DNA from: a bacterium
GTDB lineage: Bacteria > Babelota > Babeliae > Babelales > RVW-14
Length of the DNA: 64,000 nt
Reading direction: 5' to 3'
NCBI GenBank assembly: GCA_043822925.1
Contig: JBDRBF010000008.1
Coordinates: 25,129-89,128, forward strand
Position numbers and translations under genes: made by a program. How positions within the stretch are numbered: position 1 is the first letter of the stretch; the number at the start of each line of letters is the position of its first letter. Positions 1 to 64,000 of the stretch are shown here, one piece after another. Below the pieces are notes generated by a model. That model searched no databases and was not told the DNA's origin. It saw only the letters and a list, made by a program, of their open reading frames with translations.

Positions 1-1763
1 TCAAGTTCAATATTTTGTAAAACAAGAGACCCATAATTTAAATCAAAGCGCTTAGCTCTGTCGGGTGATTTAAATGTTACTTTTTTCTTACCACCTATTC
101 CACGCATACATACAACATTAGAAGCTCCATCTATCACAAATTTGCCAGACGTAAAAGTTACATCTTGGTCAAACTCAAAAAGAACATTTGAACCTAAATA
201 AACTTCACTTCCAGCATCCAAACGAAATGTTCCAGCATTTATACGAGAAAAAACTATATTTTCTAAAATTACTTTTTTCCCTGAATGAACAATAAATTGT
301 GGTGTATCCTGATGAATAAACGTAATCACTGAACCTCGACCATCAATCGCCACATCAGCATCAACACTAATCGTCTGAACCGGCGCAAGAGTTACTCCTT
401 TATCAAGCAAAACATCGCTTGTAATTGGAGTATCAACAAGCGTTACGTCAGAAATAGATTGACCAATAGAACGATCTGCGACTTCCAAAATAAAACCATC
501 AGGCCCGATTTCAAGATTTCCACTTGCTATATCTAAATTTACATTATCTACACTCAATACATGCTTAAGAAACAAAGGCAATGGCGCATTAATTTGCCCT
601 GAAGCATCACTAATAGGAAACACAAAAGTATATAAATTTAAACGACTATTCACTCTCAAAACAGATAAGCCATCAAAATTCCAATTTTTAGTTCGCAAAG
701 CGATCGTCGAATCTGACTCAACCTCAACAATCCCCTTATTCATAGTAAAGTCACCAGACAGTTCAACGTCAGCTCCATTTAAACAAAGCGTTGAAGTCCC
801 AGATTGAAAAACAATTTTACCATCTATATTACTTAGACCCTTGACGGTAATGTTCTCTAAGCGCAATGTCACGCCGGGTTTTATAATAAGTTGCCCTCCA
901 CCAGACAAATCAAGAACCGCTCCATTACCATTAATTTTTGAATCGTCTTCAAATGTCCAATAACCAGTCACATTAATATTACCATTAAGTGTTATGCTCC
1001 GTGCATTCTGAAACGTTATGTCTGTCCCCCAAGCACTTGTATAAATGCCCCCTAAATATAGGGTATACCCAGCAACATTAACATCACCAGGCCCTTCTAT
1101 AAACGTATCATCAGTTAACTTAAGATCGTCACCCAATGTTAATAAACCACCATGAAGCTCAATATTTTCGTTATATGCATTTTGAATAGCTATCGTTAAT
1201 TCTGCGCTAGAATCAGTAAACACAATTTTTTGACCAGGATTAAACCGCCCTGAAACTCTATTACCAGACCCCGTAACACTTATATCAACGCCCGTTTCCG
1301 CCCGACTTACTGCTGGACTACGAGATGAAAAACTGCGTGTACCAAAAATAAACCCTGAATCAGACGGGTTAGACTCTATTTGCGTATCGCCGATAAACTT
1401 TATGTATGTTTCTTTTTCTGGATCAAGATCACACTTATCCACACCAAGAGCCACCCCCTCTTGCGTCAAAATCCCGTCATTAAGCGTTACTATTTCACCA
1501 CTAACGCCAGTTACAGGATCTGGCAAACGAGTACCATCAGCTGAAAAACGAGTTCGCGAACCAGCTTTGGGCAAAGTAATCGTGATAGTTTTTAACGATT
1601 GATTTGGCTGCGTAATATTCATACGACCATTACGAACATCAATTCCTGAAGACCTATTTGCACTATTGAGCTTTTTAGCAACAAAACGACGCGCACTTAC
1701 TCTTGTTGTACTTATTAACTGCAAAAGCACCATAATCAATAATAATTTTTTTGGAACCTTCAT
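1..1763 (-). CDS. Large secreted hypothetical protein with internally repeated beta-rich (solenoid-like) units; partial, runs off the window start
   Basis: Hand translation, not in the ORF track: ATG at 1763 after a GGAG RBS, signal-like N-terminus MKVPKKLLLIMVLLQLISTTRVSA, frame apparently open to base 1 (>587 aa; spot-checked). Repeated units INGNGAVLDLSGGGQLIIKPGVTLRLENI and IDGRGSVITFIHQDTPQFIVHSGKKVILENI. Confidence 0.85.
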   Translation of the reverse strand, partial: MKVPKKLLLIMVLLQLISTTRVSARRFVAKKLNSANRSSGIDVRNGRMNITQPNQSLKTITITLPKAGSRTRFSADGTRLPDPVTGVSGEIVTLNDGILTQEGVALGVDKCDLDPEKETYIKFIGDTQIESNPSDSGFIFGTRSFSSRSPAVSRAETGVDISVTGSGNRVSGRFNPGQKIVFTDSSAELTIAIQNAYNENIELHGGLLTLGDDLKLTDDTFIEGPGDVNVAGYTLYLGGIYTSAWGTDITFQNARSITLNGNINVTGYWTFEDDSKINGNGAVLDLSGGGQLIIKPGVTLRLENITVKGLSNIDGKIVFQSGTSTLCLNGADVELSGDFTMNKGIVEVESDSTIALRTKNWNFDGLSVLRVNSRLNLYTFVFPISDASGQINAPLPLFLKHVLSVDNVNLDIASGNLEIGPDGFILEVADRSIGQSISDVTLVDTPITSDVLLDKGVTLAPVQTISVDADVAIDGRGSVITFIHQDTPQFIVHSGKKVILENIVFSRINAGTFRLDAGSEVYLGSNVLFEFDQDVTFTSGKFVIDGASNVVCMRGIGGKKKVTFKSPDRAKRFDLNYGSLVLQNIEL

Positions 1764-2013
1764 TACTCCGTTCTCCCTCATTCAAAAATACAAAAAATAT
1801 AAAAATTACATGCCTAACAGTTAAATACACACATAATAATCACAAATACTTTTGTGCTATTTTAATTTCTTCTCTAAATTCCCCAAATAAAAGCCTCAGC
1901 ACCAACTATGCTAATTGTGCCGAACAAACGCCCACCATTTATACGACATTCTCCCTTTTTTATTCAGGCTAATGTCCTCATTTCTATATGTCAACAATTC
2001 CCTACTACGCAAG

Positions 2014-2091
2014 TATCCTGGGGTTAAAAAACACCAGGATAAAGCTACGAAAACGCGTAGCGCTGCTACGCTCGTTATTTACAAAACGATT
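2014..2091. repeat. Dispersed palindromic repeat, family 2, copy A
   Basis: Hairpins TATCCTGGGGTT/AACACCAGGATA and GCGTAGC/GCTACGC, then TCGTTATTTACAAAACGATT; matches 41186-41246 and 46060-46129. Confidence 0.75.
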
Positions 2092-2128
2092 CTTGGTTTG
2101 AAGATATGTATGTATATTTTAATTATAT

Positions 2129-2617
2129 ATGAAGATCCCAATGAAGATTCTGTTCTTTTTTTATCTCACCAGTTGTTCTGTTGTATTTGCTCAAATTAAA
2201 ATAGTCCAGAAAGTTGCGCAAGAAAACACCCAAATGCCTACCACGCCTGTTACGCGCGAGGCAAATCCCAACCAACTTGCTCAATCATTTATTTTAGCCG
2301 AATACCTTAAAACTATACTTGAAATGACGCTAACATATCATGAAAATCACGCACAAGAGCCTGAAGTTACATGTATCAACTGTCAGAAAAAACTATCATC
2401 AGGAGTATTTTTTACCGGAATTGCAGGAATGGCCTTACATGATTTTGTCGAAAGAAAAAATAATTATGAATACATGAAAAAAAACCTAGATAAATCTATC
2501 GAATTATTATCGAGCGGATCACCTGATGAAATAACAGAGTTCATGTTACAAGTGGCAAATGAAGTCCATTTTCCTTGCACCAAATGTCATACAAATTCTT
2601 GGATAATACAAAATTAA
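2129..2617 (+). CDS. Secreted hypothetical protein with two CxxC motifs
   Basis: 162-aa ORF; signal-like N-terminus (start may be 2141); CINC and CTKCH motifs; followed by a terminator. Confidence 0.7.
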   Translation: MKIPMKILFFFYLTSCSVVFAQIKIVQKVAQENTQMPTTPVTREANPNQLAQSFILAEYLKTILEMTLTYHENHAQEPEVTCINCQKKLSSGVFFTGIAGMALHDFVERKNNYEYMKKNLDKSIELLSSGSPDEITEFMLQVANEVHFPCTKCHTNSWIIQN

Positions 2618-2640
2618 TTTTTCACCACAGATCGCTTAAA

Positions 2641-2680
2641 TAAAAAGCTGCAAGATTTTTAAAAATCTCGCAGCTTTTTA
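2641..2680. terminator. Bidirectional intrinsic terminator
   Basis: AAAAAGCTGCAAGATTTT/AAAATCTCGCAGCTTTTT inverted repeat between convergent genes. Confidence 0.75.
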
Positions 2681-2731
2681 TTTATAACAAGTGCTCGCTT
2701 AAGAGCGCTTTTTATTTACTTATTTACAGAA

Positions 2732-3088
2732 CTAAACCCATTCAAGACGGGCAATAGGAGCTGTGTCGCTCATACGACGACCAAGTAATATAACACGCGT
2801 ATATCCTCCAGGTCTGCCGACATACTTAGGTGCAATTTCTTTGATCATTTTAGTAACTGCTTTAGCATCATATGGCAACAATTGTTTAATACGACGAATC
2901 GTATTAAAATCGTATCCCTCACGAGAGAGCGTAACGATTTTTTCAACCATTTTTTGAACTACTTTTACATGAGTCTTTGTTGTTTGTAAGCAACCATAAT
3001 TAATAAAGTGAATAATTTGATTTCTCAAAATCGCTTTTCTATGGCCGCTCTTTAGATTGAGCTTTTTTCTACCATTTTGGTGATTCAT
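2732..3088 (-). CDS. rplQ: 50S ribosomal protein L17
   Basis: HRKAILRN and RPGGYTR...RRMSDTAP motifs; follows rpoA. Confidence 0.97.
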   Translation of the reverse strand: MNHQNGRKKLNLKSGHRKAILRNQIIHFINYGCLQTTKTHVKVVQKMVEKIVTLSREGYDFNTIRRIKQLLPYDAKAVTKMIKEIAPKYVGRPGGYTRVILLGRRMSDTAPIARLEWV

Positions 3089-4140
3089 GACTTCTTGGTT
3101 CCTTCCTGTTGCTTGATCGCTTTTTTCAAATCTAATTCCTTGATGTTCATCCCCAAATGCAAGCCAAATGCACCAAGAATTTCTTTCACTTCACGCAAAG
3201 ATTTGCGACCAAAATTTTTAATTTTCAAAACATCTTCATCAGTAAGATTTACCAAATCGATAACACGTTTTATGCCCGCACCGACGAGACAGTTATGAGC
3301 TCTAACTGAAAATTCTAATTCATCAATTGATTTCAAAAACAAATCAACTGGTAAACCTTTTGTTGGCCCTTGGAGATCAGTTTGTGCTTCTTTTTCAGCT
3401 TCTTCGTCTACTTTTTTAGAAATTTCATTAAATGGAATTTCAGCTGCAGACAAAAAGTGTTCAAATTGCGTTCTTAATACAGATGTCCCGTAATGAATAA
3501 CATCTTTCGGCTCGACAACTCCATTAGTTTGAATCTTCAATGTAAGTTTATCGTAATCGATAGCTTGTCCAACACGAGTTTTTTCAACATGAAATTCAAC
3601 ACGCTTAATAGGCGAGAACATCGCATCTAAATAAATACGGTCATCAGCCTGAAGAGCTTGTCCTTTTGGCCATTGAGCCGCAAGATACCCTCTGCCTGTT
3701 TCCACAAAAAACTCTATTTCTAATTCTCCGTCAGTAGCCAAATGAGCAAGAATGTGCTCTGGATTCAAAAGTTCAAGATGTTCGTCTGCATTAATATCAG
3801 CAACTTTTGCAACACCTTCGCCTTTGACAGAAAGACGCATTTTGCCCGACTCTCCGGTTTTATTTGAAATAACAATTTCTTTAATATTTAAAAGCACATT
3901 CAAAACGTCCTCAGTCACTCCTTTAATCGCTGAATACTCATTATTAACCCCCTTAATAATCACAGAGGTTACTGCAGAGCCTTCAACAGAAGAAAGAATA
4001 ACTCGACGCAACGCATTACCAAGCGTTATGCCAAAGCCAGGTTCAAGAGGCTGAACAATCAACTCTCCATAGGTCGGCGACGACACCTTTTTCTCCCAAC
4101 TCAAACTTGGAGATATCAACGGTTTATAGGTTCTCTGCAT
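3085..4140 (-). CDS. rpoA: DNA-directed RNA polymerase subunit alpha
   Basis: PLEPGFGITLGNALRR, DAMFSPI, SVRAHNCL...KNFGRKSL. ATG at 4140 is better spaced from the AGAGGA RBS than ATG at 4146. Confidence 0.98.
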   Translation of the reverse strand: MQRTYKPLISPSLSWEKKVSSPTYGELIVQPLEPGFGITLGNALRRVILSSVEGSAVTSVIIKGVNNEYSAIKGVTEDVLNVLLNIKEIVISNKTGESGKMRLSVKGEGVAKVADINADEHLELLNPEHILAHLATDGELEIEFFVETGRGYLAAQWPKGQALQADDRIYLDAMFSPIKRVEFHVEKTRVGQAIDYDKLTLKIQTNGVVEPKDVIHYGTSVLRTQFEHFLSAAEIPFNEISKKVDEEAEKEAQTDLQGPTKGLPVDLFLKSIDELEFSVRAHNCLVGAGIKRVIDLVNLTDEDVLKIKNFGRKSLREVKEILGAFGLHLGMNIKELDLKKAIKQQEGTKKS

Positions 4141-4183
4141 CCACATTCCTCTAAGCTACTTTTCACCAACATCCAACAGAGCT

Positions 4184-4807
4184 TTACTTAGAATACAATT
4201 CAACAATTAAGTGTTCTTCTATCGGAGCTGTAATATCTGAACGAATAGGCAATCTAAGAACAGTCCCTGTTCTATCTTTTTTATTAAGCTCAAGCCATTC
4301 AGGAACACGAAGACCCATATTCATTTTCTTGTCAACAACATTCGCCAAGAAAACTTTTTTGTTAAGAGAACTATCTGAAAGAGTAACAACATCGCCTTCA
4401 TTTACTAAAAATGATGGTGATTTTACCCGTTCCCCATTAACATAAATATGACCATGAACAACCATCTGACGAGCCTGAACTCTTGAAGTTGCTAATTTTA
4501 ATCGCGCAATAACGTTATCTAATCGACGTTCCAATAAGCTCAAAAGTGTTTCTCCAGTAACTCCCTTTTGACGGGAAGCAAGTTCAAAAAAACGTTGAAA
4601 TTGCTTTTCGAGAACTCCGTACATAAACTTTACTTTTTGCTTTTCTTGAAGCTGTCTTCCATATTCAGATGACTTTTTCACTGAAGATTTTTTACCATGT
4701 TGTCCTGGGGTCAGTGGCCTTTTTTCAAGAACACACTTAGGACCTTTAGAACAAAGCTTAACTCCAGTTTGCCGACATCTTTTACATCCGGATAATTTTT
4801 TTCCCAT
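4184..4807 (-). CDS. rpsD: 30S ribosomal protein S4 (Cys-containing form)
   Basis: SEYGRQLQEKQK, LERRLDNV, LIVELYSK. Confidence 0.98.
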   Translation of the reverse strand: MGKKLSGCKRCRQTGVKLCSKGPKCVLEKRPLTPGQHGKKSSVKKSSEYGRQLQEKQKVKFMYGVLEKQFQRFFELASRQKGVTGETLLSLLERRLDNVIARLKLATSRVQARQMVVHGHIYVNGERVKSPSFLVNEGDVVTLSDSSLNKKVFLANVVDKKMNMGLRVPEWLELNKKDRTGTVLRLPIRSDITAPIEEHLIVELYSK

Positions 4808-4875
4808 AATCCTACCAACAATTTACTACTAAGTAACTACCAAAATTATTATACAAAAACCTACGCTCTTATGCG

Positions 4876-5259
4876 TTACATTCTTCTTTTCTTAGCAGGC
4901 CTACATCCATTATGAGGAAGCGGCGTCACATCTCGCAATACCGTTACCATCAATCCAGTTGCCTGCAAACCTCTAATCACAGAATCCCGTGAAGACCCCG
5001 GACCTTGCATATTGACTTCAACTACTTTTACGCCAAGAACTTGTAATTCTTTGCCTAATTTTGTAGCTATTTGTGTTGCCGCGAAAGGAGTCCCTTTACG
5101 AGCTCCTTTAAAACCCAATTGTCCTGAACTTCCACGCATTACAACGTCACCGTCCATCGTAGTAATAGTTACAAGCGTATTATTAAAAGAAGATTTAACA
5201 TGCGCTAAAACAGAATCTACGTTTTTATATTGCTTTTTCTTACTCTTTTTATATGCCAT
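4876..5259 (-). CDS. rpsK: 30S ribosomal protein S11
   Basis: SSFNNT, GFKGARKGTPFAA, DVTPLPHNGCRP. Confidence 0.98.
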   Translation of the reverse strand: MAYKKSKKKQYKNVDSVLAHVKSSFNNTLVTITTMDGDVVMRGSSGQLGFKGARKGTPFAATQIATKLGKELQVLGVKVVEVNMQGPGSSRDSVIRGLQATGLMVTVLRDVTPLPHNGCRPAKKRRM

Positions 5260-5291
5260 TATGTACCCTGGTTACTGGTTAGTTGATAAAT

Positions 5292-5681
5292 CTATTTCTT
5301 AGTAACAACCTTTTTAAGAGCAACTGCCCCACCAGCTTTTCTGGGACCTTTTCTCGTTCTTGCATTAGTCTTAGTACGTTGCCCCCGAACTGGCAAAGAT
5401 CTCTTATGCCGAGTTCCTCGATAAGAACCAATCTCTTGAAGTCGTTTAATATTCAACGTAACTTCTTTTCGCAAACCACCTTCTATAACAAAAAACTTTG
5501 TTATAAATTTTTGAATTGCAGCAACCTGTTCATGAGTTAAATCTTTTATACGTACATCTGGACTAATGCCAGTTTCTTTTAAAATATCGTGAGATCTTGC
5601 AAGGCCAATGCCATACAAATACGTCAATCCGATTTCTACACGCTTTTCATTTGGAAGAAGTACACCCTCAATACGAGCCAT
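5292..5681 (-). CDS. rpsM: 30S ribosomal protein S13
   Basis: [24 protein letters not shown]. Confidence 0.98.
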
Positions 5682-5738
5682 TAAAAAACCTCTCTGCTCA
5701 AATAAAAACTTACAACAATTTTCATCATAAACAAGTCA

Positions 5739-5855
5739 TTAACCTTGACGCTGTTTGTGGCGTGGTTGTTTTTCACATAACACACGAACAACTTTACCAC
5801 GTTTAACTATTTTGCAATGTCCACATATTTTTTTTACGGAAGTTCTTACCTTCAT
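5739..5855 (-). CDS. rpmJ: 50S ribosomal protein L36 (zinc type)
   Basis: Hand translation [38 protein letters not shown] (38 aa, below the ORF-track cutoff); lies between infA and rpsM. Confidence 0.96.
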
Positions 5856-5884
5856 GGTTCAATTCTCTTTTCTATCTAAATGTT

Positions 5885-6106
5885 TTATTTATAACGAGAA
5901 ATAATTCGTCCCTTTGTTAAATCATAAGGGGAAAGCTCAACAGCAACCTTGTCCCCTGGTAAAAGACGAATATAATGCATACGCATTTTACCTGAAACAT
6001 GCGCCAAAATTACGTGCCCGCCATCTATCAATTTCACTTGAAATACAGCATTCGGCAAAGCTTTTTCTACAATCCCATCCATCAATATTATATCAGCTTT
6101 TTTCAT
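5885..6106 (-). CDS. infA: Translation initiation factor IF-1
   Basis: [36 protein letters not shown]. Confidence 0.98.
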
Positions 6107-6130
6107 AACACCTTCTTTTGGCTATCTCCC

Positions 6131-6889
6131 TTAAATTCTAGTAAAAATCTCTGCACCATCTTTAGTTACAAGCACAGTATCTTCAACATGTGCCGCGAAC
6201 CCACCATCAACCGTCTTTGCAGTCCACCCATCAGCCATAACTTGTACGTCATAGCTTCCTTGCGCGATCATGGGTTCTATTGCAAGAGTCATACCTTCTT
6301 GCAATATCACGTCAATCTTACTCTGCGTCCTAAAGTTCGGAATTTCAGGTTCTTCATGCATATTTCTGCCAATACCGTGACCGGCAAAACTTCTTACTAC
6401 ACTAAAACCTTCGTTTTCAACCGTTTGCTGTATTGCTACTGAAATGTCAAATAACCGACACCCTGGCTTAATTCTATCGATAGCCACATCTAACGCTTGC
6501 TGTGCGACTGCAGCCATTTTTTTTGCCACAGGATCTACTTTCCCAACAAAAAAACACCGAGCCATGTCCACACAATATTTTTTATATGATCCCACAACAT
6601 CTATAGTAACAAAATCACCAGATTTTAAAATAACTTCTTTCGATGGAATACCATGTACTACTACATCATTCAAAGATATACACGTTGCATATTTATACCC
6701 TGCATAACCCTTACATTCCGGTTTTAAGCCTCTTTCCAGCATTTTTTGTTCAAAAAGCCTATCAATTTCATACGTACTGCAACCAATAACTACATGTTCT
6801 GCAATTTCTTCCATTACTCGAGCAAGTAATTCGCCCGCGATACGCATTCGCTCAATAGCCATCTTATTTTTTACTATTATCTTCGACAT
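6131..6889 (-). CDS. map: Type I methionine aminopeptidase
   Basis: CISLNDVVVHGIP, GHGIGRNMHEEP, AIEPMI, AHVEDTV. Confidence 0.97.
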   Translation of the reverse strand: MSKIIVKNKMAIERMRIAGELLARVMEEIAEHVVIGCSTYEIDRLFEQKMLERGLKPECKGYAGYKYATCISLNDVVVHGIPSKEVILKSGDFVTIDVVGSYKKYCVDMARCFFVGKVDPVAKKMAAVAQQALDVAIDRIKPGCRLFDISVAIQQTVENEGFSVVRSFAGHGIGRNMHEEPEIPNFRTQSKIDVILQEGMTLAIEPMIAQGSYDVQVMADGWTAKTVDGGFAAHVEDTVLVTKDGAEIFTRI

Positions 6890-6923
6890 AATTTTCAGCT
6901 AGAAAACCTTAAATAAACGATTC

Positions 6924-8240
6924 TTATCGCCCCCAGCGCGTTTTTAAACGACCAGTTGCAAGAAAACCCTCATACTTTCTCTCAATTAAATGTGATTCAA
7001 TTTGAGCAGAAGTATCAAGAGCTACACCAATTACAATCAATAATCCAACACCACTAAATATTACCGGAAAACCAATAAACGTTTTAAGTGCGTTAGGGAC
7101 TATTGCTAGTAACGCCAAGTACACAGCACCCGGAAAACCTACTCGAGTAAGAAGATAATCAAAGAATTCTGCAGTCTTTTTACCTGGTCTAATACCAGGA
7201 ATAAAACCACCCGATTTTCTTATATTATCCGCAAGCTCAACCGGATTAAATATAATCGCAGTATAAAAAAATGCGAAAAATATTATTAATCCAACATTAA
7301 AGATACTATATAAAAGCCCATTATAACTAAACCAGTTGGTCATAAATACATTAACACCAGGCCATCGAGCAGCCAATACCCCCGCAAGCATTAAGGGCAA
7401 CCCCAAAACAGCTTGAGAAAATATAACTGGTATAACACCTGACGGATTAAGTTTCAATGGAATATAAGAACTCTGTCCGCCATACATTCTATTACCAATA
7501 ACTCTCTTTGCATACTGTATTGGAATTTTTCGTTCGCCTCTTTCTAAAAAAACAACGCAAGCAATAATCGCTATCGTTACAATTAGCAACAAAATAATAA
7601 TCAAAAGATTCGTTTGTCCCATGCTAAAATTTTTAAAAATTTTAACAAGAGATTCTGGAAGCCTCGTTACTATTCCAGCAAATATAATCATCGAACTACC
7701 ATTCCCCAGTCCATGAGCATTTATTTGTTCACCAATCCACATTACAAATAAAGACCCAACAGTCAAAAACAAAATAGCCGACAATCTAAATCCCAATCCA
7801 GGAGAAACTACAAGTCCTGGATTTCTCTCAATATACACAGCTAAACCAATACTCTGAACAACACCTATTACCAAGGTTAAATATCGTGTATATTGTCCAA
7901 TTATCCGACGACCATACTCCCCCTCTTTTGATAATTGCTCAAAAGTAGGAACCATGACAGTCAAAAGCTGCATCATAATAGAAGCACTGATATATGGAGA
8001 CATGCCCAATGAAAAAATTGAAAAATGCTGCAACGCTCCACCAGAAAACAAATCTAAATAAGAAAGTAGTCCCGTTCCCGCATTAGCAAAGAAATTTTTC
8101 AGAGCTATAACATCTACCCCCGGTATCGGCACATGAGCGCCGAACCGATACACCGCAAAAATTCCTAATGTAAACAACAGTTTTTTTCTTAAATCTTCAA
8201 CTAAAAAAATGTTTTTAAAGTTACGAAGCAACACTACCAC
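6924..8240 (-). CDS. secY: Preprotein translocase subunit SecY
   Basis: FSIFSLGMSPYISASI, GFIPGIRPG and multiple TM segments; GTG at 8240 lies 7 nt from AGGAG. Confidence 0.98.
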   Translation of the reverse strand: MVVLLRNFKNIFLVEDLRKKLLFTLGIFAVYRFGAHVPIPGVDVIALKNFFANAGTGLLSYLDLFSGGALQHFSIFSLGMSPYISASIMMQLLTVMVPTFEQLSKEGEYGRRIIGQYTRYLTLVIGVVQSIGLAVYIERNPGLVVSPGLGFRLSAILFLTVGSLFVMWIGEQINAHGLGNGSSMIIFAGIVTRLPESLVKIFKNFSMGQTNLLIIILLLIVTIAIIACVVFLERGERKIPIQYAKRVIGNRMYGGQSSYIPLKLNPSGVIPVIFSQAVLGLPLMLAGVLAARWPGVNVFMTNWFSYNGLLYSIFNVGLIIFFAFFYTAIIFNPVELADNIRKSGGFIPGIRPGKKTAEFFDYLLTRVGFPGAVYLALLAIVPNALKTFIGFPVIFSGVGLLIVIGVALDTSAQIESHLIERKYEGFLATGRLKTRWGR

Positions 8241-8700
8241 TAGTCTTCTCCTCACTTACCTCAATTAAGAGGACCTTACCCTTTGCCTTTTCTATTGCTT
8301 GAATTGCTGATTTACTGTAGGCGTCGACCATTACTGTTAATTTTTTTGTTAAAGTCCCTTTGCCTAATATTTTAATTGGAGAAATTTTCTTGCCCCGTAT
8401 AAGAGCTTTTTCCATTAAACTATTTCTATCAACAGTATCCCCATCTGAAAACCTTAATTCCAAATCTTGTAGATTTACAATTTGATAAGTTTCTCTAGAA
8501 AAATTAGTAAATCCTCGTTTTGGAATACGTCGAGCCAAAGGCATCTGTCCACCCTCGAAGAAAGATCTGAATTGAGTCGTTCCTCCAGAGCGAGCCCGCT
8601 GTCCCTTATGCCCACGACCTGACTGACCACCCCGTTCACCACCTCTTCCAATACGTTTTCTTTTTTGCGATATGGATTCTAATTTATCAAGCTTTAACAT
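8221..8700 (-). CDS. rplO: 50S ribosomal protein L15
   Basis: GRGHKGQRARSG, FEGGQMPLARRIPKRGF. Confidence 0.97.
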   Translation of the reverse strand: MLKLDKLESISQKRKRIGRGGERGGQSGRGHKGQRARSGGTTQFRSFFEGGQMPLARRIPKRGFTNFSRETYQIVNLQDLELRFSDGDTVDRNSLMEKALIRGKKISPIKILGKGTLTKKLTVMVDAYSKSAIQAIEKAKGKVLLIEVSEEKTSGSVAS

Positions 8701-9238
8701 TATTGTTTTCTCCAAATAAGTCTTTCAGAGTTTTGCCTCTCAGACCCGCAATGTGCTGTGCTGATTTTAATTTTTTCAACGCATGAATTGTTGCTTTTAC
8801 AACGTTCTGTGGATTAGAAGATCCAATTGCTTTCGCAAGGACATCCTTTACCCCAATAGCTTCCATAACTGCTCGTACAGCCCCTCCAGCAATTATACCA
8901 GTACCTTTAGAGGCTGAGCGTATAAGCACTATACTCGAACCATGCTTACCCTGAACAGTGTATGGAACCGTTGTTTTATATAAAGGAACCGTAAACATGT
9001 TCTTTCGAGCACGTCTTAATCCTTTAGAAATAGAAGAAGCAACCTCTCGACTTTTACCTAAGGCAACGCCAAGTTTACCGTTTTTATCCCCAACAACTAC
9101 CAATGCCGAAAATGCAAATCTTCTTCCGCCTTTTATAACCTTGGCTACACGACGAACATTCAAAACAGATTCAACATACTCATCGTTCTGTTGATTACTT
9201 TTTGTCGACGTGTTTTTTTTCTTTTTTTCCTCAACCAT
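8687..9238 (-). CDS. rpsE: 30S ribosomal protein S5
   Basis: RVAKVIKGGRRFAFSALVVVGD, GTGIIAGG. Confidence 0.98.
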   Translation of the reverse strand: MVEEKKKKNTSTKSNQQNDEYVESVLNVRRVAKVIKGGRRFAFSALVVVGDKNGKLGVALGKSREVASSISKGLRRARKNMFTVPLYKTTVPYTVQGKHGSSIVLIRSASKGTGIIAGGAVRAVMEAIGVKDVLAKAIGSSNPQNVVKATIHALKKLKSAQHIAGLRGKTLKDLFGENNNVKA

Positions 9239-9285
9239 CGTACTCTTTCCCGCTATCTAAAAATTATTTAGCTTAAAGTCAATTT

Positions 9286-9642
9286 TTAAAAAACCAAACC
9301 ACTCTCACGTAATCCTTCAGCCAGCGCCTGAACGCGCCCATGATACAAAAATCGTCCACGATCAAAAAAGATTTTCGTAATACCAGCAGCTACAGCTTTT
9401 TTTCCTAAATCTATACCTACTTGCTTTGCAGCTTCCTTTTTGTCCCCAGAAATTTCCGCCAAAGTCAACGTGGAAGAACTCAGTAATGTTTTGCCCTGAC
9501 TATCATCAACTATCTGTACATACATATTTTTCAAACTTCGAAAAACTGTAACACGTGGCATCAACCCACGACTCACAAATTTTTTTCTTGTTCTAAATGC
9601 ACGTTTTTCAGCTCTAAAAACTTCTCTTTTTTGCAAATTCAT
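9286..9642 (-). CDS. rplR: 50S ribosomal protein L18
   Basis: PRVTVFRS, FDRGRFLYHGRVQALAEGLRESGL. Confidence 0.97.
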   Translation of the reverse strand: MNLQKREVFRAEKRAFRTRKKFVSRGLMPRVTVFRSLKNMYVQIVDDSQGKTLLSSSTLTLAEISGDKKEAAKQVGIDLGKKAVAAGITKIFFDRGRFLYHGRVQALAEGLRESGLVF

Positions 9643-9672
9643 AAAACCCGTCCTATAGTCCTATATATATAA

Positions 9673-10212
9673 TTAGGCAGCTTTTGTTTTACCAGATTTA
9701 CGAATAATAATATCACCATCTCTGATAATACCAGTTCCTTTGTATGGTTCTGGTGGTCTAAAAGACCTTACAGCATCACACACATTACCGACAACAAGCT
9801 TATCTGCGCCTTTTACCGTCAGTTTTTGACCGGTCTTATCAATTTCAACAGATATTCCAACAGGGAGATCAAGTTCTCTTTTATTTGTATACCCTAATGA
9901 AAAAACCATTTTATTGCCAACGAGAACAACTTTATATCCCAATCCAACAATATTTATATTCGTAGCAAATCCCGTTTCAACACCTTTTATTTTATTGGCC
10001 AACAAAGCTCTGTGAAGTCCCCACAAAACACGATTTTCTCTCGTATTTTCTTGTATAAGAACCTTCAAAACCTTATCATCCAAAGAAACAGTAACTCCGT
10101 TAGGCAACTCATGTTCAAATTTGCCGTTTTTGCCTTCGATAGTTATTTTATTTTTTTTAACTTCGACCTTAGCGGATGACAATAGAATCGGCATTCTTCC
10201 TATTTTTGACAT
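9673..10212 (-). CDS. rplF: 50S ribosomal protein L6
   Basis: MSKIGRMPI, RPPEPYKGTGI. Confidence 0.97.
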   Translation of the reverse strand: MSKIGRMPILLSSAKVEVKKNKITIEGKNGKFEHELPNGVTVSLDDKVLKVLIQENTRENRVLWGLHRALLANKIKGVETGFATNINIVGLGYKVVLVGNKMVFSLGYTNKRELDLPVGISVEIDKTGQKLTVKGADKLVVGNVCDAVRSFRPPEPYKGTGIIRDGDIIIRKSGKTKAA

Positions 10213-10223
10213 ATAATCAATTC

Positions 10224-10616
10224 CTACCAAATATGACAAATCACTTCGCCGCCAACGCCTGATTTCTTCGCTTGACGATCAGTCATCAAACCCAAACTCG
10301 TCGATAATATTGAAATACCTAATCCCCCAATAACAGGAGTGAGGTTATTAAGTCTTTCATAATAACGACAGCTTGGTTTACTTACACGTTTAATTTCATG
10401 AATAGGAGACTCGCCCTGAACATATTTAAAAAATATTGTCAGTTCGCTTTTTGGCCCGGTTGTTTCTATTTTAAAGTCTCGAATATAACCCTCTTCTTTT
10501 AAAAGAGTTGCTATATTAACTTTTATATTTGAAGAAGGAACAGTCACTGACCGTTTACCAACCATCAACCCATTACGCATACTTGTTAAAAAATTACCAA
10601 TTGAATCAATAGACAT
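10224..10616 (-). CDS. rpsH: 30S ribosomal protein S8
   Basis: LKEEGYI, RVSKPS, GISILSTSLG, GGEVIC. Confidence 0.97.
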   Translation of the reverse strand: MSIDSIGNFLTSMRNGLMVGKRSVTVPSSNIKVNIATLLKEEGYIRDFKIETTGPKSELTIFFKYVQGESPIHEIKRVSKPSCRYYERLNNLTPVIGGLGISILSTSLGLMTDRQAKKSGVGGEVICHIW

Positions 10617-10632
10617 CTCTATTTCCCTACCT

Positions 10633-10818
10633 TTACCAACTTGCCTTTTTTACCCCAGGAAGAAGTCCTTCCAAGGCATTCTTTCTAAAACAAAGCCTAC
10701 ACATCATAAACAGCCGGATGTAACCACGTGGTCGTCCGCATAATTGACATCGATTTCTTATGCGCGTAGAAAACTTAGGAGTTTTGTTTGCTTTTACAAT
10801 CAATGCTTTTCTTGCCAT
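10633..10818 (-). CDS. rpsN: 30S ribosomal protein S14 (61-aa zinc type)
   Basis: RCQLCGRPR...CRLCFR...PGVKKASW. Confidence 0.97.
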
Positions 10819-10839
10819 AACTAAAATCCTTTAAAACCT

Positions 10840-11385
10840 TCAACTTTTGCTTCGAAAAGGCATATTAAATTTTTTTAAGAGCGCCAACGCTTCTTCATCT
10901 GTTCTTGCTGTTGTTTGAACACTAATATTCAAACCCCTACTTCTATCAACTTTATCATAATCAACTTCTGGAAAAATCATCCAGTCTTTGATACCCAAGT
11001 TATAATTACCATGGCCATCAAATTTTAATGAAACACCTTGAAAATCCCGCACTGATGGCAATGCAATATTAACAAGCTTATCGAGGAAGTGATACATTTT
11101 TGTTTTTCTTAGAGTCACCATTACTCCGATTGGCATACCCTCTCGAAGTTTAAATCCTGCGATAGATTTTTTTGATAACGTCGATACAGCATGCTGACCT
11201 GAAATTTTTGTAATCATTTCCTGTATTTCTGCTATCACCTTGCTATCCGCAACAGCATCTTTTGCTCCAACATTCAAAACTATTTTTGAAATACCTGGAA
11301 CACGCATAATATTTTTCAAATCAAGCTCTTTACGGAGCTCTTCCCGAAGCCGTGTTTTATAGAGTACTTCCAATCGTGACTTCAT
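10840..11385 (-). CDS. rplE: 50S ribosomal protein L5
   Basis: SIAGFKLREGMPIG, RDFQG, FDGHGNYNLG. Confidence 0.98.
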   Translation of the reverse strand: MKSRLEVLYKTRLREELRKELDLKNIMRVPGISKIVLNVGAKDAVADSKVIAEIQEMITKISGQHAVSTLSKKSIAGFKLREGMPIGVMVTLRKTKMYHFLDKLVNIALPSVRDFQGVSLKFDGHGNYNLGIKDWMIFPEVDYDKVDRSRGLNISVQTTARTDEEALALLKKFNMPFRSKS

Positions 11386-11412
11386 ATAAACCTTTACCTA
11401 TTCCAACTTTGG

Positions 11413-11727
11413 TTAAAATGTTTCTTTGCAACGGCTACAACTTCTACTCTTTGTACTATCATCTAAAAAGCGAACTTGAATACGACAAGGCATCGAGCAC
11501 GATGGACAAATTGGCATCACTTTGCAAAGAGGAATATGATTTTCTTCTTTTACTATTTGACTCTTGTCCCCTGATTTTTTTGCCTTTACATGCCGCGTTA
11601 CTATACACGCGTCTTTCACAAGTACTGTTTCGTTTTTATGATCCACGGAGAGGACTTGCCCTCTTTTGCCTTTATCTTTTCCAGATAAAACAACAACCGT
11701 ATCATTTTTCTTTACTCGACTTAACAT
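11413..11727 (-). CDS. rplX: 50S ribosomal protein L24
   Basis: KOW motif DTVVVLSGKDKGKRGQV; CPSC and CSRC pairs. Confidence 0.96.
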   Translation of the reverse strand: MLSRVKKNDTVVVLSGKDKGKRGQVLSVDHKNETVLVKDACIVTRHVKAKKSGDKSQIVKEENHIPLCKVMPICPSCSMPCRIQVRFLDDSTKSRSCSRCKETF

Positions 11728-11748
11728 ATCAAAAAGCCTCTTTAATAC

Positions 11749-12117
11749 TTACAAAACTTCAGGAGCCAAAGAAATAATTTTATGATATCCAGCGGCCCTT
11801 AATTCACGAGCAACGGGACCAAATATACGAGATCCAACGGGTTGCTTCTCTTTATCTATAATTACAGCCGCATTATCATCAAAACGAATATAGCTTCCAT
11901 CCGCACGACGAACTTCTTTTCTTGTACGAACAATAACCGCATCAAGAACTTCACTCTTTTTTACCATTCCCCCAGGAATAGCCTTCTTTACCGTAACTTT
12001 TACCACATCCCCTAAATAAGCAGTTTTTTTACCTGTTGATCCAGTAATATGAATCACTTTTAATTTTTTAGCCCCAGTATTATCAGCAACTTCCAGCATC
12101 GTTTCATTTTGAACCAT
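11749..12117 (-). CDS. rplN: 50S ribosomal protein L14
   Basis: [27 protein letters not shown]. Confidence 0.98.
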
Positions 12118-12132
12118 CGCTTAATTCCTTTA

Positions 12133-12417
12133 TCAAGATCTTTTTGTCAATATTCGATTCAATATCATATGCTTAGTTTTGGAAAGAGGTCGACATTCAG
12201 CAATTTCAACTTCATCACCAATTTTACAAGCATTTTTTTCATCATGCGCTTTATATTTCTTGAACATTCTCACTGTTTTTCCATACAACGGATGCTTAAA
12301 CGTTCTCATCACCTTGACGACAACCGTCTTATCCATTCTGTCAGAAACAACTTCCCCAACAAGTACCTGTTTAACAGCTACAGACTGCTGCAACAAACCT
12401 TCAGTTTTATTCACCAT
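12133..12417 (-). CDS. rpsQ: 30S ribosomal protein S17
   Basis: [30 protein letters not shown]. Confidence 0.97.
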
Positions 12418-12457
12418 TTTATCTTTACCCCTAATCATGCAATAGCACAATCATATC

Positions 12458-12673
12458 TTACTTTTTACTCTCAGTCTTCTGTTCATTTTGATTTGAAAAA
12501 GTCAACGCTTGTGCAATTTTACGACGTATCTTTTTAAACTGAGAAAAATCTTTTATTTGCCCAGATGATACCCCTAATCTCAAATTAAACAACTCTTTTT
12601 TTAAAGAGACTGCTTCTTTAAGTAAGGAGCCACTATCTATTTTTTTCATTTCATTCTTATCCACAACGATCAT
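12458..12673 (-). CDS. rpmC: 50S ribosomal protein L29
   Basis: KKELFNLR...IRRKIAQALT; lies between rplP and rpsQ. Confidence 0.92.
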   Translation of the reverse strand: MIVVDKNEMKKIDSGSLLKEAVSLKKELFNLRLGVSSGQIKDFSQFKKIRRKIAQALTFSNQNEQKTESKK

Positions 12674-12677
12674 CCCA

Positions 12678-13118
12678 CTAAATTAAAACGCCCGAAGCAT
12701 TAGGCAAATCATTTTTCGTAACAAAACGAGTTTTTATAGGCAATTTATAGGTAGCAGACTTCAAAATCGCTTTTGCTTCTTCAACAGTCATCGGTCCACC
12801 AATTTCAAAAAGAATCCGACCTCTTTTTACAGCATGAACCCAAAACTCTGGATTACCTTTTCCTTTACCCATTCGAGTTTCAGCAGGCTTCTTTGTTACT
12901 GGTCTATCAGGAAATACTCTCAAAAAAAATTCACCATCTTTTTTAAGTTTTCTGCTTACCGTAACTCGAACAGCCTCTATTTGACGAGCTGTAATCCATG
13001 CCGGCTCAAGCGCTACAAGACCAAATTCACCAAAAAAAAGACTCTTGGCTCCCTTAGTCAAACCTTTTAGGCGGCCCCTCTGAACTTTTCTATATTTTGT
13101 TTTTTTCGGCATCAACAT
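12678..13118 (-). CDS. rplP: 50S ribosomal protein L16
   Basis: [23 protein letters not shown]. Confidence 0.98.
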
Positions 13119-13138
13119 TGTTCTGACCTTCTATGCTG

Positions 13139-13765
13139 TTAGTACTCACCTTTACAAATCCACACTTTAACACCAATGGTACCATACGTTGTAACCGCTT
13201 CAGCCAAGGCAAAATCAATATGAGCCCTTAAAGTATGCAAAGGTATAGATCCGAGGCGCAACCATTCAGTTCGTGCTATTTCAGCACCCGCCAATCGACC
13301 AGCACAACATATTTTAATTCCCTTAGCGCCACTTTTCATCGTAGAATATCCAGCACGCTTCATAAGCCGCTTATAACTGCCTCTGCGTTCTAGTTGTTCT
13401 GCTATGCTTTGAGCAACCAATCGAGCACTCAACTCAGGAACGCGTACTTCTTTCACTGAAATATCAACGTTCTTTTTTATCATTTTGCTGAGTTCAACTT
13501 TTACATGCTCAATTCCCTGCCCTTTTTTTCCAATAATCACACCAGGGCGTGATGAAAAAATAGCAATACGAACATCATCCACAGCTTTTTCTATTACGAT
13601 GTCTGCAATATCTATTCGATTCAATCGTTTAAGCAAAAACTGCCTTATTTTGATATCCTCTAATACTCCATGACCATAAGCGGAAGCGCCCTTTGCAAAC
13701 CATCGAGACTTCCAATTCTCATAGACACCTAGTCTAAACCCAAAAGGATGAACTTTCTGTCCCAC
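13139..13765 (-). CDS. rpsC: 30S ribosomal protein S3
   Basis: MGQKVHPFGFRLG, RPGVIIGKKG, GRLAGAEIAR. Confidence 0.98.
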   Translation of the reverse strand: MGQKVHPFGFRLGVYENWKSRWFAKGASAYGHGVLEDIKIRQFLLKRLNRIDIADIVIEKAVDDVRIAIFSSRPGVIIGKKGQGIEHVKVELSKMIKKNVDISVKEVRVPELSARLVAQSIAEQLERRGSYKRLMKRAGYSTMKSGAKGIKICCAGRLAGAEIARTEWLRLGSIPLHTLRAHIDFALAEAVTTYGTIGVKVWICKGEY

Positions 13766-13780
13766 AAAACACCTCTAAAC

Positions 13781-14122
13781 TTAACTTTTTTTATCTAATA
13801 TTATTTCCAAGTGACACATTTTCTTACGCTGCGCTGCAGCACGACCCATTGCTGCTGGCTTAAAATATGTTACTGTTGGCCCTTGATCTACTCTTATTTC
13901 TTTAATCACAAGATCACTCATGGCTGAAATATCAGCATGCTTATTTTTCGCATTCGAATATGCAGAAAAAAGTGTCTTAATAATAGGTTCCACTCTTTTC
14001 ACTGAACAAGTTTTCAACCAATTGTATGCCCTATCTACAGAGCTCCCACGTATCACGTCAACTAGAGGACGCAACTTATATGGCGAAATGCGAATGTACT
14101 TGCTTTTCGCTTTCGAAATCAT
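13781..14122 (-). CDS. rplV: 50S ribosomal protein L22
   Basis: RISPYKLR, VDQGP, PAAMGRA. Confidence 0.97.
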   Translation of the reverse strand: MISKAKSKYIRISPYKLRPLVDVIRGSSVDRAYNWLKTCSVKRVEPIIKTLFSAYSNAKNKHADISAMSDLVIKEIRVDQGPTVTYFKPAAMGRAAAQRKKMCHLEIILDKKS

Positions 14123-14194
14123 TTTTTTCCCAACCTTGATATTTTAACAAAAAAACAAAAACTCGTATATATCATTTACAACAATAGAACTATT

Positions 14195-14497
14195 TTACTT
14201 ACTTTTTGGTGCCGATTCGACATCTTTTTGAGCTTTTCTTTGCCCACTATGCGCCCTAAATGTACGAGTAGCTGCAAATTCTCCAAGAGCGTGCCCAACC
14301 ATGTTTTCAGTAACAAAAACAGGAATAAACTTTCGCCCATCATGCACAGCAATAGTAAGTCCAACAAATTCAGGAATAACCACGCTTGCACGCTTCCATG
14401 TTTTAATGACTTCTCGTTTTCCTGAAGTTTTTACTCTTTCAACTTTTTCTAATAATGACGGAGCAACAAAAGGACCTTTTCGTATCGATCGTGACAT
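14195..14497 (-). CDS. rpsS: 30S ribosomal protein S19
   Basis: [18 protein letters not shown]. Confidence 0.98.
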
Positions 14498-14554
14498 TAC
14501 CGTATTTCCTTTACTTTTGCATCAAACATTTCCATCACGCATTATGTCGACTGC

Positions 14555-15373
14555 TTATGGGCGTCTTCTTTTTAAAATCGCGGTGCTCTTATTCTTTCTT
14601 GTTCTTACACCCTTACAGCTCTTTCCCCATGGAGTCATAGGATGAGAGCCAGATTTTGATCGACCTTCACCTCCTCCATGTGGATGATCCACCGGATTCA
14701 TAGCCATACCACGGACTGTTGGTCGCTTTCCAAGCCATCGCGATCTTCCAGCTTTTCCTATCACCATATTTCTAAAATCGGCATTAGACAATGTCCCAAC
14801 AGTTGCCCAATTATCAGCCGAAACCGTTCTTAACTCACCTGAAGGCATTTTTAAAATTGCATTATCTTCTTCTCGTCCAACAAGTTGAACAGCACAACCA
14901 GCACTACGTGCAAATTTGCCTCCTCTACCAGGATAAAGTTCAACGTTGTGAACAAAAAAACCTACCGGTACATGCTTGAGCGGCAGACAGTTTCCAACCT
15001 GAGCCTCAGCTTTCGCACTCGCAACTACAGCTTCGCCAACCTTAAGTCCATCAGGCTTAAGAATATATCCCTTTGCGCCATTCGCATAAGAAACCAAAGC
15101 AATTAATAAATTTCTATTTGGATCATACTCAAAAGCTTTGACAACCCCAGGGATCTCTTTATGCATACGCTTAAAATCTATTATTCTGTATAATTTTTTC
15201 GCGCCGCCCCCACGATGTCGACAAGTAATACGTCCATATGAATTACGACCACCTGTTTTAGACAAAGAACTTACAAGCCCTCTCTCAGGTCTTTTTTTAG
15301 TCAAATCATCATGAACTATATACTGCTGTGTTCGCAATGAAGAATTTGTTGGCTTTCTTGTTATCACGGCCAT
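14555..15373 (-). CDS. rplB: 50S ribosomal protein L2
   Basis: EYDPNR, GKAGRSRW, AMNPVDHPHGGGEG. Confidence 0.98.
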   Translation of the reverse strand: MAVITRKPTNSSLRTQQYIVHDDLTKKRPERGLVSSLSKTGGRNSYGRITCRHRGGGAKKLYRIIDFKRMHKEIPGVVKAFEYDPNRNLLIALVSYANGAKGYILKPDGLKVGEAVVASAKAEAQVGNCLPLKHVPVGFFVHNVELYPGRGGKFARSAGCAVQLVGREEDNAILKMPSGELRTVSADNWATVGTLSNADFRNMVIGKAGRSRWLGKRPTVRGMAMNPVDHPHGGGEGRSKSGSHPMTPWGKSCKGVRTRKNKSTAILKRRRP

Positions 15374-15411
15374 TCTCTGCATCCTTTATTTACTTTTTAA
15401 CCTAAGATCCC

Positions 15412-15762
15412 TTATTCGTTGCCTGCAACCGAATTCTGATCCGAAGAACCACCAACTAAATTTAAAGCTTCTACCATTCCAGGGATTTCAATTTTATATC
15501 CCTTTTTTAAAGTGATAATTGCTTTTTTCTTATCCGATCCCTTCGATTGTCTTCTCATAACAATACGGTTTTTACCTATTTTGTTAAGAACACGGACCTC
15601 GGCAACCTTAACATTCCAAATTTTTTCAACAGCATCTCGAATAACCAACTTATTAGCCGATTTGTGTACTTCAAAAGTAACTTTCCCAAACTTTTGATAT
15701 TGTTCTACACTTTTGCTCGAAATAACCGCTTTTTTTATGATATCGTAAATACTTAATTCCAT
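15412..15762 (-). CDS. rplW: 50S ribosomal protein L23
   Basis: [17 protein letters not shown]; lies between rplD and rplB. Confidence 0.95.
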
Positions 15763-16391
15763 TGTAAAATCATATCTTTTAAGAAATCCATATCTTTTTT
15801 CAGAAACACCCAACAATCAGAATTACTTAAAGCAAAAGCATTTGGTTGATCAAAATGAACAATCGAAACATATGGAATATTTCTAAAAGAAGCAAAGTTC
15901 ACATCATCATGATGAGACAAAAATAATGTTACCTTCTTTTCAGAAAAACCCATGTTTTTTAATGCTACATTTGCTTTTGTTGTATTTGGTTTTATATCAC
16001 TATTAAAATCCAATCCACACAACAAATTATTATCTAAAAAAGAAAACAAAATATTATTAAAAACTAATTTGTTTTGTTTTTTAAGTATCGAAAGAGTTCT
16101 AACACGAGGTTGGGGGCCAAAAACAACCCCTCCCTTTCTCCACAAAGGAGATCGAAGACTTCCCGCGCGAGCTCTACCAGTACCTTTTTGTTTCCACGGT
16201 TTTTTATTTGAAAAAGCAAGCTCACCGCGAGTTTTACAGCCGACCGTTCCTTGGCGCTGATTCTGATGAAACGCTTTTATAACACATGAATATGTTTTTG
16301 GACTGACATCTTTTCGTGTAAGATCAAATTCTAATGGAAAACTTTCACTTTTTTTACCACTAAAATCGTATACTTGTATTGTTACAGCCAT
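15753..16391 (-). CDS. rplD: 50S ribosomal protein L4
   Basis: [25 protein letters not shown]. Confidence 0.98.
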
Positions 16392-16392
16392 C

Positions 16393-17019
16393 CTATATTC
16401 CTTGCTTTCTAACCACTAATACCGTGTCTTTTTTTCCAGGAACAGCACCTTTAACAAACAAACATTTATTTCCAGCATCAATACGCACGACCTGTAATCC
16501 GCGTATTGTAAAATGCCTAAACCCATGTCTTCCTGGTAAACGCTTACCTTTTATAACTTCACCTTGAGTTCTCATATGACCAATTGCGCCAGGACGACGA
16601 AGGAACATAGAACCGTGCGATGCAAAACCACCACTAAAGTGCCAACGCTTCACAACACCCTGGAAACCCATGCCCTTACTTCTACCCGTAACCGCAATTA
16701 CATCACCTTCTTTGAGCGAAGTAAAATCAAAAGAAACTACCTGTCCTGCTTTAAAATCGTGCTTTTCTGAAGAAGCAACCTCTTTTATGCATGAAAAATG
16801 CTCTTTTTTATCTTTCAACCACTCGGAAGAATATACTTTATCTCGATATTTCTTTCTCAAAAGACCAAGCTGTAAAGATGCATACCCATCATTTTCTTTT
16901 GTTTTAACTTGCAACACAAACCAGTTTGCAACATCAACAACAGAAACAGGGACAACTCGACCCGTTTGATCGAAGATTTGAGTCATTCCAATTTTTGTAC
17001 CTAAAAGTCTATCTAACAT
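16393..17019 (-). CDS. rplC: 50S ribosomal protein L3
   Basis: [30 protein letters not shown]. Confidence 0.98.
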
Positions 17020-17046
17020 AAACACCTGCCTCAGTATCTCGTTGCA

Positions 17047-17352
17047 TTATTTAATTTCAACATCAACCCCTGCTGATATATTCAACTTCATTAACGCATC
17101 CATCGTTTGCTCAACTGGAGATAATATATCCAGAATACGCTTATGAGTTGTCATATCAAACTGCTCTCTTGATTTCTTGTCTACGTGAGGAGATCTCAAC
17201 ACCGTAAAACATTTTCTTCGACTCGGCAACGGTACAGGCCCCAAAACTTGGGAGCCTGTACGTTTTACCGTTAAAACAATTTGTTTTACTGCATTATCAA
17301 GAAGTTGATGATCATACGATTTTAGTGTTAAACGAATTTTATGTTTTTTCAT
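17047..17352 (-). CDS. rpsJ: 30S ribosomal protein S10
   Basis: [19 protein letters not shown]. Confidence 0.98.
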
Positions 17353-17359
17353 ATTCAGT

Positions 17360-18550
17360 CTATTCTATAATTTCGATAACAACACCAGCTCCAATAGTTC
17401 TACCACCTTCTCGAATAGCAAATTTCACGTCTTTATCCATTGCAATTTTGCTAACAAGTTCAACAGAAATTTCTACGTTATCACCAGGCATAACCATTTC
17501 ACGACCAGCTGGTAGCGTTATAGATCCTGTTACGTCTGTTGTTCTGAAATAAAACTGAGGACGATATCCACTAAAAAATGGACTATGCCTTCCGCCTTCC
17601 TCTTTTTTCAATACAACAATTTGCGCTTTAAATTTAAAATGCGGAGTAACCGACCCTGGAGCCGCAAGAACTTGTCCTCGTTCAACATCTTCTTTTTTAA
17701 TACCACGCAACAAAATACCAACGTTATCACCAGGTAAACAATCTTTCATTTCCTTGTTAAACATTTCAATACCGGTAACCGTCGTTTTTACGGTATCTTT
17801 CAATCCAACAATTGCAATTTCATCGCCAACCTTAACAACACCGCGATCAACACGGCCTGTTACTACAGTTCCACGGCCAGAAATTGAAAAAACGTCTTCA
17901 ACTGGCATCAAAAATGGTTTAGCAATATCACGAGGCGGAATTTGTATAAAACTATCAATAGCATCCATTAATCTCATAATAGACGGAGCACCAAATTCAC
18001 TTGTATCACCATTCAATGCTTTAAGAGCTGAACCTCTAATAATAGGAGTCTTATCTCCTGGAAAACCATTAGACGTTAACAATTCACGAACTTCTTCTTC
18101 AACAAGATCGATCATATCTGGATCATCAACCATATCAACTTTGTTCAAGAAAACAACAACTGCTGGAACGTTAACTTGTCGAGCCAAAAGAATGTGCTCT
18201 CGAGTTTGAGGCATTGGACCATCTGCAGCTGAAACAACAAGAATTGCGCCGTCCATTTGCGCAGCACCAGTGATCATGTTTTTAACATAATCAGCGTGGC
18301 CTGGACAATCAACGTGCGCATAATGACGCTTATCCGTATTGTATTCAACGTGTGTAACCGCAATAGTAATACCACGAGCTTTTTCTTCTGGCGCTTTATC
18401 AATCTGATCGAATGATTTAAATTGAGCCCAGCCTTTTTCAGCCAAAACCTTAGTAATAGCTGCCGTCAAAGTTGTCTTTCCATGATCAACGTGACCAATT
18501 GTGCCAACGTTACAATGTTCTTTCGTACGCTCAAATACACCTTTTGCCAT
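17360..18550 (-). CDS. tuf: Elongation factor Tu
   Basis: [35 protein letters not shown]. Confidence 0.99.
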
Positions 18551-18603
18551 TCCTTATTCCTTCCAGACTCTAACTAATTAGTATATTACTTAACTTATTT
18601 TCA

Positions 18604-20670
18604 TCATTTTTTTTTGCTAACAATCTCATCCTGAGTATTCTTAGGTACTTCACGATAGATCTCAAATTGCATAGAATACGTTGCTCGTCCTTTTGACATG
18701 GAACGCAACGACGTTGCATACCCAAACATCTCTCCAAGAGGAACTTCTGCACGTATTACCTGCACCCCTTTTCTTGTTTCCATTCCTAAAATTCGTCCAC
18801 GTCGTGAATTTAAATCACCAATAACATCTCCCATGTTTTCTTCAGGCGTCGTTACTTCAACTTTCATGATAGGCTCCAATAGAACAGAAGACGCCTTTGT
18901 TAAACCATCTCGAAACGCTATCGATGCTGCTATTTTAAACGCAAGCTCAGACGAATCAACATCATGATAAGTACCATCGTCCACAATCGCTTTTACGTCA
19001 ACAACAGGATACCCCGCAAGAACGCCTGCATCAGTCGCTTCTCGCACACCTTTTTCAATTCCAGGAATAAATTCTCGAGGAATCGATCCCCCTTTTATTT
19101 TTTCCTCAAACAGGAACCCTTCTCCACGAGCAAGAGGTTCAAGCTGCAACCAGACGTGACCGTACTGACCATGTCCACCAGACTGCCGAATAAATTTTCC
19201 TTCAACTCGAACTGGCTTCTGTATTGTTTCTTTATAAGCAACCTGAGCTTTACCAACAGTTGCCTCAACTTTATACTCACGAAACAACCGATCAACGATA
19301 ATCTCTAAATGCAACTCACCCATTCCTTTGATAATCGTTTGACCTGTTTCATCATCATAAGAATATTTGAAAGAAGGATCTTCTTGCGCTAATTTACGCA
19401 ACCCAAGAACCATTTTTTCATAATCACCTTTACCTTTTGGCTCAATAGCAACACTAATAACAGTTTCTGGGCAAGTGATCGTTTCTAACAATATCGGACT
19501 ATTTTCAGCCGAGAGAGTATCGCCCGTCGTAACATCTTTGATACCAACAATAGCAATAACATCGCCAGCGCCAGCTTCTTTTATCTCTTCTCGCTTATTA
19601 GAATGCATGCGAAGCAATCGGCTTACACGCTCCTTATTTCCCTTAGTTGCGTTATAAACATATGAGCCACCCTCAAGAACCCCTGAATAAATTCGCGCAA
19701 AAGTCAAAGATCCAACGAAAGGATCAATCATAATCTTAAACGCTAAAGCACAAAAAGGTTCTTTATCATCAGCTTTACGAACATCTGTAGCCTTTGTCTT
19801 CGGATTTATGCCTTCAACTGGAGGAACATCTAATGGTGAAGGTAAGTATTCAACAACACCATCAAGCATTAATTGAACGCCTTTATTCTTAAATGCCGCT
19901 CCACAAAAGACAGGTGTAACTTCTTGACTTAGCACGCCAGCTCTCAAAGCCAACTTAACTTCTTCTATTGAAAACTCTTTTCCGTCTAAATATCTCTCAG
20001 CCAACGAATCATCAAAATCACAAGCGCGCTCCACAATAGCTTTATACATTTCTTCCATTTGTGCATGGAACTCAACTGGAACGTCTTCCCACGTCATAAC
20101 CTTCGTTTCTTCGTTGAACACAGCCATTTTTCTCGTCAAAACGTCGATAATCGACTTAAAATTTTCAGACTCCCCAACAGGAATTTGCATTGCCAGAGGA
20201 CTACCCTGTAATTTTTCATCAATCTCTTTAACGACAGAAAAATAATCGCCGCCGATACGATCAAGCTTATTAACAAAAGCAATACGAGGAACCTTGTGTT
20301 TATCAGCTTGCCTCCAAACTGTTTCAGACTGAGGCTCTACGCCACTAACGCCACAAAAAACCACCACAGCTCCGTCAAGCACTCGCAATGATCGTTCAAC
20401 TTCTATTGTAAAATCAACGTGACCAGGCGTATCAATAATATTGATTTGATGATCTTTCCAGTAACAGGTCGTCGCGGCCGCTGTAATAGTAATACCGCGC
20501 TCTCGCTCCTGCTCCATCCAGTCCATAATCGCTTCACCCTCATGAACCTCACCTATTTTATGAGTCTCACCAGTGTAAAACAGAACGCGCTCGCTAACTG
20601 TTGTCTTACCAGCGTCTATATGAGCAATGATTCCAATATTTCTATACTTATCTAAATTCTTACTAGCCAT
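18604..20670 (-). CDS. fusA: Elongation factor G
   Basis: [32 protein letters not shown]. Confidence 0.99.
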
Positions 20671-20681
20671 GTCTATTCCTA

Positions 20682-21161
20682 TTACCAAGCATAATGAGAG
20701 AAAGCTCTGTTCGCTTCAGCCATTCTATGAACATCCAACTTCTTCTTTATCGCATTTCCATTGCCTTCTGCAGCTTCAAGAAGCTCATACGCAAGGCGCT
20801 CACCCATCGTTTTATTTGAACGACCAGAAGCAGCATCTAGAATCCATCGGAAGGCCAACGTAGTCGCACGACTAGATCTCAGCTCAACAGGAACTTGATA
20901 AACACCACCACCAACACGGCGTGACTTTACTTCAACATAAGGTTTTACCGAATTAATCGCCTTTTCAAACAAAGCGAAACTCTTTTTTTCATCGCCAATT
21001 TTTTTAACAATTATATCAAAGGCATCGTACACAATAGTACGCGCTATATTTTTCTTACCATCTTTCATCACAATATTGATAAATTTCTGGACAACGTAAG
21101 AGTTAAACCGAGGATCCACCCCTATCTCTCTCACAAAACCAGCTTTTTTACGCCTTGGCAT
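20682..21161 (-). CDS. rpsG: 30S ribosomal protein S7
   Basis: [28 protein letters not shown]. Confidence 0.98.
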
Positions 21162-21543
21162 TAGGAGTATCTCCCTTCTTACGTTTAGCACCATACAAAG
21201 AACGACTTTGATTACGCTTCTCAACACCAGCCGAGTCTAAAGTTCCTCGAACAATGTGATATCGCACTCCTGGCAAATCTTTTACTTTTCCACCACGAAC
21301 AAGCACAACTGAGTGCTCTTGCAAGTTATGGCCTTCCCCAGGAATATACGCGGTTACTTCTTTCCCTGTTGTCAATTTCACACGAGCAACTTTACGCAAT
21401 GCAGAGTTTGGTTTTTTAGGTGTTTGCGTATATACACGAATACAAACACCGCGCTTTTGTGGACACTCCACTAACGCAGGCGATTTCGAAAACTCTCGAG
21501 TTTTCCGACGCTTACTTCGAACAAGCTGATTAATCGTTGGCAT
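21148..21543 (-). CDS. rpsL: 30S ribosomal protein S12
   Basis: [32 protein letters not shown]. Confidence 0.99.
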
Positions 21544-22020
21544 ATCTTACAACCTTACACGTAATATGTAATATAAAAAAAATACTACAAAAAAATTCTG
21601 TTAGTCCTATTGAACACTCTTTTTACCTATAAATTCTCATATTTGTAGAAAATATAGAAGAAACTTTTAGTTCTTAGCGCTATTTTTAGATACTTTATTG
21701 CTACAACTCACAGTACTCAAAAAATATTCTAGCCTTAATTTTATATTTTTTCTCAATTTTTTCAAGCAAATATTGAGCTCATTTACTCGTAAAGCATACT
21801 ATGCTATACAACAACCGTTACAATATTGCAATTGTTGCAAATCGAATTTAGTTCACATCTGCTTACATACAGTTTATGCTTAAAGACACTCATTTGATGA
21901 TCTTCTTTGATAAACAGTAGGATTATTTCGACAAATAAAGTACTCTAAAATCATGTATTAATAAGTTTGTTTTTTTAAACTTTGAATATTTTAAATATTT
22001 TTGAAAATAAGGATAGAAAT

Positions 22021-23187
22021 ATGTCACTAAATACCATTCTCCCATTTATTTCATCAAAAATTCTTCCTCTTATTTTTTCTATTATAGGCTTTGGACTTCT
22101 CATTCTAGTCCATGAACTAGGACATTTCTTTTTTTGCAAAGCATTTAGTATACACACCCCAACGTTTTCCATCGGATTTGGATCAAAAATCATTGAAAGA
22201 AAAATTGGGGCAACAAATTTTAGAATATCTGCTATCCCCCTTGGTGGATATGTAGAAATAGCAGGACTCTCCGAAATAGGCCAAGGCGAACAAGAATCGG
22301 CACAAATAACAGGCGAGAACTCTTTCAATGAAAAACCTTTCTGGCAAAAATTTCTTGTTTTAAGTGGTGGAATACTTTTTAACCTTATATTTGCCTATTT
22401 TGTATTTTGCTGTGTATTCATTGTTGGAGAACCAAACAAGAAACAAATAATAACAATTGCACACATCGTTAAAGGCTCCCCTGCCGAAAAAGCAGGCCTA
22501 AAAGAAAAAGACGAAGTTTTACGAATTCAAGACGTCTCTCTCATCCCTGATTCAGAAAAAACCATAACGACATCATCAGCGCAAGCAACTTTTTTACAAA
22601 TAATACGCGACAACCCCACTAAACCAATCAATCTAATAATTCTCAGAGAAAACAAAGAAATCAAAATATCTGTTGTACCAGAATCAACACAAGAAAATAA
22701 CCTCACCGTTGGCAAAATAGGCGTTTTTCCGGTTATTCCAATGCCTCGCCTATCGATCTTTCAAGCAGCAACTCAAAGCTTTTGGACAACCCTTGACTGG
22801 ATAACAAAAATCACCGACGGTATAAAACACATGTTCCAATCAAAAAGCTTAGAAGGTGCTGGAGGCCCAGTACGCATCTTTGAACAAGGATTCAGATTCG
22901 CTCAAAACGGCATAATAGCTTTTCTACTTTTTTTGGCCATAATAAGCGTCAGTTTGGCTGTTTTTAATCTCCTCCCTCTTGGCATCACAGATGGCGGGCA
23001 ATTACTATTAACAACAATAGAAGCTATTATAAGACGACCAATCCCTGAATACATAAGACTCGCAATCAACGTGATCTCATTAATCCTATTTGCATTCTTA
23101 TTTATATACTTGACGTATAAAGACACTGTACAAATCTTCGGCAAGACTTTTATGAATATTTACAAAAAAATCATTCATTTATTTTAA
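22021..23187 (+). CDS. rseP: RIP metalloprotease RseP (M50 family, PDZ domain)
   Basis: HELGHF, PLGGYV, PDZ SPAEKAGL, FNLLP...DGG. Confidence 0.93.
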   Translation: MSLNTILPFISSKILPLIFSIIGFGLLILVHELGHFFFCKAFSIHTPTFSIGFGSKIIERKIGATNFRISAIPLGGYVEIAGLSEIGQGEQESAQITGENSFNEKPFWQKFLVLSGGILFNLIFAYFVFCCVFIVGEPNKKQIITIAHIVKGSPAEKAGLKEKDEVLRIQDVSLIPDSEKTITTSSAQATFLQIIRDNPTKPINLIILRENKEIKISVVPESTQENNLTVGKIGVFPVIPMPRLSIFQAATQSFWTTLDWITKITDGIKHMFQSKSLEGAGGPVRIFEQGFRFAQNGIIAFLLFLAIISVSLAVFNLLPLGITDGGQLLLTTIEAIIRRPIPEYIRLAINVISLILFAFLFIYLTYKDTVQIFGKTFMNIYKKIIHLF

Positions 23188-23229
23188 AATAATTCAAGCT
23201 GCTTATTTGAACCTTATCGGCTGGGATGA

Positions 23230-24084
23230 TTAAATTACGTCCCAGTCATGAGGATTCTGAATAAAATGCTCAACGACACACCGATTAAAATTATGACCAG
23301 TCTTACTCGCCTTTACATGACCAGCAAGAGCATGCCCAAGCAATCCCAAATCTCCAATTAAATCAAGTACTTTATGCCGTATACACTCATCCGGAAACCG
23401 TGGATCATTTATAAACTCATGCTCTCCAATCACTACCGTATTGCCAAGCGACGACCCCTGAGCCAGTCCATGTTTTTTCATGAACGGCAACTGATCTAAA
23501 AACCCAAACGTTCGAGCAGGCGCAATTTCTTGAATAAAACAATCATGCGTCACACAAGCACTAAAAAAATTTTTACCCACTAATGGATGTGTAAAATCTG
23601 ATTCATAATCGATATATAAATTTTTGTCATTATTACAGGCAGAGCTCACTGAAATCTTACGCCCCTGGTCGTCGTTAAAAATAAGCTCTTTTTTTGGCGT
23701 AAGATATTTTTTAGCCCCAATTTGATCTTCAAACCCACAATCCAAAATTTCCTGAACAAACGGTAAAGCACTGCCATCTCCAATAGGAATCTCCGCCCCC
23801 TGCACATCAATCGCAACATTATCTACGCCCAACATTATAAGCGCAGCGAGTAAATGCTCTGTCGTACTCAACACCCAACTTTTTTGCCGCACAACCGTTG
23901 CATGCATCGTTTTTTCCGGAATTATACGTCCAACATGTATAGGCTCATCCGGAAACTGAGCATTATAAAACACAATCCCATGATCAACAGAAGCAGCTCT
24001 TAAAACAATAGCTGTAGCCTTACCCGAATGGACCCCTATACCAAAAAGCATGATATTCTTTTTAATCGTCTTTTGCATGATCAC
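23230..24084 (-). CDS. lpxC: UDP-3-O-acyl-N-acetylglucosamine deacetylase
   Basis: GIGVHSG, TEHLLAAL, PIGDGSA, EIAPARTFGF, RHKVLDLIGDL. Confidence 0.95.
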   Translation of the reverse strand: MIMQKTIKKNIMLFGIGVHSGKATAIVLRAASVDHGIVFYNAQFPDEPIHVGRIIPEKTMHATVVRQKSWVLSTTEHLLAALIMLGVDNVAIDVQGAEIPIGDGSALPFVQEILDCGFEDQIGAKKYLTPKKELIFNDDQGRKISVSSACNNDKNLYIDYESDFTHPLVGKNFFSACVTHDCFIQEIAPARTFGFLDQLPFMKKHGLAQGSSLGNTVVIGEHEFINDPRFPDECIRHKVLDLIGDLGLLGHALAGHVKASKTGHNFNRCVVEHFIQNPHDWDVI

Positions 24085-24102
24085 TATGCATCTTTCAAAA
24101 GT

Positions 24103-24135
24103 AAAAAGGGCAACGCTGCTTGCACAGCGTTGCCC
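24103..24135 (-). terminator. Intrinsic terminator after rplM
   Basis: 11-bp stem GGGCAACGCTG/CAGCGTTGCCC followed by a U-tract on the minus strand. Confidence 0.8.
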
Positions 24136-24161
24136 AGATATTTCTTACGCTATAAATATTA

Positions 24162-24581
24162 CTAAACTTGAGCTTGATGAGGATGCTCGTTGCCAGCATA
24201 AACTTTCAGCTTTTTGATAATTTTATGCCCCATTTTTGTTCGAGGAAGCATGCCTTTAACCGCATGTTCAATCAAACGAGCCGGATCTTTAGCAAATACT
24301 TCACGAGCTGTACGTTCTTTCAAACCACCTCTCCACCCGGAATAAGACTTATAAATCTTATTATCAAACTTGCTACCAGATAATGCAATTTTATCACAGT
24401 TAACAACAACAACATAATCACCAGAATCCGTTTGAGGTGTAAAACCAGGTTTATCTTTACCACGCAAAATCATTGCGATTTGCGTTGCCAAACGACCCAG
24501 AATTTGCCCTGAAGCGTCAATCACACGCCATTGAGGATCACGTAGTTCATGTCTCAGTACAAAAGCTTTATTCATATCCAT
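24162..24581 (-). CDS. rplM: 50S ribosomal protein L13
   Basis: IDASGQILGRLA, LRGKDKP, AVKGMLP, KVYAGNEHPHQAQ. Confidence 0.98.
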   Translation of the reverse strand: MDMNKAFVLRHELRDPQWRVIDASGQILGRLATQIAMILRGKDKPGFTPQTDSGDYVVVVNCDKIALSGSKFDNKIYKSYSGWRGGLKERTAREVFAKDPARLIEHAVKGMLPRTKMGHKIIKKLKVYAGNEHPHQAQV

Positions 24582-24654
24582 AATAATGCCACCGGCTTCT
24601 ATTTTATTAACCAATAATTAAGTATAAACTTCAAAAATCTAACGAACAGCCATC

Positions 24655-24683
24655 AGTCTAGAAGAAAAAACTACATTGGTCAA
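24655..24683 (-). promoter_or_regulatory. Sigma70-type promoter for rplM
   Basis: TTGACC-17 nt-TAGACT on the minus strand. Confidence 0.6.
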
Positions 24684-24705
24684 CACAAACAACAATACTT
24701 TTCTT

Positions 24706-26415
24706 TCATGATTCACAGCCATATTTACCATCAATTATCGCTACTACAAACGCTTTAAACAATGGATGAGCCTTAAGAGGTGATGATAAAAATTCTGGAT
24801 GGAACTGCGTACCAAGCATAAATGGATGCCCCTTTATCTCTGCAATTTCAATCAAATCTTTATCTTTGAACGTACCTGAAAACACAAGGCCTGCCATCTC
24901 AAATTGCTCTTTGTATTTATTATTAAATTCATAACGATGTCTATGCCGCTCAAAAACCGTATTTTTTTGATATGCCAAATACGCCTGAGTCCCGAGCACC
25001 AAACTACACTCATACTCGCCTAAACGCATAGAAGCCCCCTTTTGAACAACTTCTTGCTGCTCGGCTAAAAGCGATACAACCGGATAAAGGGTGTTCTTAT
25101 CAACTTCTGTACTATGCGCACCCTCAAGCTTTAACATAGAACGTGCATATTCAATTAACAAAACCTGTAAACCCAAGCATAACCCAAAATACGGAATATT
25201 ATTCTCTCTAGCAAAACGAGCCGCCGCTATTTTGCCTTCAATCCCACGTTTATCAAAGCCACCAGGCACGACAATTCCATCAACTTTTTTTATTTTTTGC
25301 CATGCCGATTCTTGCTTATCTTGAGCTCCGATATTTTCTTTCTCAAGAGCTTCTGCATCAATTAGCTCAACATCTACCATTACACCACACGCATATCCAG
25401 CAGACCTCAACGCCTCAATAACGCTAATATATGGGTCATTATTTGTTACATATTTTGCAACAAGCCCGATAGATACACATTTTACGCACTGACCAATGCG
25501 TCCAATTAATTGTTTCCAGGCTGATAAATCAGACTCGCGCGCCTGGCTCAGCCCAAAATACTCTTGAATGCGGGCCCCAACCTGCTGCTCATCTAAATCA
25601 AGAAAAAGTTTATATATTGGATTAAAAGATAAAACCTGAAAAATTAACGTTTTATGTACTCCACACATAATAGCCAATTTTTTCGCAGCGTGATCTGGAA
25701 TAGGCTTAGCCGCACGTAAAAACAAACCATCTGGCATAAGCCCAGCTTCTTTAAGTGCATTAACACTATGTTGCGTTGGTTTCGTCTTAACTTCACCCGT
25801 CCACTCAAGATATGGCACATAACTCAAATGCCCATGAAATATGCTTCGAGGGTCCATTTCCATACGTATTTGACGAATCGCTTCCAAAAAAGTCTGCCCC
25901 TCCATGTCTCCAACCGTGCCACCAATTTCAAGCAAAACAAAATCAACATCATGCTTTTGAGCAAAGGTGAAAAATCTATTTTTTATTGCATCAACAACAT
26001 GAGGTACAAGCTGAATACATCTGCCTAAAAACTTCCCCTCACGCTCCCCCTCGATAATCTCTTTAAAAATTTGACCCGAAGATACAGACGAATCTTTAGT
26101 TAACCGAACACCTAGCGTACGCTCATAATGCCCTAAATCCAAGTCTGTCTCGGCCCCATCGCACGTCACAAATACTTCACCATGCTCAAGTGGAGACATT
26201 GTTCCCGGATCAACATTAAGATACGGATCCCATTTAACAACCGATACAGAATAACCAGCATTTTGGAGCAAAACACCTAACGACGATATCAAAACCCCTT
26301 TACCAATAGAAGAACAAACACCACCAGTAATCACAATAAGCTTTGTTTTTCGAATTTTCGATCTTTGTTCTTTGTACGCATCTATTTCACTATTCTTCAA
26401 TGCTTCTTGAGTCAT
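24706..26415 (-). CDS. pyrG: CTP synthase
   Basis: TGGVCSSIGKG, DPYLNVDPGTMSP, KTKPTQHSV, GLCLG, ERHRHRYE, QFHPE. Confidence 0.98.
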   Translation of the reverse strand: MTQEALKNSEIDAYKEQRSKIRKTKLIVITGGVCSSIGKGVLISSLGVLLQNAGYSVSVVKWDPYLNVDPGTMSPLEHGEVFVTCDGAETDLDLGHYERTLGVRLTKDSSVSSGQIFKEIIEGEREGKFLGRCIQLVPHVVDAIKNRFFTFAQKHDVDFVLLEIGGTVGDMEGQTFLEAIRQIRMEMDPRSIFHGHLSYVPYLEWTGEVKTKPTQHSVNALKEAGLMPDGLFLRAAKPIPDHAAKKLAIMCGVHKTLIFQVLSFNPIYKLFLDLDEQQVGARIQEYFGLSQARESDLSAWKQLIGRIGQCVKCVSIGLVAKYVTNNDPYISVIEALRSAGYACGVMVDVELIDAEALEKENIGAQDKQESAWQKIKKVDGIVVPGGFDKRGIEGKIAAARFARENNIPYFGLCLGLQVLLIEYARSMLKLEGAHSTEVDKNTLYPVVSLLAEQQEVVQKGASMRLGEYECSLVLGTQAYLAYQKNTVFERHRHRYEFNNKYKEQFEMAGLVFSGTFKDKDLIEIAEIKGHPFMLGTQFHPEFLSSPLKAHPLFKAFVVAIIDGKYGCES

Positions 26416-26619
26416 ATTAGCTACTCCCTTTTTCTTTTTTAACAAGCAAAAACGTCACTCGGTTTCTGTTTCATTTTGCAATTATAAACAAGCAGTTTAA
26501 CAAAATAATAAAAAAAGTTGATAATAAAACACATTTATTTAAACTAACCCTACAAATTAAATCGCTATTAAATCGTTACAACAATATTTTAATTAACTTA
26601 TTAACAAAAAGGACACACC

Positions 26620-27594
26620 GTGCTGCATAATCCAAATAAAACTTACCACGCTCTTGGTATAACTTTAATCATACTTACAACGATGTGTACAACGATGTGT
26701 AGCAAAACATACACAACAGAAACAACGCAAACAAACGTACTCCAAGATCAAACCAATCATCAAATCCAAGAAAACACTACACTCGATACGCAACAAACCA
26801 TAAAGCTCATCAATAAAATAGTCACACAATTCAAAGCGGTCTCCGAGTCTCTCATAAAAAAAATAAAGGCAGCAAACATCGAACAACAAAACTATTCAAA
26901 TGAAGACTTAGAAAAATTAATCGAAGAGACACTCAATATCGCCTCTTTCCAGGATTCGGCCGAAACACCAGACATTGCAAACCTTAAAAACATCCATACC
27001 GCTCTTATCAATAACCTCAAGTCCTACAAAGTAACCGGTTATTCTTTTGCTATAGTTCCTAATCTTGCTTTATTTTATAATTCACAAAAGCCAGAATTTG
27101 TCATCACCTACATGGATCAAAACGGAAACGAAAAAACAAGAGTCTATCAGACCGAGCTTAACTCTATTGGCCTAAAATACGCAGCTACCGTTAACTTCGA
27201 CTTCATGTTCTTCGTCAACACTGATGCTGATTTTTATACCACAAATAAAAAAATTATATTTGGAAAAGGAATAAGCTTTAGCGCCAATTCCCCGCTATTT
27301 CTCACCAGCTTGCTCGGTTTAACACCTCGAATACGCTGTGACTTAAGCGAGACCCAACAATCCGCGATTCTTGAACGAGGAGACTCATTCGACCTCCTTA
27401 ACGAAATAATAAAGCATTCAAAACGGACGGCTTGGGACAAAACTTACAAAGTCCTAGATTATTTGGAAATCACCTATGTTTCATTCGCTAATATGCCTGG
27501 TGGCATGTTTATGATTAACATATTACCACCACTTCTCCCACATGGAAACCTTCTAAGTATTGTGACTGGAGGATCGTTAACTCCTATAAATTAA
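26620..27594 (+). CDS. Secreted or membrane-anchored hypothetical protein
   Basis: 324-aa ORF; AAGGA RBS before GTG; hydrophobic N-terminus; no family recognised. Confidence 0.75.
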   Translation: MLHNPNKTYHALGITLIILTTMCTTMCSKTYTTETTQTNVLQDQTNHQIQENTTLDTQQTIKLINKIVTQFKAVSESLIKKIKAANIEQQNYSNEDLEKLIEETLNIASFQDSAETPDIANLKNIHTALINNLKSYKVTGYSFAIVPNLALFYNSQKPEFVITYMDQNGNEKTRVYQTELNSIGLKYAATVNFDFMFFVNTDADFYTTNKKIIFGKGISFSANSPLFLTSLLGLTPRIRCDLSETQQSAILERGDSFDLLNEIIKHSKRTAWDKTYKVLDYLEITYVSFANMPGGMFMINILPPLLPHGNLLSIVTGGSLTPIN

Positions 27595-27606
27595 CAAAAT
27601 ATATTT

Positions 27607-28929
27607 TCAGCTTTTTTTCATAAAATTTTCTATTTCACGCGCCTGTTTAGGTAACTCAGGGCTTAAACAAACGGCCCCATCAAGGGTCATAAGAAAGTCG
27701 TCTTCAATACGAATTCCCAAATTTTCTTCAGGAATATAAAGACCCGGCTCAATTGTAAAAACATCACCTGGTGCTAGTGGAATTTTAGAATCACCAACAT
27801 CATGAACATCCAGCCCAAGAAAATGACCAATACCATGAGGAAAGTATTGCGCAAGCCCATGCTGCTCAAAAAAACGCACCGCACAATGATGCAAAGATCG
27901 TTCTTGCTCGTCGTCACTTCTTAAAAACATGCCCGGCTTGGCACAATCCTGAACGTGTTTTTGAGCAGCTAAAACAATATTATATATTTGTGCTTGGCGC
28001 TCAGTAAATTTGCCATTAACGGGATACGTTCGGGTCAAATCAGCTGCATACCCACAAAACTCCGCACCTATATCGATTATAACCAAATCACCATCGTTTA
28101 ATTTTTGATTACATTCTGTGTAGTGCAAAATCGTGGCATTACGCCCCGTTGCAACAATGCTTGGAAACACACAATGCATGTTATTACTCGTAAATACATG
28201 CTCTATTGTTGCTCGTATTTCGTTTTCATATTTTTTAGCACATATTTGCTGAGCTGCTGCCTGGTGCGCTACGCGTGTAACCTGAATAGCGCGGCGCAAA
28301 CAGTCAAGCTCATGTGTGTCTTTGCTGCGACGCTGATGGTAAAACACCTGCGAAATATCACGTTTGGCTGAAGCAAGATGGGGAATCTGTTGATCGAAAC
28401 TTTTAAAAAGCTGTACTTGTTCTAGATTATTATCGGCTAGAAGCGTAAAAACAAGCGTATGTTCTGTTATAAAACTTGTAATATCTTGTAAAAAATACGT
28501 GTAAAGCTCAGGTTTAAAAATAACTGGCGCGGGATACGAATACCCGGATAAGATGGGATCGCTTAAAGTTTTGATTTGATCAAAACAAAAATCAACTGGA
28601 TTACTTTCAGGACTTACCTGTAAAACTACCCACTGAGCACGCTGGCCACCAAAAGACGGCACATACAAAACTTCTTGCACAGAATCTGGTCCATCAAAAA
28701 AAACACAAGCTATTGTTGCGGGCTCTTTAAGCCCCGTCAAATAATAAAAAGAACTCTCCTGCCGAAATAAATGACGTCTACCCTCAAAGCCAGCTCCAAC
28801 GACTATAACCCCTCGTTGGGATTTGCCATATTTTTCAAACAAAGACGCTAATAAAACTCGTCGACGACATTTAAAAATAGAATAATCAATAGAGTTAACA
28901 AACTCAGGATTCGTATGAACAATAGACAT
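27607..28929 (-). CDS. pepP: Xaa-Pro aminopeptidase (M24B)
   Basis: FRQESSFYYLTG, NATILHY, DIGAE..YAADLTRT, HGIGHFLGLDVHD, TIEPGLY, GIRIEDD. Confidence 0.93.
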   Translation of the reverse strand: MSIVHTNPEFVNSIDYSIFKCRRRVLLASLFEKYGKSQRGVIVVGAGFEGRRHLFRQESSFYYLTGLKEPATIACVFFDGPDSVQEVLYVPSFGGQRAQWVVLQVSPESNPVDFCFDQIKTLSDPILSGYSYPAPVIFKPELYTYFLQDITSFITEHTLVFTLLADNNLEQVQLFKSFDQQIPHLASAKRDISQVFYHQRRSKDTHELDCLRRAIQVTRVAHQAAAQQICAKKYENEIRATIEHVFTSNNMHCVFPSIVATGRNATILHYTECNQKLNDGDLVIIDIGAEFCGYAADLTRTYPVNGKFTERQAQIYNIVLAAQKHVQDCAKPGMFLRSDDEQERSLHHCAVRFFEQHGLAQYFPHGIGHFLGLDVHDVGDSKIPLAPGDVFTIEPGLYIPEENLGIRIEDDFLMTLDGAVCLSPELPKQAREIENFMKKS

Positions 28930-28996
28930 TTTGACTCTCCCCAAAAATCTAAACTCACGAACTAATCACACGATAATATTAACAAAACAAAAAAAG

Positions 28997-31384
28997 TTAC
29001 TCTCCAAACTTAGCTTTAGTAACATCTGGAAGTTTGTGTTTTTTAGCAAAAGAACCCAAAGAATCAAATCGAGCTGAAAATACAATAGCTTGTTCTTTCC
29101 GATTATTTCCAAATTCCCGATACTTTTTTTCTTCATACCCAACAGACAGCCCCCAACAATGGCCATTATACTCAAACTGAACACGATGAATTAATGGCTG
29201 GATATCAACAAAACCAAAAAGAGACTTGCCACGCTCCGAAGAAAACTGAGCATCGTATCGCAGCATGCCATACTCACCAATCGGAACAGCAAAACCACAT
29301 AAAATAAAATGAGGAATATTAGAAAACAACTCACGCATAATACGCATAGATTCATGCTGAAAAAGATATCCAGCCATCAAATGAACTTTACCAACCAAAA
29401 CATCTGTTTTAAGCAACGTCTGTAGCATTTTCTTTTGTGGAACTTCATACTCCTGCACAACAGAAAAGCCAACTTTTTCTGAACGGGCACTAAAAGCTAT
29501 TTGCAACGGCAACAAATGCTTTTGAGAGACAGGCCTACGCAATGGAAAAAGATCTTTAGAATTATAAAAATCATACCCCTGAGTTATTGTAAAATCTAAA
29601 GTTGTATTATTAATAGAAAAATTGTTTCTTAAATCAAAATTAAGTACATTTTTAGGATAAATACGATCCCAATGATCAATATGATACCAATGGTCTTGAA
29701 ATATTCTTGGTACATACTCCCAACTAAAAACAGGTTGTACATAATGGACATAACTCAAATCTTGATTATGCACCATCCCCTCAGGCAATGCCCACTGAAT
29801 ATCATACTCGAAAGATAGCCGACTAGCCCCGTGAGAAAACAAATGTGATTCTAACGCACTATTTCCTCTCATAACTCCTCTATCAAGCGCACTTCTGACC
29901 TGCGCATATGGGCGAATCGAAAAATCGACTATATTTTGCGAAATATTCACAGAACGAGATAACGCTGACTGATAATTAAAGCGAATAAGCTTTTCCGAAT
30001 TTAATGGAATAATCTTTGATTCTTGAGCCAATAACGACTGAAAATAATACTTATCTGTCTCAAATTCTCGATGATATACCTGATCAACACCAATATCATG
30101 CCGATATAAAAAAAACTTTGATACATCAAAATAAGTACAATTCAACTCAATATGGGGAAGCATTACTGTTTGAGAAAAACTTTCAATCTCTTTTTTATGA
30201 AATGTTTTAATTGGAATCTCAACACCTTTTACACGAAATTCATCAATAGTTTTCTTTACAGACAACTCTTCACTTGGCGTAAGATCAACAAAACTTTGAC
30301 GAAACGTCTTATTGCTATCAACCCGCGCCTCAACCAAATTAGTTGACCATAAACCACGCGTAACCCATGAATTATCAAAAGAATCATCAATATCATCAAT
30401 ACTATTAAAAAATTGATACCCAATATACTTATCTGTTCCAAAATCAAATTTAACTAAACTACTTACATTACCGCCTAAAAAATCATCGAATGAGCGAAAA
30501 TCCTTTCCAGTCATCCAATAGCGATTTCGCGTTTTGGCTAACACGGTACCTTTTCTTTGTGTGAACGAGTTTTTTGCAATAGCATAACATCCATAAAGTT
30601 CAGTAAAACTTGTCGCACTACGTGCCCACCGAAACTCATCCGAGAAAACTACCCCTTTTTTATCTCGCCAGCTCAAGCCAACTGTTGTATCACAATATTG
30701 ACTAAACGATTGGTAATACTCCTGCTTAAAACCAAAACCATTATAATAATCAAAGTAAAACTTGGGAATTAACAACCCGGAACGAGATTGACCCTGAATA
30801 GGAAAAACCATCGTCGGCAAAATAAAAACAGGAATCTTACCTATCTTAAAAATAACCCCATTAACACGAATAAAATAACCACCATGCAGCATCGCTTTTA
30901 CAGCATATAGGCTCCAATGATGATCATCATGATCACAGGCTGTATAATACATGTGTTCTATACGCCACCGACTCGCATCAATTTTTTCAGCCCGCCGAGC
31001 AAATACATACCCATCTTGCACATGTATTCTAATGTTTTTAGCAACGCCAGTTTTATTTTGCAAGTTAAGTTCAAAACTATCTGCAAGCATCACAAGATCA
31101 TTATTCTCAATAATAACAGCTCCTGACTCTTTTCTTTGAGCTAAAAGCTTATATTTTTGCTTATCGACATCAACACGATCGGCCCTGATATGCAATTTCT
31201 TATCAAAAAAAACCTCAACGTCTTCCTCAAAAACAAACTTATTTTTACCGACAATTTTTTGAGATAAACTTTTAATTTCCAAGCGCTTTGCTGACGCCAA
31301 CAAATTTCGGGTACCCGCACGCAAATGGGTACAAAAACAAGAAAATACAACTAAAAGTAAAATACTAATTTTTTTTTGATTCAA
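28997..31384 (-). CDS. lptD: LPS-assembly outer-membrane protein LptD-like
   Basis: Signal peptide; OstA-like N-terminal domain; YTAC...WSL and RSGLLIP motifs; C-terminal HCWGL barrel motif. Confidence 0.75.
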   Translation of the reverse strand: MNQKKISILLLVVFSCFCTHLRAGTRNLLASAKRLEIKSLSQKIVGKNKFVFEEDVEVFFDKKLHIRADRVDVDKQKYKLLAQRKESGAVIIENNDLVMLADSFELNLQNKTGVAKNIRIHVQDGYVFARRAEKIDASRWRIEHMYYTACDHDDHHWSLYAVKAMLHGGYFIRVNGVIFKIGKIPVFILPTMVFPIQGQSRSGLLIPKFYFDYYNGFGFKQEYYQSFSQYCDTTVGLSWRDKKGVVFSDEFRWARSATSFTELYGCYAIAKNSFTQRKGTVLAKTRNRYWMTGKDFRSFDDFLGGNVSSLVKFDFGTDKYIGYQFFNSIDDIDDSFDNSWVTRGLWSTNLVEARVDSNKTFRQSFVDLTPSEELSVKKTIDEFRVKGVEIPIKTFHKKEIESFSQTVMLPHIELNCTYFDVSKFFLYRHDIGVDQVYHREFETDKYYFQSLLAQESKIIPLNSEKLIRFNYQSALSRSVNISQNIVDFSIRPYAQVRSALDRGVMRGNSALESHLFSHGASRLSFEYDIQWALPEGMVHNQDLSYVHYVQPVFSWEYVPRIFQDHWYHIDHWDRIYPKNVLNFDLRNNFSINNTTLDFTITQGYDFYNSKDLFPLRRPVSQKHLLPLQIAFSARSEKVGFSVVQEYEVPQKKMLQTLLKTDVLVGKVHLMAGYLFQHESMRIMRELFSNIPHFILCGFAVPIGEYGMLRYDAQFSSERGKSLFGFVDIQPLIHRVQFEYNGHCWGLSVGYEEKKYREFGNNRKEQAIVFSARFDSLGSFAKKHKLPDVTKAKFGE

Positions 31385-31983
31385 AACGGCCTTCTGCCAG
31401 ATAATGCTTTAGAGATAGTAACGCGATCCATGTACTCTAGACTAGACCCAATGGGAACACCACTGGCCAGCTTTGAAATGACAATATCAAGATTTTGATC
31501 AATTTTTGAAACAATATAACTGGCCGTTGCTTCACCTTCTGGCGTCGGATTTGTTGCAAAAATTATCTCTTTTACAGAGACATCCAAACGCTTGATCAAC
31601 AAATTAATAGTCAAATGCTCCGGCCCAATCCCCTCCATAGGACACAAAGATCCTCCAAGAACATGATAACGCCCCCGAAATTCACCTAATTTCTCTATCG
31701 CCCATAAATCGTGCCATGTTTCTACTATACAAATAACGCTGTCAATACGATCTCGAGCTGAACAAATAGTACAAAGTACATCCGTCTCAGTCCAATTACA
31801 GCACTGGCTACACATTTTAATCTTATTTTTTGCTTCAAGAATAGTCGCACACAATTGTTCGATATTTTGTTTTTCATCAGCAAGAAAATGAGTAGCAACA
31901 CGATATACATTCTTTGACGCTAAATAAGGCACGCGCTGTAAACATCTAATAAGCTTTTGAAGTGTTGGTATTTGTCGAAACAT
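31381..31983 (-). CDS. recR: Recombination mediator RecR
   Basis: C4 zinc finger, YHVLGG, ATNPTPEGEATA, GVPIGSSLEYMD. Confidence 0.97.
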   Translation of the reverse strand: MFRQIPTLQKLIRCLQRVPYLASKNVYRVATHFLADEKQNIEQLCATILEAKNKIKMCSQCCNWTETDVLCTICSARDRIDSVICIVETWHDLWAIEKLGEFRGRYHVLGGSLCPMEGIGPEHLTINLLIKRLDVSVKEIIFATNPTPEGEATASYIVSKIDQNLDIVISKLASGVPIGSSLEYMDRVTISKALSGRRPF

Positions 31984-32016
31984 AGGTTACATCACAATTA
32001 TATTATATTTTTATAT

Positions 32017-32047
32017 TTATAGAGGGCCCCTACTGGACCCTCTATAA
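32017..32047 (-). terminator. Hairpin or terminator between yidC and recR
   Basis: TTATAGAGGG/CCCTCTATAA inverted repeat. Confidence 0.55.
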
Positions 32048-32051
32048 AATC

Positions 32052-32080
32052 TGCCATCCCGGACCCCGATCAAGGACCCA
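32052..32080 (+). repeat. Degenerate copy of palindromic repeat family 1
   Basis: TGCCATCCCGGACCCCGATCAAGGACCCA resembles the 54511 and 57871 copies. Confidence 0.5.
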
Positions 32081-32100
32081 AGTCTCTTAAATTATTATAT

Positions 32101-51993: not shown

Positions 51994-52023
51994 GGCCTTC
52001 GGCTCGTAGCTTCGTAAGACAAG
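51994..52023 (-). repeat. Degenerate family 3 repeat
   Basis: Minus strand CTTGTCTTACGAAGCTACGAGCCGAAGGCC resembles CTTGTCCGCCATAGCC..GGCGACGGC at 63141. Confidence 0.45.
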
Positions 52024-52065
52024 CCCAAGAACAAATCGATAGGTAAAATTTTTAAATTAAGATCT

Positions 52066-52109
52066 AAAAAAAAGAATTGGGCTGATATTAAAAAAATATC
52101 AGCCCAATT
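52066..52109 (-). terminator. Intrinsic terminator after ddl
   Basis: 15-bp stem AATTGGGCTGATATT/AATATCAGCCCAATT plus U-tract. Confidence 0.8.
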
Positions 52110-52133
52110 ATAATATTTTTTGATTTTTTAATA

Positions 52134-54473
52134 TTACCCAATAACAGACTGCTTCTCTCGCTCATCAATAATCACCGAAGTCTCTGGAGCATTTATATTA
52201 ATATTTTGCACTGGCGCAATATCTTTTTTTGCATGATTCTGAAAACCTAATTGGACAATAATATCAATAAACTCCATAGGACGTATTCCAACTTCAGCCG
52301 CTTGATGAAATAAGCACGTTGCGGGCGTTAATGCAGGCAAAGAGTTTATTTCCAAAATAACAACTCGCTGTTTGCCCGTAGGACTCTCAAGAGCGCTTTG
52401 ATAAAAGCAATCAATACGAACGTAGCCTTTACAGTCAATCGTTTTGTATACGCCACCGATAGCATCCTGAACAAGAGAAATTTGTTCTTCACCAAGAGGC
52501 GCTGGCGTAATATTAGACCCAGCTCCTGGTAAAAACTTTTCTCTGATAGAAAGTACCCCTGCCTGTGCAACAGCCTGAGATGGCGGCAATACAGTAACAA
52601 TATCGTTACCGTAAGCGCCACAAGTTAGTTCCATACCAATAATAAGTTCTTCAAGCATAGCAACAGATTTTCCTGCATCAAATATCGCATTACATGCAGC
52701 AATAAGCTCCTGCGTATTCTGTACTTTTTGTACAAACATACTACAACCATCATCATGAGGTTTTACAACGAGCGGGAAGTTAAGAACCCCACTCAAACGC
52801 TCACTTAAATAAGCTTCTTGTTCTTGTTCTGTTTTTTTACTCAAAATAGATTTGGAAATAAGTATAGATTGTGGTACATCAAAGCCTTTAGCTCTCAAAA
52901 ACGTGTTTGTTTTGTTCTTATCCATACACAAAGCGCTGGCTAAAACCCCAGAGCCATTATATGGCAAACCAAGCATCTCAAGAGCCCCCTGAACCGCTCC
53001 ACCCTCACCTTTACCACCATGAAGAGCAATAAACACAAAATCATAATTTTTTGGCAAATCTGCCCACTCAAGAGCACTATCAGGTAATTCGGAAACAAGC
53101 TCTGCTATAATCCCTGTCGAATTTTTAATCAAATATTTTTGCGTAAGCTTAAATAATTTCATGTCGTGCTTAACAAATACTGGCGTAACATCATATTTTT
53201 CTGGTGATAATTTATAACAAACGTTACGTCCAGACTCAAGCGATATCTCACGTTCGTTTGTATCGCCACCAAGCAACACTGCTACGCGTATTTTTTTTAC
53301 GTCAGAACCATTCACACCCGACATACCAGCCCCACTCTCTTTTTTTCCAATTACTGTCGCCAGACCATAGCGCGCAAGTTCATGTTCAATCAAGAAATTA
53401 ATCAACTGTGTATGGCTCATGCCAACTTCTGCAGCTTGGTGAAACAAAAACGTTGCAGGCCCCATGCCTGTAAGTGAATTAGGATCAATAATAACAACTT
53501 CACCATCTTTGGTTAAAAAACCATCAGTCCGCGAAATAGTCGCTAACCCTAAAACTTTTGCAACCTGCTCACAAACATCAATAATTTTTGCCTGATCTTT
53601 TTTACTACAACGAGCAGGCGTAATCTTAAGCGCACGGCCCGGCATATATTTTTGATCATAATCATAGAACTCTGAATCAGATTCTTTTACAACTTCTGTA
53701 ATAGGAAAAGAAAACCATTCGTCTTGCCCCGTTCCCGTAACTGGATTATATGCATCTTGATGCTTTTGCAACGATACACATACAAACTCTAGACCATCGA
53801 CTTTTTCTTCAACAATTACATCCTGAACATAACTATTATCAGCTCTTGATGCTGCATGTATTGCAGACAAAAGATCAGTTGCATCATGTGAAACACTAAT
53901 GCCCAAACTTGAGCCCTCGTGTGCAGGTTTTACGATATAAGGGAAAGAAACGTTAACGGCACTTAAGCGTTCGATTACTTGCTGACTTGTTATATTTTGC
54001 ATTTCACTCGCTTTAACAACAACACCAGCAGGAACACGAATATTATGAACGTTAAGAACCTCTTTTTGAAAGGCTTTGTCCATCGCCAAAGCACTGCCCA
54101 AAACTTTAGCCCCCAAATAGGGGATCCCTAAAATTTCCAACATGCCCTGAAGCGTTCCATCTTCGCCATAACGTCCATGAACAGCTATATACACAAAATC
54201 GACTGCTTCTTTTAACGCATCCCATGTAAGCCGTTGCGCTTCACCATCTAAACGACTCTGAAAATCTGCAATTTTCCCCCGATGCAAAAAACGCCAAGGG
54301 AGTAAATATATTTGCCCATCTTCGTCTTGAAAAAGGGGGATAATGTCATACTTATTCGTATCCAGATGGTCACAGATTGTTCGCCCGGAATTTAGTGAAA
54401 CTTCACGTTCAATAGACCGTCCGCCCATTAACACACCAACTCTATATTTGTGCATTACATGCTTTGCGCTCAC
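52134..54473 (-). CDS. ddl: Tandem two-domain D-alanine--D-alanine ligase-family protein
   Basis: Two complete Ddl modules: GGRSIEREVSLNSG..HGRYGEDG..MDK and GGDTNEREISLESG..HGGKGEGG..MDK. Confidence 0.88.
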   Translation of the reverse strand: MSAKHVMHKYRVGVLMGGRSIEREVSLNSGRTICDHLDTNKYDIIPLFQDEDGQIYLLPWRFLHRGKIADFQSRLDGEAQRLTWDALKEAVDFVYIAVHGRYGEDGTLQGMLEILGIPYLGAKVLGSALAMDKAFQKEVLNVHNIRVPAGVVVKASEMQNITSQQVIERLSAVNVSFPYIVKPAHEGSSLGISVSHDATDLLSAIHAASRADNSYVQDVIVEEKVDGLEFVCVSLQKHQDAYNPVTGTGQDEWFSFPITEVVKESDSEFYDYDQKYMPGRALKITPARCSKKDQAKIIDVCEQVAKVLGLATISRTDGFLTKDGEVVIIDPNSLTGMGPATFLFHQAAEVGMSHTQLINFLIEHELARYGLATVIGKKESGAGMSGVNGSDVKKIRVAVLLGGDTNEREISLESGRNVCYKLSPEKYDVTPVFVKHDMKLFKLTQKYLIKNSTGIIAELVSELPDSALEWADLPKNYDFVFIALHGGKGEGGAVQGALEMLGLPYNGSGVLASALCMDKNKTNTFLRAKGFDVPQSILISKSILSKKTEQEQEAYLSERLSGVLNFPLVVKPHDDGCSMFVQKVQNTQELIAACNAIFDAGKSVAMLEELIIGMELTCGAYGNDIVTVLPPSQAVAQAGVLSIREKFLPGAGSNITPAPLGEEQISLVQDAIGGVYKTIDCKGYVRIDCFYQSALESPTGKQRVVILEINSLPALTPATCLFHQAAEVGIRPMEFIDIIVQLGFQNHAKKDIAPVQNININAPETSVIIDEREKQSVIG

Positions 54474-54510
54474 AAGACCCTCTCTAATTTTTTCTTAATT
54501 TTTTCTTAGT

Positions 54511-54537
54511 TGTCATCCCAGACTTGATCTGGGATCT
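54511..54537 (+). repeat. Palindromic repeat family 1, intergenic copy
   Basis: TGTCATCCCAGACTTGATCTGGGATCT; 23/27 identical to the aspS copy. Confidence 0.8.
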
Positions 54538-54552
54538 AAGCCTAATTTCTTC

Positions 54553-55206
54553 TTAATTCGAACTATAAAGATCTTTTAAAGCACATACAATATCTTTACG
54601 AGAAAATATAGCTGAAGCAACCGCAACAATATCAACACCAGCCTCAGCTAACTGCGTAATATTATTATACCCAACGCCACCATCCATACAAATCAAAAAT
54701 GACAATCTTTGCAAATCTCGCATAGCGCACAATTGCTCGACTTTATGCATTACTTCAGGGATAAAAGCCTGCCCAGAAAACCCAGGTTCTACCGACATAA
54801 CCAAAACTTTATCAACTAATGGCACAATATCTTTTATCGCATCAACACTGGTTTTTGGATTAAGCGCTATTCCCACATTCATATCTTTTTCACGAACTTT
54901 TTCTATAATATCTTTTGCAGCAAGACTATCTTTCACAGACTCTATATGAAAAATAAACGTATCACGACTCGTTAGCTTAAGCCGATCTATCCAAAGAACG
55001 GGATTATCTACCATAAGATGCACCTGAACAGGCAAACCTGTAGTTGCAGCAATTGCATTTATAAATACTGGGCCCCAGGTCAAGTTAGGAACAAAATGAT
55101 CATCCATAACATCAAGATGATACCCATCACAATGCTCATCAAGCAACGTAATAGTATGCTTTAACTCAAGAACATTTGACGATATTAACGATGGATATAT
55201 TTTCAT
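54553..55206 (-). CDS. rpe: Ribulose-phosphate 3-epimerase
   Basis: HLDVMDDHFVPNLTWG, VHLMV, MSVEPGFSGQ, DGGV. Confidence 0.96.
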   Translation of the reverse strand: MKIYPSLISSNVLELKHTITLLDEHCDGYHLDVMDDHFVPNLTWGPVFINAIAATTGLPVQVHLMVDNPVLWIDRLKLTSRDTFIFHIESVKDSLAAKDIIEKVREKDMNVGIALNPKTSVDAIKDIVPLVDKVLVMSVEPGFSGQAFIPEVMHKVEQLCAMRDLQRLSFLICMDGGVGYNNITQLAEAGVDIVAVASAIFSRKDIVCALKDLYSSN

Positions 55207-55218
55207 GCTCAATCTTTC

Positions 55219-56127
55219 TTATAACGTAATAATTTGGCCACATTTCACCGCAGTCTCAAAACCAGATAAAGAATTTGCATAAATATCAGACCGCACAGTA
55301 ACTTGACCTTTTTTGAAAAGCAATACAATCGTCGACCCACCACATGCAAAATACCCCGCTTCAGTCCCTTTTTCATACAGAATATCAGCTTTATAAGTTT
55401 CAACAATACGTCCAACAAACAAAGCCCCCACCGGAACCATTAGAATATCACCAAATGGCGTTTTTTTAAGCTCTATTATATGTCGCTCGTTTTCTATTAA
55501 CGACTGAACACCGGCTGCATATGCTACTGGGTTCACAGACTCATACTTTCCTGCAATAATACGGGCAGGAGCTGGCACACAAGAAACACAAAAATGAAAC
55601 CTATGGTAATCAGGAGGGGCCAATCTAAAAACCATACAGCAACCATCCTGATAACTTTGAGCTAATTGCTTACTCCCCAAAAAACGTTCCAAATTAAAAC
55701 GTTTATTTTTAACCAAAAACGTATCGTCTAAAGATAAATTACTAACGGCAAAAACTTTTGAATCTGCAGGAGCAACAACAACTTCTGGCCGCATATCGAT
55801 AGACCGAGCCCCTACTTTAAGTTTGCGCGTAAAAAAGTCGTTAAACGATTTATACTGGTCTATGGGCCGCTCAAAGTCTGACATGTTTATTTCATGCTTT
55901 TGCACAAATGCTTTTATATTTCTCGCGCTTAAACGTGAATCTTGATAAAACCCATAAAGCTTACTAAGCCAGCGACCCGTCAGAAAAAAACGTACTATCT
56001 TGCCAATACGACTAAAATACAAAAACTTAAGTAAAAAAAATGCCGGGACACGCTCATTAACAAGCGTGCCACCAGCAAAAAATCGAACGCTAAACGTTTT
56101 TTTTAAATTCTTATTCACTATCTTCAT
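55219..56127 (-). CDS. psd: Phosphatidylserine decarboxylase proenzyme
   Basis: SFNDFFTRKLK, RLAPPDYHRFH, NER and the GGST autocleavage motif. Confidence 0.93.
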   Translation of the reverse strand: MKIVNKNLKKTFSVRFFAGGTLVNERVPAFFLLKFLYFSRIGKIVRFFLTGRWLSKLYGFYQDSRLSARNIKAFVQKHEINMSDFERPIDQYKSFNDFFTRKLKVGARSIDMRPEVVVAPADSKVFAVSNLSLDDTFLVKNKRFNLERFLGSKQLAQSYQDGCCMVFRLAPPDYHRFHFCVSCVPAPARIIAGKYESVNPVAYAAGVQSLIENERHIIELKKTPFGDILMVPVGALFVGRIVETYKADILYEKGTEAGYFACGGSTIVLLFKKGQVTVRSDIYANSLSGFETAVKCGQIITL

Positions 56128-56151
56128 AACGTAACTGTACCATGCTTTACG

Positions 56152-56949
56152 CTATTTTTCACTATTAACAGCTACAAAACTCGCAACAATATTTCCAACA
56201 AAAGCACCCTGCATAGCAACTGCCGAATCTGCTGGCATTTGATCTACTACCGCCTGCGCATCTTGCGTAATATCGGCCACCAAATGCCCATAAACATAAT
56301 TTATAATCTCTGTTACCTGATTACTTAAGTACTCGCTAATATTCTCTTGAGTCATAATTTCTTGGATCAATTTCCAAATAACGGTCACAAGCGCAACAAT
56401 TACCTTAGTCGAATCTTTAGTCGAATCTTTAGATGAATTTTGTACCGTTACCATAGAATCAACAACTCCACGAGTCAAAAAGACATTATTTTGCACTGTT
56501 TGAGCTATATTTAAAGACGACCGTACTAAATCCGCAACGACATCTATATTTGCCTCAAGGCTTACACGTAATGCACAAAAAACAGTTTCAAGAAGATCTG
56601 ATGAAATTATCATATCACATGAACGTGTTTGTTTTTTTTGTCCCGTATCTTTTTCCCCAGTATTTACCGGTTCTTGCTGATCACCAGATACAACACCAAC
56701 AAAATCAAGAACAGCCGCAACCGCTTCTATCTTTTGTATTTGGTCTTCTTCTTTCGTCTTAGGCGATGAAACTGCCGCTTGGCCAACTTTATCTAAAACT
56801 TTTGCTAAACTACTAAAGAATTTCGCTTTATTAAACTTACGAGTACTCTCAACCTGATCTTGAGCACAAAAACAATCTCCAAAGCTATAACTTCCTATAA
56901 CTAATACCAGCCCACATGACAGTAAAACTTTGCCAAACAGGTGTTTCAT
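56152..56949 (-). CDS. Secreted hypothetical helical protein
   Basis: 265-aa ORF; GAGG RBS; signal peptide. Confidence 0.7.
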   Translation of the reverse strand: MKHLFGKVLLSCGLVLVIGSYSFGDCFCAQDQVESTRKFNKAKFFSSLAKVLDKVGQAAVSSPKTKEEDQIQKIEAVAAVLDFVGVVSGDQQEPVNTGEKDTGQKKQTRSCDMIISSDLLETVFCALRVSLEANIDVVADLVRSSLNIAQTVQNNVFLTRGVVDSMVTVQNSSKDSTKDSTKVIVALVTVIWKLIQEIMTQENISEYLSNQVTEIINYVYGHLVADITQDAQAVVDQMPADSAVAMQGAFVGNIVASFVAVNSEK

Positions 56950-57114
56950 ACAACATCCTCTCCTTTAAAGAAACATTGCTCAACAGAACACTAATGACAA
57001 ACATACAAAATATACACACAAAACGACAAGAACTTGTCAAAACCTACAACGTAGCAAGAAAATAAGCAACTTGATTATATAACAAAAATTTCATCCATAA
57101 TATCACCGCGCCAT

Positions 57115-57142
57115 AAAAAAGGGGCCGACCAAAACCGACCCC
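57115..57142 (-). terminator. Intrinsic terminator after aspS
   Basis: Minus strand GGGGTCGG..TCGGCCCC followed by TTTTTT. Confidence 0.65.
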
Positions 57143-57180
57143 ATCAAAACATTACCCCAACAATCAAAGCGCGTAGGAAG

Positions 57181-59001
57181 TTAATCTTTTTCAACAACTT
57201 TTATACGCAAATCATTAAGCTGTTCTTGTTCTACATCAGAAGGCGTTTCCATCATAAGACAAGAACCCTTTGTTGTCTTTGGAAACGCAATAACGTCACG
57301 AATCGTATCATGTCCAGCAAGCTTCATAACAAAACGATCAATCCCAAGACCAAAGCCACCTTCTGGTGGATAACCAAATCTTTGAGCCTCAAGTAAATAC
57401 CCGAATCTATTTTGAGCTGCCTCCTGAGATATCCCCAAAATATCGAATATTTTTTGCTGTACAACTGAGTCATGAATACGAATGGCGCCACTAATCAGTT
57501 CACAGCCGTTCCAAACCAAATCATAAGAACGGGATTTAACGTGACCAAGATCTTCAAGCTCTTCCCAGCCATCTTGAGGTGCCGTAAAAGGGTTATGAGC
57601 AGATTGCCACTGCTTAGCATCTTGGTCCCATTCAAATAATGGAAAATCTGTTACCCAGAATAATTCATGTCTCGTTTTATCAATTAAATTAAGATCTTTA
57701 CCCAGTTCTAAGCGCAATTTACCCAAAATATCCCACGCTTGCTTATACTGGCCAGCAACAACAAATAACATGTCACTGGTCGTCAAATCAGGGATTAAAC
57801 GCTGAGCTTGTGCAAAAAAGTCTGTTGGTAAGAACTTTGAAATAGGCCCCTTATGAGAAGGGCAAGGGATAGATCCTGGATCAAGTCCAGGATGACAAGA
57901 CGGGGCAGCATCAAACGTGATATAAATAAGCCCCTGAGCACCATATTCTTTGGTAACTTTTTCTACCCACCCATCAAGCTGCGCCCTACTAAACTTTTTA
58001 TTTTTAACGCATAAAGCACCGAACTTACCGTTATTTTCAAGAATAGTTTTTAAAAACGCAGGAAGCTCAATTTTATTAAATAAATTAGTTAAATCCTGAA
58101 TGCGCATATCAAAGCGCAAATCAGGCTTATCTGAACCATACTTACTCATGACATCGTCATACGCGTAACGCTTAAACGGCAGCCCTAAGTTCACGTTTAA
58201 TATTTTTTTCATAACCTGAGCCATCATTTCTTCGCATACAGAAAAAATATCGTTCTCGTCTACAAACGACATTTCTAAATCAAGCTGCGTAAACTCAGGC
58301 TGGCGGTCAGCACGCAAATTTTCATCACGAAAGCATCGAGCAATCTGGAAGTATTTCTCTAAGCCAGAACACATTAATAATTGCTTATAAATTTGTGGAG
58401 ATTGTGGTAGTGCATAAAACATACCCGCAGCCAAACGAGATGGCACCAAGAAGTCGCGTGCGCCTTCTGGAGTACTCTTAGACAAGATAGGCGTTTCTAT
58501 CTCCCAGAAACCCTTTTTATTTAAAAACTCACGTATACAAAAGATAACATCATGTCTTAATTTTAAATTTTGCTGCATAACCGGACGCCGCAAGTCTAAA
58601 TAACGATATTTTAAGCGTAAATCTTCTGACACATGCTCAGGAGCATCAATCTGAAACGGCAACGGTTTGCAAGCCGAAAAAAGCGTAAATTCTTTAATAA
58701 TTACTTCAAACTCTCCTGTAGGCATTTTAGGATTTATCATGCCAGATGCACGATTTTGCAACACCCCTTGAGCCACAATCACATACTCTGACCGTAAAGC
58801 ACGCGCACTATCCATCACAACGCTATCAAGCTCTTCTGGCATAAACACCAGCTGGACAATGCCACTTCTATCGCGCAAATCGATAAAAATAACACCTCCA
58901 TGATCTCGTCTACTATGAACCCACCCAGCAACAGATACCTGTTGACCCAAAAGTTCGCTGGATACAAGTCCACACTCAACGGTACGTTTCAAGCGTTGCA
59001 T
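57181..59001 (-). CDS. aspS: Aspartate--tRNA ligase, probably non-discriminating (Asp/Asn)
   Basis: RRDHGG (His typical of non-discriminating enzymes), RLKYRYLDLRR, TPEGARDF, LPQSPQ, DRQPEFTQ, GIDR. Confidence 0.97.
   Translation of the reverse strand: MQRLKRTVECGLVSSELLGQQVSVAGWVHSRRDHGGVIFIDLRDRSGIVQLVFMPEELDSVVMDSARALRSEYVIVAQGVLQNRASGMINPKMPTGEFEVIIKEFTLFSACKPLPFQIDAPEHVSEDLRLKYRYLDLRRPVMQQNLKLRHDVIFCIREFLNKKGFWEIETPILSKSTPEGARDFLVPSRLAAGMFYALPQSPQIYKQLLMCSGLEKYFQIARCFRDENLRADRQPEFTQLDLEMSFVDENDIFSVCEEMMAQVMKKILNVNLGLPFKRYAYDDVMSKYGSDKPDLRFDMRIQDLTNLFNKIELPAFLKTILENNGKFGALCVKNKKFSRAQLDGWVEKVTKEYGAQGLIYITFDAAPSCHPGLDPGSIPCPSHKGPISKFLPTDFFAQAQRLIPDLTTSDMLFVVAGQYKQAWDILGKLRLELGKDLNLIDKTRHELFWVTDFPLFEWDQDAKQWQSAHNPFTAPQDGWEELEDLGHVKSRSYDLVWNGCELISGAIRIHDSVVQQKIFDILGISQEAAQNRFGYLLEAQRFGYPPEGGFGLGIDRFVMKLAGHDTIRDVIAFPKTTKGSCLMMETPSDVEQEQLNDLRIKVVEKD
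57871..57897 (-). repeat. Palindromic repeat family 1, in frame inside aspS (encodes CHPGLDPGS)
   Basis: TGTCATCCTGGACTTGATCCAGGATCT; perfect 8-bp stem ATCCTGGA/TCCAGGAT. Confidence 0.85.
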
Positions 59002-59085
59002 AAATTTTTCCCCTTTCAGCATGTACATAATGTGCATAAAAATCTGACTTAGACTGCACACTATTCTAGCAGCTTTAACAAAACA

Positions 59086-59125
59086 AAAAAACCCCCGACA
59101 AACCGGAGTTTGTCGGGAGCTTTTT
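59086..59125 (-). terminator. Intrinsic terminator
   Basis: CCCGACAAAC/GTTTGTCGGG stem flanked by A and T tracts. Confidence 0.75.
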
Positions 59126-59154
59126 ATAACGTTCTTAAAAACTAGAACAAATAC

Positions 59155-59454
59155 TTATGCAGTTTTTGTATCTTCTTTTGAATCTTTTTCTAATTCAGCA
59201 AATGCTTTTTCTAAATCTTTTGCTACATCTGCTGTTGTTACGTCTTTTGTATCTTCTTTTGCTACAATGTCTTCTTTGACTTCATTAGCTGCTACAACAA
59301 CTTCAGCTTTTGCTTCTGCTTGTACTGCTTCTTGTACTACTGGAGCTTGTGCAACAACCGCTGTTTCTTCTTGAGCACTAGGACAAGAATCACACGCGTT
59401 AACAACATTTAACGCAAACAAGCATACGCCTGCAAGTAATAATATCTTTTTCAT
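59155..59454 (-). CDS. Small acidic Ala/Glu-rich secreted protein
   Basis: Signal peptide MKKILLLAGVCLFALNVVNA, then CDSC; own promoter and terminator. Confidence 0.75.
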   Translation of the reverse strand: MKKILLLAGVCLFALNVVNACDSCPSAQEETAVVAQAPVVQEAVQAEAKAEVVVAANEVKEDIVAKEDTKDVTTADVAKDLEKAFAELEKDSKEDTKTA

Positions 59455-59512
59455 AATCATATTCCCTTTGAAATAAAACAAATACACTTCTGAAACTATG
59501 ACGCTCTTTCAT

Positions 59513-59540
59513 ATTGTAAATTATTTTACTTATTTGTCAA
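59513..59540 (-). promoter_or_regulatory. Sigma70-type promoter
   Basis: TTGACA-16 nt-TACAAT on the minus strand. Confidence 0.55.
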
Positions 59541-59721
59541 TTCGCCTAAGATAGCTTTATCTACAATACACTCACCCAAACCAGCTTTTCACTCTTTTTG
59601 CCCTTTTTTGCCAGTATATTCTATAAAAAATGCGCAAAAATAAGAATTTTTCAGTTTGTAACAAATTAAAAAATGAGCGCCGATCTTAGTAAAAAAGCAA
59701 AAAATCTATCGAGAACAAGTT

Positions 59722-61320
59722 TTACGCTTTTTTAACCTGCTTAATTTTCTCGTTAATTACGTACTCTACAATATCTTTTGTCAAAATATTGGCACCTGAA
59801 CGATACGCCCGTAAACGCATCTCTGCTACAGAATAATCTAAATCACGACCAGAAAAACCGTCTGTTTTTTCCGCAATCTGTTCGAGATAACTATCTGTAA
59901 CCGCAGGATCTATCGTTAAAGAAGCATTTATAGCAACCCCATCTTTTACATATGTTCGCGCATCATTCTCAATATACTTACCCATCTTAAGCTTTAAAAT
60001 CTTAAATCGCTCAGCTTGGGCAGGCAACTCAAATGGCACCTGCTTATGAATACGGCTCAAAACTGCTGAATCAAGAGTATCTTTATAGTTTGTTGCCAAA
60101 ATAATCATAAACTTGTCTGAACTAGTTCCCGTCTGAGACAAGAAAGAGTTCACCAAATCAACTTCTTCTTTACTTAACTTTGCACGGTCTTTAAAACAAG
60201 CATCAGCTTCGTCGATAAATAAAATCAGGCCTTTTTTACTCTGACCAGCCCAATCAAATAATGCGCGCAACTCCGTAACATCTTCACCATTCTTAAACTG
60301 CGCAAAATCTGCACCAGAAAATATCGCATAATCCATTCCAGAAAGATACGCGAGCGTTTTTGCCATTTCTGTTTTACCGGTTCCAGGAGGACCGTAAAAT
60401 AACGCATTTTGATAGGGCAGCCCGTAATTTTTTGCTTCAACAATATCCGTCGCTAGATACTGCATCGCCAAAGCTATATCAGGCGACACAACAATATCTT
60501 CTAATTTACGTATCTGTTCTACAGGAAAAAGTAAATTTTTAAGCCACCCAGATAGCCCCGTACGTGATGATTCGCGTACCAGCGTTGGCTTGCCCAAATA
60601 AGCTTCTAACTGTGCAAGCGCAAGCTTAGCCCCATAATAAGCGCCGGTCATACCGACTGCTGTTAGCGTTGCAAACAAAGCTGCTTTAGTAAGCTTTGAA
60701 GAATCAGAAAAGCTCTCAATCATTAACTGAAAACGTGCAAAATCACCCTTGTTTTTTTCAGCCTGCCCTGCTGCTGCTTTGGCTGCTGCCGTCGCGATAG
60801 CTGTTTTACGTGTTTTTTCATCTTTATAAATATCAGTAACAACATCAAAACCCTTAACCAATATTGTTTGCACGCCGTCACCAATTTTATCACCACGGGC
60901 AACAAGCTTATCATGATCTTTTTGCAACCGTGCGATTTTATCCTCAAGCCGCTTACTATCCTGATCATATAATTTATTTTTTTGCTCATACTCAGCCGTA
61001 TTTACTTGTCCGTTATCTTTAGCTTGTGCAAGCACAATACGTTCCTGACCTATACGGCTCAATTCACTTTCATACTTCTTTATTGCCGACATAATTTGTA
61101 AATCATGTTCATAGCCAGCTTTATGGGCCTCGTCAATCACCTCAGTAAAGCCCTGCACCATATCGCTTGCATTAATATCTAACCCTGCGACATTAATTTT
61201 CATATCGCCAAGCGCTTGTACTCCATTATTTCCAGAAACAGAAAAAGCACTGCTTACACCACAAAAATAAAATACTAACACAATAAACACACGTGTTAAA
61301 AAACCAAATATCTTAATCAT
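59722..61320 (-). CDS. ATAD3-like AAA+ ATPase with signal peptide, coiled coil and TM segment
   Basis: LGKPTLVRESSR; Walker A GPPGTGKT; SGMDYAI; LFDWA; Walker B FIDEAD; sensor ATN; Arg finger SAVLSR; FSGRD. Confidence 0.9.
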   Translation of the reverse strand: MIKIFGFLTRVFIVLVFYFCGVSSAFSVSGNNGVQALGDMKINVAGLDINASDMVQGFTEVIDEAHKAGYEHDLQIMSAIKKYESELSRIGQERIVLAQAKDNGQVNTAEYEQKNKLYDQDSKRLEDKIARLQKDHDKLVARGDKIGDGVQTILVKGFDVVTDIYKDEKTRKTAIATAAAKAAAGQAEKNKGDFARFQLMIESFSDSSKLTKAALFATLTAVGMTGAYYGAKLALAQLEAYLGKPTLVRESSRTGLSGWLKNLLFPVEQIRKLEDIVVSPDIALAMQYLATDIVEAKNYGLPYQNALFYGPPGTGKTEMAKTLAYLSGMDYAIFSGADFAQFKNGEDVTELRALFDWAGQSKKGLILFIDEADACFKDRAKLSKEEVDLVNSFLSQTGTSSDKFMIILATNYKDTLDSAVLSRIHKQVPFELPAQAERFKILKLKMGKYIENDARTYVKDGVAINASLTIDPAVTDSYLEQIAEKTDGFSGRDLDYSVAEMRLRAYRSGANILTKDIVEYVINEKIKQVKKA

Positions 61321-61381
61321 AAAAATCCCCAAATTTAAACGATACCCCGTACCCACAATTTACTAAAAACTTAAATCTTAC

Positions 61382-62773
61382 TTATCTGCTCACTTTATCC
61401 ACATTGCACACTATTTTATTCTCGTTCTGTACATCAGACGCAACATAAATCTTATATGCTATCTGCCCGATTTTATAACACATAGGCACCATAACCAAAA
61501 CGTTATAATACAACTGCCACTCAGCAAGTTTTTGATTTCTCAGTTCTTTCCACAACCCACAAGACATACCACACGTTTCTTGCACAAATTCGCGTAAATT
61601 TTCTTGTGCATTATCATCCTGATCGCGCTGAGCAAGCAATAACTCTTTAAATTCATCTTTATATTTTACGATGCTTCGAGAACAAATAACCGACATAATA
61701 TAATGGTTAAACCACGCCACAAACAACATATTTACCGTAACTTGGCGCACAAAATTAATCGCTTTATGCCGTAAAAAACGCGACATCTGTGTATCAAAAA
61801 AACCATACTGAACCAAAAAGCTATTAACGGTTTCTAAAACATTTGTCGTTGCGTTATTCACCGGCAACTGAAATAGCCACGGGACATCAACCAAACTCGA
61901 GAGAGCTATTGGCTCCCCCTGCAAACTCTGAGGTTGTAAACCACTGGCGTTTTGAACCACTTTGTGTAAAAAGCCAAAAAGACCAACCCGATCTTTTTCA
62001 CTCGATAACCATCGATATCTCAGAGCCTGAGTAATAATATCAGCTACAAAATAGGTCGCAAACGGATTACAAAAACGTTGATCAATCAAATCAGCCCAAC
62101 GCATATGAGCCAGATTACGCAGCTCTGCCTCAAGTAATATATCAGGATTATTTAGACCGAATCCTGCCATGCCCAGCGTAACTTCCTGCGAAACCTGGGA
62201 ATCAAATTCAGAACAACAAATACGAGGCTTTTGGTCGCCACTTGATTCCGCATTGGCCAATGGTTGGCTGGACGCAGCAAGCAACGGCAATAGCTTGTCA
62301 CGCGCAACAATAATACGCTGCGTTATTACATCAACAAAATATGTCTGTAATTTTTTATATAAATAATGGTCAAGCGCCCAACCAGCACCAGCAAATAAAA
62401 GCTCAAACAAATCTTTATTATAAACGCCTATGCGCGGGACACTATCTCCAAACCATTCTTGTACCGGGATTTCTACGATTAAACTATCACCAAAAGCTTT
62501 AAGTTCTTCAAGCCTTTTTTTATCTGGATATAAAACTGAATCAATAAATTCTTGTTCCGTATATTTTTGGCCAAGCGCTTCATATTTTTCAATCGCCTGA
62601 TCGCTTGCATATGCCTGCACTATTTGCTCTATTTCTTCAGACATTTTACCCAAATTATCTTCAGACACATTAACACCAGATAAAATAATCTGCTGCTCAA
62701 GCTGTGCGCACATGCCAAAAGACATGCTCAAAAATAAATATATAAAAATATATGTTCGTTTTTTTATTAACAT
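61382..62773 (-). CDS. Hypothetical exported or membrane protein
   Basis: About 463-aa ORF with signal-like N-terminus and several hydrophobic stretches; 61 nt upstream of the AAA gene. Confidence 0.75.
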   Translation of the reverse strand: MLIKKRTYIFIYLFLSMSFGMCAQLEQQIILSGVNVSEDNLGKMSEEIEQIVQAYASDQAIEKYEALGQKYTEQEFIDSVLYPDKKRLEELKAFGDSLIVEIPVQEWFGDSVPRIGVYNKDLFELLFAGAGWALDHYLYKKLQTYFVDVITQRIIVARDKLLPLLAASSQPLANAESSGDQKPRICCSEFDSQVSQEVTLGMAGFGLNNPDILLEAELRNLAHMRWADLIDQRFCNPFATYFVADIITQALRYRWLSSEKDRVGLFGFLHKVVQNASGLQPQSLQGEPIALSSLVDVPWLFQLPVNNATTNVLETVNSFLVQYGFFDTQMSRFLRHKAINFVRQVTVNMLFVAWFNHYIMSVICSRSIVKYKDEFKELLLAQRDQDDNAQENLREFVQETCGMSCGLWKELRNQKLAEWQLYYNVLVMVPMCYKIGQIAYKIYVASDVQNENKIVCNVDKVSR

Positions 62774-63140
62774 CGTACCCACCAAATATCAAGACCCATA
62801 AATTGCAAACCTAAAGATCCCCCAAGAACCCTTCTATTTACACGCATAATATGCAAACACAAAAACCAGCTTAGCAGCAAAAAAACCTTTATCAAAGGCC
62901 TTTATTAGCAATTCTCAACCTGTAATTAAGAACATACATAAATGCCCACCTGTGGCATCGCCTTACTCATGCCCAAATCTTATTTTCTAGATGCCTCCCA
63001 AATTCTCTGATATAACTAAAAATGCCTCGAGTTGAACCAAAGAAAAAAAACATCGTATTTTCGCTCGAGAACGTTGGAAAAAGGCAACGATTTAACATTC
63101 ATCATGCTTAATAGCATGATATTTTATATAAACTAGAGTT

Positions 63141-63207
63141 CTTGTCCGCCATAGCCACCTGCCTGCCGTCCGTAGCCACGTAGGGCGTAGGATGGGGCGA
63201 CGGCTGA
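63141..63207 (+). repeat. Nested GC-rich palindromic repeats (family 3)
   Basis: Outer arms CTTGTCCGCCATAGCC and GGCGACGGCTGA enclose CCTGCCGTCCGTAGCC..GGCGTAGGATGG; GC-rich patch in an AT-rich spacer. Confidence 0.65.
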
Positions 63208-63231
63208 ATTAACCCTAGAAGGAGAGTATAT

Positions 63232-64000
63232 ATGAAGAAGAACTTGTTCCCAGCACATATCGCCACGAGTACCCTCATCACACTATTCACACTTTTTATA
63301 AACATATTTTTTGCAAACACATGCTTAGGTACAAACTTTTTTGAAAACACGAGCTGGAGCATTACCGGCACCATTCAAATAAACAACTATGACTGGCACC
63401 CAAACGGAAAACACCTTGCGGTTGCATGGCACAACAACGCAGATAACCTGAGAGTCTACTCGTTTGATGGTTCAAATCTCACTTCTATCGTTACAAAAAG
63501 ACTCGGTGCAATGTGCGCTGCTGTATCATGGAGTCCAAACGGCACCTATCTTGCCACAGGAACTGACGGAACAACCAACTTTGCCGTCTGGACATTTAAC
63601 GGAACAACGCTTACTTCAGCCGCCACCCCGGTAACAATCACAAGCTACCTACACTCTATTGACTGGCACCCCAGCGGAAATTATATAGCTGTTGGCTATT
63701 ACACAGGCAGCGCTGGTAGATTTCAGGTATATCGGTTTACCGGCTCAAGTCTTACACCGCTTGGCGCCGCGATTCAGCCAACAGGAAATAGTGAATTGTG
63801 GGTAGTAAAATGGAGCCCAGACGGGAACTTTCTTGCAGTTGGGAATAGACAAGAATCAACTACAAAAAACCTTGAAGTCTACAACTTTAATCCCTCAGCA
63901 AGCACGCCACTTACCGTCACCGCTGCAAACCAAAAAAATTACGGGCCTTCTTATCTTTTTTCTGTTGCCTGGAGACCTGACGGCAAATATCTTGCCATCG
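63232..64000 (+). CDS. Secreted WD40-like beta-propeller protein; partial, runs off the window end
   Basis: Hand translation: AAGGAG RBS; hydrophobic N-terminus; repeats DWHPNGKHLAV, SWSPNGTYLAT, DWHPSGNYIAV, KWSPDGNFLAV, AWRPDGKYLAI. Confidence 0.9.
   Translation, partial: MKKNLFPAHIATSTLITLFTLFINIFFANTCLGTNFFENTSWSITGTIQINNYDWHPNGKHLAVAWHNNADNLRVYSFDGSNLTSIVTKRLGAMCAAVSWSPNGTYLATGTDGTTNFAVWTFNGTTLTSAATPVTITSYLHSIDWHPSGNYIAVGYYTGSAGRFQVYRFTGSSLTPLGAAIQPTGNSELWVVKWSPDGNFLAVGNRQESTTKNLEVYNFNPSASTPLTVTAANQKNYGPSYLFSVAWRPDGKYLAI

Follow-up and report, generated by a model that had tools for sequence, protein, structure and literature searches.

Examination of the window, the whole 64-kb stretch of DNA that was analysed, revealed a membrane-anchored member of the ATAD3 family of AAA+ proteins in a bacterium whose habitat is the interior of protist cells. 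ATAD3, a hexamer-forming protein, sits in and organises the mitochondrial inner membrane and reaches the outer one; it is essential and disease-associated, and its mode of action is poorly understood. The open reading frame at 59722-61320 on the minus strand (532 amino acids) was confirmed as a real gene by ORF reading of the window, and its product can be described from sequence as a single-ring AAA+ member of this family, catalytically intact in that all ATPase motifs are preserved. The bacterial branch to which it belongs is large and comprises Dependentiae and some Chlamydiota. A conserved upstream gene, which encodes a second membrane-anchored protein, is a new finding. The locus comprises:

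61382..62785, minus strand: partner gene, 467 aa, with an N-terminal leader and a C-terminal TM helix, of no known family
61326..61330, minus strand: GGGGA, Shine-Dalgarno-like from its sequence, 5 nt upstream of the ATG at 61320
59722..61320, minus strand: ATAD3-family AAA+ ATPase gene, 532 aa plus stop
59155-59487: small secreted-type ORF, 110 aa, the last one before the hairpin
59086..59125, minus strand: strong terminator-like hairpin of 18 pairs, closing the string of genes

The open frame of the ATPase gene extends over 59722..61356 (minus strand), with a GTG at 61356 upstream of the ATG. The 61-nt gap between the partner gene and the ATPase gene contains no terminator-like site, and the two are probably co-transcribed. 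Among the fetched loci, a partner-family gene was found upstream of 16 of the 49 related ATPase genes, with gaps of -13 to +38 nt in 15 of these 16 cases and of about 560 nt in the other (L044); the partner family covers the family codes f1, f12, f4, f9 and f15. Only two partner genes are present in this genome, each directly upstream of an ATAD3-type gene. The partner gene evolves fast. No Pfam family was matched by more than one of 18 members, the best match in a PDB profile search had an E-value of 0.11, and the ESM Atlas gave no usable match.

The ATPase itself shows the following segments:

61240..61320, minus strand: hydrophobic N-terminal leader, residues 1-27 (Kyte-Doolittle 2.24)
60706..61233, minus strand: helical-type domain, proline-free and charged, residues 30-205, presumably periplasmic
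60628..60684, minus strand: TM helix rich in Ala, Gly and Thr, residues 213-231, homologous to the ATAD3 TM helix
60562..60597, minus strand: LGKPTLVRESSR, ATAD3 family-specific juxtamembrane motif, residues 242-253
60028..60402, minus strand: AAA core, residues 307-431, with Walker A at 310-317
59779..59886, minus strand: AAA lid, residues 479-514, containing GFSGRD (R492)

In the leader, K3 and R10 precede the hydrophobic stretch and small residues come after it, making it a candidate for either a cleaved Sec-type signal peptide or an uncleaved signal anchor. The signal peptide proposed in the initial annotation is thus retained as a hydrophobic export-type leader, in which a cleaved signal and an anchor look alike. 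The same kind of leader was found in 59 of 66 full-length bacterial-type matches and in 39 of 48 genome-derived relatives. Residues 30-205 contain no proline (0 of 176), and heptad-like periodicity reaches significance in two segments only, at about residues 37-78 and 121-169 (z 2.5-4.9), and falls short of it when the stretch is taken as a whole (z 1.4), so that the long coiled coil described earlier is reduced to helical segments rather than one continuous coil. The link of this domain to ATAD3_N clusters in the ESM Atlas was weak. The single TM helix that had been predicted is present, though weakly to moderately hydrophobic in this copy (1.13 over 19 aa; the median of 50 relatives is 1.46), and the K+R counts flanking it (2.64 versus 2.60) give no orientation signal.

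All the motifs quoted beforehand (ALFATLTAVGMTGAYYGA, LGKPTLVRESSR, NALFYGPPGTGKT, SGMDYAI, LFDWA, GLILFIDEAD, FLSQTG and KFMIILATN) were found. They follow the ATAD3 order, in which a G-K-P-x-L-V-R-E-x-S-R motif comes after the TM helix and precedes Walker A by about 60-100 aa; P245 of this motif is conserved in 50 of 51 Dependentiae sequences and in all 31 eukaryotic ones. The AAA domain (Pfam AAA, 9.6e-25) carries every classic feature: Walker A, Walker B (D370/E371), sensor 1 (N411) and an arginine finger in the second region of homology (R423). Across the Dependentiae sequences, the Walker A lysine and the Walker B aspartate are invariant (51/51 each), and the Walker B glutamate, the sensor-1 asparagine and the arginine finger are each retained in 50 of 51. 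An aromatic residue two positions before the pore-loop-1 glycine occurs in 10 of 12 outgroup sequences and in none of the 51 Dependentiae or 31 eukaryotic ones, and the ATPase shares the loss of the aromatic pore loop that characterises the ATAD3 family.

Homology with ATAD3, as proposed in the initial annotation, received strong support from database matches, a profile-profile match, the tree and the pore loop. After metagenomic and Dependentiae relatives, the best named matches were eukaryotic ATAD3 proteins (E 1e-62 to 1e-47), the first non-Dependentiae ones being from Perkinsus (1.5e-62) and plants (about 1e-51). BLASTP alignments with a plant ATAD3 (351 aa, E 3e-60) and with that of Fabomonas (310 aa, E 5e-63) showed 36% and 37% identity, respectively. 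Alignment by hhalign of 59 bacterial with 22 eukaryotic sequences reached a probability of 100 (E 2.6e-97, 349 columns) and covered ATPase residues 191-532, starting some 25 residues ahead of the TM helix and continuing to the end of the protein. A careful tree with FtsH and bacterial multi-AAA proteins as outgroups recovered the ATAD3-type clade with support of 100/99. The AAA domain thus lies apart from FtsH- and Cdc48-type proteins, and an export-type leader is present, the two points on which the proposal might have failed. A Pfam search of the ATPase returned nothing besides P-loop ATPase domains and ATAD3_N (PF12037), the latter below cut-off (20.7 versus 25 bits) and restricted to the end of the 265-position profile, where 46 positions (220-265) aligned to residues 204-249. 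Among the bacterial relatives, 11 of 59 matched ATAD3_N at E<=0.001 and several exceeded the cut-off, such as P0017 (45.7 bits) and L076 (27.7 bits over profile positions 40-264). By these profile scores, ATAD3_N is recognised in the bacterial branch and not in this copy.

The ATAD3-type family was found in 76 of 201 sampled Dependentiae genomes, in 18 of 300 sampled Chlamydiota and in none of 401 sampled Pseudomonadota; all bacterial holders found are obligate associates of eukaryotic cells. Three paralogues are present in this genome, and holder genomes have from 1 to 6 copies, with tandem arrays of three in G071 and G077. The N-domain of relatives varies from 66 to 427 aa, branches are long in the trees, the phyletic spread is patchy, and several chlamydial copies have Gly/Ala/Ser-rich N-termini and no Sec-type leader. 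A locus search with the ATPase sequence alone gave 4 loci. An alignment-based locus search was dominated by the Walker A pattern; the best 80 of its 416 loci were generic AAA genes spread over many phyla, with E-values of 2e-22 or weaker and alignments that mostly began near residue 304, and are uninformative on distribution. A DNA motif scan for L-G-K-P-x-L-V-R-E-[ST]-[ST]-R had no matches, and in a second motif scan 40 of 60 matches were without an ATAD3-type gene, including every one labelled Bathyarchaeota, Bathyarchaeia or Bathyarchaeum.

We prefer, and give an even chance to, the reading in which the ATPase is an inner-membrane AAA+ protein of FtsH-like topology, with the helical domain in the periplasm and the ATPase domain in the cytoplasm. 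The N-terminal leader would send the helical domain of about 180 residues across the inner membrane, and the second hydrophobic segment would halt transfer, giving the layout TM, periplasmic domain, TM and cytoplasmic AAA of FtsH, minus the protease. Export of the whole protein, as first proposed, is disfavoured, because this second segment and the need for ATP would both keep the AAA domain in the bacterial cytoplasm. Such a topology would be equivalent to that of mitochondrial ATAD3, with the AAA domain in the matrix and the N-domain facing outward. The ATPase would most likely be hexameric and act together with the partner, its ATP hydrolysis organising or tethering the cell envelope or moving cargo such as scavenged host lipid, and no protein would be threaded. 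According to the excerpt of PMC4776705 used here, TM6 bacteria lack fatty-acid synthesis and have to obtain host lipid by unknown means.

A different function, less likely in our estimate but a serious competitor, is that of a secreted ATAD3 mimic, exported by its leader and inserted by its TM helix into host (mitochondrial) membranes, where host ATP would drive organelle remodelling, with the partner as co-effector or chaperone. In the bacterial samples counted above, this eukaryote-like protein is confined to groups living inside eukaryotes, and the multiple copies, tandem arrays, fast evolution, variable N-domains and leaderless chlamydial copies point the same way. In the portion of PMC6561590 consulted, Chromulinavorax wraps the host mitochondrion around itself. 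The connection drawn earlier with this organism is borne out to the extent that a MAG labelled Candidatus Chromulinivoraceae holds a family member (L215), but this copy belongs to another subclade, without the partner gene, and the link is indirect. Proteins in which a stop-transfer helix comes after a Sec leader are normally retained in the inner membrane, however, and the cassette partner is also membrane-anchored. A search of this genome (92% complete) for injection systems found three secretins and neither the T3SS export gate (FHIPEP) nor the T4SS protein VirB4. Moreover, bacterial ATAD3-type genes are not nested in any modern eukaryotic lineage. As for the inner-membrane reading, variable copy number, tandem arrays, patchiness and long branches would be more typical of genes for host interaction than of a core machine of the envelope, and eukaryote-like effectors are classically limited, as the holders are here, to associates of eukaryotes. 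The weakly hydrophobic TM helix of this copy and its non-discriminating flanking charges also speak against it, as do, in the parts of these sources available, the signal sequences on 44% of the proteins of one Dependentiae isolate (PMC6561590) and the secreted AAA proteins proposed in Babela (PMC4378268).

Two further explanations concern the identity of the gene and are both extremely improbable. A generic FtsH-like or Cdc48-like bacterial AAA protein with ATAD3 motifs by chance could be invoked from the best solved-structure matches, which are p97/Cdc48 (1.6e-30 as the sum of two domains, each scoring about 1e-12), from the absence of any ATAD3 chain among the PDB matches listed, and from the best NCBIfam model, which is FtsH. 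However, FtsH_fam scores 81 bits where the cut-off is 600, and TIGR01243 scores 64.6 where it is 802; eukaryotic ATAD3 matches are better than FtsH by at least 30 orders of magnitude and include the TM helix and linker. Together with the Pfam result, the hhalign match, the joint clade and the shared loss of the pore-loop aromatic, this refutes the generic reading. Nothing beyond the eukaryote-like family name suggests that a eukaryotic gene sits here on a mis-binned or chimeric contig. That idea is refuted by the GC content of the gene (0.39, the same as in the remainder of the window), the uniform GC and skew throughout the 64 kb, bacterial housekeeping neighbours including aspS, psd, rpe, ddl and priA, the Shine-Dalgarno site with compact operon spacing, and homologues in closed or single-contig genomes of 1.1-1.5 Mb (e.g. 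G041, G018, G082).

Eukaryotic ATAD3 forms a single clade, which maximum-likelihood trees place inside the bacterial diversity (support 99/95 and 98/92), a nesting that recurs in further trees. As to the direction of transfer, which phylogeny was to set, the trees allow either, since AU tests do not reject separate bacterial and eukaryotic clades (p 0.116, i.e. about 0.12, and 0.48). The nesting could be an artefact in which fast-evolving bacterial paralogues are drawn towards the outgroup by long-branch attraction. Transfer in the opposite sense, from eukaryotes to bacteria, is favoured by the phyletic pattern, as the family is nearly universal among eukaryotes and has a patchy occurrence among the bacteria that depend on them. 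We tentatively suggest, as a minority possibility, that an intracellular, Dependentiae-like bacterium in which paralogues of the family already existed passed ATAD3 to eukaryotes before the time of their last common ancestor, and that the protein was neither born in eukaryotes nor derived from the alphaproteobacterial endosymbiont. The ATPase gene is no recent capture from a host. A derivation of ATAD3 from SpoVK/CbbX-type AAA proteins was considered and dropped: the outgroup name 'SpoVK/Ycf46/Vps4' is a generic label, and models of SpoVK or CbbX are absent from the 15 NCBIfam matches of the ATPase.

The view of ATAD3 as eukaryote-specific, from which the initial annotation started, agrees with the excerpt of 10.1101/2025.10.06.680775 used here, where ATAD3 is said to have once been thought confined to multicellular eukaryotes, bacteria are unmentioned and the work is presented as the first on ATAD3 in a unicellular eukaryote. 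Our literature search found no paper connecting ATAD3 to Dependentiae, Babeliales or TM6 bacteria; the ATAD3 literature found, as far as its excerpts go, treats eukaryotes only, and the bacterial branch extends the family. It offers a simple model, with a single membrane system, for the function of the TM-linker-AAA module, and the partner is a conserved, previously unrecognised protein that is open to testing. It also provides a data set for asking whether, and in which direction, a core protein of mitochondrial membranes was transferred between early eukaryotes and their intracellular parasites, as well as candidate genes for unexplained envelope biology or host-organelle manipulation in Dependentiae and environmental chlamydiae.

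Among known systems, Cdc48/p97 provides the best solved-structure matches for the AAA core, but has two rings and an N-domain and no TM helix or juxtamembrane motif, whereas the ATPase has a single AAA domain. In FtsH, the succession of N-terminal TM, periplasmic domain, second TM and cytoplasmic AAA is established. The ATPase would share this layout, as it does the classic AAA motifs, but is without the M41 protease domain by Pfam; FtsH retains the F-V-G pore loop and the double-arginine motif R-P-G-R-F, and identity with this genome's own FtsH is 34% over 145 aa only (2.2e-11). The AAA-Ulp1 family of Babela massiliensis, likened here by description only, consists of Dependentiae AAA ATPases with atypical predicted signal peptides that were proposed to be secreted (PMC4378268, in excerpt), and differs by its Ulp1/C48 peptidase domain, which Pfam does not detect in the ATPase. 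In contrast to eukaryotic ATAD3, the bacterial protein adds an N-terminal Sec-type leader, has a pore-loop-1 region one residue longer than in all 31 eukaryotic sequences and matches ATAD3_N only at the end of the profile and below cut-off, and its gene is multi-copy and lies in a two-gene cassette. With animal ATAD3A/B, plant ATAD3 and PfATAD3 it nevertheless shares the order of helical N-domain, TM helix, juxtamembrane motif and single AAA core with lid. In both, a moderately hydrophobic TM helix rich in Ala and Gly precedes Walker A by about 100 aa, a single arginine occurs in the second region of homology and the pore loop is devoid of the aromatic residue, and the topology predicted here, with the AAA domain on the matrix or cytoplasmic side, matches the one given in the excerpt of 10.1101/2025.10.06.680775.

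The open frame of the ATPase gene was read from ATG 61320, taken as the start because GGGGA occurs 5 nt ahead of it, which gives a protein of 532 residues (P0001). The frame and the features around it discussed below are as follows.

59722..61356, minus strand: open frame of the ATPase gene in the ORF reading of the window
61382-62785, minus strand: partner gene, 467 aa, with an N-terminal leader and a C-terminal hydrophobic helix
52134-54473, minus strand: D-Ala-D-Ala ligase ORF, 779 aa, two complete units one after the other, with two Pfam matches each to the N and the C domain
59155-59487, minus strand: 110-aa acidic ORF with a leader ending near a Cys
63232-63999, plus strand, running past the window edge: start resembling a signal peptide, and WD40/beta-propeller repeats (2.7e-15 to Pfam WD40), divergent to and adjoining the partner gene

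All motif strings quoted in the initial annotation were found in the P0001 translation. A Pfam search revealed a single AAA core (residues 307-431, E 9.6e-25), a weak AAA lid match and, over residues 204-249, a match to the final 46 positions of ATAD3_N that, at 20.7 bits, stays below the cut-off of 25. The N-terminus is strongly hydrophobic (Kyte-Doolittle 2.24) and a second hydrophobic segment, residues 213-231, is only moderately so (1.13). Proline is absent from residues 30-205, where a long coiled coil had been described; heptad-like periodicity is significant in approximately residues 37-78 and 121-169 and is not found across the whole of 30-205.

P0001 was searched against 5.8 billion proteins, and the best 120 of 644 matches were listed. 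Ranks 2-66 among these are uncultured bacterial proteins, eight of which have organism names (four Candidatus Dependentiae, three Candidatus Babeliales and one 'bacterium') and five of which already carry the label 'ATAD3A/B' from JGI automatic annotation. Eukaryotic ATAD3 follows in the listed matches, with Perkinsus (1.5e-62), Theileria and many plants (approximately 1e-51 to 1e-47). BLASTP aligned P0001 with a plant protein named ATAD3B1 by its source (36% identity, 351 aa) and with a Fabomonas protein (37%, 310 aa). The top solved-structure matches are p97/Cdc48, at 1.6e-30 summed over two domains of approximately 1e-12 each; among NCBIfam models FtsH ranked first, its 81 bits falling far below the cut-off of 600, and the FtsH of the same genome matched at 2.2e-11. 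Comparison of a profile of 59 bacterial members with one of 22 eukaryotic ATAD3 gave a probability of 100 and an E value of 2.6e-97 over 349 columns, spanning P0001 residues 191-532, from ahead of the TM helix through the C-terminus. ATAD3_N was matched at E<=0.001 by 11 of the 59 bacterial members, some of which exceed its cut-off over most of the domain (the relative P0017, 45.7 bits; locus L076, profile positions 40-264). The proposed homology to ATAD3 is thus upheld, eukaryotic ATAD3 far outscoring FtsH and p97/Cdc48, and on these alignments P0001 is a bacterial member of the ATAD3 family.

Literature searches combining ATAD3 with Dependentiae, Babeliales, TM6, Babela, Chromulinavorax or Vermiphilus, and with prokaryotes/HGT, LECA/origin or chlamydia, returned nothing on bacterial ATAD3. 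Publications naming both TM6 and ATAD3 were discarded, the TM6 there being non-bacterial, judging by titles. The passages searched in the Dependentiae genome papers PMC6561590, PMC4378268 and PMC4776705 leave ATAD3 unmentioned.

Within the phylum, 201 genomes were sampled, and at least 76 contain a match to P0001 at E<=1e-30, a lower bound given the single query; matches occur in at least 68 of 177 high-quality genomes and at least 51 of 121 genera, with 23/23 genomes in family f1 and 8/9 in f12. Copy number reaches six per genome, with tandem triplets in two genomes (L045, G071:C3:36000-46000; L042, G077:C7:24000-31500); in the L045 array, two of the three genes have a partner gene of their own. 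In control searches, matches in five genomes from outside the phylum were confined to the AAA core (1e-14 to 4e-21), and a sample of 401 Pseudomonadota genomes yielded no match as strong as 1e-28. A DNA scan for K-F-M-x-x-[LF]-A-T-N, one genome per species, gave 60 matches, 20 of them inside ATAD3-type genes. Six of these genes are titled Dependentiae, TM6, Babeliales or Chromulinivoraceae, six an unnamed 'bacterium', six 'uncultured Pseudomonadota bacterium' (L179, L185, L216, L193, L200, L208) and two Chlamydiota: L184, from a Rhabdochlamydiaceae MAG, and L197 ('Chlamydiae bacterium'), which has genes for a FabF-type synthase and for a TLC ATP/ADP transporter next to it. L179, L185 and L216 apparently belong to the phylum of the window (G077:C16, G026:C1, G081:C54), and their Pseudomonadota titles look like a taxonomic label conflict in public records. 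When a chlamydial protein was used to search 300 sampled Chlamydiota genomes, 18 matched at E<=1e-30, several with two or three copies. The family is not confined to Dependentiae, since members also occur in Chlamydiota; all bacterial holders found so far live inside eukaryotic cells. Several chlamydial members (among L218-L227) have no Sec-type leader and Gly/Ala/Ser-rich N-termini, and neither of the two scanned matched ATAD3_N at E<=1e-4.

Trees were built from the segment running from the TM helix to the C-terminus, with the FtsH of the same genome and domains of bacterial multi-AAA proteins, those named being from Marinobacter and a cyanobacterium, as outgroups. FastTree runs of 272 and 320 sequences grouped all eukaryotes in a single clade, with support of 100 and 75 respectively, placed within the bacterial diversity; its named members cover ancyromonads (Fabomonas), Holomycota (Fonticula), Apicomplexa, Perkinsus, plants and green algae. 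A quick IQ-TREE run (LG+C20 PMSF) took 12 outgroups and 31 eukaryotes, thinned of redundant plants, together with 51 Dependentiae sequences verified in genomes; bacterial-type database proteins lacking a name were excluded. It supported the whole family and the eukaryotes at 99 each on a weak backbone. In a careful tree (61 sequences, 327 columns, UFBoot/SH-aLRT), support was 100/99 for the family, 93/78 for eukaryotes, 98/92 for eukaryotes with two Dependentiae sequences and 99/95 with the Dependentiae f17/f9 clade added. In an extended tree to which nine chlamydial and five further titled Dependentiae sequences were added, L219 having been dropped as too short, the Chlamydiota grouped together (support 100) on a stem of 1.04 next to the f17/f9 Dependentiae, and the eukaryotes again formed one clade (86). 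From these topologies, bacterial ATAD3-type genes lie outside every sampled modern eukaryotic lineage, and the ML trees lean toward an origin of eukaryotic ATAD3 within bacterial diversity. AU tests did not reject a tree with all Dependentiae as one clade (log-likelihood difference 1.40, p 0.48 with 94 sequences; 14.16, p 0.116 with 61), and fast bacterial paralogues may be pulled to the long outgroup branch. The near-universal presence of the family in eukaryotes, against its patchy presence in eukaryote-dependent bacteria, points to the opposite direction of transfer.

The P0001 gene is a bacterial gene. GC content is even along the window (0.34-0.42; 0.39 at the gene), and its neighbours are aspS, phosphatidylserine decarboxylase, rpe, the double-length D-Ala-D-Ala ligase and priA. 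A reduced cell envelope has been reported for this phylum. GC skew is negative throughout, from -0.12 to -0.32 in every 2-kb bin, and DNA near-identical to 59100-62800 occurs in groundwater and biofilm metagenome runs from four studies (word shares 0.22-0.96), the top-scoring of which may come from the source sample itself. The 110-aa ORF has an 11-of-12 promoter-like site upstream (59540-59513), an 18-pair terminator downstream and no homologue among 17 related loci. The genome, 1.52 Mb in 86 contigs and 92% complete, contains three paralogues, on contigs C8 (P0001), C39 (55% identity) and C33 (36%), all with leader, helical region, TM and AAA domain. The C33 paralogue (L003 527-1447, minus strand) has no partner gene upstream and shares a 22-nt overlap with the ORF downstream, which encodes 306 aa with a leader and a mid-protein TM and is unrelated to the partner family.

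The stop codon of the partner gene lies 61 nt ahead of the ATPase start, with no terminator-like site in the gap. The partner has no Pfam match and its family no relatives in PDB, Pfam or ESM-Atlas; weak, repeated BLAST matches (E 1e-4 to 1e-67) connect it with genes that immediately precede ATAD3-type genes in other genomes, and an alignment of 18 such sequences shows common blocks at 16% mean identity. A profile of this alignment, run against 40 fetched regions holding 49 ATAD3-type genes, found a family member upstream of 16, in 15 cases at -13 to +38 nt and in L044 approximately 560 nt upstream. The cassette is seen in families f1, f12, f4, f9 and f15, and is missing its partner in the C33-type subclade and in a large f2/f3/f5/f6/f9 subclade that includes a Chromulinivoraceae-labelled sequence. 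The genome has exactly two partner-profile genes, both directly upstream of ATAD3-type genes.

Among the 51 Dependentiae sequences, the Walker A K and Walker B D are invariant, and the Walker B E, sensor-1 N and Arg finger are each present in 50. An aromatic two positions ahead of the pore-loop glycine is found in 10/12 outgroups versus 0/51 Dependentiae and 0/31 eukaryotes; its loss is a derived trait common to both groups of family members and argues against protein threading by P0001. The pore-loop region is one residue shorter in all 31 eukaryotes examined.

The best-supported reading, which we hold to be an even prospect, is that P0001 is an inner-membrane AAA+ ATPase: the leader would take the helical domain into the periplasm, the second hydrophobic segment would serve as membrane anchor and the AAA ring would act in the cytoplasm. 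With its partner, P0001 may have a role in tethering or organising the envelope, or in host lipid uptake; fatty-acid synthesis is described as absent in TM6 bacteria in PMC4776705. Copy-number variation with tandem arrays, fast evolution and restriction of the family to intracellular bacteria would also suit a host-targeted mimic of ATAD3, which we regard as a serious though less likely alternative, given the stop-transfer architecture of P0001 and the finding of no T3SS or T4SS marker in the 92% complete genome.

As an inner-membrane ATPase, P0001 would have a topology like that of FtsH, from which it differs by the absence of a protease. The same proposal mirrors the published topology of eukaryotic ATAD3, with its AAA domain on the matrix side of the mitochondrion according to a recent preprint (10.1101/2025.10.06.680775).
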